NCBI GenBank assembly: GCA_963699255.1
Contig: OY969425.1
Coordinates: 1,560,001-1,592,000 of the forward strand
Length of the DNA stretch: 32,000 nucleotides
Source of the DNA: an uncultured bacterium
GTDB lineage: Bacteria > Margulisbacteria > WOR-1 > CAVSGV01
Reading direction: 5' to 3'
Shown here: piece after piece, positions 1 to 32,000 of the stretch
Numbering within the stretch: the stretch's first letter is position 1
How the letters are laid out: the number at the start of each line of letters is the position of its first letter
Made by a program: the position numbers and the translations under genes
Notes under the pieces: generated by a model
What the model was told of the DNA's origin: nothing
What the model saw: the letters and a program-made list of their open reading frames with translations, nothing else
Databases searched by the model: none

Positions 1-644
1 GGGATGTCCACAAAATTGACGGCGTTGAACGCATACGGTTCTTAACTTCCCATCCACGCGATATGTCAGATGATATCATCGATGCGGTGAGCGACCTGCC
101 CAAGGTCTGCGAATATTTCCACATCCCTCTGCAGTCCGGCGATGATGAGATACTTAAAAGGATGAACAGGGGATATACTTCCGGCCAGTTCAGGGAGCTG
201 GTCAGGAGGATCAGGTTAAAGATCCCCGAAGCGGCGATCACTTCCGATGCTATTGCGGGATTCCCCGGCGAGACGGATGAGCAATTCAAACATACGCTCG
301 ATCTTATCTCCGAACTTGAGCTCGACCTTGTCAATACTTTTTCATATTCAACGCGTCCCGGCACGCCTGCGGCAAAAATGGACGGCCAGATCGACGAAAA
401 AGCAAAAAAAGAAAGGCTTCAGGCGCTTATGAAAGTTGTTGAGGGGACTGCATTAAGAAAAAATCAGGGATTGATGGGGACCATCCAGGAGGTCCTTATA
501 GATTCCAGTTCAAAGGACGGGCTTACTGGAAGAACGAGGGGAAATAAGATCGTTCAGGTCGACGGGGCGGATGGAGCGGTCGGGAAACTCCTGAAAGTGA
601 AGATCACAGGCGCCAGCGCGTGGGGATTGAAGGCGAGTATGTAA
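1..644 (+). CDS. miaB: tRNA methylthiotransferase MiaB, C-terminal part (5' end lies outside the window)
   Basis: The reading frame is open from base 3 (DVHKIDGVERIRFLTSHPRDMSDD...). It carries radical-SAM methylthiotransferase motifs (HIPLQSG, AGFPGETDEQF, FSYSTRPGTPAA) and a C-terminal TRAM-like segment (GTIQEVLID...KVKITGASAWGLKA). Confidence 0.85.
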   Translation, partial: DVHKIDGVERIRFLTSHPRDMSDDIIDAVSDLPKVCEYFHIPLQSGDDEILKRMNRGYTSGQFRELVRRIRLKIPEAAITSDAIAGFPGETDEQFKHTLDLISELELDLVNTFSYSTRPGTPAAKMDGQIDEKAKKERLQALMKVVEGTALRKNQGLMGTIQEVLIDSSSKDGLTGRTRGNKIVQVDGADGAVGKLLKVKITGASAWGLKASM

Positions 645-687
645 GTTGATATAATCAGGCTATCTGATCCGATAAGGAGGAACAACA

Positions 688-1629
688 GTGCCAAACAATG
701 AAATGAAGATCTTTTCCGGTACCTCTCACCCCGAATTTGCAAAGAATATCGCGAAGATCCTGGGCAAGGACCTTTCAAAGATAAACATATCAAGGTTCTC
801 AGGCGGGGAGATATACGCCAGGCTTACAGATAATGTAAGGGGCGCGTCGGCCTATGTCATCCAGACCTGCACACACAGCGTCAACGATGACCTGATGGAG
901 CTTTTCATAGTCATCGACGCGCTGAAAAGGGCGTCGGCAAAGAGCATCACGGCGGTCATTCCGCATTTCGGTTACGCCAGGCAGGACAAGAAGTCCGCTT
1001 CAAGGGAGCCGATATCGGCCAAGCTTGTCGCCGACCTCCTCACCACCGCCGGGATAGACAGGATAATCACCATGGACCTGCACTCCGACCAGATACAGGG
1101 GTTCTTCAACCTGCCGGTCGATCATTTGACCGCCATGCCGATACTGGCTGGCTATGTCAAGGAGAAAAAGCTCAAGAATCCGGTGGTCGTTGCCCCGGAT
1201 ACGGGCAGGGCAAAGACCGCCAAGAAACTCAGCGACAGGATAGGCTCTCCGCTGGTCATTCTGCACAAGACACGTCCGGAACACCAGAAGGCGGAGATAA
1301 TGCATGTTGTCGGCGACGTGGCCGGCAAGACGCCGATAATGATAGACGACATGATAGATACGGCCGGCACCGCGACAAGAGGGGTGGACATACTCAGGGA
1401 GCAGGGATGCATCGATGAGATATATTTCCTGTCAACCCACGGGATATTTTCCGGACCGGCGGTCGAGAAAATGAACAAGGCCAGGTTCAAGGAGATAGTC
1501 GTGACCGATACGATCCCTGTCGGAGGAAAGGACATAAAAGGGCTGAAGGTCGTTTCCGTGGCTCCGCTTTTTGCGGAAGCGATAAAGAGAAGCTATGAAA
1601 ATCTCTCCATAAGCTCTTTGTTCGATTAG
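688..1629 (+). CDS. prs: ribose-phosphate pyrophosphokinase (PRPP synthetase)
   Basis: 313 aa. N-terminus MKIFSGTSHPEFA, then HFGYARQDKK, DLHSDQIQGFF and the PRPP-binding loop IMIDDMIDTAGT. GTG start at 688, 7 nt after AAGGAGG (674-680). Confidence 0.95.
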   Translation: MPNNEMKIFSGTSHPEFAKNIAKILGKDLSKINISRFSGGEIYARLTDNVRGASAYVIQTCTHSVNDDLMELFIVIDALKRASAKSITAVIPHFGYARQDKKSASREPISAKLVADLLTTAGIDRIITMDLHSDQIQGFFNLPVDHLTAMPILAGYVKEKKLKNPVVVAPDTGRAKTAKKLSDRIGSPLVILHKTRPEHQKAEIMHVVGDVAGKTPIMIDDMIDTAGTATRGVDILREQGCIDEIYFLSTHGIFSGPAVEKMNKARFKEIVVTDTIPVGGKDIKGLKVVSVAPLFAEAIKRSYENLSISSLFD

Positions 1630-1663
1630 AGGGTAGGGATCAGGGGTTAGGAGTTAGTGATCA

Positions 1664-2941
1664 GTGAATAATAAGATAAAGATAGGCATCATCGGATTGG
1701 GGACAGTGGGCTCGTCGGTCGTGAGCGTCCTCAGGAAAAACTCCGCCCTGATAGAGAAGAGATCGGGCGTGAAGATAGAAATAAAGAAAGCGGCCGATGT
1801 AAGGAACAAGAGGGACGTCGCGGGCAAAGCATACGTGAAGAACGCGCTTGATGTCATATCCGATCCTGATATTTCCATCGTTGTTGAGACCATGGGCGGC
1901 GTTACCCCGGCAAAACAGTATATCCTTTCCGCCATCAGGTCCGGAAAGTACATCGTCACTTCGAACAAAGAACTCATAGCCAAGCACGGGAAGGAAATAT
2001 TCGATGCCGCAAAGGCGTCGGGCGTGCGGGTCCTTTTTGAAGGGTCCGTTTGCGGCGGAATACCGATAATCCACGCCATAAGGGAATGCCTCGCCGCGAA
2101 CAACATTTACGAGATCTCCGGAATAGTGAACGGCACGACGAATTACATCCTCACAAGAATGACAAAAGAAGGGATTGGATTCGGCGCCGCACTGAAAGAA
2201 GCGCAAAAGAGGGGTTTTGCGGAAGCGAATCCCAAGATGGACATTGACGGAAGCGATGCTGCTTATAAGGCGGCGATACTCGCCAATGTCGCGAGCGGAG
2301 CGTTCGTCGATCCGTCGCGCATCTATAAGGAAGGGATATCGAACATCGCCGCGGAGGACATCGAGTACGCGAAGGAGATCGGCTATTGCATAAAGCTCCT
2401 TGCGATAATAAAAATACTCGGCAGTGATCTGGAGGTGAGGGTCCATCCTACCCTGATAGAGAGAGGCCATCCTCTCGCGGAGGTTTCCGATAATTACAAC
2501 GCCGTTTATGTTAAGGGCGATGCTCTGGGCGAGGCGATGTTCTACGGTGAGGGAGCCGGCGGGCCTCCGACGGCTTCTTCGGTCCTGTCAGACGTTATCG
2601 AGATAGCGGGTAGCATCGGCGGATGCTGCGCTGCCGAGCCGTATTATCCGCCGGCAAAAAAACTTAAGATGAGGGACATGGGCGACATCCGGAGCAGGTA
2701 TTATATCCGGCTGGAAGCTCCAGACATGCCAGGCGTCCTCGCGGGAATATCGGGCGTCTTCGCGAAAAAGAAAGTAAGCATCCAGGAAGTCGTCCAGAGG
2801 GGATCAAAAGGCAGGAACGCGCAGATAGTCATAATACTCCACGAGAACAGGGAGAAGGACATTCAGGAAGCGCTTAAGATAATATCGAAGCTGCCTGTTG
2901 TTAAGAGGATCTGCAGCGTCATCAGAGTGGGGATCGGCTGA
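1664..2941 (+). CDS. hom: homoserine dehydrogenase with C-terminal ACT domain
   Basis: 425 aa. NAD-binding IGIIGLGTVGSSV, then NKELIAKHG, EGSVCGGIPII, GIVNGTTNYILT and DIDGSDAAYKAAILA. ACT-like tail YYIRLEAPDMPGVLAGISGVFAKKKVSI. GTG start. Confidence 0.93.
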   Translation: MNNKIKIGIIGLGTVGSSVVSVLRKNSALIEKRSGVKIEIKKAADVRNKRDVAGKAYVKNALDVISDPDISIVVETMGGVTPAKQYILSAIRSGKYIVTSNKELIAKHGKEIFDAAKASGVRVLFEGSVCGGIPIIHAIRECLAANNIYEISGIVNGTTNYILTRMTKEGIGFGAALKEAQKRGFAEANPKMDIDGSDAAYKAAILANVASGAFVDPSRIYKEGISNIAAEDIEYAKEIGYCIKLLAIIKILGSDLEVRVHPTLIERGHPLAEVSDNYNAVYVKGDALGEAMFYGEGAGGPPTASSVLSDVIEIAGSIGGCCAAEPYYPPAKKLKMRDMGDIRSRYYIRLEAPDMPGVLAGISGVFAKKKVSIQEVVQRGSKGRNAQIVIILHENREKDIQEALKIISKLPVVKRICSVIRVGIG

Positions 2942-2976
2942 TCATTTCTGCCCGTCTTTTGCGGATATTCACTTGC

Positions 2977-3963
2977 CTATGGGTTCCAGAGGTCACTGGA
3001 AGAAGAATAGATATCACTCTTTGTGTGGCTGCCGCCGCCTAGGCCTCCATAGATCCACATTTTATTTTTAAATACCACAGCAGTTTGGCCCCACCGTGAT
3101 CCCCAACTGGCGTTAGATGTTGCCTCAGTCCAGTTCTTGCCGTCCGTAGAATACCAGACATCGTTCTTATAGCTGCTGCCGCCACCGATCCCTCCCATGA
3201 CCCACATTTTATTATCAAAGACCAGTGCGGATAAATTCCTTCGTGTTCCCCAGCCGGCGTTAGAGGTTGCCTCGGTCCAGTTCGCGCCGTCCGTAGAATA
3301 CCAGACATCGTTCTTGTAGCTGCTGCCGCCGCCGACCCCTCCCATGATCCACATTTTATTGTTATATACCAGGGCAGCAAGACCATACCGTGTTCCCCAG
3401 CCAGCGTTATATGTTGCCGGATACCAATCTTTCCCGTTCGATGAATAATAGACATCGTTCTTATAGCTGCTGCCGCCGCCTTTCCCTCCCATAACCCACA
3501 TTTTATTATTGAATACCACTGAAGCATGGTCGTGCCTGGTCCCCCATCCGGCGTTAGAGGTAGCTTGGGTCCAGTTACTGCCATCCGTAGAATACCAGGC
3601 ATCGTTCAGATAATTACCGTCACCGTCAACTCCGCCTATGATCCACATTTTATTGTCAAATACCAATGATGTTAACCCCGCCCGGAAAGAAGGAGTATAG
3701 GGTGTGCCGGTATTCCCGCCAAGAATGTTCACGCCGTCATAAGAGTAAGGCCTGCTTCCTTTAAATCCGCCATCGGCCTGGATACCCCCCATCATCCATA
3801 TTGTATTGTTATAGACCACCGAGGTGAAATCATACCGTGAGGTCCAATCATTGGCGCCTTCCCCTTCATAATTCCATGTGGATCCGGCGCCGGCGAAAGC
3901 CGCTCCTGCCAGGAGGAGAGAGAAAAGAACTGTCAATATTATCCTTGAGATGGTGATTTTCAT
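2977..3963 (-). CDS. secreted beta-propeller repeat protein (Kelch-like / Asp-box-like blades)
   Basis: 328 aa. N-terminal signal peptide (ILTVLFSLLLAGAAFAGAG). About six ~49-aa blades repeat the pattern NKMW[VI]MGG.GGGSSYKNDVWYSTDG.NWTEATSNAGWGTR. Confidence 0.75.
   Translation of the reverse strand: MKITISRIILTVLFSLLLAGAAFAGAGSTWNYEGEGANDWTSRYDFTSVVYNNTIWMMGGIQADGGFKGSRPYSYDGVNILGGNTGTPYTPSFRAGLTSLVFDNKMWIIGGVDGDGNYLNDAWYSTDGSNWTQATSNAGWGTRHDHASVVFNNKMWVMGGKGGGSSYKNDVYYSSNGKDWYPATYNAGWGTRYGLAALVYNNKMWIMGGVGGGSSYKNDVWYSTDGANWTEATSNAGWGTRRNLSALVFDNKMWVMGGIGGGSSYKNDVWYSTDGKNWTEATSNASWGSRWGQTAVVFKNKMWIYGGLGGGSHTKSDIYSSSSDLWNP
3000..3620 (-). repeat. in-frame 147-bp tandem periodicity inside the propeller gene
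   Basis: Near-identical DNA blocks (ccagacatcgttcttatagctgctgccgcc...cccacattttatt) begin at 3154 and 3301, with the corresponding gacatcgttc block at 3451, 147 bp (49 aa) apart. Confidence 0.85.
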
Positions 3964-4005
3964 TTTACTCCGGTACGGAGCGATCTTTAAACCGGTATCT
4001 GGTAA

Positions 4006-4401
4006 TTACTTCTGTCCGGCCAGCTTTTCCCGTCTTTTCCTTAGAGCCCGTTCCGCGAGAGCGTAAACTTCGCCCATCAGGAATGGCTTTCTCAGGTATT
4101 CCATGGCGCCCAGGGTTATGGCATTGGCGAAAGATTCTTCCGATGCGTAAGCCGTTACGATTATGACCTCAACGCTCGGGTCCATCTCTTTTATCTTTTT
4201 TAAAACCTCTATGCCGTCCATTTCCGGCATCTTAAGGTCGACGAAAGCGAAATCATACTTCGTGGTCTTCATGGATTCTATGGCGTCTTTGCCGGCTTGA
4301 AATGTGAAGACCTCATAATCCTTTATTCGTAATATTTCCTTGAACGATTCAAGGACGCCGTTAAAATCATCAACAACCAGTACTTTTGCTTTTTCCGCCA
4401 T
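4006..4401 (-). CDS. stand-alone response regulator receiver protein (CheY-like)
   Basis: 131 aa from the ATG at 4401, preceded by GGAGG. Receiver motifs VLVVDD, FVDLKMPEMDG, IIVTAY and YLRKPF; no output domain. The longer ORF start at 4452 has no RBS. Confidence 0.85.
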   Translation of the reverse strand: MAEKAKVLVVDDFNGVLESFKEILRIKDYEVFTFQAGKDAIESMKTTKYDFAFVDLKMPEMDGIEVLKKIKEMDPSVEVIIVTAYASEESFANAITLGAMEYLRKPFLMGEVYALAERALRKRREKLAGQK

Positions 4402-4440
4402 AGTGATACCTCCAGTCGGGAAGATTTTATCAAACAATGT

Positions 4441-4469
4441 TTGATATTGCAATCATCATTGTGTATAAT
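4441..4469 (+). promoter_or_regulatory. sigma70-type promoter upstream of the MarC-family gene
   Basis: TTGATA (4441-4446), 17-nt spacer, TATAAT (4464-4469), with TG directly upstream of the -10. Confidence 0.55.
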
Positions 4470-4488
4470 TTCCAGTTGCTGTTTTAAA

Positions 4489-5082
4489 ATGAACATCTAT
4501 TTTGAATTACTGCAGGCCGTTGTGGCCCTTTTCATAATAATCGATCCTCTAGGGAACCTGCCGGTCTTCATAGGATTGACCGAAGGAATGACGAAAAAGG
4601 AAAGGAAAGACACATTTGTTGAGGCGCTCTATGTCGGGTTCTTGCTTTTGCTGCTTTTCACTCTGGCAGGCACCGGCATATTGGAGCTTTTCAAGATAAG
4701 CCTGAATGATTTCAAGATAGCGGGCGGGATACTTTTGCTTGCCATTTCATTATCCATGCTGGTAAGGGACCATTTTGTCGAATTGACCGACAAAAAGGAT
4801 ATTGGCGCGGTGCCGCTGGGAATACCTCTTCTGGTAGGACCGGGAGCCATAACCACGGCAATGGTCTTGATAGGCATGTACGGCGTAAAACTCACGCTGG
4901 TTGCGGTTATCATTAATTTCATTGTAAGTGGTGTGATATTTTACTGGGCCGAGGCGATATACGAAAGGCTTGGCCATACGGGGTCGATGATCATCGCGAA
5001 GGTAATGGCCATAATTCTCGCGGCGATCGCCGTGAAGTTCATACGCGAGGGCATCGTAAGTATATTTAAGTTTTACGCGTGA
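4489..5082 (+). CDS. MarC-family (UPF0056) integral membrane protein
   Basis: The family's N-terminal motif FIIIDPLGNLPVF follows about six predicted TM segments; internal GPGAITT motif. The ATG at 4489 lies downstream of the predicted promoter, which overlaps the longer ORF start at 4441. Confidence 0.75.
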   Translation: MNIYFELLQAVVALFIIIDPLGNLPVFIGLTEGMTKKERKDTFVEALYVGFLLLLLFTLAGTGILELFKISLNDFKIAGGILLLAISLSMLVRDHFVELTDKKDIGAVPLGIPLLVGPGAITTAMVLIGMYGVKLTLVAVIINFIVSGVIFYWAEAIYERLGHTGSMIIAKVMAIILAAIAVKFIREGIVSIFKFYA

Positions 5083-5128
5083 GCCCTTCGACAGGCTCAG
5101 GACAAGCCCATTGACAGGCTTATTACGT

Positions 5129-5202
5129 GGCTGGGTAGCTCAGTTGGTTAGAGCATGCGGCTCATACCCGCAGTGTCGGCAGTTCGAATCTGCCCCCAGC
5201 CA
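5129..5202 (+). tRNA. tRNA-Met (anticodon CAT), elongator type
   Basis: Hand-folded cloverleaf: acceptor GGCTGGG/CCCAGCC, D arm GCTC/GAGC, anticodon stem TGCGG/CCGCA with loop CTCATAC, T arm GGCAG-TTCGAAT-CTGCC, discriminator A. CCA is not encoded. The G1-C72 pair argues against an initiator. C38 and the overall sequence resemble elongator Met more than Ile2. Confidence 0.85.
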
Positions 5203-5218
5203 ATTATTAAGATGGCGA

Positions 5219-5324
5219 ATACCCGGGGTGTCGGCGAGCGATTATTGTCTTACCTTAATTTTAATATAAGGTAATGCGATAGCAGATAAGAATCGCGAGA
5301 AAGTTCGAATCTGCCCCCCAGCCA
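5219..5324 (+). repeat. degenerate duplicate of the tRNA-Met 3' half, interrupted by a ~64-nt hairpin-containing insert
   Basis: ATACCCGgggTGTCGGCgA (5219-5237) matches tRNA positions from the anticodon loop into the T stem. AGTTCGAATCTGCCCCcCAGCCA (5302-5324) matches the T loop to the 3' end. Between them lies a hairpin, TTACCTTA (5250-5257) / TAAGGTAA (5267-5274). Confidence 0.7.
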
Positions 5325-5366
5325 GTAAATTTTGTCGTGCAATAATTAAAGGAGCAAGAAGATAAA

Positions 5367-5981
5367 ATGAATTTGTTAGTTCCCGATAAGATCTTTTTGA
5401 CGAAAGGCGTAGGACGCCATAAGGAAAAACTTTCGAGTTTTGAGATGGCCCTCAGGGACGCCGGCATCCAGGCGGTCAATTTTGTGCAGGTCTCAAGCAT
5501 CTTCCCGCCAAACTGCAAGCTGATCACGAAAGAGGCCGGCTTGAAACTGATCCATCCGGGACAGATAACTTTCATAGTCATGTCAAGGAACGAGACGAAT
5601 GAACCGCACAGATTGATCTCCGCATCGGTGGGGATGGCGCTTCCCTCGGATCCCAGCACCTACGGATACCTGAGCGAACATCACGGATTGGGGCTGACGG
5701 ATGAGGAATGCGGCGATTATTCCGAAGACCTTGCCGCGCAGATGCTTGCGACGACCCTGGGCATACCTTTTGACGAGGATTCATCCTGGGACGAAAGACA
5801 GGAGAGCTGGAAGCTTTCCGATAAGATAGTAAAGACGACGAACATCACGCAGAGCGCGATAGGGCAGAGGGGCGTATGGACGACGGTGATCTCGGCTGCT
5901 GTTCTTCTGATCAACACAGAAGGTAACGGCGCCGTCGTGAAAGAGCCGGAAAATATCAAAGAAACGGAGAAAGGCAAGTAG
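5367..5981 (+). CDS. pdaD: pyruvoyl-dependent arginine decarboxylase
   Basis: 204 aa. PdaD signature [35 protein letters not shown], with the SS self-cleavage pair. Confidence 0.8.
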
Positions 5982-5982
5982 C

Positions 5983-6333
5983 ATGTCCGCGAACATTTCA
6001 GATGACGACAGGATACTGTCTGCTTTTGCTTATGCGGTGGGCTTCCCGTCCCTTTACATAATATTATCCGATAAGAGACGGGATCCGTTCGTCGGATACC
6101 ACGGCACCCAGGCGATGTTCCTGTGGATAGCGATAGTCGTAATATGGATCGGCATAAGGGTCTTTCTTAATTTCCTTGACTCGCTCGGGATATTTTTTGC
6201 GTTCCTGAACTCGCTTTCTTCTGTCCTGATATTCCTGCTCTGGATATACGCTCTCTACTGCGGATTCAGGGCGTACAACGGGGATTATTTTGATATCCCC
6301 TACATCACGGAAATATCAAAGAAAAATTTCTGA
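5983..6333 (+). CDS. small integral membrane protein (DUF4870-like)
   Basis: 116 aa, three hydrophobic segments. The start is 1 nt after the pdaD stop. The pattern ...SAFAY..GF....IIL..K.RDPFV.YHG.QA recalls the DUF4870/Tic20-like family; this is recognition only. Confidence 0.5.
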   Translation: MSANISDDDRILSAFAYAVGFPSLYIILSDKRRDPFVGYHGTQAMFLWIAIVVIWIGIRVFLNFLDSLGIFFAFLNSLSSVLIFLLWIYALYCGFRAYNGDYFDIPYITEISKKNF

Positions 6334-6352
6334 TCCCGTTAACGGACCTCTT

Positions 6353-7765
6353 ATGATCGAAGACAAGATCCTAAAAACTATTCGGGACTGCAAAATGCTC
6401 GGCGGTGACGGACAAACCGTGCCTGTCGGCAGGCAGGCAAAAGTCATCGTCGCGTTCTCGGGCGGAGTGGATTCCACCGCCCTTATCCACATCTTAAGCT
6501 CACTTAAAGGCGAATTGAACATCAAGCTGTATGCGGCCCATTTAAATCACAGGATCAGAAAAAGGGACAGCGATCTTGATGCCGCCTTTGCCCGCAGAAC
6601 GGCAAAGAAGCTGGGGATACCCTGCATAGTTGAGGAGCTCGATGTTCCCTCATTCGCAAAACAGAACAAGCTGAACCTTGAGGATGCCGCGCGGCGCGCG
6701 AGATACGAATTCCTTGAAAGGGCCGCCGCAAAGGTGGGAGCCGGCAGGATCGCTGTCGCCCACAACGCGGACGATAACATCGAAACTTTCCTGATGAGGC
6801 TGATAAGGGGAACGGGCATGAAGGGATTGGAGGGGATACCTCCGGTGAGGGATAAGATCATCAGGCCGATGATCGGACTGTTCCGCAGCGAGATCGAGGA
6901 ATATTTAAGATCAAAAAAGATCGCACCGAGGATCGATAAGACGAATTATGAAACGAAATATTTGAGGAACAGGATAAGGCGCAGCCTCATCCCCGCGCTG
7001 GTAAGTTACAACCGCAATATAAAAGAGCTGCTTCTCCAGACCATTTCCGCGGCGAACGTGATCCAGGGATTTGTGGAGATCAAGGCGAGAGAAGCGCTTA
7101 AAGGGATGATCCTGCTTAAAAGCGCCGGGGAGATCAGGCTTGATATAAAAAAGCTGCTGGATACGGATCCCGCGCTTAATGGGGAGGTGTTGCGGTTCGC
7201 CATAGAACACGTAAAAAAAGATCTTGTGGACATTTCTTTTGTCCACATAGAGGACATACTCGGCCAGTTGAGAAAAAAAAGAGCGGAGATAGACCTTCCG
7301 GGCGTTTACGTCCATATCAACAGGGGCATACTTTCCATCACGAACACAAGACCTTCAAAAATCCAGGACCATCCTTTCATGCACAGACTGGAAATTCCCG
7401 GGGAGGTCAGGGATGAGGACAAGGGTTTTATCATAGAGGCCGACGTTCTTCCTTCGGTTACTGCATCCGCTCTTCGCGCAAAAGATCCGTACCGGGCCTA
7501 TCTTGATTATGATAAGATCTCCAAACCCCTGATAGTAAGGAACAGGATTCCCGGCGACGTTTTCTCTCCATTCGGCCTTAAGGGGAGCAAAAAACTTCAG
7601 GATATTTTTGTCGATGAGAAGATAGATATCGATAAGAGGGGAAGCATCCCCGTTATCGAGGACGGGAAGAGGATAGTGTGGGTGGTCGGCTACAGGATGT
7701 CGGAAGACGCAAAAGTTACGCCGGGCACAAAGAAAGTGGTAAAACTAAGTGCGAAGAGCATCTGA
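6353..7765 (+). CDS. tilS: tRNA(Ile)-lysidine synthase
   Basis: PP-loop VIVAFSGGVDSTAL, then AAHLNHRIR, AVAHNADDNIETFLMRLIRGTG and IRPMIG, plus a C-terminal TilS substrate-binding-type domain (...GSKKLQDIFVDEKI...R..IPV). The ATG at 6353 is preferred because the 6290 start overlaps the previous gene. Confidence 0.9.
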   Translation: MIEDKILKTIRDCKMLGGDGQTVPVGRQAKVIVAFSGGVDSTALIHILSSLKGELNIKLYAAHLNHRIRKRDSDLDAAFARRTAKKLGIPCIVEELDVPSFAKQNKLNLEDAARRARYEFLERAAAKVGAGRIAVAHNADDNIETFLMRLIRGTGMKGLEGIPPVRDKIIRPMIGLFRSEIEEYLRSKKIAPRIDKTNYETKYLRNRIRRSLIPALVSYNRNIKELLLQTISAANVIQGFVEIKAREALKGMILLKSAGEIRLDIKKLLDTDPALNGEVLRFAIEHVKKDLVDISFVHIEDILGQLRKKRAEIDLPGVYVHINRGILSITNTRPSKIQDHPFMHRLEIPGEVRDEDKGFIIEADVLPSVTASALRAKDPYRAYLDYDKISKPLIVRNRIPGDVFSPFGLKGSKKLQDIFVDEKIDIDKRGSIPVIEDGKRIVWVVGYRMSEDAKVTPGTKKVVKLSAKSI

Positions 7766-8981
7766 TAAAGAGCAATCGGTATCCATACTGGACCTTGATG
7801 AAAAAGGCCTCAGGCTCGAAATGCAGCGGATGGACGTCCATGAAAAAGGCATCGATATTATGGCTCCGAAGGCGCAGTTCCGGGCGGTAAAAATCAAGAA
7901 CGTCTCAGCCACAAAAGCGAACATAATAAAACAGGACATGCTTTCTTTCGGCGGGGAAGCCGCTACCGCCAGGGGAGTGATAGATCATTCCGTAAAGGCC
8001 ACGGATGTTCTTATCTTCGGAACGGTCCAGCAGATAAAGAACCTCACGTCGAAGCTCAGGCGCCAGTATTTCGGGTTGAAGGAGCTTGCCGTCCGGATCG
8101 AAGACGCGCTCGCAAATTATGACGGCGTACCGCAACCCATCAAAGCAGGCGGCAGAACATTCGACTTTGGCAAACGCACTTATGTGATGGGGATACTGAA
8201 CGTAACTCCTGACTCCTTCTCGGACGGAGGGAAGTTCGTCAGCTTCGGCGACGCGGTCGCCAGAGGCAGGGAAATGCTTGATGAAGGCGCGGACATCATT
8301 GACATAGGCGGTGAATCAACAAGGCCGGGAGCTCTGCCTGTGGGCGCAGGGGAAGAAATGAAAAGGGTCGCTCCCGTCATCAGGGAACTTTCAAAGATAA
8401 AAGGCGCGGTCATATCCATCGACACGTGCAAGTCTATCGTTGCCGAGGAAGCCATAAAAGCCGGCGCGTCCATGATAAACGACGTGTCCGCGCTGAGAGC
8501 CGACAAAAAAATGACAGGGGTGGCGGCGCATTACAGAGTACCGATCGTCCTTATGCACATGCTCGGCAATCCCAGGACAATGCAGGAAAATCCGAGGTAC
8601 GAAGACCTTATCCCCGAGATAATTTCCTACTTGCAAAACAGCATCAGTCTTGCTATAAAGGGGGGCGTTTCAGCAAGCAGGATAATTGTCGATCCCGGGT
8701 TCGGTTTCGGAAAGACAGTGGAACATAATCTTGAGATACTGCGGAGATTGAAGGAGTTCAAAGTTCTTGGTCGCCCTGTACTTATAGGGACTTCCAGGAA
8801 ATCGACGATCGGAAAGATCCTTAACCTTCCGCCGGACAAGAGGATGGAAGGGACCGCCGCGACGGTCACATCGGCCATAGCCGGCGGTGCGAATATCGTA
8901 AGGGTTCACGATGTTGCGGAGATATCAAGGGTCGTCAGGATGTCGGACGCGATATACAAAAGACAAAGGATAAAAGGCTGA
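7749..8981 (+). CDS. folP: dihydropteroate synthase with a ~130-aa N-terminal extension
   Basis: The DHPS core starts near YVMGILNVTPDSFSDGG, followed by GADIIDIGGESTRPGA, ISIDT, INDVS, DPGFGFGK and GTSRKS. The preceding ~130 aa are in frame. The exact start is uncertain: GTG 7749 (overlaps the tilS end) or ATG 7821. Confidence 0.88.
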   Translation: MRRASDKEQSVSILDLDEKGLRLEMQRMDVHEKGIDIMAPKAQFRAVKIKNVSATKANIIKQDMLSFGGEAATARGVIDHSVKATDVLIFGTVQQIKNLTSKLRRQYFGLKELAVRIEDALANYDGVPQPIKAGGRTFDFGKRTYVMGILNVTPDSFSDGGKFVSFGDAVARGREMLDEGADIIDIGGESTRPGALPVGAGEEMKRVAPVIRELSKIKGAVISIDTCKSIVAEEAIKAGASMINDVSALRADKKMTGVAAHYRVPIVLMHMLGNPRTMQENPRYEDLIPEIISYLQNSISLAIKGGVSASRIIVDPGFGFGKTVEHNLEILRRLKEFKVLGRPVLIGTSRKSTIGKILNLPPDKRMEGTAATVTSAIAGGANIVRVHDVAEISRVVRMSDAIYKRQRIKG

Positions 8982-8982
8982 T

Positions 8983-9786
8983 GTGGCGATGAAGAACTTA
9001 TTTACGAGGTTAAAAGAAAAAGTTTTTAGTGGAGGTAGAAAAACCATGAAAAAGAAAAAACCGGCAAAAAAGACCCGTCCTGCAAAGCGCAAAGCGAAGC
9101 AGGCAAAACCGAAAAAAACGGCGAAGAAGGCAGCGAAGAAGATCGTAAAGAAACCGGCAAAGAAATCCGCTGTCAGGAAGGTAAAAGTTGTCTCAGCGCC
9201 CGTTTTGAAGAAATCAAAAAAAGAAGCGAAGATAAAGAAAGGTCCCCACATAGCGTACCTCGGGCTCGGCAGCAACGTGGGAGACAGGGATGAATACATA
9301 GAGCAGGCGATATTCCTTCTTTCAAAGACACAGGGGATAAAGGTCACGAAGAAATCCGCAAATTACGAGACAGAGCCGGAGGGCAACACGGACCAGCCCA
9401 AATTCCTTAACCTGGCGGTTCAGATACAGACAACGCTGGATCCTTACAAGCTCCTTTCGGTCCTCCATGATACGGAGAATGCATTGGGCAGGGAGCGCGA
9501 CGTGGAGTGGGGCCCCAGGACGATAGACCTGGACCTACTGCTTTACGATGATCTTATAATAAGCGACGACAAGCTCCAGATACCGCACCCGCTGCTTCAC
9601 GAGAGACTATTCGTCCTTAAGCCGCTTTCGGAGATCGCCCCGAATGCTGTACATCCGGCGCTGGAAAAGACGATCGCGGAAATATATGAGGAAAGAAAGA
9701 ACGACATCGGCGAAAAATATGATGATGAGCTGCCCGGATTCAAGGAAATAAAGAAGGGCACACCCGACGACTACGAGCGCTGGTGA
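8983..9786 (+). CDS. folK: HPPK (6-hydroxymethyl-7,8-dihydropterin pyrophosphokinase) with a lysine-rich N-terminal tail
   Basis: HPPK core [12 protein letters not shown]...PKFLNLAVQ...[19 protein letters not shown]...LQIPHP.L.ER.FVL.PL. It is preceded in frame by ~85 aa of K/A/P-rich sequence ([39 protein letters not shown]). Candidate starts are GTG 8983, ATG 8989 and ATG 9046 (GGAGG upstream). Confidence 0.85.
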
Positions 9787-10205
9787 TCGCAACTAGGAAC
9801 CGCAAAGAGACCATACTTCTCGGCGAACGCATCGGAAAATCCCTCAAGGCAGGTGACGTTGTCGCGCTGTGCGGCGAGCTTGGAGCGGGAAAGACCACAC
9901 TGATCCAGGGAATCGCAAAGGGGCTCGGGATCAAGGATTGGGTGACAAGTCCTACCTTTACAATAATCAACGAGTTCAAGGGCCCGGTCGATCTGTATCA
10001 CATGGACCTTTACCGGATCGACAGGATAGATGAAGCCTTTGAAGATGAGATGGAAGAATATTTCACAAAGGGCGGGGTCACGGTGATAGAATGGGCGGAG
10101 AAAGCAAGGAAAATCCTTCCTGAAAGAACGAAAGAAATTAAATTGAAGATCTTGTCGGAGAATGAACGGATGATAGAGATCAAGGGGATAGAGATCAGAG
10201 ATTAG
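9783..10205 (+). CDS. tsaE: tRNA t6A37 biosynthesis ATPase TsaE
   Basis: 140 aa. Walker [20 protein letters not shown], then [12 protein letters not shown] and HMDLYR. The GTG start overlaps the folK stop (GTGA). Confidence 0.9.
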
Positions 10206-10249
10206 AGATCAGAAATGATAAGTAAGAAGTTAGAAGTGAGAAGTAAGAA

Positions 10250-10933
10250 ATGAAAGACGCGAAGGTCCTCGGTATAACAAGCGGGATCGGCATTATCGGC
10301 GCCGGTATATGCGGCGAAGATACCGTTCTGGCGGAGTGTTCCGTTTCTGGAAAGATCGTCCAGACGGAGAGGCTGATATCGCTCATCGATGATGTCCTCA
10401 AAAGAACAAAGCTCAGAATAAAAGACATCGATGCCGTTAGCGTCACCAACGGGCCCGGTTCATATTCGGGCCTCCGCGGAGGGCTGGCCACCGCGAAAGG
10501 GTTCGTGGAAGCGCTGGATATCCCCATTATCTCGGTCTCGACGCTTCACGCGATAGCTTACAATTTCGCAGACATTGAAGGGACCGTTGCCGTAGCCGTG
10601 AACGCCTGCAGGGATGATTATAATTTTTCCCTGTGGGGATCGAGCGGAGGTAAACTGAAAAGATTGACGGCAGACATTACTGTAAAGATCGACAGGATAA
10701 TCGAGGTCATGTCTTCCGTTAAAGGGAAGATCACTCTGGCTGCCGACGCAACGTTGAAAAAAACGGTCAAAAGCGATAATATTCTGCTCGCGGATCCGAG
10801 GAATACGGTCCCATGGGCCATGAATGTGGCGAGGATAGGTCTTGAGAAGCTGAGGAATAAAGAAGTCGAGGACTACATCAAGCTCTCGCCATCTTATTCG
10901 CACAAGCCGAACATAAGGGAGTACAGGAAATGA
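10250..10933 (+). CDS. tsaB: tRNA t6A37 biosynthesis protein TsaB
   Basis: 227 aa. ...IDAVSVTNGPGSYSGLRGGLATAKG...IP.I.VSTL pattern typical of TsaB/YeaZ. Confidence 0.85.
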   Translation: MKDAKVLGITSGIGIIGAGICGEDTVLAECSVSGKIVQTERLISLIDDVLKRTKLRIKDIDAVSVTNGPGSYSGLRGGLATAKGFVEALDIPIISVSTLHAIAYNFADIEGTVAVAVNACRDDYNFSLWGSSGGKLKRLTADITVKIDRIIEVMSSVKGKITLAADATLKKTVKSDNILLADPRNTVPWAMNVARIGLEKLRNKEVEDYIKLSPSYSHKPNIREYRK

Positions 10934-11704
10934 TACTGGACGAGATTGTAAAAGAAAAGCTGGTAGAGGTGGAAGCGCTTAAGGAGAAGATCAAGCTGCC
11001 GTTTGATATTGATAAGAGATACCCTGCCGAAGATCCGCGATTTCAAGAAAGCGATAACCAGGCGCGGCATGAACCTTATAGCCGAAACGAAAGCCGCATC
11101 GCCTTCCGCGGGAATGATATTCGATAAATATGCCCCCGAGAACATCGCCGCGATATATGAAAAAGCCGGGGCGGCAGCCGTATCCGTTCTGACCGACGCG
11201 ATATATTTCAACGGGAGCATCGATGACCTTGAGAGGGTAAAGAACTCGATCGGCCTCCCGGTCCTGAGAAAAGACTTTATAATCGATGAGGTCCAGATAT
11301 ACGAATCACGGCTTGAGGGCGCGGATGCAATACTTCTTATAGCCAGGATACTCGGCCGTGATGAGCTTGAAGATTTTATCAAGCTCACGGAGCAGCTCGG
11401 GATGGACGCGCTCGTGGAGGCGCACAATGCGAAAGAGGCGAGGTCGGCCCTTGACGCCGGCGCCAGGCTGATCGGGATAAACAACAGGGACCTGGACACT
11501 CTCAAAGTCGACCTGGATAACACCATCAGCATCATAAATGAGGTCCCCGAGCTGAAAAAGAAAGTGATCGTCTCGGAGAGCGGAATAAGCGAGAAGAGCC
11601 AGGTGGACCTTCTTCGCGCGGCGGGCGTGAAAGCCGTTCTCGTCGGCGAGGCGATACTTAAGAGCCCAGACATGCGCGTAAAGATCAGGGAACTGGTAGA
11701 ATGA
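10930..11704 (+). pseudogene. trpC: indole-3-glycerol-phosphate synthase, reading frame disrupted near 10964-11020
   Basis: The ATG at 10930 (ATGA overlap with the tsaB stop) encodes the typical IGPS N-terminus MILDEIVKEKLVEVEALKEK, but that frame ends at 11127. The rest of IGPS (LIAETKAASPSAG, AVSVLTD, LRKDFIID..Q, EAHN, IGINNRDL, VSESGI) is in the +1 frame, open from about 10964 to 11704. Confidence 0.8.
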
Positions 11705-11749
11705 ACGGGTCGGGGATCAGCGTATCATTATATAAATATAGAAAAGAGC

Positions 11750-12220
11750 TTATTTGGTTTCAACAGGAGTCCAAGGCACAATTACCTTGCCATCTTTATC
11801 TGTGATGGAATACTGATAACTTTTTACGCCTGATTCCTGGCCAACATTTGCCCAGGAGACCTTGAGCTGGTTTAAATCATTTATATTGGTTTCAACAGGA
11901 GTCCAAGGCACAATTACCTTGCCATCTTTATCTGTGATGGAATACTGGTAACTTTTTACGCCTGATCCTTGATTGCCAACAGGAGTCCAAGGCACAATGG
12001 TCTTGCCATCTTTATCTGTAATAGAATACTGATATTCTTTATATTCTGCATATTCTGCAATGCCTGATTCCGGATCTTCAGATGGCCACGTGGCTTTGAG
12101 TTGGCTTGAACTTTTATTGGTTTTTTTGTCATTTCCCGGATTGCCCTTTACCTTGTTTATTATCCCTTTGACGAAACCATACAAACCTTTGTTGACCGGC
12201 TGAATTGCCATGTTCATCAT
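11750..12220 (-). CDS. hypothetical repeat protein (three copies of ..ESGVKSYQYSITDKDGKVIVPWTPVE..)
   Basis: 153-156 aa, with no obvious signal peptide. AAGGAGG abuts three closely spaced ATGs (12220, 12217, 12211), so 12211 is the best-spaced start. The repeats resemble the N-terminal half of Ig/Fn3-like 'W..D.ESGI..Y.Y' modules. Confidence 0.6.
   Translation of the reverse strand: MMNMAIQPVNKGLYGFVKGIINKVKGNPGNDKKTNKSSSQLKATWPSEDPESGIAEYAEYKEYQYSITDKDGKTIVPWTPVGNQGSGVKSYQYSITDKDGKVIVPWTPVETNINDLNQLKVSWANVGQESGVKSYQYSITDKDGKVIVPWTPVETK
11755..12040 (-). repeat. in-frame tandem duplication (132-bp period, plus a third copy offset by 84 bp)
   Basis: An ~83-bp block starting TGGTTTCAACAGGAGTCCAAGGCACAATTACC occurs at 11755 and 11887 with a single mismatch. 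A diverged copy starts at about 11977. Confidence 0.9.
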
Positions 12221-12373
12221 CCTCCTTATGAAAAGAGACTTTGGACCATCATTTTCAGCTGCCTTATTTTACTCTATATTCTGTCGACAAACAATGCAAA
12301 GGCCGATCCAAAATCAGTATGTTATCATGACCCTCCAGGGGCGGGCCATGAAAAAGATCAGGGAATTAGTAGG

Positions 12374-12401
12374 TTGAAATCGAACAAACGTCTGTTATAA
12401 T
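12374..12401 (+). promoter_or_regulatory. extended -10 promoter implying a leaderless transcript of the 12408 ORF
   Basis: TTGAAA (12374-12379), 16-nt spacer ending in TGt, TATAAT (12396-12401). The ATG at 12408 is only 6 nt after the -10 and there is no Shine-Dalgarno. Confidence 0.55.
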
Positions 12402-12407
12402 CTTGCC

Positions 12408-12827
12408 ATGAAAAAAGACAAGCTCAGCAAAATGCAGTTCATAGTGAACAACGGCATAATCTACAACAAGAGGGACATGCTCATGCTCATCCGCGACCTG
12501 GGGAAAGTCTCATATTTCGAGCTGTCCGCCGGAAAGGTCGTAAGCAAGGGAAAGGGCTATGTGATGAGGGTCTGCTCCAATTCCGAGGAGCCCACTCTGT
12601 TCCTGGGAGGGCGGATATACATCAACGTGGGCAGCTTCAATTATCTGAAGCTGAAGAAGATAAAGGATGCCGACAACACTCTGTTCGAGCTTGTGGGCGA
12701 AGAGAGAACGATAAAACTCGTCCCGGACACATCCGATAAATCAGCGCTCCTGCCGGAGGAGTTCGCGGAGAACTTCATCGGGCTTGAAGGCATATTCCCT
12801 CCGGACTTCGACGCACCAGTTAACTGA
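12408..12827 (+). CDS. hypothetical protein
   Basis: 139-aa ORF with host-like composition. I recognise no motifs. Confidence 0.55.
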   Translation: MKKDKLSKMQFIVNNGIIYNKRDMLMLIRDLGKVSYFELSAGKVVSKGKGYVMRVCSNSEEPTLFLGGRIYINVGSFNYLKLKKIKDADNTLFELVGEERTIKLVPDTSDKSALLPEEFAENFIGLEGIFPPDFDAPVN

Positions 12828-12855
12828 GCTTAATGATCTATCCCGAGGTGAACAT

Positions 12856-13623
12856 ATGAAAAAACTATCGCTCATTCTTCTTGTCTGCATCACTTTTGCC
12901 GGAGGGGCTTTTGCCGGGACGTTCAAGATTACGAGCGTATATGATAAACCGACGGAAATAAAGGCTTACGATAAGGACAGCGGAAAATATTTATGGAGCT
13001 GCACGGATACTTTTACTACGTTTGAATCGGATAGGCAGTCTTTCATCCGCTTCACAGAGGACGGCGAAGGGCAGTACGGCAACGACAAGGGATTCAAGAC
13101 ATGGCACGCGGAATCGATATACCTCTATGAGAACGAGACGATAACCCCGCAAAGCACAAAGATCGAGTTCAAGGACAAGGACGGCGTACTGGTGGGGATG
13201 TTAAGGACGACCTTTGATACTAAAGAGGGGACCGTCAAATGCAAACTGCTGAACGACAAGAAAGAATTTGAATTCAAGGAAGGGCTGATAGATAAGGACG
13301 GCCTGGGAGTGGCGTTCATGAATTATTCAAACGACATACAAAAAGAATTTGTTTTCCCGATGCTGACGAACGAACCGTCTTTTTATAATATGACATTGGT
13401 CGACAAAGGGATAGATATTTTGACCGTTAACGGAGCGACGGTGGAATGCTACAAGATGCAGATGGTCCCGGACCTCGGCTTCCTGGGCATTTTCGCGCCT
13501 TTCGTTCCGAAGACATATTTCTGGTACAGGGCGGCCTTCCCACACGAATTCGTCCGCTACGAGGGACTTGAAAGCGGGCTGAACACCCCGTATATAGTAA
13601 TGAAAGTGGGAGAGCAGAAGTAG
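12856..13623 (+). CDS. hypothetical secreted protein
   Basis: The ATG at 12856 is preceded by GAGGTG. Signal peptide MKKLSLILLVCITFAGGAFAG. The 255-aa sequence looks beta-rich and I cannot assign a family. The longer ORF start at 12784 overlaps the upstream gene and lacks an RBS. Confidence 0.65.
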   Translation: MKKLSLILLVCITFAGGAFAGTFKITSVYDKPTEIKAYDKDSGKYLWSCTDTFTTFESDRQSFIRFTEDGEGQYGNDKGFKTWHAESIYLYENETITPQSTKIEFKDKDGVLVGMLRTTFDTKEGTVKCKLLNDKKEFEFKEGLIDKDGLGVAFMNYSNDIQKEFVFPMLTNEPSFYNMTLVDKGIDILTVNGATVECYKMQMVPDLGFLGIFAPFVPKTYFWYRAAFPHEFVRYEGLESGLNTPYIVMKVGEQK

Positions 13624-13697
13624 AGCTCAGAGATTAGAGATCAGAGATATGAGAAGAATCTAATCTCTAATCTCCGGTCTCTGGTCTCTTTTTTTAT
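13624..13697 (+). terminator. probable rho-independent terminator built from low-complexity GAGAT/ATCTC words
   Basis: AGATTAGAGAT (13631-13641) pairs perfectly with ATCTCTAATCT (13663-13673). A T-run follows at 13689-13696. Confidence 0.5.
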
Positions 13698-13701
13698 CAT
13701 C

Positions 13702-13730
13702 TTGCCGCTGCAGCAAATCTGTGGCATAAT
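13702..13730 (+). promoter_or_regulatory. candidate carAB promoter
   Basis: TTGCCG (13702-13707), 17-nt spacer ending in TGg, CATAAT (13725-13730), 19 nt upstream of the carA ATG. Confidence 0.4.
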
Positions 13731-13749
13731 CACTTTTTAAGTAACACAC

Positions 13750-14832
13750 ATGGCCACAAAATGCATTCTCGCGCTTGAAGACGGATCGATCTTTGAAGGT
13801 TTGGCTTGCGGAGCTCCCGGCGAATCTTACGGTGAAGTTGTTTTCAATACCTCAATGACCGGCTACCAGGAAGTCCTTACCGATCCCTCTTATAAAGGCC
13901 AGTTCGTGACAATGACCTACCCGCTCATAGGCAACTACGGCGTCAATAAAGAGGATATCGAATCCAGAAAACCGTGGGTGGAAGGCTTCATCATGAAGGA
14001 ATGCTCAAAGGTGACATCCAACTGGAGGGCCGTGAAATCCCTGCGCAATTATCTGAAAGAAAATAAGATCGTCGCTATCGAGGGGATCGATACCAGGGCC
14101 CTCACCAAACATCTGAGGGATTTCGGATCCAAGAAGGCCGTCATGTCTACTATTGATTCGGACCGTAAAAGGCTTGTCAAAAAAGCGAAAAATTCACCAA
14201 GCATCATCGGCGTGGACCTCGTTAAGGGAGTGACGTGCAAAAGCAAATATTCATGGAGCAGAAAAGGGAGATACAAGGTCGTCGTGCTCGACTGCGGGAT
14301 AAAATACAACAGCCTCAGGATGCTTGCACAGCGCGGATGCAGAGTGGAGGTCGTTCCCGCATCGACGACAGCTGAGCAGATCCTTAAACTCAAACCGGAC
14401 GGAATGCTTCTTTCTAACGGCCCCGGTGATCCAGAAGGCGTCCTGTATGTGATAGAGACGGTGAAAAAGCTGATCGGCAAGCTGCCGATCTTCGGGATAT
14501 GCCTGGGACACCAGATACTCGGCCTGGCGCTCGGCGGCAGGACCTACAAGCTGAAATTCGGCCACCACGGAGGGAACCATCCTGTGCGCGACCTGGCGAC
14601 GAAACGCGTCGCGATCACGACGCAGAACCACAACTTCTGCCTGGATGTCCGCTCGCTCAAAAAAATAGGCGTGGAGATAACTCACATCAACCTGAACGAC
14701 AACACCGTTGAAGGCATGAGGCATAAAAAGATCCCGTTATTCTCGGTGCAGTACCATCCGGAGGCCGGTCCGGGGCCGCATGACGCGGGATATCTGTTCG
14801 ACAGTTTCATAAAGATGATCAGGGAGAGCTGA
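13750..14832 (+). CDS. carA: carbamoyl-phosphate synthase small (glutaminase) subunit
   Basis: 360 aa. [30 protein letters not shown], the catalytic GICLGHQ, and QYHPEA.PGPHD. Confidence 0.95.
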
Positions 14833-16499
14833 TGCCGAAACGCAAAGATATTAGATCGATATTGATAATAGGCTCCGGGCCGATAATCATCAGCCAGGCG
14901 TGCGAATTCGACTACTCCGGCACGCAGGCATGTCGAGTATTAAGAAGCGAAGGCTACAAGGTCATATTGATCAACAGCAATCCGGCTACGATAATGACCG
15001 ATCCTTCGGTCGCGGACCGCACTTACATCGAGCCCATAACTCCGGAGATCATCGAAAAGGTCATCAAAAAAGAAAGGCCGGACGCCATACTTCCCACTCT
15101 GGGAGGGCAGACGGCGCTTAACTCTGTCATCGCGGTCCACGACAGCGGAGTGCTGAGGAAATATAAGGTTGAGATGATCGGCGCCGACGCGGCCGCGATA
15201 AAAAAAGGGGAGGACAGGCTCCTTTTCAGGAAGGCGATGGAAAAGATAGGGCTTGATGTCCCGAAAAGCGGTATTGCGCGCAGCTACAAGGACGCTCTGA
15301 GCGTGATAAAGCGCATCGGATTCCCGGTGATAATACGCCCGAGTTTCACTCTGGGAGGCACGGGTCAGGCCGTCGCGTACAACATGGACGAATACAAAAG
15401 GTTCGTTAAGACCGGTCTTGAGGCAAGCCCCATCTCGGAGATCCTTGTGGAGCAGTCCGTCATGGGCTGGAAGGAATTCGAGCTTGAGGTGATGAGGGAC
15501 AAGGCGGATAACGTGGTCATAATATGCTCGATAGAGAATTTTGATCCGATGGGCGTCCACACGGGCGACAGCATAACGGTGGCTCCCATACAGACCCTGA
15601 CCGACTTTGAATACCAGAAGATGAGGGACGCGTCGATCGCGATAATACGGGAGATAGGCGTCGAGACCGGGGGATCCAACATCCAGTTCGCGGTCAACCC
15701 CGATAACGGAAGGATGGTCGTTATAGAGATGAACCCGCGTGTTTCCAGGTCTTCGGCGCTCGCGTCCAAGGCGACGGGATTCCCCATAGCGAAGATCGCC
15801 GCAAAACTCGCAGTCGGCTACACTCTGCCGGAGATACAGAATGACATAACGAAAAAAACCCCGGCCTGCTTCGAGCCGACGATAGATTACTGCGTGGTAA
15901 AGATCCCTCGGTTCACCTTCGAAAAATTCCCGGGTGCGGACACGACTCTCGGCCCGTCGATGAAATCCGTGGGCGAGACGATGTCGATAGGCAGGACGTT
16001 CAAGGAAGCGCTCAACAAGGGCCTGAGGTCGCTTGAGATAAAGAGCTTCGGGCTTGATGATGTCGCGAAGAAGAAGGGCCATGAGCCGACAAGAAAAGAG
16101 ATCATCGACAGGCTGAAAAGGCCGAACGCCGAGAGGATATTCTTCATCAAATACGCGATGGAAGCCGGATTTACCGTGGATGAAATATTCAAGCTGTCTT
16201 TCATCGACAGATGGTTCCTTCAGAACATAAAGGAGATCGTTGACTTCGAAAGATCGCTCGCAAAATTTAAAGGTAAGGCCATTCCTGCTGCCATGCTCCT
16301 TGAAGCGAAGAAGATGGGATTCTCCGATGTGCACCTGGGAAAGCTGCTGGGGACGGACGAGATATCCGTTCATGACCTGAGGAAGAAGCTAAAGATCAAA
16401 CCCGTGTATAAGCTTGTCGATACTTGTTCCGCGGAGTTCGAGGCTTTCACGCCGTATTATTATTCCACATACGAGATGGAAGACGAATCGAGAGTGTAA
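14832..16499 (+). CDS. carB: carbamoyl-phosphate synthase large subunit, N-terminal half only (split carB)
   Basis: 555 aa. [27 protein letters not shown]-grasp motifs, [21 protein letters not shown] and an oligomerisation-domain-like end ...[20 protein letters not shown], then a stop. TGATG overlap with carA. The second ATP-grasp/allosteric half is absent from this window. Confidence 0.9.
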
Positions 16500-16669
16500 G
16501 TAATGGCAATGAAGGCAAGTAAAGGCGGAACATGAAGGCGAAGATGGCATAAGGCTTACGGCATAAGGCGAAAAACTTAAAGTCTGATTTGCCCTGAGCC
16601 GTGTTCACTCAGCCCTAAGCCTTCCTTCTCCTCATTTGCCATCAATCGCCTTCCACATCTTGCCCCAAC

Positions 16670-16942
16670 TTAAAAACTCATCAACGCAAACCCTATGCCG
16701 ATCAACCACAGGACCCATGAGGCTATCCCGTGAAGGAGCCCTAATGTATTCAAGGCAAAATACATTCCGATCGCGAACAGCGCCCTTCCGAAAAATCCTC
16801 CGCCATGATGTCCGTGATGGTGAGTCCATTTGTGCCACGGTTTGCAGCAACTCTTGTCCCCGCACTCCTTCTCCATCTTCTTCCCGATCATCTTTCCTAT
16901 CTCATCCCATCCCTTTTCCGCCTTTACATTCTTTCTTGGCAT
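16670..16942 (-). CDS. small His/Cys-rich membrane protein (hypothetical)
   Basis: 90 aa. Soluble N-terminus with ECGDKSCCKPWHKWTHHHGHHGGG, followed by two hydrophobic segments. Confidence 0.5.
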   Translation of the reverse strand: MPRKNVKAEKGWDEIGKMIGKKMEKECGDKSCCKPWHKWTHHHGHHGGGFFGRALFAIGMYFALNTLGLLHGIASWVLWLIGIGFALMSF

Positions 16943-17061
16943 TCAAATCACCCCCTTTAAAAATTACCAATGACCAATTAACAATTACAAATTAATTTCC
17001 AATGACCCAATTGCCAATTGAGAATTGGCCATTTGTCATTCCTGTTTTCATCACCATAATA

Positions 17062-17691
17062 TCACTTTTCTTTCAAGAAACTTAAGAAAACAGGATCATA
17101 ACGGTACTCTACATTCATTCCCCTTATCGCGCCCGAATGGCTGCCGCCGTCGGAGACCGCGTCAAGAGCGTCTTTAACGGTATAACCCTTGTTCTGAACA
17201 AGATATTTTGCGATTATAAGCCCCGTCCTGTCCGCGCCCCACTTGCAATGTATATACACCGGCTTCTTTAAAGCCTCCTCGATCTTCGCCCACTGCCCCG
17301 CAGTCGGCGCCTTTAACCAGCTCAGTGGCACGTGAAGCCTCTTTATTCCCACCTTGTTCAGCATGCCTACATATCTGGCCTCGATGCTCTTGTCATCCTG
17401 AAGATCGACGACCGTTACGACTCCCCGCGACTTTAGATATTTTAATATGCTCATGACTTGCTTGTCCGGATTCTTGAAGTCGCTGACGGGACCAAGAGGA
17501 TGCCCGCCGGCGTGGATATGTCCGTCTATCACGCGGTAATTGTAGGGCAGGATGCCGGTCCCCGTTACCTTATCGTGTTCATATCTTAGACAACTTGACG
17601 ACGCCTGCGCGCAAAAAGCGGGAACGGACAGCGCGATCGCCGCTACCGCGATCCATACAAGTATTTTTTTCTTCGTATCTATTAGCTTCAT
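17062..17691 (-). CDS. secreted protein-tyrosine / dual-specificity phosphatase family protein
   Basis: 209 aa. Signal peptide (ILVWIAVAAIALSVPAFCAQA). CX5R P-loop HCKWGADRTG. Confidence 0.75.
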   Translation of the reverse strand: MKLIDTKKKILVWIAVAAIALSVPAFCAQASSSCLRYEHDKVTGTGILPYNYRVIDGHIHAGGHPLGPVSDFKNPDKQVMSILKYLKSRGVVTVVDLQDDKSIEARYVGMLNKVGIKRLHVPLSWLKAPTAGQWAKIEEALKKPVYIHCKWGADRTGLIIAKYLVQNKGYTVKDALDAVSDGGSHSGAIRGMNVEYRYDPVFLSFLKEK

Positions 17692-17724
17692 AAAGTTAGA
17701 TGTAAATTACCCGATCGATAACTA

Positions 17725-17958
17725 TCACTTCTTCTGCCATCTGGGAAGCTTCGCCATCATCTCATCAACGAACTTTTCCGCTTCCTCCTTTGTCTTTCCC
17801 ATGAACTTCATCGCGGCTTCTATCGAGCCTTTCCTCACGTCCTTCTCGGGCTTAAGGAAACCGGTCTTTTCGTCCATACAGTAGAGGCAATATTTGTTGT
17901 TATAGCCGGAAACGGTTTTGCCGTCCATCGGCATCCCGCAGCTTTCGCATGATTTCAT
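17725..17958 (-). CDS. putative zinc-ribbon domain protein
   Basis: 77 aa. CESCGMP...YCLYC arrangement typical of the small 'putative zinc ribbon' family. Confidence 0.6.
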   Translation of the reverse strand: MKSCESCGMPMDGKTVSGYNNKYCLYCMDEKTGFLKPEKDVRKGSIEAAMKFMGKTKEEAEKFVDEMMAKLPRWQKK

Positions 17959-18166
17959 CGCAGATCACCTCTTAGTCCCGAATTCTACTATCACGGCGGG
18001 AAAAATCAAACGTTCTTTTGTTAGGAGTAAGCCAGGGCACAAGATCCATTCTTTCCTGCAACTCATCTGACGAATATATCTACATTAGAGTGAAATTTTC
18101 CCGATTTAATGCCGATAATTAAAGCAGTCACAGCTTTAATTACTTAAAAATAAAGGAAGGCATGCG

Positions 18167-18889
18167 ATGGAGATCGAAACAGGACCGGTGATATTGAACC
18201 TTCGAAATACCGGCGGATGGATGAAAAACGCCAAGTATTACAAACATTTACTTGGGACCGAGAACAGTCAAATAATTAAGGCCGTTGATCTGGCATCCAG
18301 GATAATAGAGCCGATGCTTACCGAACTGCAACTCACGGGCAGCAGCTCGCGGAAAGCCGTGAAATACAGAACTTCAGATAAGCTGCCTTTTGTAGCTGAC
18401 GCGCATCTGATACCGATCGCGGTACGCTCGATCGTGCGGACAAAAGGGGATAGTCCGATCGACCTTTTTATCCTGAATTACTTCACCGAACAATATAAAA
18501 GAAATAGAATGAAATTAGATGCGTATCTCGAATCCAGTATCGGCTTTCGTTTTTTACAGAGGGTCACAAAGCTTTATGCCAACAAGTTCGCTGTTGGCTA
18601 CTTCGGCTTCAACTATAAAACAAAGGGAACTCTTGGCCTCTATACACACGCCGGCCTGGATGCGAAATGGGATGAGAATCATCTGGGCTCAAAGATGATC
18701 AGACACTATGGAAATGCTGAGGAATGGCAGGAATTTTGGGCTAATCTCATAATTAACGCACCAGAGATAGGGATCAACGCACCGCAGACGGGTATGCATT
18801 TCAATTATTTCATACAGACATCGCAGATGGCAGAAGAGTCCGCGAGACCCGTTGATAAGGATGTTAAGTTCAGCGAAGTTGGAGCGTAA
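18167..18889 (+). CDS. hypothetical protein
   Basis: 240-aa ORF. AAGGAAGG lies 6 nt upstream of the ATG. No motif recognised. Confidence 0.55.
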   Translation: MEIETGPVILNLRNTGGWMKNAKYYKHLLGTENSQIIKAVDLASRIIEPMLTELQLTGSSSRKAVKYRTSDKLPFVADAHLIPIAVRSIVRTKGDSPIDLFILNYFTEQYKRNRMKLDAYLESSIGFRFLQRVTKLYANKFAVGYFGFNYKTKGTLGLYTHAGLDAKWDENHLGSKMIRHYGNAEEWQEFWANLIINAPEIGINAPQTGMHFNYFIQTSQMAEESARPVDKDVKFSEVGA

Positions 18890-18940
18890 CCTATATTCCG
18901 CCTCTTTAATTAAAGGTACCGTCATTGTATAATCCCTGCC

Positions 18941-20527
18941 ATGAAGATCGCACTGGCCCAGATCAATCCCACCGTCGGCGCGCTTGAAAGCAACGCGAAG
19001 AAGATCATCGAATACATCGGCAAGGCAAAAGCGCAGGGCGCCGAACTTGTCGTTTTCCCCGAACTCGCGATAACCGGATATCCGCCCGAAGACCTGGTCC
19101 TTAAACCTCAGTTCATCGCTGACAACATTGACGCCCTGAAAAAGATCGTAAAAGCCTCAAAGGGAATGGGAGTGTTCGTCGGCTTTGTGGACAGGAAAGG
19201 CAAAGACCTGTATAACGCCGGCGCTTTCATCGATAACGGAAAGATCATCAAGATATACCATAAGAACCACCTGCCTAATTACGGAGTCTTTGACGAGAAG
19301 AGATATTTCAAGGAAGGGGAGGGATCCGCGGTCGTCAGCTTCCGCGGGGTAAAGATCGGCCTCGGAATATGCGAGGACATATGGGTGGAAGACGGGCCGT
19401 ACAAGGGCGAAGCGAAGGCGGGGGCAAAGATAATACTAAATATCAACGCCTCTCCGTATGAAGCCGGCAAGATATATGACAGGGAAAAGATACTGAAGAA
19501 AAGGGCGATCGGCACAAGGGCTCACATAGTTTACGTCAATATGGTCGGCGGGCAGGATGAGCTGGTCTTTGACGGCGGCAGCATGGTCATTAACGGCAAG
19601 GGGAAGCTGATCGCTTCCGCCCCGCAGTATAAAGAAGCGCTTTTGATCATAGACGAAAAAGGCGGGAAGATCACGCCCAGGCTCGAACCTCTCGCCGAGA
19701 TATACGAAGCTCTGACAATGGGCGTCCGCGACTATGTAGATAAGAACAAATTCGGCGGAGTGATAATCGGGATATCCGGCGGGATCGATTCTGCCCTTAC
19801 CGCAACTATCGCCTGCGACGCGCTCGGGAAGGAAAGGATCCACACCGTTTTCATGCCATCGGAATATACGGCGAAGCAGAGCCTTGATGATTCGGTCATG
19901 GTGACGAAAAATCTGGGCGTAAAAATGGATACCATCCCTATCAAGGACATTTTCTCGCAGTATCTCTCCACCCTGGCACCCAGCTTCCGCGGAAGACCCG
20001 CTGACATCGCCGAGGAAAACCTGCAGGCGAGGATAAGAGGCAATATATTAATGGCGCTGTCGAACAAATTCGGCTGGCTCGTCCTGAACACCGGGAATAA
20101 ATCCGAGACTTCAACTGGATATTGCACGCTTTACGGGGACATGGCGGGCGGATTCAGCGTCCTGAAGGACATCCCGAAAACGCTGGCCTATAAGCTGGTG
20201 AACTGGAGGAACAAAAAGAAATCAGTAATTCCTCAGTCGATCATCGACAGGGTCCCGACGGCCGAACTGAAGCCTGATCAGAAAGACCAGGATACCCTGC
20301 CTTCTTACGAAGTGCTTGATCCGATAATGAATGCTTACGTCGAGGAGAACAAAAATGTCCGGCAGATCGTCGCAAAGGGGTTTGATAAAGCGACCGTGTC
20401 AAAGGTCGTTTCGCTGATAGACCGCTCTGAATACAAGAGGCGCCAGTCGGCTCCCGGGACAAGGATCACCCACCGTGCTTTCGGCAAGGACTGGAGACTG
20501 CCAATAACGAATCATTATAAGGCTTAA
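18941..20527 (+). CDS. nadE: glutamine-dependent NAD+ synthetase (CN-hydrolase domain plus NAD synthase domain)
   Basis: 528 aa. N-terminal nitrilase-like domain (VVFPELAITGYPPEDL, GLGICEDIW), then the PP-loop GISGGIDSAL, and NKSE..TGYCTLYGDMAGG. Confidence 0.93.
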   Translation: MKIALAQINPTVGALESNAKKIIEYIGKAKAQGAELVVFPELAITGYPPEDLVLKPQFIADNIDALKKIVKASKGMGVFVGFVDRKGKDLYNAGAFIDNGKIIKIYHKNHLPNYGVFDEKRYFKEGEGSAVVSFRGVKIGLGICEDIWVEDGPYKGEAKAGAKIILNINASPYEAGKIYDREKILKKRAIGTRAHIVYVNMVGGQDELVFDGGSMVINGKGKLIASAPQYKEALLIIDEKGGKITPRLEPLAEIYEALTMGVRDYVDKNKFGGVIIGISGGIDSALTATIACDALGKERIHTVFMPSEYTAKQSLDDSVMVTKNLGVKMDTIPIKDIFSQYLSTLAPSFRGRPADIAEENLQARIRGNILMALSNKFGWLVLNTGNKSETSTGYCTLYGDMAGGFSVLKDIPKTLAYKLVNWRNKKKSVIPQSIIDRVPTAELKPDQKDQDTLPSYEVLDPIMNAYVEENKNVRQIVAKGFDKATVSKVVSLIDRSEYKRRQSAPGTRITHRAFGKDWRLPITNHYKA

Positions 20528-20708
20528 GTTGAGCCTCTCATTTTTCCATTCTCCTCCCGTTTGTAATTTGGAATTTATTTGGTAATTGGTCATTGCCGAA
20601 CAAAGTGAGGTCTTAGCCCTAATAAGAGCTAATTGGAACCAGATTATAACAGAGCTTATGAGTATCTACAAATTAAGAGAATTGGCACCAGCTATATGAT
20701 TAAACACT

Positions 20709-20736
20709 CCCTAATGGTATTGGAATTAGGGTTTTA
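20709..20736 (+). terminator. rho-independent terminator at the left end of the element
   Basis: CCCTAAT (20709-20715) / ATTAGGG (20725-20731), 9-nt loop, then TTTT. Confidence 0.55.
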
Positions 20737-20761
20737 TGAGTAAGGCTTGACTAAGAAAAGG

Positions 20762-20977
20762 TTAGAATTTAAGCAATTCAGAGCAAGTCAAATTAAATGC
20801 TTTGGCTAATTTTTCAAGAGTATCTATCTTAATTGCAACTGGGGCTTTGCTTTCTATTCTTTGAAGGTGCTTATAGTCTATGCCTGCTAAACTTGCCAGA
20901 TTTTCTTGTGTATAATCGAATTTTCTGCGCAGCTCTTTTATTCTTTTAGCCAGTTGATTTTTGATGTTGACTTGCAT
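20762..20977 (-). CDS. XRE-family helix-turn-helix transcriptional regulator
   Basis: 71 aa from the ATG at 20977. LAKRIKELRRKFDYTQENLASLAGIDYKHLQRIE..., a typical HTH_3 pattern. Confidence 0.8.
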   Translation of the reverse strand: MQVNIKNQLAKRIKELRRKFDYTQENLASLAGIDYKHLQRIESKAPVAIKIDTLEKLAKAFNLTCSELLKF

Positions 20978-21012
20978 TACAGGGAAATTATCACACCAAC
21001 CACCGACACTTG

Positions 21013-21186
21013 ACACCGCATACGTGCGGTGTTAGGGTTTATCTCACAATAAAGGGACGTATATGAAAAGTGGCTCTTGAGGGCTGGGTTCAAAGCCCAA
21101 ATTAAGCTCGAAAAAGTGGCTTGAACAGAGAGTGAACAGAGAGAAATAGGGGGCTACTTCGTGCTTCAAGCACGATTCAAGCACGA
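21013..21186. promoter_or_regulatory. repeat-dense divergent control region between the XRE gene and the small-TM/TPR operon
   Basis: Inverted repeat ACACCGCA/TGCGGTGT (21013-21032). AAAAGTGGCT x2 (21066, 21112). TGAACAGAGAG x2 in tandem (21122-21143). Palindrome TCGTGCTTCAAGCACGA (21159-21175), followed by a second TTCAAGCACGA (21176-21186). Confidence 0.55.
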
Positions 21187-21205
21187 AAAAAAGGAGAGGA
21201 GAAAA

Positions 21206-21406
21206 ATGACAATTACACCTGAAGATAGAGAGGAAATAACCAAAGGGGTTTTCAGGGCACAGAAAAGAAGCCAATGGAGAGGAACTCTGCTTTGGCTTGC
21301 TATATTCCTTGGTTGGCTTCCTTGTATGCTGATATTTCCAAAGGCAAGCGGTTATGTTTATATTGGGCTGATAGTTTTAAGCATTTGGTATTATGTTAAA
21401 GGATAA
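21206..21406 (+). CDS. small two-TM membrane protein (hypothetical)
   Basis: 66 aa from the ATG at 21206, preceded by AAGGAGAGGAG. Two hydrophobic segments. Confidence 0.5.
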   Translation: MTITPEDREEITKGVFRAQKRSQWRGTLLWLAIFLGWLPCMLIFPKASGYVYIGLIVLSIWYYVKG

Positions 21407-21432
21407 GAGACAATAAAAGGAGGTAAAAGAAA

Positions 21433-23286
21433 ATGAAAAAAATAATAATAGGGCTTATATTTTTATGTTTAAGTTCTACAGCTATATTTGCAGATAATAT
21501 TAAAAATGCGGAGAATTACTTATATCGAGGTTTAGCAAAAGTTGAATTACAAGACTATCGAGGAGCTATAGAGGACTTAACAAAAGCGATAGAGCTGAAT
21601 CCTAAAAATGCAAAAGCTTACTGTGGTCGAGGTTCTGCCAACAGTGCGCTAGGAGACCATGCGGGTGCTATTGAGGAATTTAATAAAGCAATAGAGTTAG
21701 CCCCTAATTATGCGCCTGCTTACTATCTTCGGGGTTGTGTTAAAAGTGGGCTGAAAGACTATCAAGGAGCTATCGAGGACTTAACAAAAGCAATAAAGAT
21801 AGACCCTACATATGCGGAGGCATATTATCTTCGAGCAAACTCTTATGGTGCGCTAGCTGGTGCTGAGCAGAATGTAAAATACTATACAAAATCTGGGAAG
21901 GATATGAAGAACTATAGTAAAGTAAAAGGAATAAACAATACAAAAGCTATTGAGGTAATAAAGCTAATCCCTCAAAATGCAGAAGATTACTTAAATCGAG
22001 GGAAGGCTAAAATGGTGACAGGAGACGATGCGGGCGCGAATGAAGACTACAAAAAAGCTATCGAGGTCGCCACCAAAGCAATAGAGCTAACCCCTAAAAA
22101 TATAGAGGATTACTATAGTCAAGGCAATTCTGACTATGAAGTTGGAAATTATACACTCGCTATAGATGACTGCGATAAAGCAATAGAGTTAGACCCTAAT
22201 TATGCGCCTGTTTACTATCTTCGAGGAAAGGCTAAAGACGGGTTGGAAGACTCTATAGGAGCTACAAAAGACTTTAATAAAGTAATCGAGCTAACCCCAA
22301 AATATGCAGAGGATTACTTCTATCGAGGGGAGGCTAAGACTGCTTTAAAAGACTATGCAGGAGCCATTGATGAGTGCAATGCAGCAATAAAGTTAGACCC
22401 AAAAGATGCAAGGGCATACTATGGCCGAGGTTTCGCCGAAGCGAACTTAAAGGACTATACAAATGCTATTGATGACTGCAATAAAGCAATAAAGTTAGAC
22501 TCTAAAGATGCAAAGGCATACTATAGCCGAGGTTTCGCTGAAGCGAACTTAAAGGACTACACAAGTGCTATAGATGACTGTGATAAAGCTATAGAGTTGG
22601 ACTCTAATTATGCACCCGCTTACTTTATTCGAGGTTTCGCTAAAGCTCAGGTAAAAGACTATAAAAAAGCTATCAGTGACTTTGATGAAGTAATAGGGCG
22701 ACACCCTAATACAACGGCTTACCTATATCGAGGCAATGCTAAATATCGCTTAAAAAACTATACGGGCGCTATGGATGACTGCATGACAGTAATAAGGTTA
22801 GACCCTAAAAATGCACAGGCTTACTATCTTTTTGGCTATGCTGAACTAGACTCTGCTAATGAAGGTTTGCATAGAATAAAAGACTATGCAGAAGCTATCG
22901 ATTACTTTAATAAAGCAATAGAGTTAAATCCCAAATTTGCAGAGGCTTATTGTGGCCGAGGTAAGGCTAAAGGTGCGCTTGGAGACCATTCAGCAATCGA
23001 TGACTGCAATAAAGCAATAGAGCTAAACCCTAATGCAGAGATTTACTGTGAGTGTGGTTGGACTAAGGTCAACTTAAAAGATTATTCAGCTGCCATAGAT
23101 GACTTCAATACAGCAATAAAATTAGACCCAAAAAATGGAAGGGCTTATTGTGGTCGAGGGTTAGCTAAATTTGAACAGGGAGATAAACAAGGAGCATTAG
23201 AAGACGAAAGCACAGCAGGTGAGTTAGGTTTTTCTGGGGCATATGAGGTTATAAAAGAAATACAGTCAGGCGAACTTGCCAAGTAA
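21433..23286 (+). CDS. secreted tetratricopeptide-repeat protein
   Basis: 617 aa. Strong RBS AAAGGAGG. Signal peptide IIIGLIFLCLSSTAIFA. More than 12 34-aa TPR units (A.AYY.RG.AK..L.DY.GAI.D..KAIELDP). Confidence 0.85.
   Translation: MKKIIIGLIFLCLSSTAIFADNIKNAENYLYRGLAKVELQDYRGAIEDLTKAIELNPKNAKAYCGRGSANSALGDHAGAIEEFNKAIELAPNYAPAYYLRGCVKSGLKDYQGAIEDLTKAIKIDPTYAEAYYLRANSYGALAGAEQNVKYYTKSGKDMKNYSKVKGINNTKAIEVIKLIPQNAEDYLNRGKAKMVTGDDAGANEDYKKAIEVATKAIELTPKNIEDYYSQGNSDYEVGNYTLAIDDCDKAIELDPNYAPVYYLRGKAKDGLEDSIGATKDFNKVIELTPKYAEDYFYRGEAKTALKDYAGAIDECNAAIKLDPKDARAYYGRGFAEANLKDYTNAIDDCNKAIKLDSKDAKAYYSRGFAEANLKDYTSAIDDCDKAIELDSNYAPAYFIRGFAKAQVKDYKKAISDFDEVIGRHPNTTAYLYRGNAKYRLKNYTGAMDDCMTVIRLDPKNAQAYYLFGYAELDSANEGLHRIKDYAEAIDYFNKAIELNPKFAEAYCGRGKAKGALGDHSAIDDCNKAIELNPNAEIYCECGWTKVNLKDYSAAIDDFNTAIKLDPKNGRAYCGRGLAKFEQGDKQGALEDESTAGELGFSGAYEVIKEIQSGELAK
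22384..22587 (+). repeat. near-identical 102-bp (one TPR unit) tandem duplication
   Basis: GCAATAAAGTTAGAC... starts at 22384 and 22486. The two units differ at only a handful of positions. Confidence 0.85.
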
Positions 23287-23367
23287 AAGAAGTTGAAAGG
23301 CGCTTAAGAATCGAGAATTATGCTCAGAACATTCCGCCTTTGTTATGAAACAGAAACATATTTATAC

Positions 23368-23415
23368 TTGACAGTATAATTGAGGCATAATAGAATTATA
23401 CTTAAAGGTATAATT
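23368..23415 (+). promoter_or_regulatory. promoter with three GTATAATT operator-like sites
   Basis: TTGACA (23368-23373), 17 nt, TAGAAT (23391-23396). GTATAATT at 23374 and 23408, and its inverse AATTATAC at 23394-23401. These overlap the spacer, the -10 and the RBS region. Confidence 0.6.
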
Positions 23416-23416
23416 T

Positions 23417-24352
23417 ATGAGCGAAAACAAACCCACCCTAAAAAAATTACTAACAGAACAACTGTATAACAATAGAAAAGTTGATGCTTATCTATCAGAA
23501 AATTATAAGATTACTAAACAAACTTTTGTCGACCTTCACGAGCCAATCTTTACGCTAAAAAACTCACAAACTATAGTTAACAACTTAACGTATCGCAAGG
23601 TTAATGATTGGGATGCAAAAAACATAATATCAGGTTCCAGAGATAACGCTGAGTCAGGTTGGCGTAAATTTTCTGCAATAGACATCATCAAATTACTCAT
23701 AATAACTGACCTTAGGAAAATTGGATGCTCCATAGATAAAATAAAGAAAATCCTTTATGAAATTGCAAATGGGAAAGTCAACTTATGGAAACTCGAATAT
23801 CCTGATGGGAAAGCAAATCTTCGCCGGCTCAAAGAGTATAAGGAAGAGGAAGATAGGTTTTTACAGCTTGAATATTACACTTTAGGATGCTTGGGTGGTG
23901 AAAAAATAGTTCTTTCAATTGATGAAAATGATAATCCCATGTTTCTTATTGAGCGTGATTTTGTAAGCTTTTATTCCGCACTTGAAGACAGCGCCTCCCC
24001 TTTCATAGTCCTTCCATTTTTCTCATACATACACGCACTTGCAAGAAAATATGGAGACATGAATATTAAAATACGTGAAGGCTCTACAATATCCGAATTA
24101 TTCAATAATATCCTAACTGAAAAAGAGAAAAAAATAATCGATATTATTAGAAATAAAGATTTTCAAGAAATCAATATCAATAAAACCGATAAAGAGGAAT
24201 TAAATATAAAAGCAAAATCGAGAAAAAACAAACAACTGTCTAATAAGGAAATAATTGAACTTATCAAAAGTAAACAGTATCAAAAGGTTGAAGTTATTAC
24301 TTCGGCTGGGAAAATAGTAGCAGCGATACAAGAAGAAAGCATCAAGGCTTAG
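23417..24352 (+). CDS. hypothetical protein with a MerR-like HTH segment
   Basis: 311 aa. Residues ~55-115 (LTYRKVNDWDAKNII...GWRKFSAIDIIKLLIITDLRKIGCSIDKIKKIL) follow the MerR-family pattern (.Y....G.......G.R.YS..D...L..I..LR..G.S...I). The rest is unrecognised. Confidence 0.6.
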   Translation: MSENKPTLKKLLTEQLYNNRKVDAYLSENYKITKQTFVDLHEPIFTLKNSQTIVNNLTYRKVNDWDAKNIISGSRDNAESGWRKFSAIDIIKLLIITDLRKIGCSIDKIKKILYEIANGKVNLWKLEYPDGKANLRRLKEYKEEEDRFLQLEYYTLGCLGGEKIVLSIDENDNPMFLIERDFVSFYSALEDSASPFIVLPFFSYIHALARKYGDMNIKIREGSTISELFNNILTEKEKKIIDIIRNKDFQEININKTDKEELNIKAKSRKNKQLSNKEIIELIKSKQYQKVEVITSAGKIVAAIQEESIKA

Positions 24353-24450
24353 ACTATTGAGACAAACTCAGAGTTTATAGCCTTTATTCTATAATATTTT
24401 AGCAAGGGGCATCAGTATCAAACTGGACTCAATGCAAGAGGAGTCCAGTT

Positions 24451-24609
24451 ATGCTGACTGTCGAACAATGCAGGAAGCACTTAAAAGGAAAGTATACCGA
24501 CGAACAGATTGAAGAAATGAAAGAGGCCTTATACAAATTAGCTGAGGTGTTAGTAGGTGAATATCTCGGCAAAGCGAGGCAAACAAATGACAACCGAAAA
24601 ACAAATTGA
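24451..24609 (+). CDS. small hypothetical protein (52 aa, below the ORF-track cutoff)
   Basis: ATG at 24451, 8 nt after GAGGAG. Translation MLTVEQCRKHLKGKYTDEQIEEMKEALYKLAEVLVGEYLGKARQTNDNRKTN. It overlaps the next ORF's start. Confidence 0.4.
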   Translation: MLTVEQCRKHLKGKYTDEQIEEMKEALYKLAEVLVGEYLGKARQTNDNRKTN

Positions 24610-25117
24610 GGCAAACAAACTAAATGCCTTAAAAGGCGGAGTTAAAACTATTGAGGGGAAATCTATCAGCAAAATGAATGCTCTGAAATTCGGGTTTTTC
24701 AGTAAGATAGTCAATGATTATGATAAGCTGGAGAGCGAAGATTTCTGTCAGGAAATATACGAGTATTATCAACCTGAGAATACCTATGAAAGTCAATTAG
24801 TTGAGATTGTTCTTTCTAACCTTCTTGTATATAGAAGAATATGCTTTATTGAGGACGAATATATAAAGTCACAATTGAATCCAACTATTACAGGCTCTTT
24901 AAGTGACGCTGACTATTTTATGGTGAAGAAAGGGTATACTCCTCAAATAGCCAGCAACTCAATTGATGAACTTGAAAAATTTCAGAAATATAAAACCTCA
25001 ACTTATGGGCTGATTGTAAAGGCTCAGCATGAGCTTGAACGTTTAACTGCAAAAAGAAAGGGGGATAATATCCCCATTCCGATGAGTTTGGACGTGAATG
25101 TTTCAAACAATCAATAA
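24587..25117 (+). CDS. hypothetical protein
   Basis: 176 aa from the ATG at 24587. The N-terminus MTTEKQIEANKLNALKGGVKTIEGKSISKMNALKFGF resembles, from memory, an uncharacterised family with a 'QIxANRxNAxKSTGPxTxEGKxxSxxNAxKHG' N-terminus. I cannot verify this without a search. Confidence 0.5.
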   Translation: MTTEKQIEANKLNALKGGVKTIEGKSISKMNALKFGFFSKIVNDYDKLESEDFCQEIYEYYQPENTYESQLVEIVLSNLLVYRRICFIEDEYIKSQLNPTITGSLSDADYFMVKKGYTPQIASNSIDELEKFQKYKTSTYGLIVKAQHELERLTAKRKGDNIPIPMSLDVNVSNNQ

Positions 25118-25232
25118 TTGGGTTCGTTTTGGAAAAACAGAAAAAGGGGACTCCCTGCTTCTAGCAGGGTTCTAGCAGGCAAATTCAGTTGCTCTGCTAT
25201 ACATGAGGCATTAAAAGAGATATGACGGAACT

Positions 25233-26729
25233 ATGAAAGCTATTATCTATTGCAGGGTATCAACAAAAGAACAAGCCGAACAAGGTTATAGTCTTGAAGG
25301 ACAGGAAAAAGAATGTAAACGGTTTGCTCAAGATAAGGGCTATGAAATTGATAGGGTGTTCATTGAGCGAGGAGAAAGCGCAAAGACACAGAATAGAACT
25401 GAACTTCAGAAACTTGTTAAGTATTGCATAGAGAAAAGGAAACAACTATCTGCCCTCGTTATTTGGAAGTATGACCGCCTTACAAGAAATCTTTCCGACC
25501 AAATGGAACTTGTAAAGACTTTTAGCTCTTTTGATATTAGAGTATTATCGGCAACAGAAAATAATGAAGATAGCTCTATTGGTAAGTTAATGAGAAACAT
25601 TATCGGCTCTTTCTCTCAATTCGAGAATGATATAAGGGCTGAGAGAACCATCAATGGCATGAAACAAGCTCTACTACAAGGGAGATGGTGCTGGCATGCT
25701 CCTCTCGGTTATAAACTAGCAAAAGACGATAAAAATAAAACAATATTAGTCCCTTCAGAAAATAACAAGCAAGTTGCAAAAGCCTTTCAGATGGCTGAAC
25801 TCGGCACATATAAACAATCGGAAATAGTGGAATATCTCAAGAAAAATAACCTCACAATAACCAAAAGCACACTTAATAGAATACTTAGGAATCCTCTTTA
25901 TGCAGGATTGATAAAAGTATCATGGCATAGCGATTATATCGAGGCAATACATAAGCCCACTATTTCAAAGGAAGCCTTTTTTAAGGTTCAGCTTATTCTG
26001 AGTGGAAAACGACCAAGTATCGCCCCAAAATTAAGGAATCATCCTGACTTTCCTTTAAGGAATTTTGTTAAATGTTCAGCCTGTGGGAAGAAACTCACAG
26101 GAAGTTGGTCTACAGGAAGAAAAAAGGTCAAATATGCTTATTATCATTGTAGAACTAAGGGATGTTCGCTTAATGTAAAGAAAGAAGCTCTAGACGCTAA
26201 ATTCTATGAGCTATTAAGGTCTATACAGCCAAATGCGGATGTTTTAGCTTTATTTGAAGCTATTATATTGGATGTATGGAAAAACAAGCAGGCAGAGCAA
26301 ATTAAAGAGGAATACAGGCTTGAAATGGAGTTGAATGCTCTTTCAAAAAAGAAAGATAGAATTGACGAGCTTATGATTAAAGGCACTTTTGATGACGCAA
26401 CTTATAAAAAGAAAATTGAAGAAATGAATAGTGAAATAATTATTAAAAGAACAGAATTGAATGAGGCGAAAATTGAACTGAATGACGCAGAGGCTTGTTT
26501 AAACTACTGTAAATCCTTTCTTTCAAATCTATCAAATCTTTGGGTTAATGCTCCACTTGACCTAAAACAACGGTTCCAAAGCCTTGTCTTTCCAGAGGGA
26601 ATAGCTTTTGACGGAGAAAAGTTTGGAACCGCTAATATTTCGCTTATCTTCAAGGAATTAAGCTCGGAAAATATTGCCAAATCTTCTTTGGTAGCCCTAA
26701 CGGGAGTCGAACCCGTGTTTACGCCTTGA
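25233..26729 (+). CDS. large serine recombinase (integrase)
   Basis: 498 aa. Resolvase catalytic domain AIIYCRVSTKEQ...YDRLTRN..., a recombinase domain, a zinc ribbon CSACGKKLTG...YYHCRTKGC, and a coiled coil. The last ~12 codons (VALTGVEPVFTP) are the antisense reading of tRNA-Glu. Confidence 0.9.
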   Translation: MKAIIYCRVSTKEQAEQGYSLEGQEKECKRFAQDKGYEIDRVFIERGESAKTQNRTELQKLVKYCIEKRKQLSALVIWKYDRLTRNLSDQMELVKTFSSFDIRVLSATENNEDSSIGKLMRNIIGSFSQFENDIRAERTINGMKQALLQGRWCWHAPLGYKLAKDDKNKTILVPSENNKQVAKAFQMAELGTYKQSEIVEYLKKNNLTITKSTLNRILRNPLYAGLIKVSWHSDYIEAIHKPTISKEAFFKVQLILSGKRPSIAPKLRNHPDFPLRNFVKCSACGKKLTGSWSTGRKKVKYAYYHCRTKGCSLNVKKEALDAKFYELLRSIQPNADVLALFEAIILDVWKNKQAEQIKEEYRLEMELNALSKKKDRIDELMIKGTFDDATYKKKIEEMNSEIIIKRTELNEAKIELNDAEACLNYCKSFLSNLSNLWVNAPLDLKQRFQSLVFPEGIAFDGEKFGTANISLIFKELSSENIAKSSLVALTGVEPVFTP

Positions 26730-26763
26730 GAGGGCGCTGTCCTAACCACTAGACGATAGGGCC
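26689..26763 (-). tRNA. tRNA-Glu (anticodon CTC), CCA encoded
   Basis: The reverse complement folds as acceptor GGCCCTA/TAGGGCT, D arm GTCT/GGAC, anticodon stem GCGCC/GGCGT with loop CTCTCAA, T arm ACGGG-TTCGACT-CCCGT, then A-CCA. Confidence 0.9.
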
Positions 26764-26937
26764 ATAGCAGAGCATTAGTATATCAAAATATCGGATTTGG
26801 GGCAAAAATGAATATGAAATCGAACGGGAAAAGTTAAGCCGCATTTGACTTCCGCGAAATGAAAGTTATAATATCCGCAATAATATGTAAACCCTGAAGT
26901 ATGCGCAAGCTTAACTTCAGAGTAAAGGGGGATAAAT

Positions 26938-27486
26938 ATGAAAAAAGTTTTGATCGTTCTTGTTGTGCTTATTGTTGTCATAGCGGCTGCTGTTCTTTAT
27001 TACCTTTCTTATATCGGTGCGTTCACAAATGTGGTGGTCACGGAAAAAGAAATGGGACCGCTCTATTTCGTGTATGTGCCTCACACTGGCGACTATGCGA
27101 AAGTGGGGCCGGTCATGAACGGTGTCATTAACAGGCTCGCGAGCGAATTTGATATCAAGGCGGGAAGAGGAATGGGGATATACTACAGCAACCCGAAGAC
27201 CACTAAGACGGCAGACCTGAAGAGCGATATCGGCTGCCTGCTTGAGAAATCCGACGAGTCGAAGGCCGACGCGATAATGAAGAAAATGAAGATGAAGATA
27301 ATGTTCCAGAAAAAGTATTATACGGCCGAATTCCCCATGAAGAACAACATGTCGATCATCATGGGAGTCATGAAAACCTATCCGAAGCTCAGCGAATACA
27401 TGAAGGTGAGGGGATATAAGCCTACGCCGTCGATCGAAATATACGAGAAGGATAAGATAATATACGCCTTCGAGATAAAGCAATAG
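26938..27486 (+). CDS. membrane-anchored GyrI-like (SOUL/effector-binding fold) protein
   Basis: 182 aa. N-terminal TM helix VLIVLVVLIVVIAAAVLYYL. The remainder follows the GyrI-like pattern (G.Y..V...M..V...L......A.R.MGIYY.NP......L.SD.G.....IEIY). Recognition only. Confidence 0.55.
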   Translation: MKKVLIVLVVLIVVIAAAVLYYLSYIGAFTNVVVTEKEMGPLYFVYVPHTGDYAKVGPVMNGVINRLASEFDIKAGRGMGIYYSNPKTTKTADLKSDIGCLLEKSDESKADAIMKKMKMKIMFQKKYYTAEFPMKNNMSIIMGVMKTYPKLSEYMKVRGYKPTPSIEIYEKDKIIYAFEIKQ

Positions 27487-27530
27487 TATCAGTTCAGGGC
27501 ATCTGATCCGGACCGGTCCGATAAAAGAAA

Positions 27531-27564
27531 AGACCAGCCGCTTAAAAAATAAGAGGACTGGTCT
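27531..27564. terminator. hairpin between convergent genes (possible bidirectional terminator)
   Basis: AGACCAG (27531-27537) / CTGGTCT (27558-27564), flanked by A-rich and T-rich runs. The large 20-nt loop lowers confidence. Confidence 0.35.
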
Positions 27565-27583
27565 TTCTAATGCCTAGAGACGA

Positions 27584-27784
27584 TTACTTCTTTGGAGCCG
27601 CAGGTACAACTGGTGCAACTACGCACTTCTGGCACTTCTGAGCAACCTTCTTAATCTTCTTCACCTTTTTTACGACGATCTTCTTTTTCGGCTGAACCGT
27701 GCCGGCCTTTACATCTGGTGTTGCGGCCATGGCCAGGGCGCTGAAGCAGAATACCGCTAAAAGCAATGCTGCTAATTTCTTCAT
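27584..27784 (-). CDS. secreted lysine-rich mini-protein (hypothetical)
   Basis: 66 aa. Strong RBS AAGGAGGTG. Signal peptide MKKLAALLLAVFCFSALAMA, then a ~46-aa mature part PKKKIVVKKVKKIKKVAQKCQKCVVAPVVPAAPKK. Confidence 0.6.
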   Translation of the reverse strand: MKKLAALLLAVFCFSALAMAATPDVKAGTVQPKKKIVVKKVKKIKKVAQKCQKCVVAPVVPAAPKK

Positions 27785-27856
27785 GTAATTCTCACCTCCT
27801 TGTTTATATCAATTGATTTTTGTGCGGCCATCATAACAGAACACTCTTAAACAGAG

Positions 27857-27906
27857 ATTAGAAAATTATTAGAGTTTCATTAGAATCACCTTACGTGTGT
27901 TATAAT
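27857..27906 (+). promoter_or_regulatory. three ATTAGA direct repeats at 11-bp phasing plus an extended -10 upstream of the two-component operon
   Basis: ATTAGA at 27857, 27868 and 27879. TGtTATAAT with the TATAAT at 27901-27906. The GTG start at 27914 is 7 nt after the -10. Confidence 0.55.
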
Positions 27907-27913
27907 TCACACA

Positions 27914-28582
27914 GTGAAGATACTCATTATCGAGGATGAGAAGAAGATCGTCAGCTTCGTAAAGAACGGCCTGAAGAGCGAAGGATTTACGGTGGACAGC
28001 GCCAATGATGCTGAAGAGGGCTTATTCTTGGCCGGCGAATCGCACTACGATCTGATCGTGCTGGATATCATGCTGCCCGGCATGGACGGGATATCGCTCT
28101 GCAGAAAACTGCGGTCAATGGGAAAAACAATGCCTATAATCATGCTTACCGCCAAAGACGCCGTTGAAGACCGGGTTAAAGGGCTGGACGCGGGAGCCGA
28201 CGATTATCTCACAAAGCCGTTCTCCTTTGTTGAACTTCTCGCAAGGATACGCGCCCTGACGCGGAGGCACCTTACGACAAAGTCAAAAGTGCTTAAGATA
28301 GGGGATCTTGCCGTTGATGCCGAAGCTCATACGGTCACGCGCGGGAAAAAGGCGATAGAACTTTCACCGACCGAATTCAGGCTTTTGAGCTACCTTATGG
28401 AGAACCAGAACAGGGCCCTGTCTAAGTCTCTGATCCTGGAGAACATATGGGGATATGATTTCAGTCCCGAAAGCAATATCGTGGACGTATACATAAAATA
28501 TCTGCGGGATAAGATAGACAAAGGAGCCAGAAAAAGCCTGATACAGACCGTCTACGGAGTTGGATACAAGATATGCGACTGA
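27914..28582 (+). CDS. OmpR/PhoB-family response regulator
   Basis: 222 aa. MKILIIEDE, DLIVLDIMLPGMDG, MLTAKD, YLTKPF, and the winged-helix tail LTPTEFRLL..L......LS...I....WG...........VDVYI..LR.K....LI.TV.G.GY. Confidence 0.92.
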   Translation: MKILIIEDEKKIVSFVKNGLKSEGFTVDSANDAEEGLFLAGESHYDLIVLDIMLPGMDGISLCRKLRSMGKTMPIIMLTAKDAVEDRVKGLDAGADDYLTKPFSFVELLARIRALTRRHLTTKSKVLKIGDLAVDAEAHTVTRGKKAIELSPTEFRLLSYLMENQNRALSKSLILENIWGYDFSPESNIVDVYIKYLRDKIDKGARKSLIQTVYGVGYKICD

Positions 28583-29781
28583 GAACTCCATGGCTGATGA
28601 TCTTCATCGCGGGGATCCTGATCTTTTCTTCCGTTACACTTTATTCTTTCGTCGAGCAAAAGCTGGAGCAATGGCTGGAGCTGCGTCTCTTGAACTGGGC
28701 GGATAACCTGCTCATAGATATCCAGCAAGCCCAGGACCGCTTTAAGGCGAACCCGTCAAATTTTATTTTTTCATCGACCGGCAATGAATTCACGTCCAGC
28801 GGGATACTTGTGCAGTTCATGGACAACGGCGGTAAGATACTGGCAAAATCGCCGAACTTAAAACGGAACTCCCTTCCTTTTGCCGCAAATGAAGATGATG
28901 TCCTGAAGGACGTTGAAATGTCGGACGGCACGAGCCTTAAAACATACCAGAGGACCATAGAATTCGACGATCGAAAGCTGGGATATCTGGTGGTCGGCAT
29001 TCCGACATCCCAGTTCCACGACGCGGTCAATAACCTGCGCGTGATCCTTGCGATAGTGATGACCTGCACGATAATAATAATGGGTTTCGGCATTAACGGG
29101 ATAATGTCTTTCGAATCGATAAGGAACCAGAGAAAATTCCTGAGCTTTGCATCCCATGAACTGCGGACCCCCATATCCGTCATATCGGGGCACGCCGAGG
29201 TTTCACTTAGAGGAAGATCAATGCCCCCTGAATGCAGGGAGGCGCTGACGACCATAAAAGAAGAAGCCGACGGGCTGAACAGGCTTGTTTCGGACCTCCT
29301 GCTGATATTCAGGACGCAATCCGGGGTCCAGAAGATAAAGAAACAGCATTTCAATCTTTCGGAACTCCTGGCCGATTGCACGTCGGACGTAAAGAAGAGG
29401 TATCCCAGGAAGAACATAACATTGAACCTTCCTCAGGACTCCCAGATAAAAGCCGACGAAGCTCAGATGAAAAAGCTGATCAATAACCTTCTGGAGAACG
29501 CCGCAAAATTCACCGCGGAGAACGGGGAGGTCAGGATCGACCTTGAATCGCAGCCGTCCGGTTTTGTCTTGAAAGTAAAGGATAACGGCATAGGGATAAA
29601 AAAAGAGCTTCAGAAGAATATTTTCAACGCTTTTTATCAGGTGGAGCAGGGAAAGAGCGGAGGCGTCGGGCTGGGGCTTGCCATTGCGAAGTGGGTGGTT
29701 GACGCGCACAAGGGCAGGATCCAGATAATGAGCGAAGAGGGGAAGGGGACCCAGTTCACGGTCAGCATTCCAAAGGCATAG
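28573..29781 (+). CDS. sensor histidine kinase (two TM segments, periplasmic loop)
   Basis: 402 aa. H-box FASHELRTPIS, N-box LLENAAKF, and DNGIGI / GGVGLGLAI G-boxes. It overlaps the response-regulator stop. Confidence 0.9.
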   Translation: MRLRTPWLMIFIAGILIFSSVTLYSFVEQKLEQWLELRLLNWADNLLIDIQQAQDRFKANPSNFIFSSTGNEFTSSGILVQFMDNGGKILAKSPNLKRNSLPFAANEDDVLKDVEMSDGTSLKTYQRTIEFDDRKLGYLVVGIPTSQFHDAVNNLRVILAIVMTCTIIIMGFGINGIMSFESIRNQRKFLSFASHELRTPISVISGHAEVSLRGRSMPPECREALTTIKEEADGLNRLVSDLLLIFRTQSGVQKIKKQHFNLSELLADCTSDVKKRYPRKNITLNLPQDSQIKADEAQMKKLINNLLENAAKFTAENGEVRIDLESQPSGFVLKVKDNGIGIKKELQKNIFNAFYQVEQGKSGGVGLGLAIAKWVVDAHKGRIQIMSEEGKGTQFTVSIPKA

Positions 29782-29819
29782 AAAACTCAAATAATTCATG
29801 TTAAGATTGTCGGAAATAT

Positions 29820-30896
29820 ATGGGATTATTCGTTGCGGAATTCTTTTTAGCTTTGGTGTTGACCCTCATTCTTACGCCGGTCGCCAGGGTATTGGCGTTC
29901 AAACTTGGAGCCGTTGACAGGCCGTCTAAAAGGAAGATCCACAAGAACATAATACCGAGGTTTGGCGGCCTTTCCATTTTTGTCAGCTTCGTCATCGCCG
30001 TAATATTCGCCCTCGTTTTTTTAAGAACCTTCGGCATCAAATTAAGGCCGAACGAAACGCTCCCGCTTATAGGTATACTTTACGGCGGAGCCCTCATTAC
30101 CTTCCTTGGTCTTATTGATGATCTGAGCGGGATCCCCGCTCTGTGGAAACTGGCTGGACAGGTGATCGCCTCCGGCATTGCCGTTTATTTCGGAGCCCAG
30201 ATACTTTTTGTTTCCACGCCTTTTACAAGGGTCATGATGCTGGGCGTGTGGGCAGTACCTGTTACCATCGTATGGATGACCGCCATGACGAACGCGATAA
30301 ACCTTATTGACGGTCTGGATGGGCTTGCTTCCGGCATAACATTGATAGCGGGCGCAACGCTGTTCGCGGTGTCGATAAAAATGGGCCAGTATGATTCGGC
30401 CATCCTTCTTGCCGCTTTGGCCGGCACGGCGGCCGGGTTCTTGAGATATAATTTCTTCCCCGCCTCGATATTTTTGGGAGATTCCGGAAGCCTGTTCTTC
30501 GGCTTCATGCTCGCGTGCGCTTCCATCGTCGGTGTGCTGAAAAGCACCCTTGTCATCGCCCTTGTGATCCCGATAGTGGTGCTCGGCATTCCCATATACG
30601 ACACGGCTACGGCGGTAATAAGAAGGGCGATAACTGGACGCCCTATCTTTGAAGCTGACAAAAAACATCTTCATCACAGGCTCATGAAAGCGGGATTTAA
30701 CCAGAGACAGGTCGTGATCATGATCTATATAGCGTGCCTGATATTGAGCGTGGCCGCGCTCGCGGCCGCGGTCTTTGATAATTATCCCACGCTCATATTC
30801 CTGACGATATTCGTTGTGCTGGGGATCCTGGCCCTTGATTTTGCGAAAGAGATCCTCAGGAACATGGCGTTCTTTAACGGAGGCAGCAAAAAGTGA
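29820..30896 (+). CDS. polyprenyl-phosphate N-acetylhexosamine-1-phosphate transferase (GT4 MraY/WecA family)
   Basis: 358 aa, multi-TM. DRPSKRKIHK..IPR.GG, NAINLIDGLDGLA, FLGDSGS and HLHHRL motifs. Confidence 0.88.
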   Translation: MGLFVAEFFLALVLTLILTPVARVLAFKLGAVDRPSKRKIHKNIIPRFGGLSIFVSFVIAVIFALVFLRTFGIKLRPNETLPLIGILYGGALITFLGLIDDLSGIPALWKLAGQVIASGIAVYFGAQILFVSTPFTRVMMLGVWAVPVTIVWMTAMTNAINLIDGLDGLASGITLIAGATLFAVSIKMGQYDSAILLAALAGTAAGFLRYNFFPASIFLGDSGSLFFGFMLACASIVGVLKSTLVIALVIPIVVLGIPIYDTATAVIRRAITGRPIFEADKKHLHHRLMKAGFNQRQVVIMIYIACLILSVAALAAAVFDNYPTLIFLTIFVVLGILALDFAKEILRNMAFFNGGSKK

Positions 30897-32000
30897 TGCA
30901 CAAGAAAAGGATATTATTCGTGTTCGGCACGCGGCCTGAAGCGATAAAAATGGCCCCCGTGATCTCCGAAGCAAAAAAACATCCGGACCTTTTTAATCCA
31001 GTTGTTGTCGTGACGGGGCAGCACAGGGAAATGCTTGACCAGGTATTAAAAGTATTCCATGTAAAGCCTGATTATGACCTGATGATAATGGAACACGAGC
31101 AGACGATATCTTCGGTCGTTTGCAAGTGCCTCCAGGGGCTTGAAGATGTCGTGATAAGGGAGCGCCCTGACATCATCCTTGTCCAGGGGGACACGTCCAC
31201 CACGTTCGCGTCGTCGCTTGCGGCTTTTTACCAGCACGTGCCGCTGGGACATGTTGAAGCTGGGTTAAGGACGGGAAAGAAGTATTACCCCTTTCCGGAA
31301 GAAATGAACAGGCGGCTTACGAGCGTCGTCGCCGATATACACTTTGCCCCCACACAGACGGCGGTGGGGAATTTGCTGTCGGAGGGTATCAACAAATCGG
31401 CGATCTATCTGACCGGCAACACGGTCATTGACGCGCTCCAGCAGGTCGCGAAGAAAGAATTCAACCTGAAACACGCCGGTGTAAGCGTCAGGGAAAAAGG
31501 CAAGAAACTCATCCTGGTCACGGTGCACAGGCGCGAGAGTTTCGGAGCTCCTCTTAGGAACATCTGCGAAGCGATCCGGAAGATAGCGATAAAGCACAGG
31601 GAGATAGCCACGGTGATACTGCCGGTGCACAAAAACCCGATGGTTTCGGGCACCGTACATGACATATTGGGTAACGCCGCCAATGTGCAGCTGATAGATC
31701 CGCTTGATTACGAGCCTTTCGTTCATCTGATGAAGATATCACACCTTATTTTGACCGATTCGGGCGGGATACAGGAAGAAGCCCCCTCCCTTGGGAAGCC
31801 CGTTCTTGTGCTGCGCGAGGAGACGGAACGTCCCGAAGCCGTCATGGCCAATACGGTTAAAGTGGTAGGGACGAACACGGATAACATAGTGAGCGAAGTC
31901 GAGAAGCTGTTGTCCGGCGGCGATGAATATCAGAAAATGTCAAAAGCTGTGAACCCTTACGGGGACGGCAATGCTTCCAAGCGAATTATTTCCGCGCTGC
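30896..32000 (+). CDS. wecB: UDP-N-acetylglucosamine 2-epimerase (3' end outside the window)
   Basis: Absent from the ORF track because there is no stop in the window. ATG at 30896 (TGATG overlap). Translation MHKKRILFVFGTRPEAIKMAPVI...VTGQHREMLDQVL...VQGDTSTTFA...HVEAGLRT...PFPEE.NR...D..FAPT... Confidence 0.9.
   Translation, partial: MHKKRILFVFGTRPEAIKMAPVISEAKKHPDLFNPVVVVTGQHREMLDQVLKVFHVKPDYDLMIMEHEQTISSVVCKCLQGLEDVVIRERPDIILVQGDTSTTFASSLAAFYQHVPLGHVEAGLRTGKKYYPFPEEMNRRLTSVVADIHFAPTQTAVGNLLSEGINKSAIYLTGNTVIDALQQVAKKEFNLKHAGVSVREKGKKLILVTVHRRESFGAPLRNICEAIRKIAIKHREIATVILPVHKNPMVSGTVHDILGNAANVQLIDPLDYEPFVHLMKISHLILTDSGGIQEEAPSLGKPVLVLREETERPEAVMANTVKVVGTNTDNIVSEVEKLLSGGDEYQKMSKAVNPYGDGNASKRIISAL

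Follow-up and report, generated by a model that had tools for sequence, protein, structure and literature searches.

A probable 6,078-bp integrative element at a tRNA-Glu gene, with a predicted attP site inside its large serine recombinase gene

The question raised by this locus is whether an AT-rich segment beside a tRNA-Glu gene is an integrative element and, if so, where it ends and how it entered its target. In the whole stretch of DNA analysed (32,000 nt; the window), a sequence-only reading had claimed a change of composition between about 20600 and 26690, and windowed GC confirmed a fall from ~0.50 to 0.35 between ~20550 and ~26700, i.e. 0.32–0.41 in 500-nt windows over 20501–27000 vs 0.46–0.55 on either side. 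In 100-nt windows, the drop starts at ~20500–20550 and the recovery lies at ~26650–27050; therefore, composition places the borders only to about ±100 nt. The intact tRNA-Glu claimed at the right border was called by ARAGORN (Table 1), and the 9-mer said to mark both borders, TAGCCCTAA, is found in the window at 20614, at 26692 and nowhere else, each time on the + strand. In tRNA orientation it reads TTAGGGCTA and consists of the final T-stem base, the acceptor 3′ strand of 7 nt and the discriminator A; CCA comes next at the right copy, AGA at the left. This AGA, previously taken as the mark of a displaced tRNA 3′ end, is indeed present and is best read as reflecting a host tRNA gene that does not itself encode CCA; nor does the tRNA-Met gene in the window.

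Table 1. Positions of the features at the tRNA-Glu locus (window coordinates)
Feature	Position	Strand	Basis or remark
attL B arm	20594..20613 (extent approximate)	.	Host DNA once just downstream of the tRNA-Glu 3′ end
Left 9-bp common core TAGCCCTAA (attL)	20614..20622	+	
attL P′ arm with TTGGAACC at 20633-20640	20623..20645	+	T-arm mimic 5 bp further from core
Predicted LSR C-terminal coding segment of the excised circle	20623..20699	+	With base 26700, 24 codons and stop (IRANWNQIITELMSIYKLRELAPAI); junction frame is the sole open one
Terminator-like hairpin CCCTAAT, 9-nt loop, ATTAGGG, then TTTTAT	20709..20737	+	Read from sequence; directly after tail stop codon
XRE/Cro-C1-type HTH regulator	20762..21016	-	Pfam HTH_3 E=2.7e-11; PHROGs transcriptional regulator/repressor
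12-bp-stem palindrome over XRE start	21009..21036	.	
Small two-hydrophobic-segment protein, 81 aa from GTG, 66 aa from ATG at 21206	21161..21406	+	Cargo
617-aa TPR-repeat protein, N-terminal signal-like segment	21433..23286	+	Cargo; Pfam TPR_1 E=4.7e-87; ~102-nt repeats
Promoter-like TTGACA-17-TAGAAT (23368-23396) flanked by direct and inverted repeats	23355..23415	+	Just upstream of MerR-type gene
F1, 311-aa MerR-type winged-HTH protein with C-terminal domains of no recognised fold	23417..24352	+	Pfam MerR_1 E=2.4e-5
F2, ~52-aa protein	24451..24609	+	Most conserved neighbour of the LSR
F7, 186 aa (176 aa from ATG at 24587)	24557..25117	+	Overlaps the 52-aa F2 ORF
Large serine recombinase (LSR), integrated form, 498 aa	25233..26729	+	Pfam Resolvase 1.9e-36, Recombinase 1.9e-9, Zn_ribbon_recom 3e-7
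attR P arm	26667..26691 (extent approximate)	+	Element side, inside LSR linker-coding region
Right 9-bp common core TAGCCCTAA (attR)	26692..26700	+	Flanks differ directly beyond these 9 bp
attR B′ arm, the tRNA T-arm, with TCGAACC at 26707-26713	26701..26720	+	
tRNA-Glu(CUC), intact, anticodon CTC	26689..26763	-	ARAGORN

Stronger evidence than the 9-mer is given by the large serine recombinase (LSR) gene. It was expected to lie next to the tRNA, and does lie at that end, but it does not stop before the tRNA gene: the two overlap in antisense, with attP inside the LSR gene. The last 10 LSR codons (26700–26729, TGVEPVFTP and stop) lie past the crossover in host tRNA-derived DNA, the first of them lying across the core/B′ boundary and the TGA stop corresponding to tRNA positions 35–37 in the anticodon loop. 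When the borders are joined in the predicted attP (26700 to 20623), the LSR ORF continues in frame for 24 more codons, reading ...LVAL followed by IRANWNQIITELMSIYKLRELAPAI and a stop; with attP inside the gene, integration would therefore replace the LSR C-terminus (the last ~25 residues). The tail pattern, W-N-x-hydrophobic-hydrophobic, occurs four times in the 63,996 six-frame codons of the window, and its presence in the right frame and place by chance has a probability of ~5e-4. The tail aligns without gaps to the native C-termini of P0036, P0068, P0098, P0166, P0271 and P0291, to the IMG/VR contigs L170 and L171 and to eight other reconstructed junctions. In the form WNQI(I/L)xxL it is shared by eight other reconstructed elements and occurs natively in database proteins, in an apparent 7.2-kb circle contig and in phage-like contigs.

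The attachment sites agree with this reading. On the tRNA side (B′), GAACC stands at a distance of 20 nt from the tRNA 3′ end, vs 25 nt on the element side (P′), in all nine integrated elements and in two native attP sites, which matches the 5-bp shift of the zinc-ribbon motif between attB and attP described for serine integrases of the A118 family (PMC3783163, whose motif numbering is followed here). The T-arm-mimicking sequence TTGGAACCA has a single occurrence in the window. Cores of nine other elements overlap at offsets of 3–6, and the crossover dinucleotide must fall within the right core, most likely in TAGC (26692–26695), as judged from these overlapping sequences. The P and B arms, which make up half of each att site, hold no evident mirror image of GAACC. 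Immediately left of their cores these two arms are unlike each other: the attL B arm, between a terminator-like site of nadE (20520–20536) and the core, ends in TCT (AGA on the tRNA strand), and the attR P arm ends in TGG, the source of the encoded CCA. The 5′ part of the tRNA gene down to the crossover is host DNA, and the discriminator-proximal bases and CCA are element-derived. In ten independent elements (5.2–11.4 kb), far-end repeats of 9–22 bp map to one and the same set of tRNA positions, and in several elements (L085, L147) the left flank shows a hairpin and then a T-run, which fits DNA lying 3′ of a tRNA gene.

A repeat of 9 bp is short, however: shuffled windows are expected to hold 0.18 copies, and one in 100 shuffles held at least two. 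Together with the limited resolution of composition, this would allow the pair to be coincidental and the true borders to lie elsewhere, e.g. with the entire tRNA derived from the element. We consider this scarcely credible, since the in-frame conserved tail and the 5-bp-shifted motif begin exactly at the left copy of TAGCCCTAA, the same att geometry recurs in nine other elements, and nadE with its terminator-like site ends 77 nt to the left of that copy. The borders, recombinase type and target first proposed are thus borne out by the tail across the joined borders and by the motif offset, and 20614–26700 is very probably a 6,078-bp integrative element inserted into the tRNA-Glu 3′ end by an LSR with attP inside its own gene. 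An independent Logan assembly of run ERR10755942 covers 19542–26716 without mismatch in the integrated state. The nearest genomes show NadE identity of only 64–65 % and no synteny with the window, and neither an empty tRNA-Glu site nor a circular junction of this very element was seen in them or in that assembly.

In the mechanism that we propose, the LSR would pair attP with an attB centred on the tRNA acceptor-stem 3′ strand and discriminator, recognising the T-arm TCGAACC on the tRNA side and the mimic TTGGAACC, 5 bp further out, on the element side; the remaining half of attB would be poorly conserved DNA 3′ of the tRNA. Strand exchange inside TAGCCCTAA would keep the tRNA intact, supply its gene end including the encoded CCA from the element and move the 9-bp copy to the far end. 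In the excised circle, the LSR gene would span attP and encode a 514-aa enzyme whose last ~22 residues would form a conserved helix (NWNQIITELMSIYKLRELAPAI). Integration would cut the gene from its last 24 codons, leaving a 498-aa form that ends in the antisense tRNA (...TGVEPVFTP).

The exchanged tail may matter to the enzyme. Between the window and the sister element in L162, the tail codons differ by five synonymous and seven non-synonymous changes with the stop at the same position, and the segment has stayed open and conserved though untranslated when integrated, which argues that selection acts via an excised form. Alternatively, the swap could well be a neutral by-product of an attP site at a gene end, its conservation reflecting DNA-level constraint on the P′ arm, with no role in directionality or activity; we regard this as a serious possibility, though not the favoured one. 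The start of the tail, N-W-N-Q, is encoded by TTGGAACCA itself, so that constraint on the DNA cannot be told from constraint on the protein at this point; some clade members, a minority, pass through the tRNA in another frame, and the AF2 model, with the tail helix at pLDDT <50, undocked and in no confident contact, gives no support for a specific tail role. Past the DNA motif, conservation nevertheless goes on for 15–18 residues and follows an amphipathic pattern, I-[IL]-x-[DE]-[LIM]-x-x-[IV]-[YF]-x-[LF], with varied codons, the position of the tail stop is conserved, and a terminator-like hairpin, which may act as a terminator, follows directly 3′ (its 9-nt loop lies outside the limit of 8 used in the terminator scan). 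A swapped C-terminus also lowers activity in the tyrosine integrase of Mx8, to which we return below.

The arrangement of the gene has rare precedents. Myxococcus phage Mx8 also inserts at a tRNA gene. Its integrase IntP, like the LSR of the window, has attP within its gene and its C-terminus replaced on integration, 112 residues being swapped for 13 with lower activity of the altered enzyme, as quoted in PMC4701971, but it is a tyrosine integrase of an unrelated family with other chemistry, carried by a full-size phage. In the serine integrases of streptococcal ICEs that target rumA, att likewise lies within the integrase gene and integration alters the length and sequence of the C-terminus (PMC4701971). 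These elements are conjugative, use a protein-coding target and shift the frame of both genes by the exchange, whereas the element described here uses a tRNA target, spans 6 kb, lacks conjugation genes and has as its excised-form tail a peptide conserved across a very broad clade.

The use of a tRNA gene by an LSR was thought unusual. It is indeed rare in the literature but not unprecedented: serine recombinases at tRNA genes are known from Mycobacterium AICEs (tRNA-Leu) and the filamentous phage phiRSM (tRNA-Ser) (PMC3218068), and from the LSR-bearing minority of Prochlorococcus tycheposons, LSRs being present in 27 of 937 tycheposon-type elements. The likeness lies in insertion at a tRNA gene; phiRSM has a small resolvase-like enzyme and AICEs are conjugative, unlike the element in the window, and the sections covered of these reports describe no attP inside a gene, T-arm mimicry or conserved swapped tail. 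The overall logic, i.e. tRNA restoration with a displaced 3′ copy, is that of Islander-type islands, where an intact tRNA stands beside the integrase, the displaced tRNA 3′ end lies at the far end and the element restores the gene (PMC4383910); these use tyrosine integrases and repeats of tens of bp that extend into the T or anticodon loop, compared with 9 bp at the acceptor-stem end only. Rare precedents exist both for serine recombinases that target tRNA genes and for integrase genes that contain an att site.

The enzyme itself has the domain order of the A118/LI and TP901-1-type LSRs of temperate phages, with a resolvase catalytic domain, then a recombinase domain and then a zinc ribbon bearing a coiled-coil insert; among solved structures, the TP901-1 N-terminal and A118 C-terminal domains come closest (residues 200–433 match the latter, 4KIS). 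It shares with these LSRs short att sites in which the recognition motif of attP lies 5 bp further out than that of attB. In contrast to A118 and TP901-1, to which its sequence is only distantly related (38–58 bits), it targets the end of a tRNA gene and not a protein-coding gene, has attP inside the integrase gene and carries an extra C-terminal domain and a detachable tail helix. Among 80 metagenome loci there are 42 in which a relative of the LSR terminates within a tRNA on the other strand, for the most part tRNA-Glu, and with the window, L162 and L166 there are 45 loci in which an ORF of at least 380 codons does so. Among full-length cluster representatives, 78 of 133 have the tRNA-antisense end G[FIVLM]EP or RxEL. 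No description of this large tRNA-targeting integrase clade was found in the literature searched. One relative, L168 (7,258 nt), has identical 30-nt termini and hence looks circular, and it looks like a circular relative with the attP form of the LSR.

As to the other genes, Pfam and an ORF check agreed with the content first listed (LSR, XRE, MerR-like, 617-aa TPR and small two-segment proteins, two overlapping ORFs). The MerR-like gene and the overlapping orphan ORFs had been counted as cargo; homologs in other elements make them conserved backbone genes instead. By sequence comparison, the family backbone is an XRE regulator, a MerR-type protein, a ~52-aa protein and the LSR, with varying cargo: L082 has a 235-aa TPR protein in the slot of the 617-aa one, and the 81-aa ORF has no family match (Pfam, PHROGs, NCBIfam, PADLOC) and no homolog among the other elements. 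The XRE regulator, with homologs in L162, L085 and L168, is probably the element's repressor, for which the palindrome over its start is a candidate operator, and it probably silences an operon of the MerR-type, 52-aa, 186-aa and LSR genes, upstream of which TTGACA-17-TAGAAT may work as a promoter. F1 occurs in 8 of 12 elements and its family holds only 41 database proteins; its AF2 model (pLDDT 80.5) gave Foldseek matches to GlnR, CvkR and CueR over the N-terminal domain only. F2 homologs lie upstream of the LSR in L162, L082, L085, L088, L163, L167 and circular L168, and BLAST clustering placed one L091 ORF in the same family; none of Pfam, PHROGs, NCBIfam, PADLOC or a structure search gave a match. 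Excision would probably need an element-encoded directionality factor, for which F2 is the best candidate.

The size (6 kb) and repressor-integrase layout are also those of a phage satellite without transfer genes of its own, packaged by a helper, in which the 186-aa F7 would be a small-terminase-like packaging factor. Serine recombinases are present in some marine satellites and tycheposons, distant LSR relatives with the same tail occur in phage-like IMG/VR contigs with an endolysin, and the relative recovered as a separate 7.2-kb contig suggests abundant free circles. We nevertheless find a satellite unlikely: the sole match of F7, to an NCBIfam terminase small subunit (E=0.0013), scores 18.5 bits vs a cut-off of 120 and is not reproduced by Pfam, PHROGs or a PDB profile search, and only 3 of 12 elements carry the gene (the others being L162 and L088). 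Pfam and PHROGs found no primase, helicase, capsid or packaging genes. The lack of capsid, replication and conjugation motifs noted at the outset held in Pfam, PHROGs, NCBIfam and PADLOC, and family and profile/structure searches recognised no transfer, replication or packaging functions.

The missing transfer genes would also suit an old insertion that is fixed and vertically inherited, with an idle recombinase. The integrated state is the sole one recovered, the copy of the tRNA end at the left agrees over only 9 bp vs 13 bp in L162, and L162, where the tRNA-Glu is identical and the left flank (AGTGAG) similar, could owe its element to the same ancestral insertion. We hold this fixed state to be improbable, and infer an element that can probably still recombine and may move between cells: the LSR ORF is intact, with R8, S10 and the zinc-ribbon cysteines invariant in alignment A1, the P′ motif is intact, and the untranslated tail segment remains open to the same end codon as in L162, with synonymous changes. 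Moreover, the genes to the right of the tRNA differ between the window and L162, as does the cargo.

The island proposed from the sequence alone, a 6.1-kb insertion driven by a large serine recombinase (LSR) at window positions 20614-26700, is borne out by the tRNA call, a shift in GC content, a pair of repeats and a match to an independent assembly. The GC content is 0.32-0.41 from around 20500 to 27000 versus 0.46-0.55 on either side, in line with the compositional change claimed for about 20600-26690; at 100-nt resolution it places a border to within about +/-100 nt, and composition alone was therefore dropped as border evidence. The 9-mer TAGCCCTAA has exactly two copies in the window, corresponding on the tRNA strand to the last T-stem base, the acceptor 3' strand and the discriminator, and the flanks also proved to be as claimed, i.e. 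CCA follows the right copy and AGA the left copy. The layout is that of a tRNA-integrated island: one end is an intact tRNA with the integrase gene next to it, and the other has a displaced 9-bp copy of the tRNA 3' end. The left neighbour is nadE, while a GyrI-like gene and a two-component system lie to the right of the tRNA. Window positions 19542-26716 are reproduced with zero mismatches in the Logan assembly of run ERR10755942. Further support for an LSR-driven insertion in tRNA-Glu comes from the in-frame tail of a split gene and the geometry of the attachment sites (see below).

Since the tRNA-Met gene of the window also lacks an encoded CCA, implying that the host needs a CCA-adding enzyme, the AGA at the left copy is most simply explained as native sequence downstream of a tRNA-Glu gene that encoded no CCA, and the CCA that this gene carries today as supplied by the element. 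In a scan of genome contigs, no tRNA-Glu adjoined nadE among the NadE-bearing relatives, all of which share at most 65 % NadE identity. Exact-protein look-ups with NadE and with the LSR gave zero matches, the look-up with the MerR-type protein of the element found the integrated state only, and the sole match to the GyrI-like neighbour was a Logan contig breaking inside the tRNA. Two Logan contigs of ERR10755942 (L182 and L001) end inside the tRNA at window positions 26716 and 26736, i.e. 20 nt apart, which suggests an assembly-graph branch from other tRNA-Glu copies or strain variants and gives no evidence of an empty site.

Features of the element and its surroundings (window coordinates)
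Feature	Position	Strand	Remarks
tRNA-Met gene	5128-5203		no encoded CCA; TTA after the discriminator
nadE	end at 20527		terminator-like hairpin
9-mer, left copy	20614		
Stop codon of the predicted tail	20697-20699		
Hairpin followed by TTTTAT	20709-20737		directly 3' of the tail stop codon; terminator-like
Palindrome	21009-21036		12-bp stem CTTGACACCGCA/TGCGGTGTTAGG; overlaps the XRE gene start
Promoter-like site	23355-23415		TTGACA-17-TAGAAT, near-consensus; just upstream of the MerR-type gene
LSR ORF	25233-26729		498 aa; Resolvase, Recombinase and Zn_ribbon_recom domains
tRNA-Glu	26689-26763	minus	anticodon CTC, intact (ARAGORN)
9-mer, right copy	26692		
Crossover (most likely)	26692-26695		TAGC

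The recombinase consists of a resolvase-type catalytic domain with the nucleophilic serine (PF00239, E=1.9e-36, residues 3-152), followed by a Recombinase domain (PF07508, E=1.9e-9) and a zinc ribbon (PF13408, E=3e-7). In 35 aligned homologs, R8, S10 and R55 are invariant, as are the zinc-ribbon residues C281, C284 and C306, with C311 being nearly so. In the AF2 model of the homolog P0036, residues 336-383 and 389-414 form long helices, as a coiled-coil insert requires, and residues 200-433 of the LSR match the C-terminal domain of A118, the closest solved structure for that part. As judged from sequence and model, the protein has the make-up of a large serine recombinase, i.e. a catalytic domain, a recombinase domain and a zinc ribbon with a predicted coiled-coil insert.

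Towards its end, the LSR frame reads the acceptor stem, T-arm and variable region of the tRNA antisense (...LVALTGVEPVFTP), and its TGA stop is the complement of tRNA positions 35-37. Almost all of the 35 homologs, which come from MAGs of several phyla and share 49-70 % identity, end in LVAP-TGFEPxxx, the antisense translation of CCA, the acceptor strand and GGTTCGAAxCC. In 42 of 80 metagenome loci with relatives down to 31 % identity, an ORF of 380 codons or more terminates within a tRNA on the opposite strand; including the window, the sister element L162 and L166, the 45 tRNA-overlapping loci comprise 32 Glu, 7 Ala, 2 Asn, 2 Lys, 1 His and 1 Arg. Among the 50 %-identity clusters nearest to the LSR family, 78 of 133 full-length representatives have a G[FIVLM]EP or RxEL C-terminus, and variants were recognized by eye in about a dozen more.

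One relative has a different neighbour. At L163:11440-11520 (JGI contig Ga0209979_1000278), the LSR adjoins a 3' fragment of tRNA-Glu(UUC) of about 49 nt, which comprises the anticodon arm, T-arm, acceptor 3' strand and CCA, lacks the D-arm and 5' acceptor strand, and receives no tRNA call from ARAGORN. The insertion may have hit a displaced piece of tRNA that another element had left behind.

At the predicted join of the excised circle (26700 to 20623), the LSR ORF stays open for 24 more codons (IRANWNQIITELMSIYKLRELAPAI), resulting in a protein of 514 aa versus 498 aa in the integrated form, while the remaining two frames close at once. With four occurrences of the tail pattern W-N-x-hydrophobic-hydrophobic in the window's 63,996 six-frame codons, the chance of meeting it so close to the junction (a few codons) and in the right frame is around 5e-4. 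The same tail appears at the junctions of eight other elements (L162, L082, L085, L088, L091, L105, L106 and L147), reconstructed from the repeat of the tRNA end. Natively, i.e. without reconstruction, it is found in the database proteins P0036 (516 aa), P0068 (529 aa) and P0098 (549 aa), in several cluster representatives and in the LSRs of the IMG/VR contigs L170 and L171, the former of which also codes for an endolysin and a ParB-like protein. The alignment of all tails is gapless from the core-encoded LVAx onward. P0098 is carried on L168, a Logan contig of 7,258 nt with 30-nt identical ends, as expected for a circle assembled with 31-mers if that assembly size is assumed, and L168 appears to be a circular relative with an attP-form LSR. 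Such attP-form LSRs of 516-549 aa in databases and on the circular-looking L168 belong to other family members only and not to the element of the window. The LSR reading frame is thus predicted to cross attP, so that integration would change the encoded C-terminus.

Comparison with L162, the closest relative (70 % LSR identity, identical tRNA), shows 5 synonymous and 7 mostly conservative non-synonymous changes in 25 tail codons, with the stop codon at the same position. The segment is untranslated when integrated, yet open and conserved, which points to selection via the excised state. The AF2 model was uninformative on the function of the tail swap. A rather doubtful possibility is that the tail helix acts as a built-in switch, with the circle form of the LSR tuned for integration and the tRNA-encoded tail altering activity or directionality, e.g. 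by silencing the enzyme or biasing it towards excision. If so, the recombination event would reprogram its own catalyst and, together with recognition and built-in mimicry of the near-universal T-arm of tRNAs, would define a distinct and widespread class of serine integrases using tRNA genes as landing pads. Just 3' of the tail stop, the sequence CCCTA(A/T)TGGTATTGGAATT is common to window 20700-20735, where it is part of the terminator-like hairpin, and L162:~95-130, in otherwise diverged non-coding DNA.

For the attachment-site geometry, attR and attL of nine elements were aligned on the tRNA 3' end. In all nine, GAACC lies at offset 20 in B', the host arm on the tRNA-body side, where it is the T-arm, and at offset 25 in P', the corresponding arm of the element, where it sits within T(T/G)GGAACCA. 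Both native attP sites (L168 and L167) also have GAACC at offset 25. Integrases of the A118 family have their zinc-ribbon motif at positions 16-24 in attP and 11-19 in attB (PMC3783163). The equal 5-bp outward shift of GAACC in attP indicates that the element carries a T-arm mimic at attP spacing. This 5-bp rule holds for the tRNA-side half-sites only; the other half-sites have no clear motif, and a mirror image of GAACC sought in the P and B arms gave no consistent motif. An AAGCTC/GAGCTT symmetry in the window was dropped as being too distant from the core for a half-site.

The shared core spans 9 bp in the window and 9-22 bp in relatives. The crossover must lie within the nine identical bases, because the flanks differ immediately outside. 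The cores found in other elements have offsets 3-6 in common, and the motif numbering agrees, so that the crossover is most likely to fall within TAGC. L116 was excluded from this estimate, its best repeat being probably spurious as the TTGGAACC motif precedes it. Left flanks show no conservation between elements; those of L085 and L147 have a hairpin and then a T-run, as expected downstream of a tRNA gene. L147 has two candidate left ends for the same tRNA-Glu, at 4591 and 5913 (1.3 kb apart), each with a repeat of the tRNA 3' end and, in frame behind it, a WN tail; the outer one directly follows a terminator hairpin. The arrangement resembles a second element, either in tandem or as a remnant. 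In L101 (3032-3160), the tail motif is still in frame but lies about 100 nt further in from a 22-bp repeat of the tRNA-Lys 3' end, unlike the fixed spacing of the other elements.

SSV1-type integrases carry attP inside their own gene. In the streptococcal rumA-targeting ICEs and the Mx8 tyrosine integrase, att also lies inside the integrase gene and integration swaps the C-terminus, the swapped form of Mx8 being less active (PMC4701971). The LSR of the window is like Mx8 IntP, the rumA-ICE serine integrases and the SSV1-type enzymes in having a reading frame that crosses attP. As far as the account in PMC4383910 goes, tyrosine integrases are the norm in tRNA-borne islands, and serine-recombinase insertion at tRNA genes has been described as rare, the cases cited being phiRSM at tRNA-Ser and a group of Mycobacterium AICEs at tRNA-Leu (PMC3218068). 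An LSR was also found in 27 of 937 tycheposon-type elements. The view that an LSR at a tRNA is unusual therefore stands as regards rarity in the literature, but these precedents qualify it. In the large LSR survey of Durrant et al., tRNA is absent from the main text and targets are classed by protein-coding gene clusters, a grouping by which the present clade would have been missed. Every single ingredient thus has a precedent; what was not found described in the literature searched is their combination in very small elements, with a broad LSR clade that crosses phyla and is devoted to tRNA 3' ends, an attP that mimics the T-arm, and a C-terminal helix that is conserved yet detachable.

Large DNA is inserted into genomes mainly with serine integrases, whose control of direction is an active structural question. 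The clade is unusual in that its target is a conserved RNA gene, not a protein-coding gene, and in that the C-terminus of the enzyme is apparently exchanged by the very reaction it catalyses. The copy of the T-arm in attP at the predicted 5-bp offset supplies many natural test cases for the zinc-ribbon positioning model, and enzymes recognizing tRNA ends could give ready-made landing sites in many organisms.

Gene content agrees with the sequence-only reading in both ORFs and domain matches. The leftmost gene codes for an XRE-type regulator on the minus strand. It is followed by genes for a small protein having two hydrophobic segments, a TPR protein of 617 aa whose N-terminus is signal-like and a protein of 311 aa that contains a MerR-type domain, then by two overlapping ORFs (52 and 186 aa) and, at the right end, the LSR. 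Among 12 elements clustered by BLAST, 8 have the MerR-type protein, 4 the XRE regulator and 3 the 186-aa protein. The ~52-aa protein is present in 9, counting the copy in the window and the aligned copies of L162 and L163; its gene is located upstream of the LSR in each of the eight members aligned, the apparently circular L168 among them. Only 41 proteins of the MerR-type family occur in a database of 5.8 billion, and the AF2 model of the MerR-type protein (pLDDT 80.5) matches GlnR, CvkR and CueR in the N-terminal DNA-binding domain only. Two 27-nt direct repeats, which also form a 20-nt inverted repeat, bracket the promoter-like site, which is likely to be the operator/promoter of the backbone operon, while the palindrome at the XRE gene is a possible autoregulatory operator. 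The XRE protein probably represses the operon whose last gene is the LSR, and the leading candidate for the role of directionality factor is the 52-aa protein. Neither the 52-aa nor the 186-aa protein had a match above noise in Pfam, PHROGs, NCBIfam, PADLOC or PDB profile searches.

The absence of recognizable capsid, replication or conjugation functions noted from the sequence agrees with the Pfam, PHROGs, NCBIfam and PADLOC searches; on capsid, replication, conjugation and defence, the last three added nothing for the element proteins. No relaxase, coupling protein or type IV secretion component was found in the seven element proteins scanned, which speaks against an integrative conjugative or mobilisable element, although an oriT could be present. 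A life as a phage satellite is possible, as distant members of the LSR clade lie on phage-like contigs and a relative assembles as an apparent free circle, but no transfer, replication or packaging gene was recognized: Pfam, PHROGs and NCBIfam gave no primase, helicase, Rep, packaging or capsid-redirecting gene above threshold, i.e. none of the replication and packaging modules of a PICI, PLE, VEIME or satellite-type tycheposon. The only lead, an NCBIfam match of the 186-aa protein to a terminase small subunit, stayed below threshold (18.5 bits against a cut-off of 120 bits) and was absent from the Pfam, PHROGs and PDB profile results.

What these LSR-driven tRNA islands carry varies. The window has the TPR protein and the small membrane protein, L162 has MORN and superinfection-immunity proteins, L163 and L091 have type I restriction-modification genes, with a PIN protein also in L163, and L088 has two large ORFs of 721 and 975 aa. 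Given such cargo (restriction-modification, PIN proteins, superinfection-immunity genes and secreted TPR proteins) in elements of 5-11 kb across many uncultured phyla, the elements may be a common vehicle of small defence or surface-interaction cargo. A 235-aa TPR-repeat protein occupies in L082 (6377-7084) the same cargo slot as the 617-aa protein of the window, so that TPR proteins may be recurrent cargo. On L167 (1-6950; a 14.2-kb Logan contig of SRR21285597), the attP-form LSR P0036 lies about 3 kb from type I-B CRISPR-Cas genes (Cas6, Cas3, Cas8b and a Cas4-Cas1 fusion), which might be cargo.

Follow-up and report, generated by a model that had tools for sequence, protein, structure and literature searches.

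Why should the gene of a DNA recombinase end inside a tRNA gene, and what does its enzyme look like when the DNA that carries it is free? The question is raised by the gene of a large serine recombinase (LSR) in the 32,000-nt stretch analysed here (the window). ARAGORN places a tRNA-Glu(CTC) gene at 26689-26763, so that the final 41 nt of the LSR reading frame are antisense tRNA sequence; the 498-aa translation ends ...KSSLVALTGVEPVFTP*. The surroundings of the gene supply the first part of the answer: the LSR has inserted a 6.1-kb integrative element, positions ~20623-26700, at the 3' end of tRNA-Glu(CTC). The features in and around it are the following.

18941-20527, plus strand: glutamine-dependent NAD synthase gene, the host flank left of the element (Pfam NAD_synthase 1.3e-73, CN_hydrolase 2.2e-39; GC ~0.52)
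20614-20622, plus strand: attL core, the 9-mer TAGCCCTAA, antisense 3' acceptor-stem sequence of the tRNA (exact repeat)
20623-20699, plus strand: detached 3' end of the LSR gene, 25 codons (I)RANWNQIITELMSIYKLRELAPAI and a stop, read only with the element ends joined (frame continuation; alignment to attP-form homologues)
20762-21016, minus strand: Cro/C1-type HTH regulator of 84 aa, an element gene (Pfam HTH_3 2.7e-11; PHROG transcriptional regulator or repressor)
21433-23286, plus strand: TPR-repeat protein of 617 aa, cargo of the element (Pfam TPR_1 4.7e-87)
23417-24352, plus strand: conserved element gene for a ~310-aa protein with a MerR-like HTH (Pfam MerR_1 2.4e-05; no PHROG match)
24557-25117, plus strand: 186-aa ORF just upstream of the LSR (from the ORF list; no Pfam or PHROG match)
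25233-26729, plus strand: LSR gene in its integrated form, 498 aa (Pfam Resolvase 1.9e-36, Recombinase 1.9e-09, Zn_ribbon_recom 3e-07)
26689-26763, minus strand: tRNA-Glu(CTC), the target gene (ARAGORN)
26692-26700, plus strand: attR core, the 9-mer TAGCCCTAA (exact repeat of 20614-20622)

The two copies of TAGCCCTAA lie 6.1 kb apart, the upstream one at the edge of a low-GC island. Between the host NAD synthase gene and the tRNA, GC falls from ~0.50 to ~0.36 across roughly 20550-26750, and this island gives independent support for the element within the window. Insertion at the 3' end of a tRNA gene that is restored in the process is a feature of tRNA-inserted integrative elements, and it is present here—ARAGORN calls an intact tRNA-Glu across the junction, its terminal 4-12 nt, including CCA, coming from the element. 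The attP and attB of the element were reconstructed by joining end sequences; attB then reads ...GGGCTA-AGA, and CCA is not encoded there. A PHROG and Pfam search of the element's ORFs recognised no recombination directionality factor (RDF), excisionase or replication protein; an LSR requires an RDF to reverse attP x attB recombination. The same type of HTH regulator gene stands at the left end of three related elements (L164, L165 and L166), counterparts of the MerR-like HTH gene (292-311 aa) lie upstream of the LSR in L001, L002 and L166, and L166 has a 177-aa ORF at the position equivalent to that of the 186-aa ORF.

When the element ends are joined at the 9-mer, the LSR frame runs on for 25 codons as IRANWNQIITELMSIYKLRELAPAI, to a stop at 20697-20699. 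The attachment site attP is located inside the recombinase's own ORF, 25 codons ahead of its stop, and the excised and integrated forms consequently encode different C-termini. Residues 1-489 are present in both isoforms. In the free circle the gene encodes a 514-aa enzyme that ends in an amphipathic helix, W494-E509, and then L-A-P-A-I. On integration the crossover cuts the gene: the promoter-proximal 489 codons stay by the tRNA and gain 9 closing codons of antisense tRNA, and the original last 25 codons end up 6.1 kb off, at the opposite end of the element. A preliminary description of the window had reported the 9-mer repeat, the 25-codon continuation and its stop, and as statements about the sequence these hold. 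It had also set the 9 closing codons wholly beyond the repeat; they are tRNA-derived, as it said, but the last base of the repeat, 26700, is also the first base of the Thr codon ACG, and the word 'wholly' has to go.

The window taken alone is weak evidence for this arrangement. In shuffled or antisense sequence of the same composition a frame stays open for 25 codons or more ~10% of the time, and many unrelated 9-mers from the same 80-nt stretch also recur within the 32 kb. The continuation had been called hard to put down to chance, a judgement that does not survive a window-alone probability of ~0.1. These figures are what speaks for coincidence, that is, for a 9-mer and a 25-codon open frame that fall together by accident while the true boundary of the element lies elsewhere: neither is significant by itself. 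However, the GC boundary coincides with the repeat, and the architecture is settled by comparison with relatives. The closest of them, L166, is arranged alike: its repeat is 13 nt long, and its tail is homologous and of equal length. Across the family, too, the tails are in frame; on these two grounds coincidence was rejected, and its probability is negligible.

Of 130 fetched loci having a complete C-terminus, 89 have it inside an antisense tRNA, and the species hit are Glu, Ala, Lys, His, Asn, Arg, Leu, Ile, Ser and Asp. The antisense-T-arm peptide GxEP is the protein end in 92 of the 120 closest homologues. Relatives outside tRNA genes, including circular contigs of 5.5-7.3 kb, carry the other ending: their tails align with the predicted 25 aa, which is the outcome that the preliminary description had looked for when it proposed two C-termini, and they share the motif W-N-Q-I-x-x-E-L-x-x-I-x-x-L-R. 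These attP-form tails were retrieved using homology to the enzyme body alone; those with the motif are P0016, P0050, P0085, P0108, P0110 and P0112, and further L031, L041, L123, L126, L136, L142, L152, L157, L167 and L171. Terminal overlaps, like those of circular assemblies, are found in L163 (7258 nt, overlap 30 nt), L031 (5509 nt, 55 nt) and L164 (5590 nt, 17 nt). For the window's own element neither a circular junction nor an empty attB turned up, and exact-product look-ups of its LSR and of the host NAD synthase gave no contig. Tandem arrays are present in the clade as well, and so are LSR-less attL-like units.

Integrated homologues retain the in-frame tail at their far end, and the same claim of a site within the ORF is thereby borne out across the clade. 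Upstream of the LSR the tail motif was matched 23 times on the plus strand and twice in the reverse-strand control. Wherever a left-end tail was identified (27 of 27 cases), it follows a tRNA-end repeat and is in frame with the LSR; in 24 of these related elements the repeat directly before the tail is at least 7 nt long (7-16 nt), and 24 of 24 in frame would arise by chance with a probability of ~3e-12, uncorrected for related or duplicate loci. A pattern of hydrophobic positions recovered the tail in only 20 of the 63 integrated loci with >2 kb upstream; the remainder may be larger elements, or more divergent. The relatives are bacterial MAGs. The split-gene architecture is what members of this large LSR clade normally have; the clade, so far undescribed as a group of bacterial integrases, extends over many bacterial phyla.

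How such an integrase recognises a tRNA gene can be read from two motifs, one in each arm beyond the core.

20633-20640, plus strand: P' arm motif TTGGAACC, at once the W-N codons and a mimic of the tRNA T-loop; putative DBD2 (zinc-ribbon) motif in attP
26707-26713, plus strand: B' arm motif TCGAACC, which is the tRNA's T-loop read antisense; putative DBD2 motif of attB

Two parts of the tRNA are copied in the right arm of attP: the CCA, discriminator and acceptor stem (read L-V-A-P/L), and the T-loop, in the form of the mimic TGGAACC (read W-N). Counted from the tRNA end, TTGGAACC occupies +22..+29 in 15-18 of the 18 attP sites that were aligned, and TCGAACC is the consensus at +18..+24 (15-18 of 18 loci). 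In all 21 junctions reconstructed from 19 loci, TGGAACC (P', +23..+29) stands exactly 5 bp further out than TCGAACC (B'). A published hallmark of LSRs is an outer motif that attP carries 5 bp further from the centre than attB does; short att sites with this displacement of the putative DBD2 motif are what we find here. A mirror image of TTGGAACC, sought by eye in the left (P) arm consensus, gave no clear motif. LSRs cross over at a central, non-palindromic dinucleotide that attP and attB share. Core identities across relatives intersect at offsets +3..+8 from the tRNA end, and the crossover dinucleotide most likely lies inside the attR 9-mer, within TAGCCC (26692-26697). The preliminary description had noticed a dyad symmetry around a central CC. 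Its 10 symmetric positions of 18 are there, a score reached by 0.75% of random centres before correction for the choice of centre, and CC is a possible centre; the symmetry scan peaks at +6 (CC) in the window, but family-wide there is a weak peak 2 bp to the left, at +4 (AG). Neither peak is convincing, and what is telling about attP is the shifted T-loop mimic.

Is it then the peptide that is conserved, or only the DNA beneath it? It could be argued that the ORF simply reads through attP, that conservation of the tail is conservation of P' arm DNA, and that the peptide has no role. The strongest conservation, TTGGAACC, is the T-loop-matched DNA motif at the expected LSR binding site, and that of W-N-Q is explained by the DNA site alone. 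Past the W-N-Q codons, however, the codon pattern indicates conservation at the protein level. Conservation runs 40-50 nt past the expected att footprint. The second codon position is invariantly T and positions 1 and 3 are free, in part a product of the tail-selection pattern: the regex demanded hydrophobic residues at four positions, which makes that part of the conservation partly circular. (A first tail HMM, from 8 sequences, was too narrow for distant subfamilies, and the broader pattern was used instead.) The by-product reading must also accommodate a conserved Arg (28 of the 45 unique tails have it at position 15), a fixed length (exactly 18 residues from W to stop in 16 of 45), an Ala terminus (27 of 45, against a 10% background) and the absence of codon periodicity after the tail stop. 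Between the window's element and L166, identity is 72% in the tail and 69% in the body; the tail codons differ by 6 synonymous and 7 non-synonymous changes, yet over the 10 aa preceding the terminal residue all 4 codon changes are synonymous and the peptides identical. A tail conserved for its DNA alone is already largely refuted, and we consider it very unlikely.

Just past the tail stop lies a structure that had been taken for part of the split gene.

20709-20731, plus strand: hairpin CCCTAAT(9 nt)ATTAGGG, followed by TTTT (to 20735), 9 nt past the tail stop; weak terminator candidate

The hairpin and T-run exist as first described, at a distance of 9 nt, not 10. The accompanying idea, that integration detaches the terminator of the gene, finds no support. 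With an MFE of -11.9 kcal/mol (z = -0.74 against shuffles) the hairpin folds no better than shuffled sequence, a terminator consensus scan did not call it, and its second arm is disrupted in L166. A relaxed hairpin-plus-T search was positive at 4 of 45 tail stops, compared with 7.4% of random positions, and so gave no family-wide enrichment.

The enzyme itself is of a familiar build. The resolvase domain (PF00239, 1.9e-36) spans residues 3-152, with R8 and S10 of YCRVSTKEQ at least 90% conserved in 58 homologues; it is followed by the recombinase domain (PF07508, 1.9e-09; DBD1) and then the zinc ribbon (PF13408, 3e-07; DBD2), with a coiled coil whose long helices are predicted at 335-382 and 388-413. 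In Foldseek the protein matches the SPbeta (E 1e-19), Bxb1, PhiC31 and LI integrases over its full length, which confirms its LSR membership. The split falls 25 codons from the end, and the recognised domains are all on the same side of it. AlphaFold predicts the tail helix at residues 494-509 with a pLDDT of ~75.

We infer that this predicted helix would be a working part of the enzyme made by the circle, the one that integrates; if it is, integration would automatically swap the integrase for a tail-less isoform with altered properties. The explanation as a whole—an inserted element, an LSR gene split by attP, a design common to the clade, a T-loop mimic, a tail conserved as protein and a helix inferred to be functional—we hold to be highly probable. 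What the helix does is a more tentative matter. Our preferred reading, offered as a possibility and as such less probable than not, is that it acts on the zinc-ribbon/coiled-coil region that sets LSR directionality; we give about the same weight to a change in protein stability, and somewhat less to a loss of activity. Were the helix to act there, the enzymes of the two DNA states would differ in their competence for integration and excision. The bias of integration against excision suggested in the preliminary description is plausible. The extreme C-terminus of the SPbeta integrase, part of the RDF-binding pocket and described as a possible directionality 'toggle switch', is a precedent for such a role. 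What counts against the preferred explanation is that the SPbeta integrase requires its C-terminus for excision, the opposite state to the tail-bearing one here. A fuller version, which we regard as speculative and rather doubtful, has gene topology encode directionality: the helix, docked on the zinc-ribbon/coiled-coil hinge on which RDFs act in the SPbeta integrase, would hold the integration-competent state, the helix-less inserted isoform would be excision-competent or RDF-responsive and non-integrating, and the universal tRNA T-loop would serve as outer attB motif. If true, no separate sensor would be needed for the state of the DNA to pick the enzyme that fits it, and the universal T-loop would explain the clade's moves among at least 10 tRNA species.

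The tail might instead be a C-terminal degradation signal that makes the circle's integrase short-lived and leaves the inserted isoform stable, in parallel with the ssrA-like tag of the BPs repressor. Ala-Ala endings in 15 of the 45 unique tails (background 1.4%) point this way, as do the 27 with terminal Ala and the viral-contig tails ending ..PRAA and ..PLAA. The Ala-Ala endings come mostly from related lineages, however, so the counts are not independent; the window's tail ends ..LAPAI, without Ala-Ala, and its close relatives end ..APAV, ..LPVA or ..SIEA, or are longer; and a degron needs no conserved 16-residue helix. This stability switch we consider possible but doubtful. An unlikely alternative is that integration disables its own enzyme, as has been proposed for archaeal SSV-type ('suicidal') integrases, the tail-less form being inactive and exit requiring a full-length copy in trans. 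The att site lies within the recombinase gene as it does in those systems, and the tandem arrays and LSR-less attL-like units could rely on enzyme supplied in trans. What is lost, however, is the last 5% of the protein only, all recognised catalytic and DNA-binding domains being kept; circular forms are abundant enough to be assembled from metagenomes, and 89 integrated loci have an intact LSR ORF.

Among known integrases, those of PhiC31, Bxb1, LI/A118 and SPbeta (SprA) are like the window's LSR in domain order (catalytic, recombinase, zinc ribbon with inserted coiled coil), and the 5-bp shift of the outer motif between attP and attB seen in integrases of this type is also found here. To our knowledge, attP lies outside the integrase gene in the LSRs studied so far, and a single protein serves both states. 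Studied LSRs target mostly protein-coding genes. The window's LSR differs from them in having attP inside its gene, a tRNA 3' end as target and two isoforms. In the open-access literature we found no LSR gene crossing attP and no tRNA-targeting LSR, and a large LSR survey mentions neither tRNA targets nor wrong C-termini.

Archaeal 'suicidal' integrases (SSV1, pTN3 and pT26-2 type) likewise carry the site in the recombinase gene, which is partitioned by integration; SSV1-type elements integrate at tRNA genes. They are archaeal tyrosine recombinases (PF16795) split into two inactive halves, whereas the window's LSR is bacterial, has serine recombinase domains only, and loses 25 codons and gains 9. 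A 2021 review describes the recombinase gene and site of suicidal integrases as one compact module, and self-gene-disrupting recombinases as known only from archaea. In mycobacteriophage BPs and its relatives, which have integration-dependent immunity, attP lies in an ORF and the C-termini in prophage and free phage differ, as here. The gene split there is the repressor and the BPs integrase is a tyrosine recombinase, whereas here the recombinase is split and the HTH regulator (20762-21016) has a gene of its own, which is intact. The segment that integration removes from the BPs repressor is functional—it is an ssrA-like degradation tag; a tag-like Ala-Ala ending is found in part of the LSR clade only, not in the window's tail. 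P4-like and other tRNA islands share the insertion at a tRNA 3' end and an element-borne copy of that end. Their integrase is a tyrosine recombinase, and their identity blocks run to tens of bp. In the window's clade the identity is 7-16 bp, and recognition appears to be based on the displaced T-loop mimic.

The split LSR gene would join archaeal suicidal integrases and BPs-type repressors as a third system that interrupts itself, and it appears to be new both to bacteria and to serine recombinases. Natural isoform pairs that differ only in the extreme C-terminus provide a testable route to control of LSR directionality, and the acceptor-end copy with its 5-bp-displaced T-loop mimic could serve the prediction or re-targeting of tRNA-specific integrases. 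For integrase mining this clade carries a warning: its integrated copies give a wrong, tRNA-derived C-terminus, as in 92 of the 120 closest database entries, and the integration-form enzyme must be rebuilt by joining attR and attL. For the window's element the expected circular junction is ...TTGGTAGCCCTAATAAGAGC..., and the expected empty site reads ...GGTCTTAGCCCTAACGGG....

The large serine recombinase (LSR) gene of the window's integrative element (~20623-26700) runs into a host tRNA gene at one end, and its reading frame can be followed across the joined ends of the element. The features concerned are the following:

25233-26729, + strand: LSR ORF, 498 aa, C-terminus ...KSSLVALTGVEPVFTP before the stop
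26689-26763, - strand: tRNA-Glu(CTC), called by ARAGORN
26692-26700 and 20614-20622: 9-mer TAGCCCTAA, a repeat of the tRNA discriminator and acceptor-stem 3' strand
between the 9-mer copies: genes for a Cro/C1-type HTH protein, a TPR protein, a ~310-aa MerR-like protein, two small ORFs and the LSR

The final 41 nt of the LSR ORF are therefore antisense tRNA. Between the two 9-mer copies GC drops from ~0.50 to ~0.36, and this low-GC interval is flanked by the host NAD synthase gene and tRNA-Glu(CTC). The LSR carries three Pfam domains (Resolvase, 1.9e-36; Recombinase, 1.9e-09; Zn_ribbon_recom, 3e-07), and structural comparison of its predicted fold gave full-length matches to the SPbeta, Bxb1 and PhiC31 integrases and a match to the LI integrase over the C-terminal DNA-binding domains; domains, fold and site geometry place the enzyme among the large serine integrases. 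Joining the 9-mer copies lets the LSR frame run on as IRANWNQIITELMSIYKLRELAPAI to a stop at 20697-20699—re-derived from the window sequence, the statements of the preliminary description on ORF, 9-mer and joined frame were all correct apart from one-base details. The comparison below shows two predicted isoforms: 489 + 25 residues from the circle, and 489 + 9 residues, the last nine dictated by the tRNA, from the inserted element.

Taken alone, the window is weak evidence. Of the 9-mers in the 80 nt surrounding the tRNA end, many recur elsewhere within the 32 kb, and a continuation open for at least 25 codons, earlier described as hard to put down to chance, arises in ~10% of shuffled or antisense sequence of the same composition. 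The 10 of 18 symmetric arm positions are reached at 0.75% of random centres, with the centre picked post hoc among ~9. It is the comparison of sequences with those of relatives that settles the architecture.

A search with the joined 514-aa protein gave 120 close homologues (50-69% identity). Most (92) stop ~10 residues beyond the conserved motif L-V-A-P, with end peptides such as TGFEPVFSA, in which G-F-E-P is the tRNA T-arm read antisense; a minority have longer ends (e.g., ..LVAPSGFTWNQILQDIENIFKFKDLVP, ..LVSPELFSWNQILQDMKNIFELGQF, ..VVAYSKFHWKQLLQELSAIYRMRELLP) that do align with the 25-aa tail, the check proposed in the preliminary description. We also fetched 160 relative loci from genomes and metagenomes (28-63% identity), with hosts including Scalindua, Melainabacteria, Acidobacteriota, Elusimicrobia, candidate phyla radiation (CPR) lineages, Verrucomicrobiota and Bacteroidota. 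The C-terminus is complete in 130 of these loci, and in 89 of the 130 the LSR ends inside an antisense tRNA (Glu 39, Ala 22, Lys 6, His 6, Asn 5, Arg 4, Leu 3, Ile 2, Ser 1, Asp 1). Where the LSR lies outside a tRNA, loci found purely by enzyme-body homology carry tails with the same motif, as do two IMG/VR viral contigs in the attP (circle-site) form. The ends of three attP-form contigs overlap, as is typical of circular assemblies:

L163: 7258 nt, 30-nt terminal overlap
L031: 5509 nt, 55-nt terminal overlap
L164: 5590 nt, 17-nt terminal overlap

There is thus a free form, and the long protein is what it encodes. The predicted viral contigs L167 (46 kb) and L171 (42 kb) hold distant clade members, so the clade is not confined to small islands; their tails end in ..PRAA and ..PLAA, and some tails resemble ssrA-type endings. 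On another, 14-kb contig (L001:1-6950), an attP-form LSR module (protein P0016) adjoins type I-B-like cas genes (Cas6, Cas3, Cas8b and a Cas4/Cas1 fusion) and an HsdM fragment.

Inserted elements keep the detached tail at their far end. Upstream of the LSR, an 8-sequence tail pattern matched 23 times on the + strand vs twice on the reverse-strand control in 518 kb, and a broader pattern yielded 27 testable upstream tails, all in loci whose LSR ends in a tRNA. The best tRNA-end repeat lies <=45 nt before the tail, and joining there preserves the LSR frame, in 27/27 of these loci—this bears out the claim that the recombinase ORF crosses the attachment site and has two C-termini. The repeat is 7-16 nt long in 24 of the 27; for 24/24 in frame the chance is ~3e-12, uncorrected for duplicates or relatedness among the loci. 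From attL core to LSR start the distance is 1.8-9.7 kb. The closest relative (P0002 at locus L166, 69% identical) occupies the same target, tRNA-Glu(CTC), with a 13-nt repeat TTGGTAGCCCTAA followed by IHSNWNHIINDLMAIYKLRELAPAV and a stop, a tail of the same length as in the window. Between window and relative the tails share 72% identity, close to that of the enzyme body, and their codons show 6 synonymous and 7 non-synonymous differences; no residue differs over IYKLRELAPA, the ten positions that precede the terminal residue, although its codons hold 4 synonymous changes.

Some loci hold several such sites. To the left of the LSR-bearing element on an Acidobacteriota contig (L022:285-3030) are four attL-like sites spaced 857/914/916 nt, each with a tRNA-end copy TTGGTGGACC, then TTGGAACC, then an 18-aa in-frame tail; this looks like tandem accretion of ~0.9-kb units without a recombinase. 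Locus L037 has two sites of the same kind. At L002:7700-15800, at least two complete elements, each with a MerR-like gene, small ORFs and an LSR, stand in tandem; where neighbours meet, the junction is attP-like, so that the upstream LSR reads on into the tail of the next element. Just upstream is a second LSR, unrelated, accompanied by a DUF2924 partner.

An alignment of 18 reconstructed attP sites, anchored at the tRNA terminal base (offset 0), has TGG at 0..+2 (= CCA), CCC at +6..+8 and, nearly invariant, TTGGAACC at +22..+29, which forms the W-N codons of the tail. In the tRNA arm of attB (the empty tRNA site) and attR, the T-loop reads TCGAACC at +18..+24; in 21/21 junctions (19 loci) the shift between this motif and its attP counterpart is exactly 5 bp. 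A preprint that cites the LI integrase-attP structure (bioRxiv 10.1101/2025.01.03.631226) gives the rule by which LSRs distinguish attP from attB: attB carries the motifs for DBD2, the zinc-ribbon DNA-binding domain, 5 bp nearer its centre than attP does. The reconstructed site architecture is canonical for an LSR. Because the W-N codons double as a T-loop-mimic DNA motif, part of the tail conservation is a DNA constraint; use of the universal T-loop as outer attB motif would explain the clade's spread over many tRNA species. Shared cores limit the crossover centre to offsets +3..+8 (TAGCCC). The dyad previously placed around the central CC fits the window's own symmetry peak (+6/+7) but not the family-wide one at +4/+5 (AG in the window).

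The TGG that encodes the CCA end stands at the tRNA terminal position in 18/18 aligned attP sites. In the reconstructed attB (...GGGCTA-AGA) the uninterrupted tRNA-Glu gene would lack an encoded CCA, AGA being at 20611-20613 on the tRNA strand; the CCA is encoded by the inserted element (26689-26691). In four Melainabacteria loci (L004-L007), a perfect 8-9-bp hairpin (AAGACGCC...GGCGTCTT) falls in the LSR's 3' coding end, ~10-30 nt ahead of the tRNA end and in the P arm of attP. This hairpin may act as a terminator for the opposite-strand tRNA or belong to the att site.

From +33 on, second codon positions are invariant T, with first and third positions variable. Mean diversity at codon positions 1/2/3 is 0.66/0.43/0.70 over tail codons 4-16 vs 0.75/0.75/0.75 after the stop. 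Conservation at four hydrophobic tail positions is circular, because the tail selection pattern included them; outside that pattern, the 45 unique tails have Arg at position 15 in 28, exactly 18 residues from W to stop in 16, C-terminal Ala in 27 (vs 10% background) and an Ala-Ala end in 15 (vs 1.4%). Hydrophobic residues at 1, 4, 8, 11 and 14 have amphipathic-helix spacing, and AlphaFold predicts a helix at 494-509 (pLDDT ~75; whole-model mean 84.7). Judged from codon and residue patterns, the constraint past W-N-Q is on the protein.

The C-terminal helix would be a working part of the circle-encoded enzyme, because selection maintains it despite its separation from the gene in every inserted element; that the tail has no protein function is very improbable. 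Of the roles considered for the helix, we tentatively rank highest, at well below even odds, an action on the DBD2/coiled-coil region, which governs directionality in LSRs. In SPbeta integrase, according to the same preprint, the extreme C-terminus lines the pocket for the recombination directionality factor, and F532 is needed for excision and largely not for integration; however, this polarity is opposite to what a simple analogy with the clade tail would need. Only slightly less likely is a stability switch through a C-terminal tag of the circle form, for which the Ala-Ala endings (15/45, and viral contigs L167 and L171) and the precedent of the BPs repressor argue, but which has no obvious fit to the window's own tail end, ..APAI. 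Integration that disables itself, as in the suicidal tyrosine integrases of archaea, seems improbable. Those enzymes have the att site inside a gene that is split in half, and are exclusive to archaea according to one review; the LSR works alike but is not a member. The same holds for integration-dependent immunity, in which attP lies within the repressor gene and integration removes a C-terminal tag.

A terminator detached by integration, as formerly proposed, is not a family feature: terminator-like sites follow the tail stop in 4/45 cases vs 7.4% of random positions. The window's own hairpin folds no better than shuffles (z = -0.74), was not reported by a terminator scan, and has its second arm disrupted in L166. 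Directly behind the stop, a block of 25 nt (TCCCTAWTGGTATTGGAAT; 20707-20726) is conserved between the window and L166 and includes TTGGAAT, similar to the P' arm motif; candidate roles for the block are an additional recombinase site and an operator of the divergent HTH gene.

In the open-access literature we found no description of an LSR with its gene across attP, or of a tRNA-targeting LSR clade, and a large LSR survey does not mention tRNA at all. In databases the clade is represented mostly by the inserted isoform, whose tRNA-derived end is spurious; integration tests of the clade's enzymes should use a C-terminus rebuilt from attL. Elsewhere in the window, a second tRNA gene, tRNA-Met(CAT) (5128-5203, + strand), shows no sign of insertion. 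At 20520-20545, 70 nt left of attL, a terminator-like hairpin and T-run (AGGCTTAAGTTGAGCCT CTCATTTTTC) overlaps the host NAD synthase stop; in the empty site it would lie between the convergent nadE and tRNA-Glu genes.
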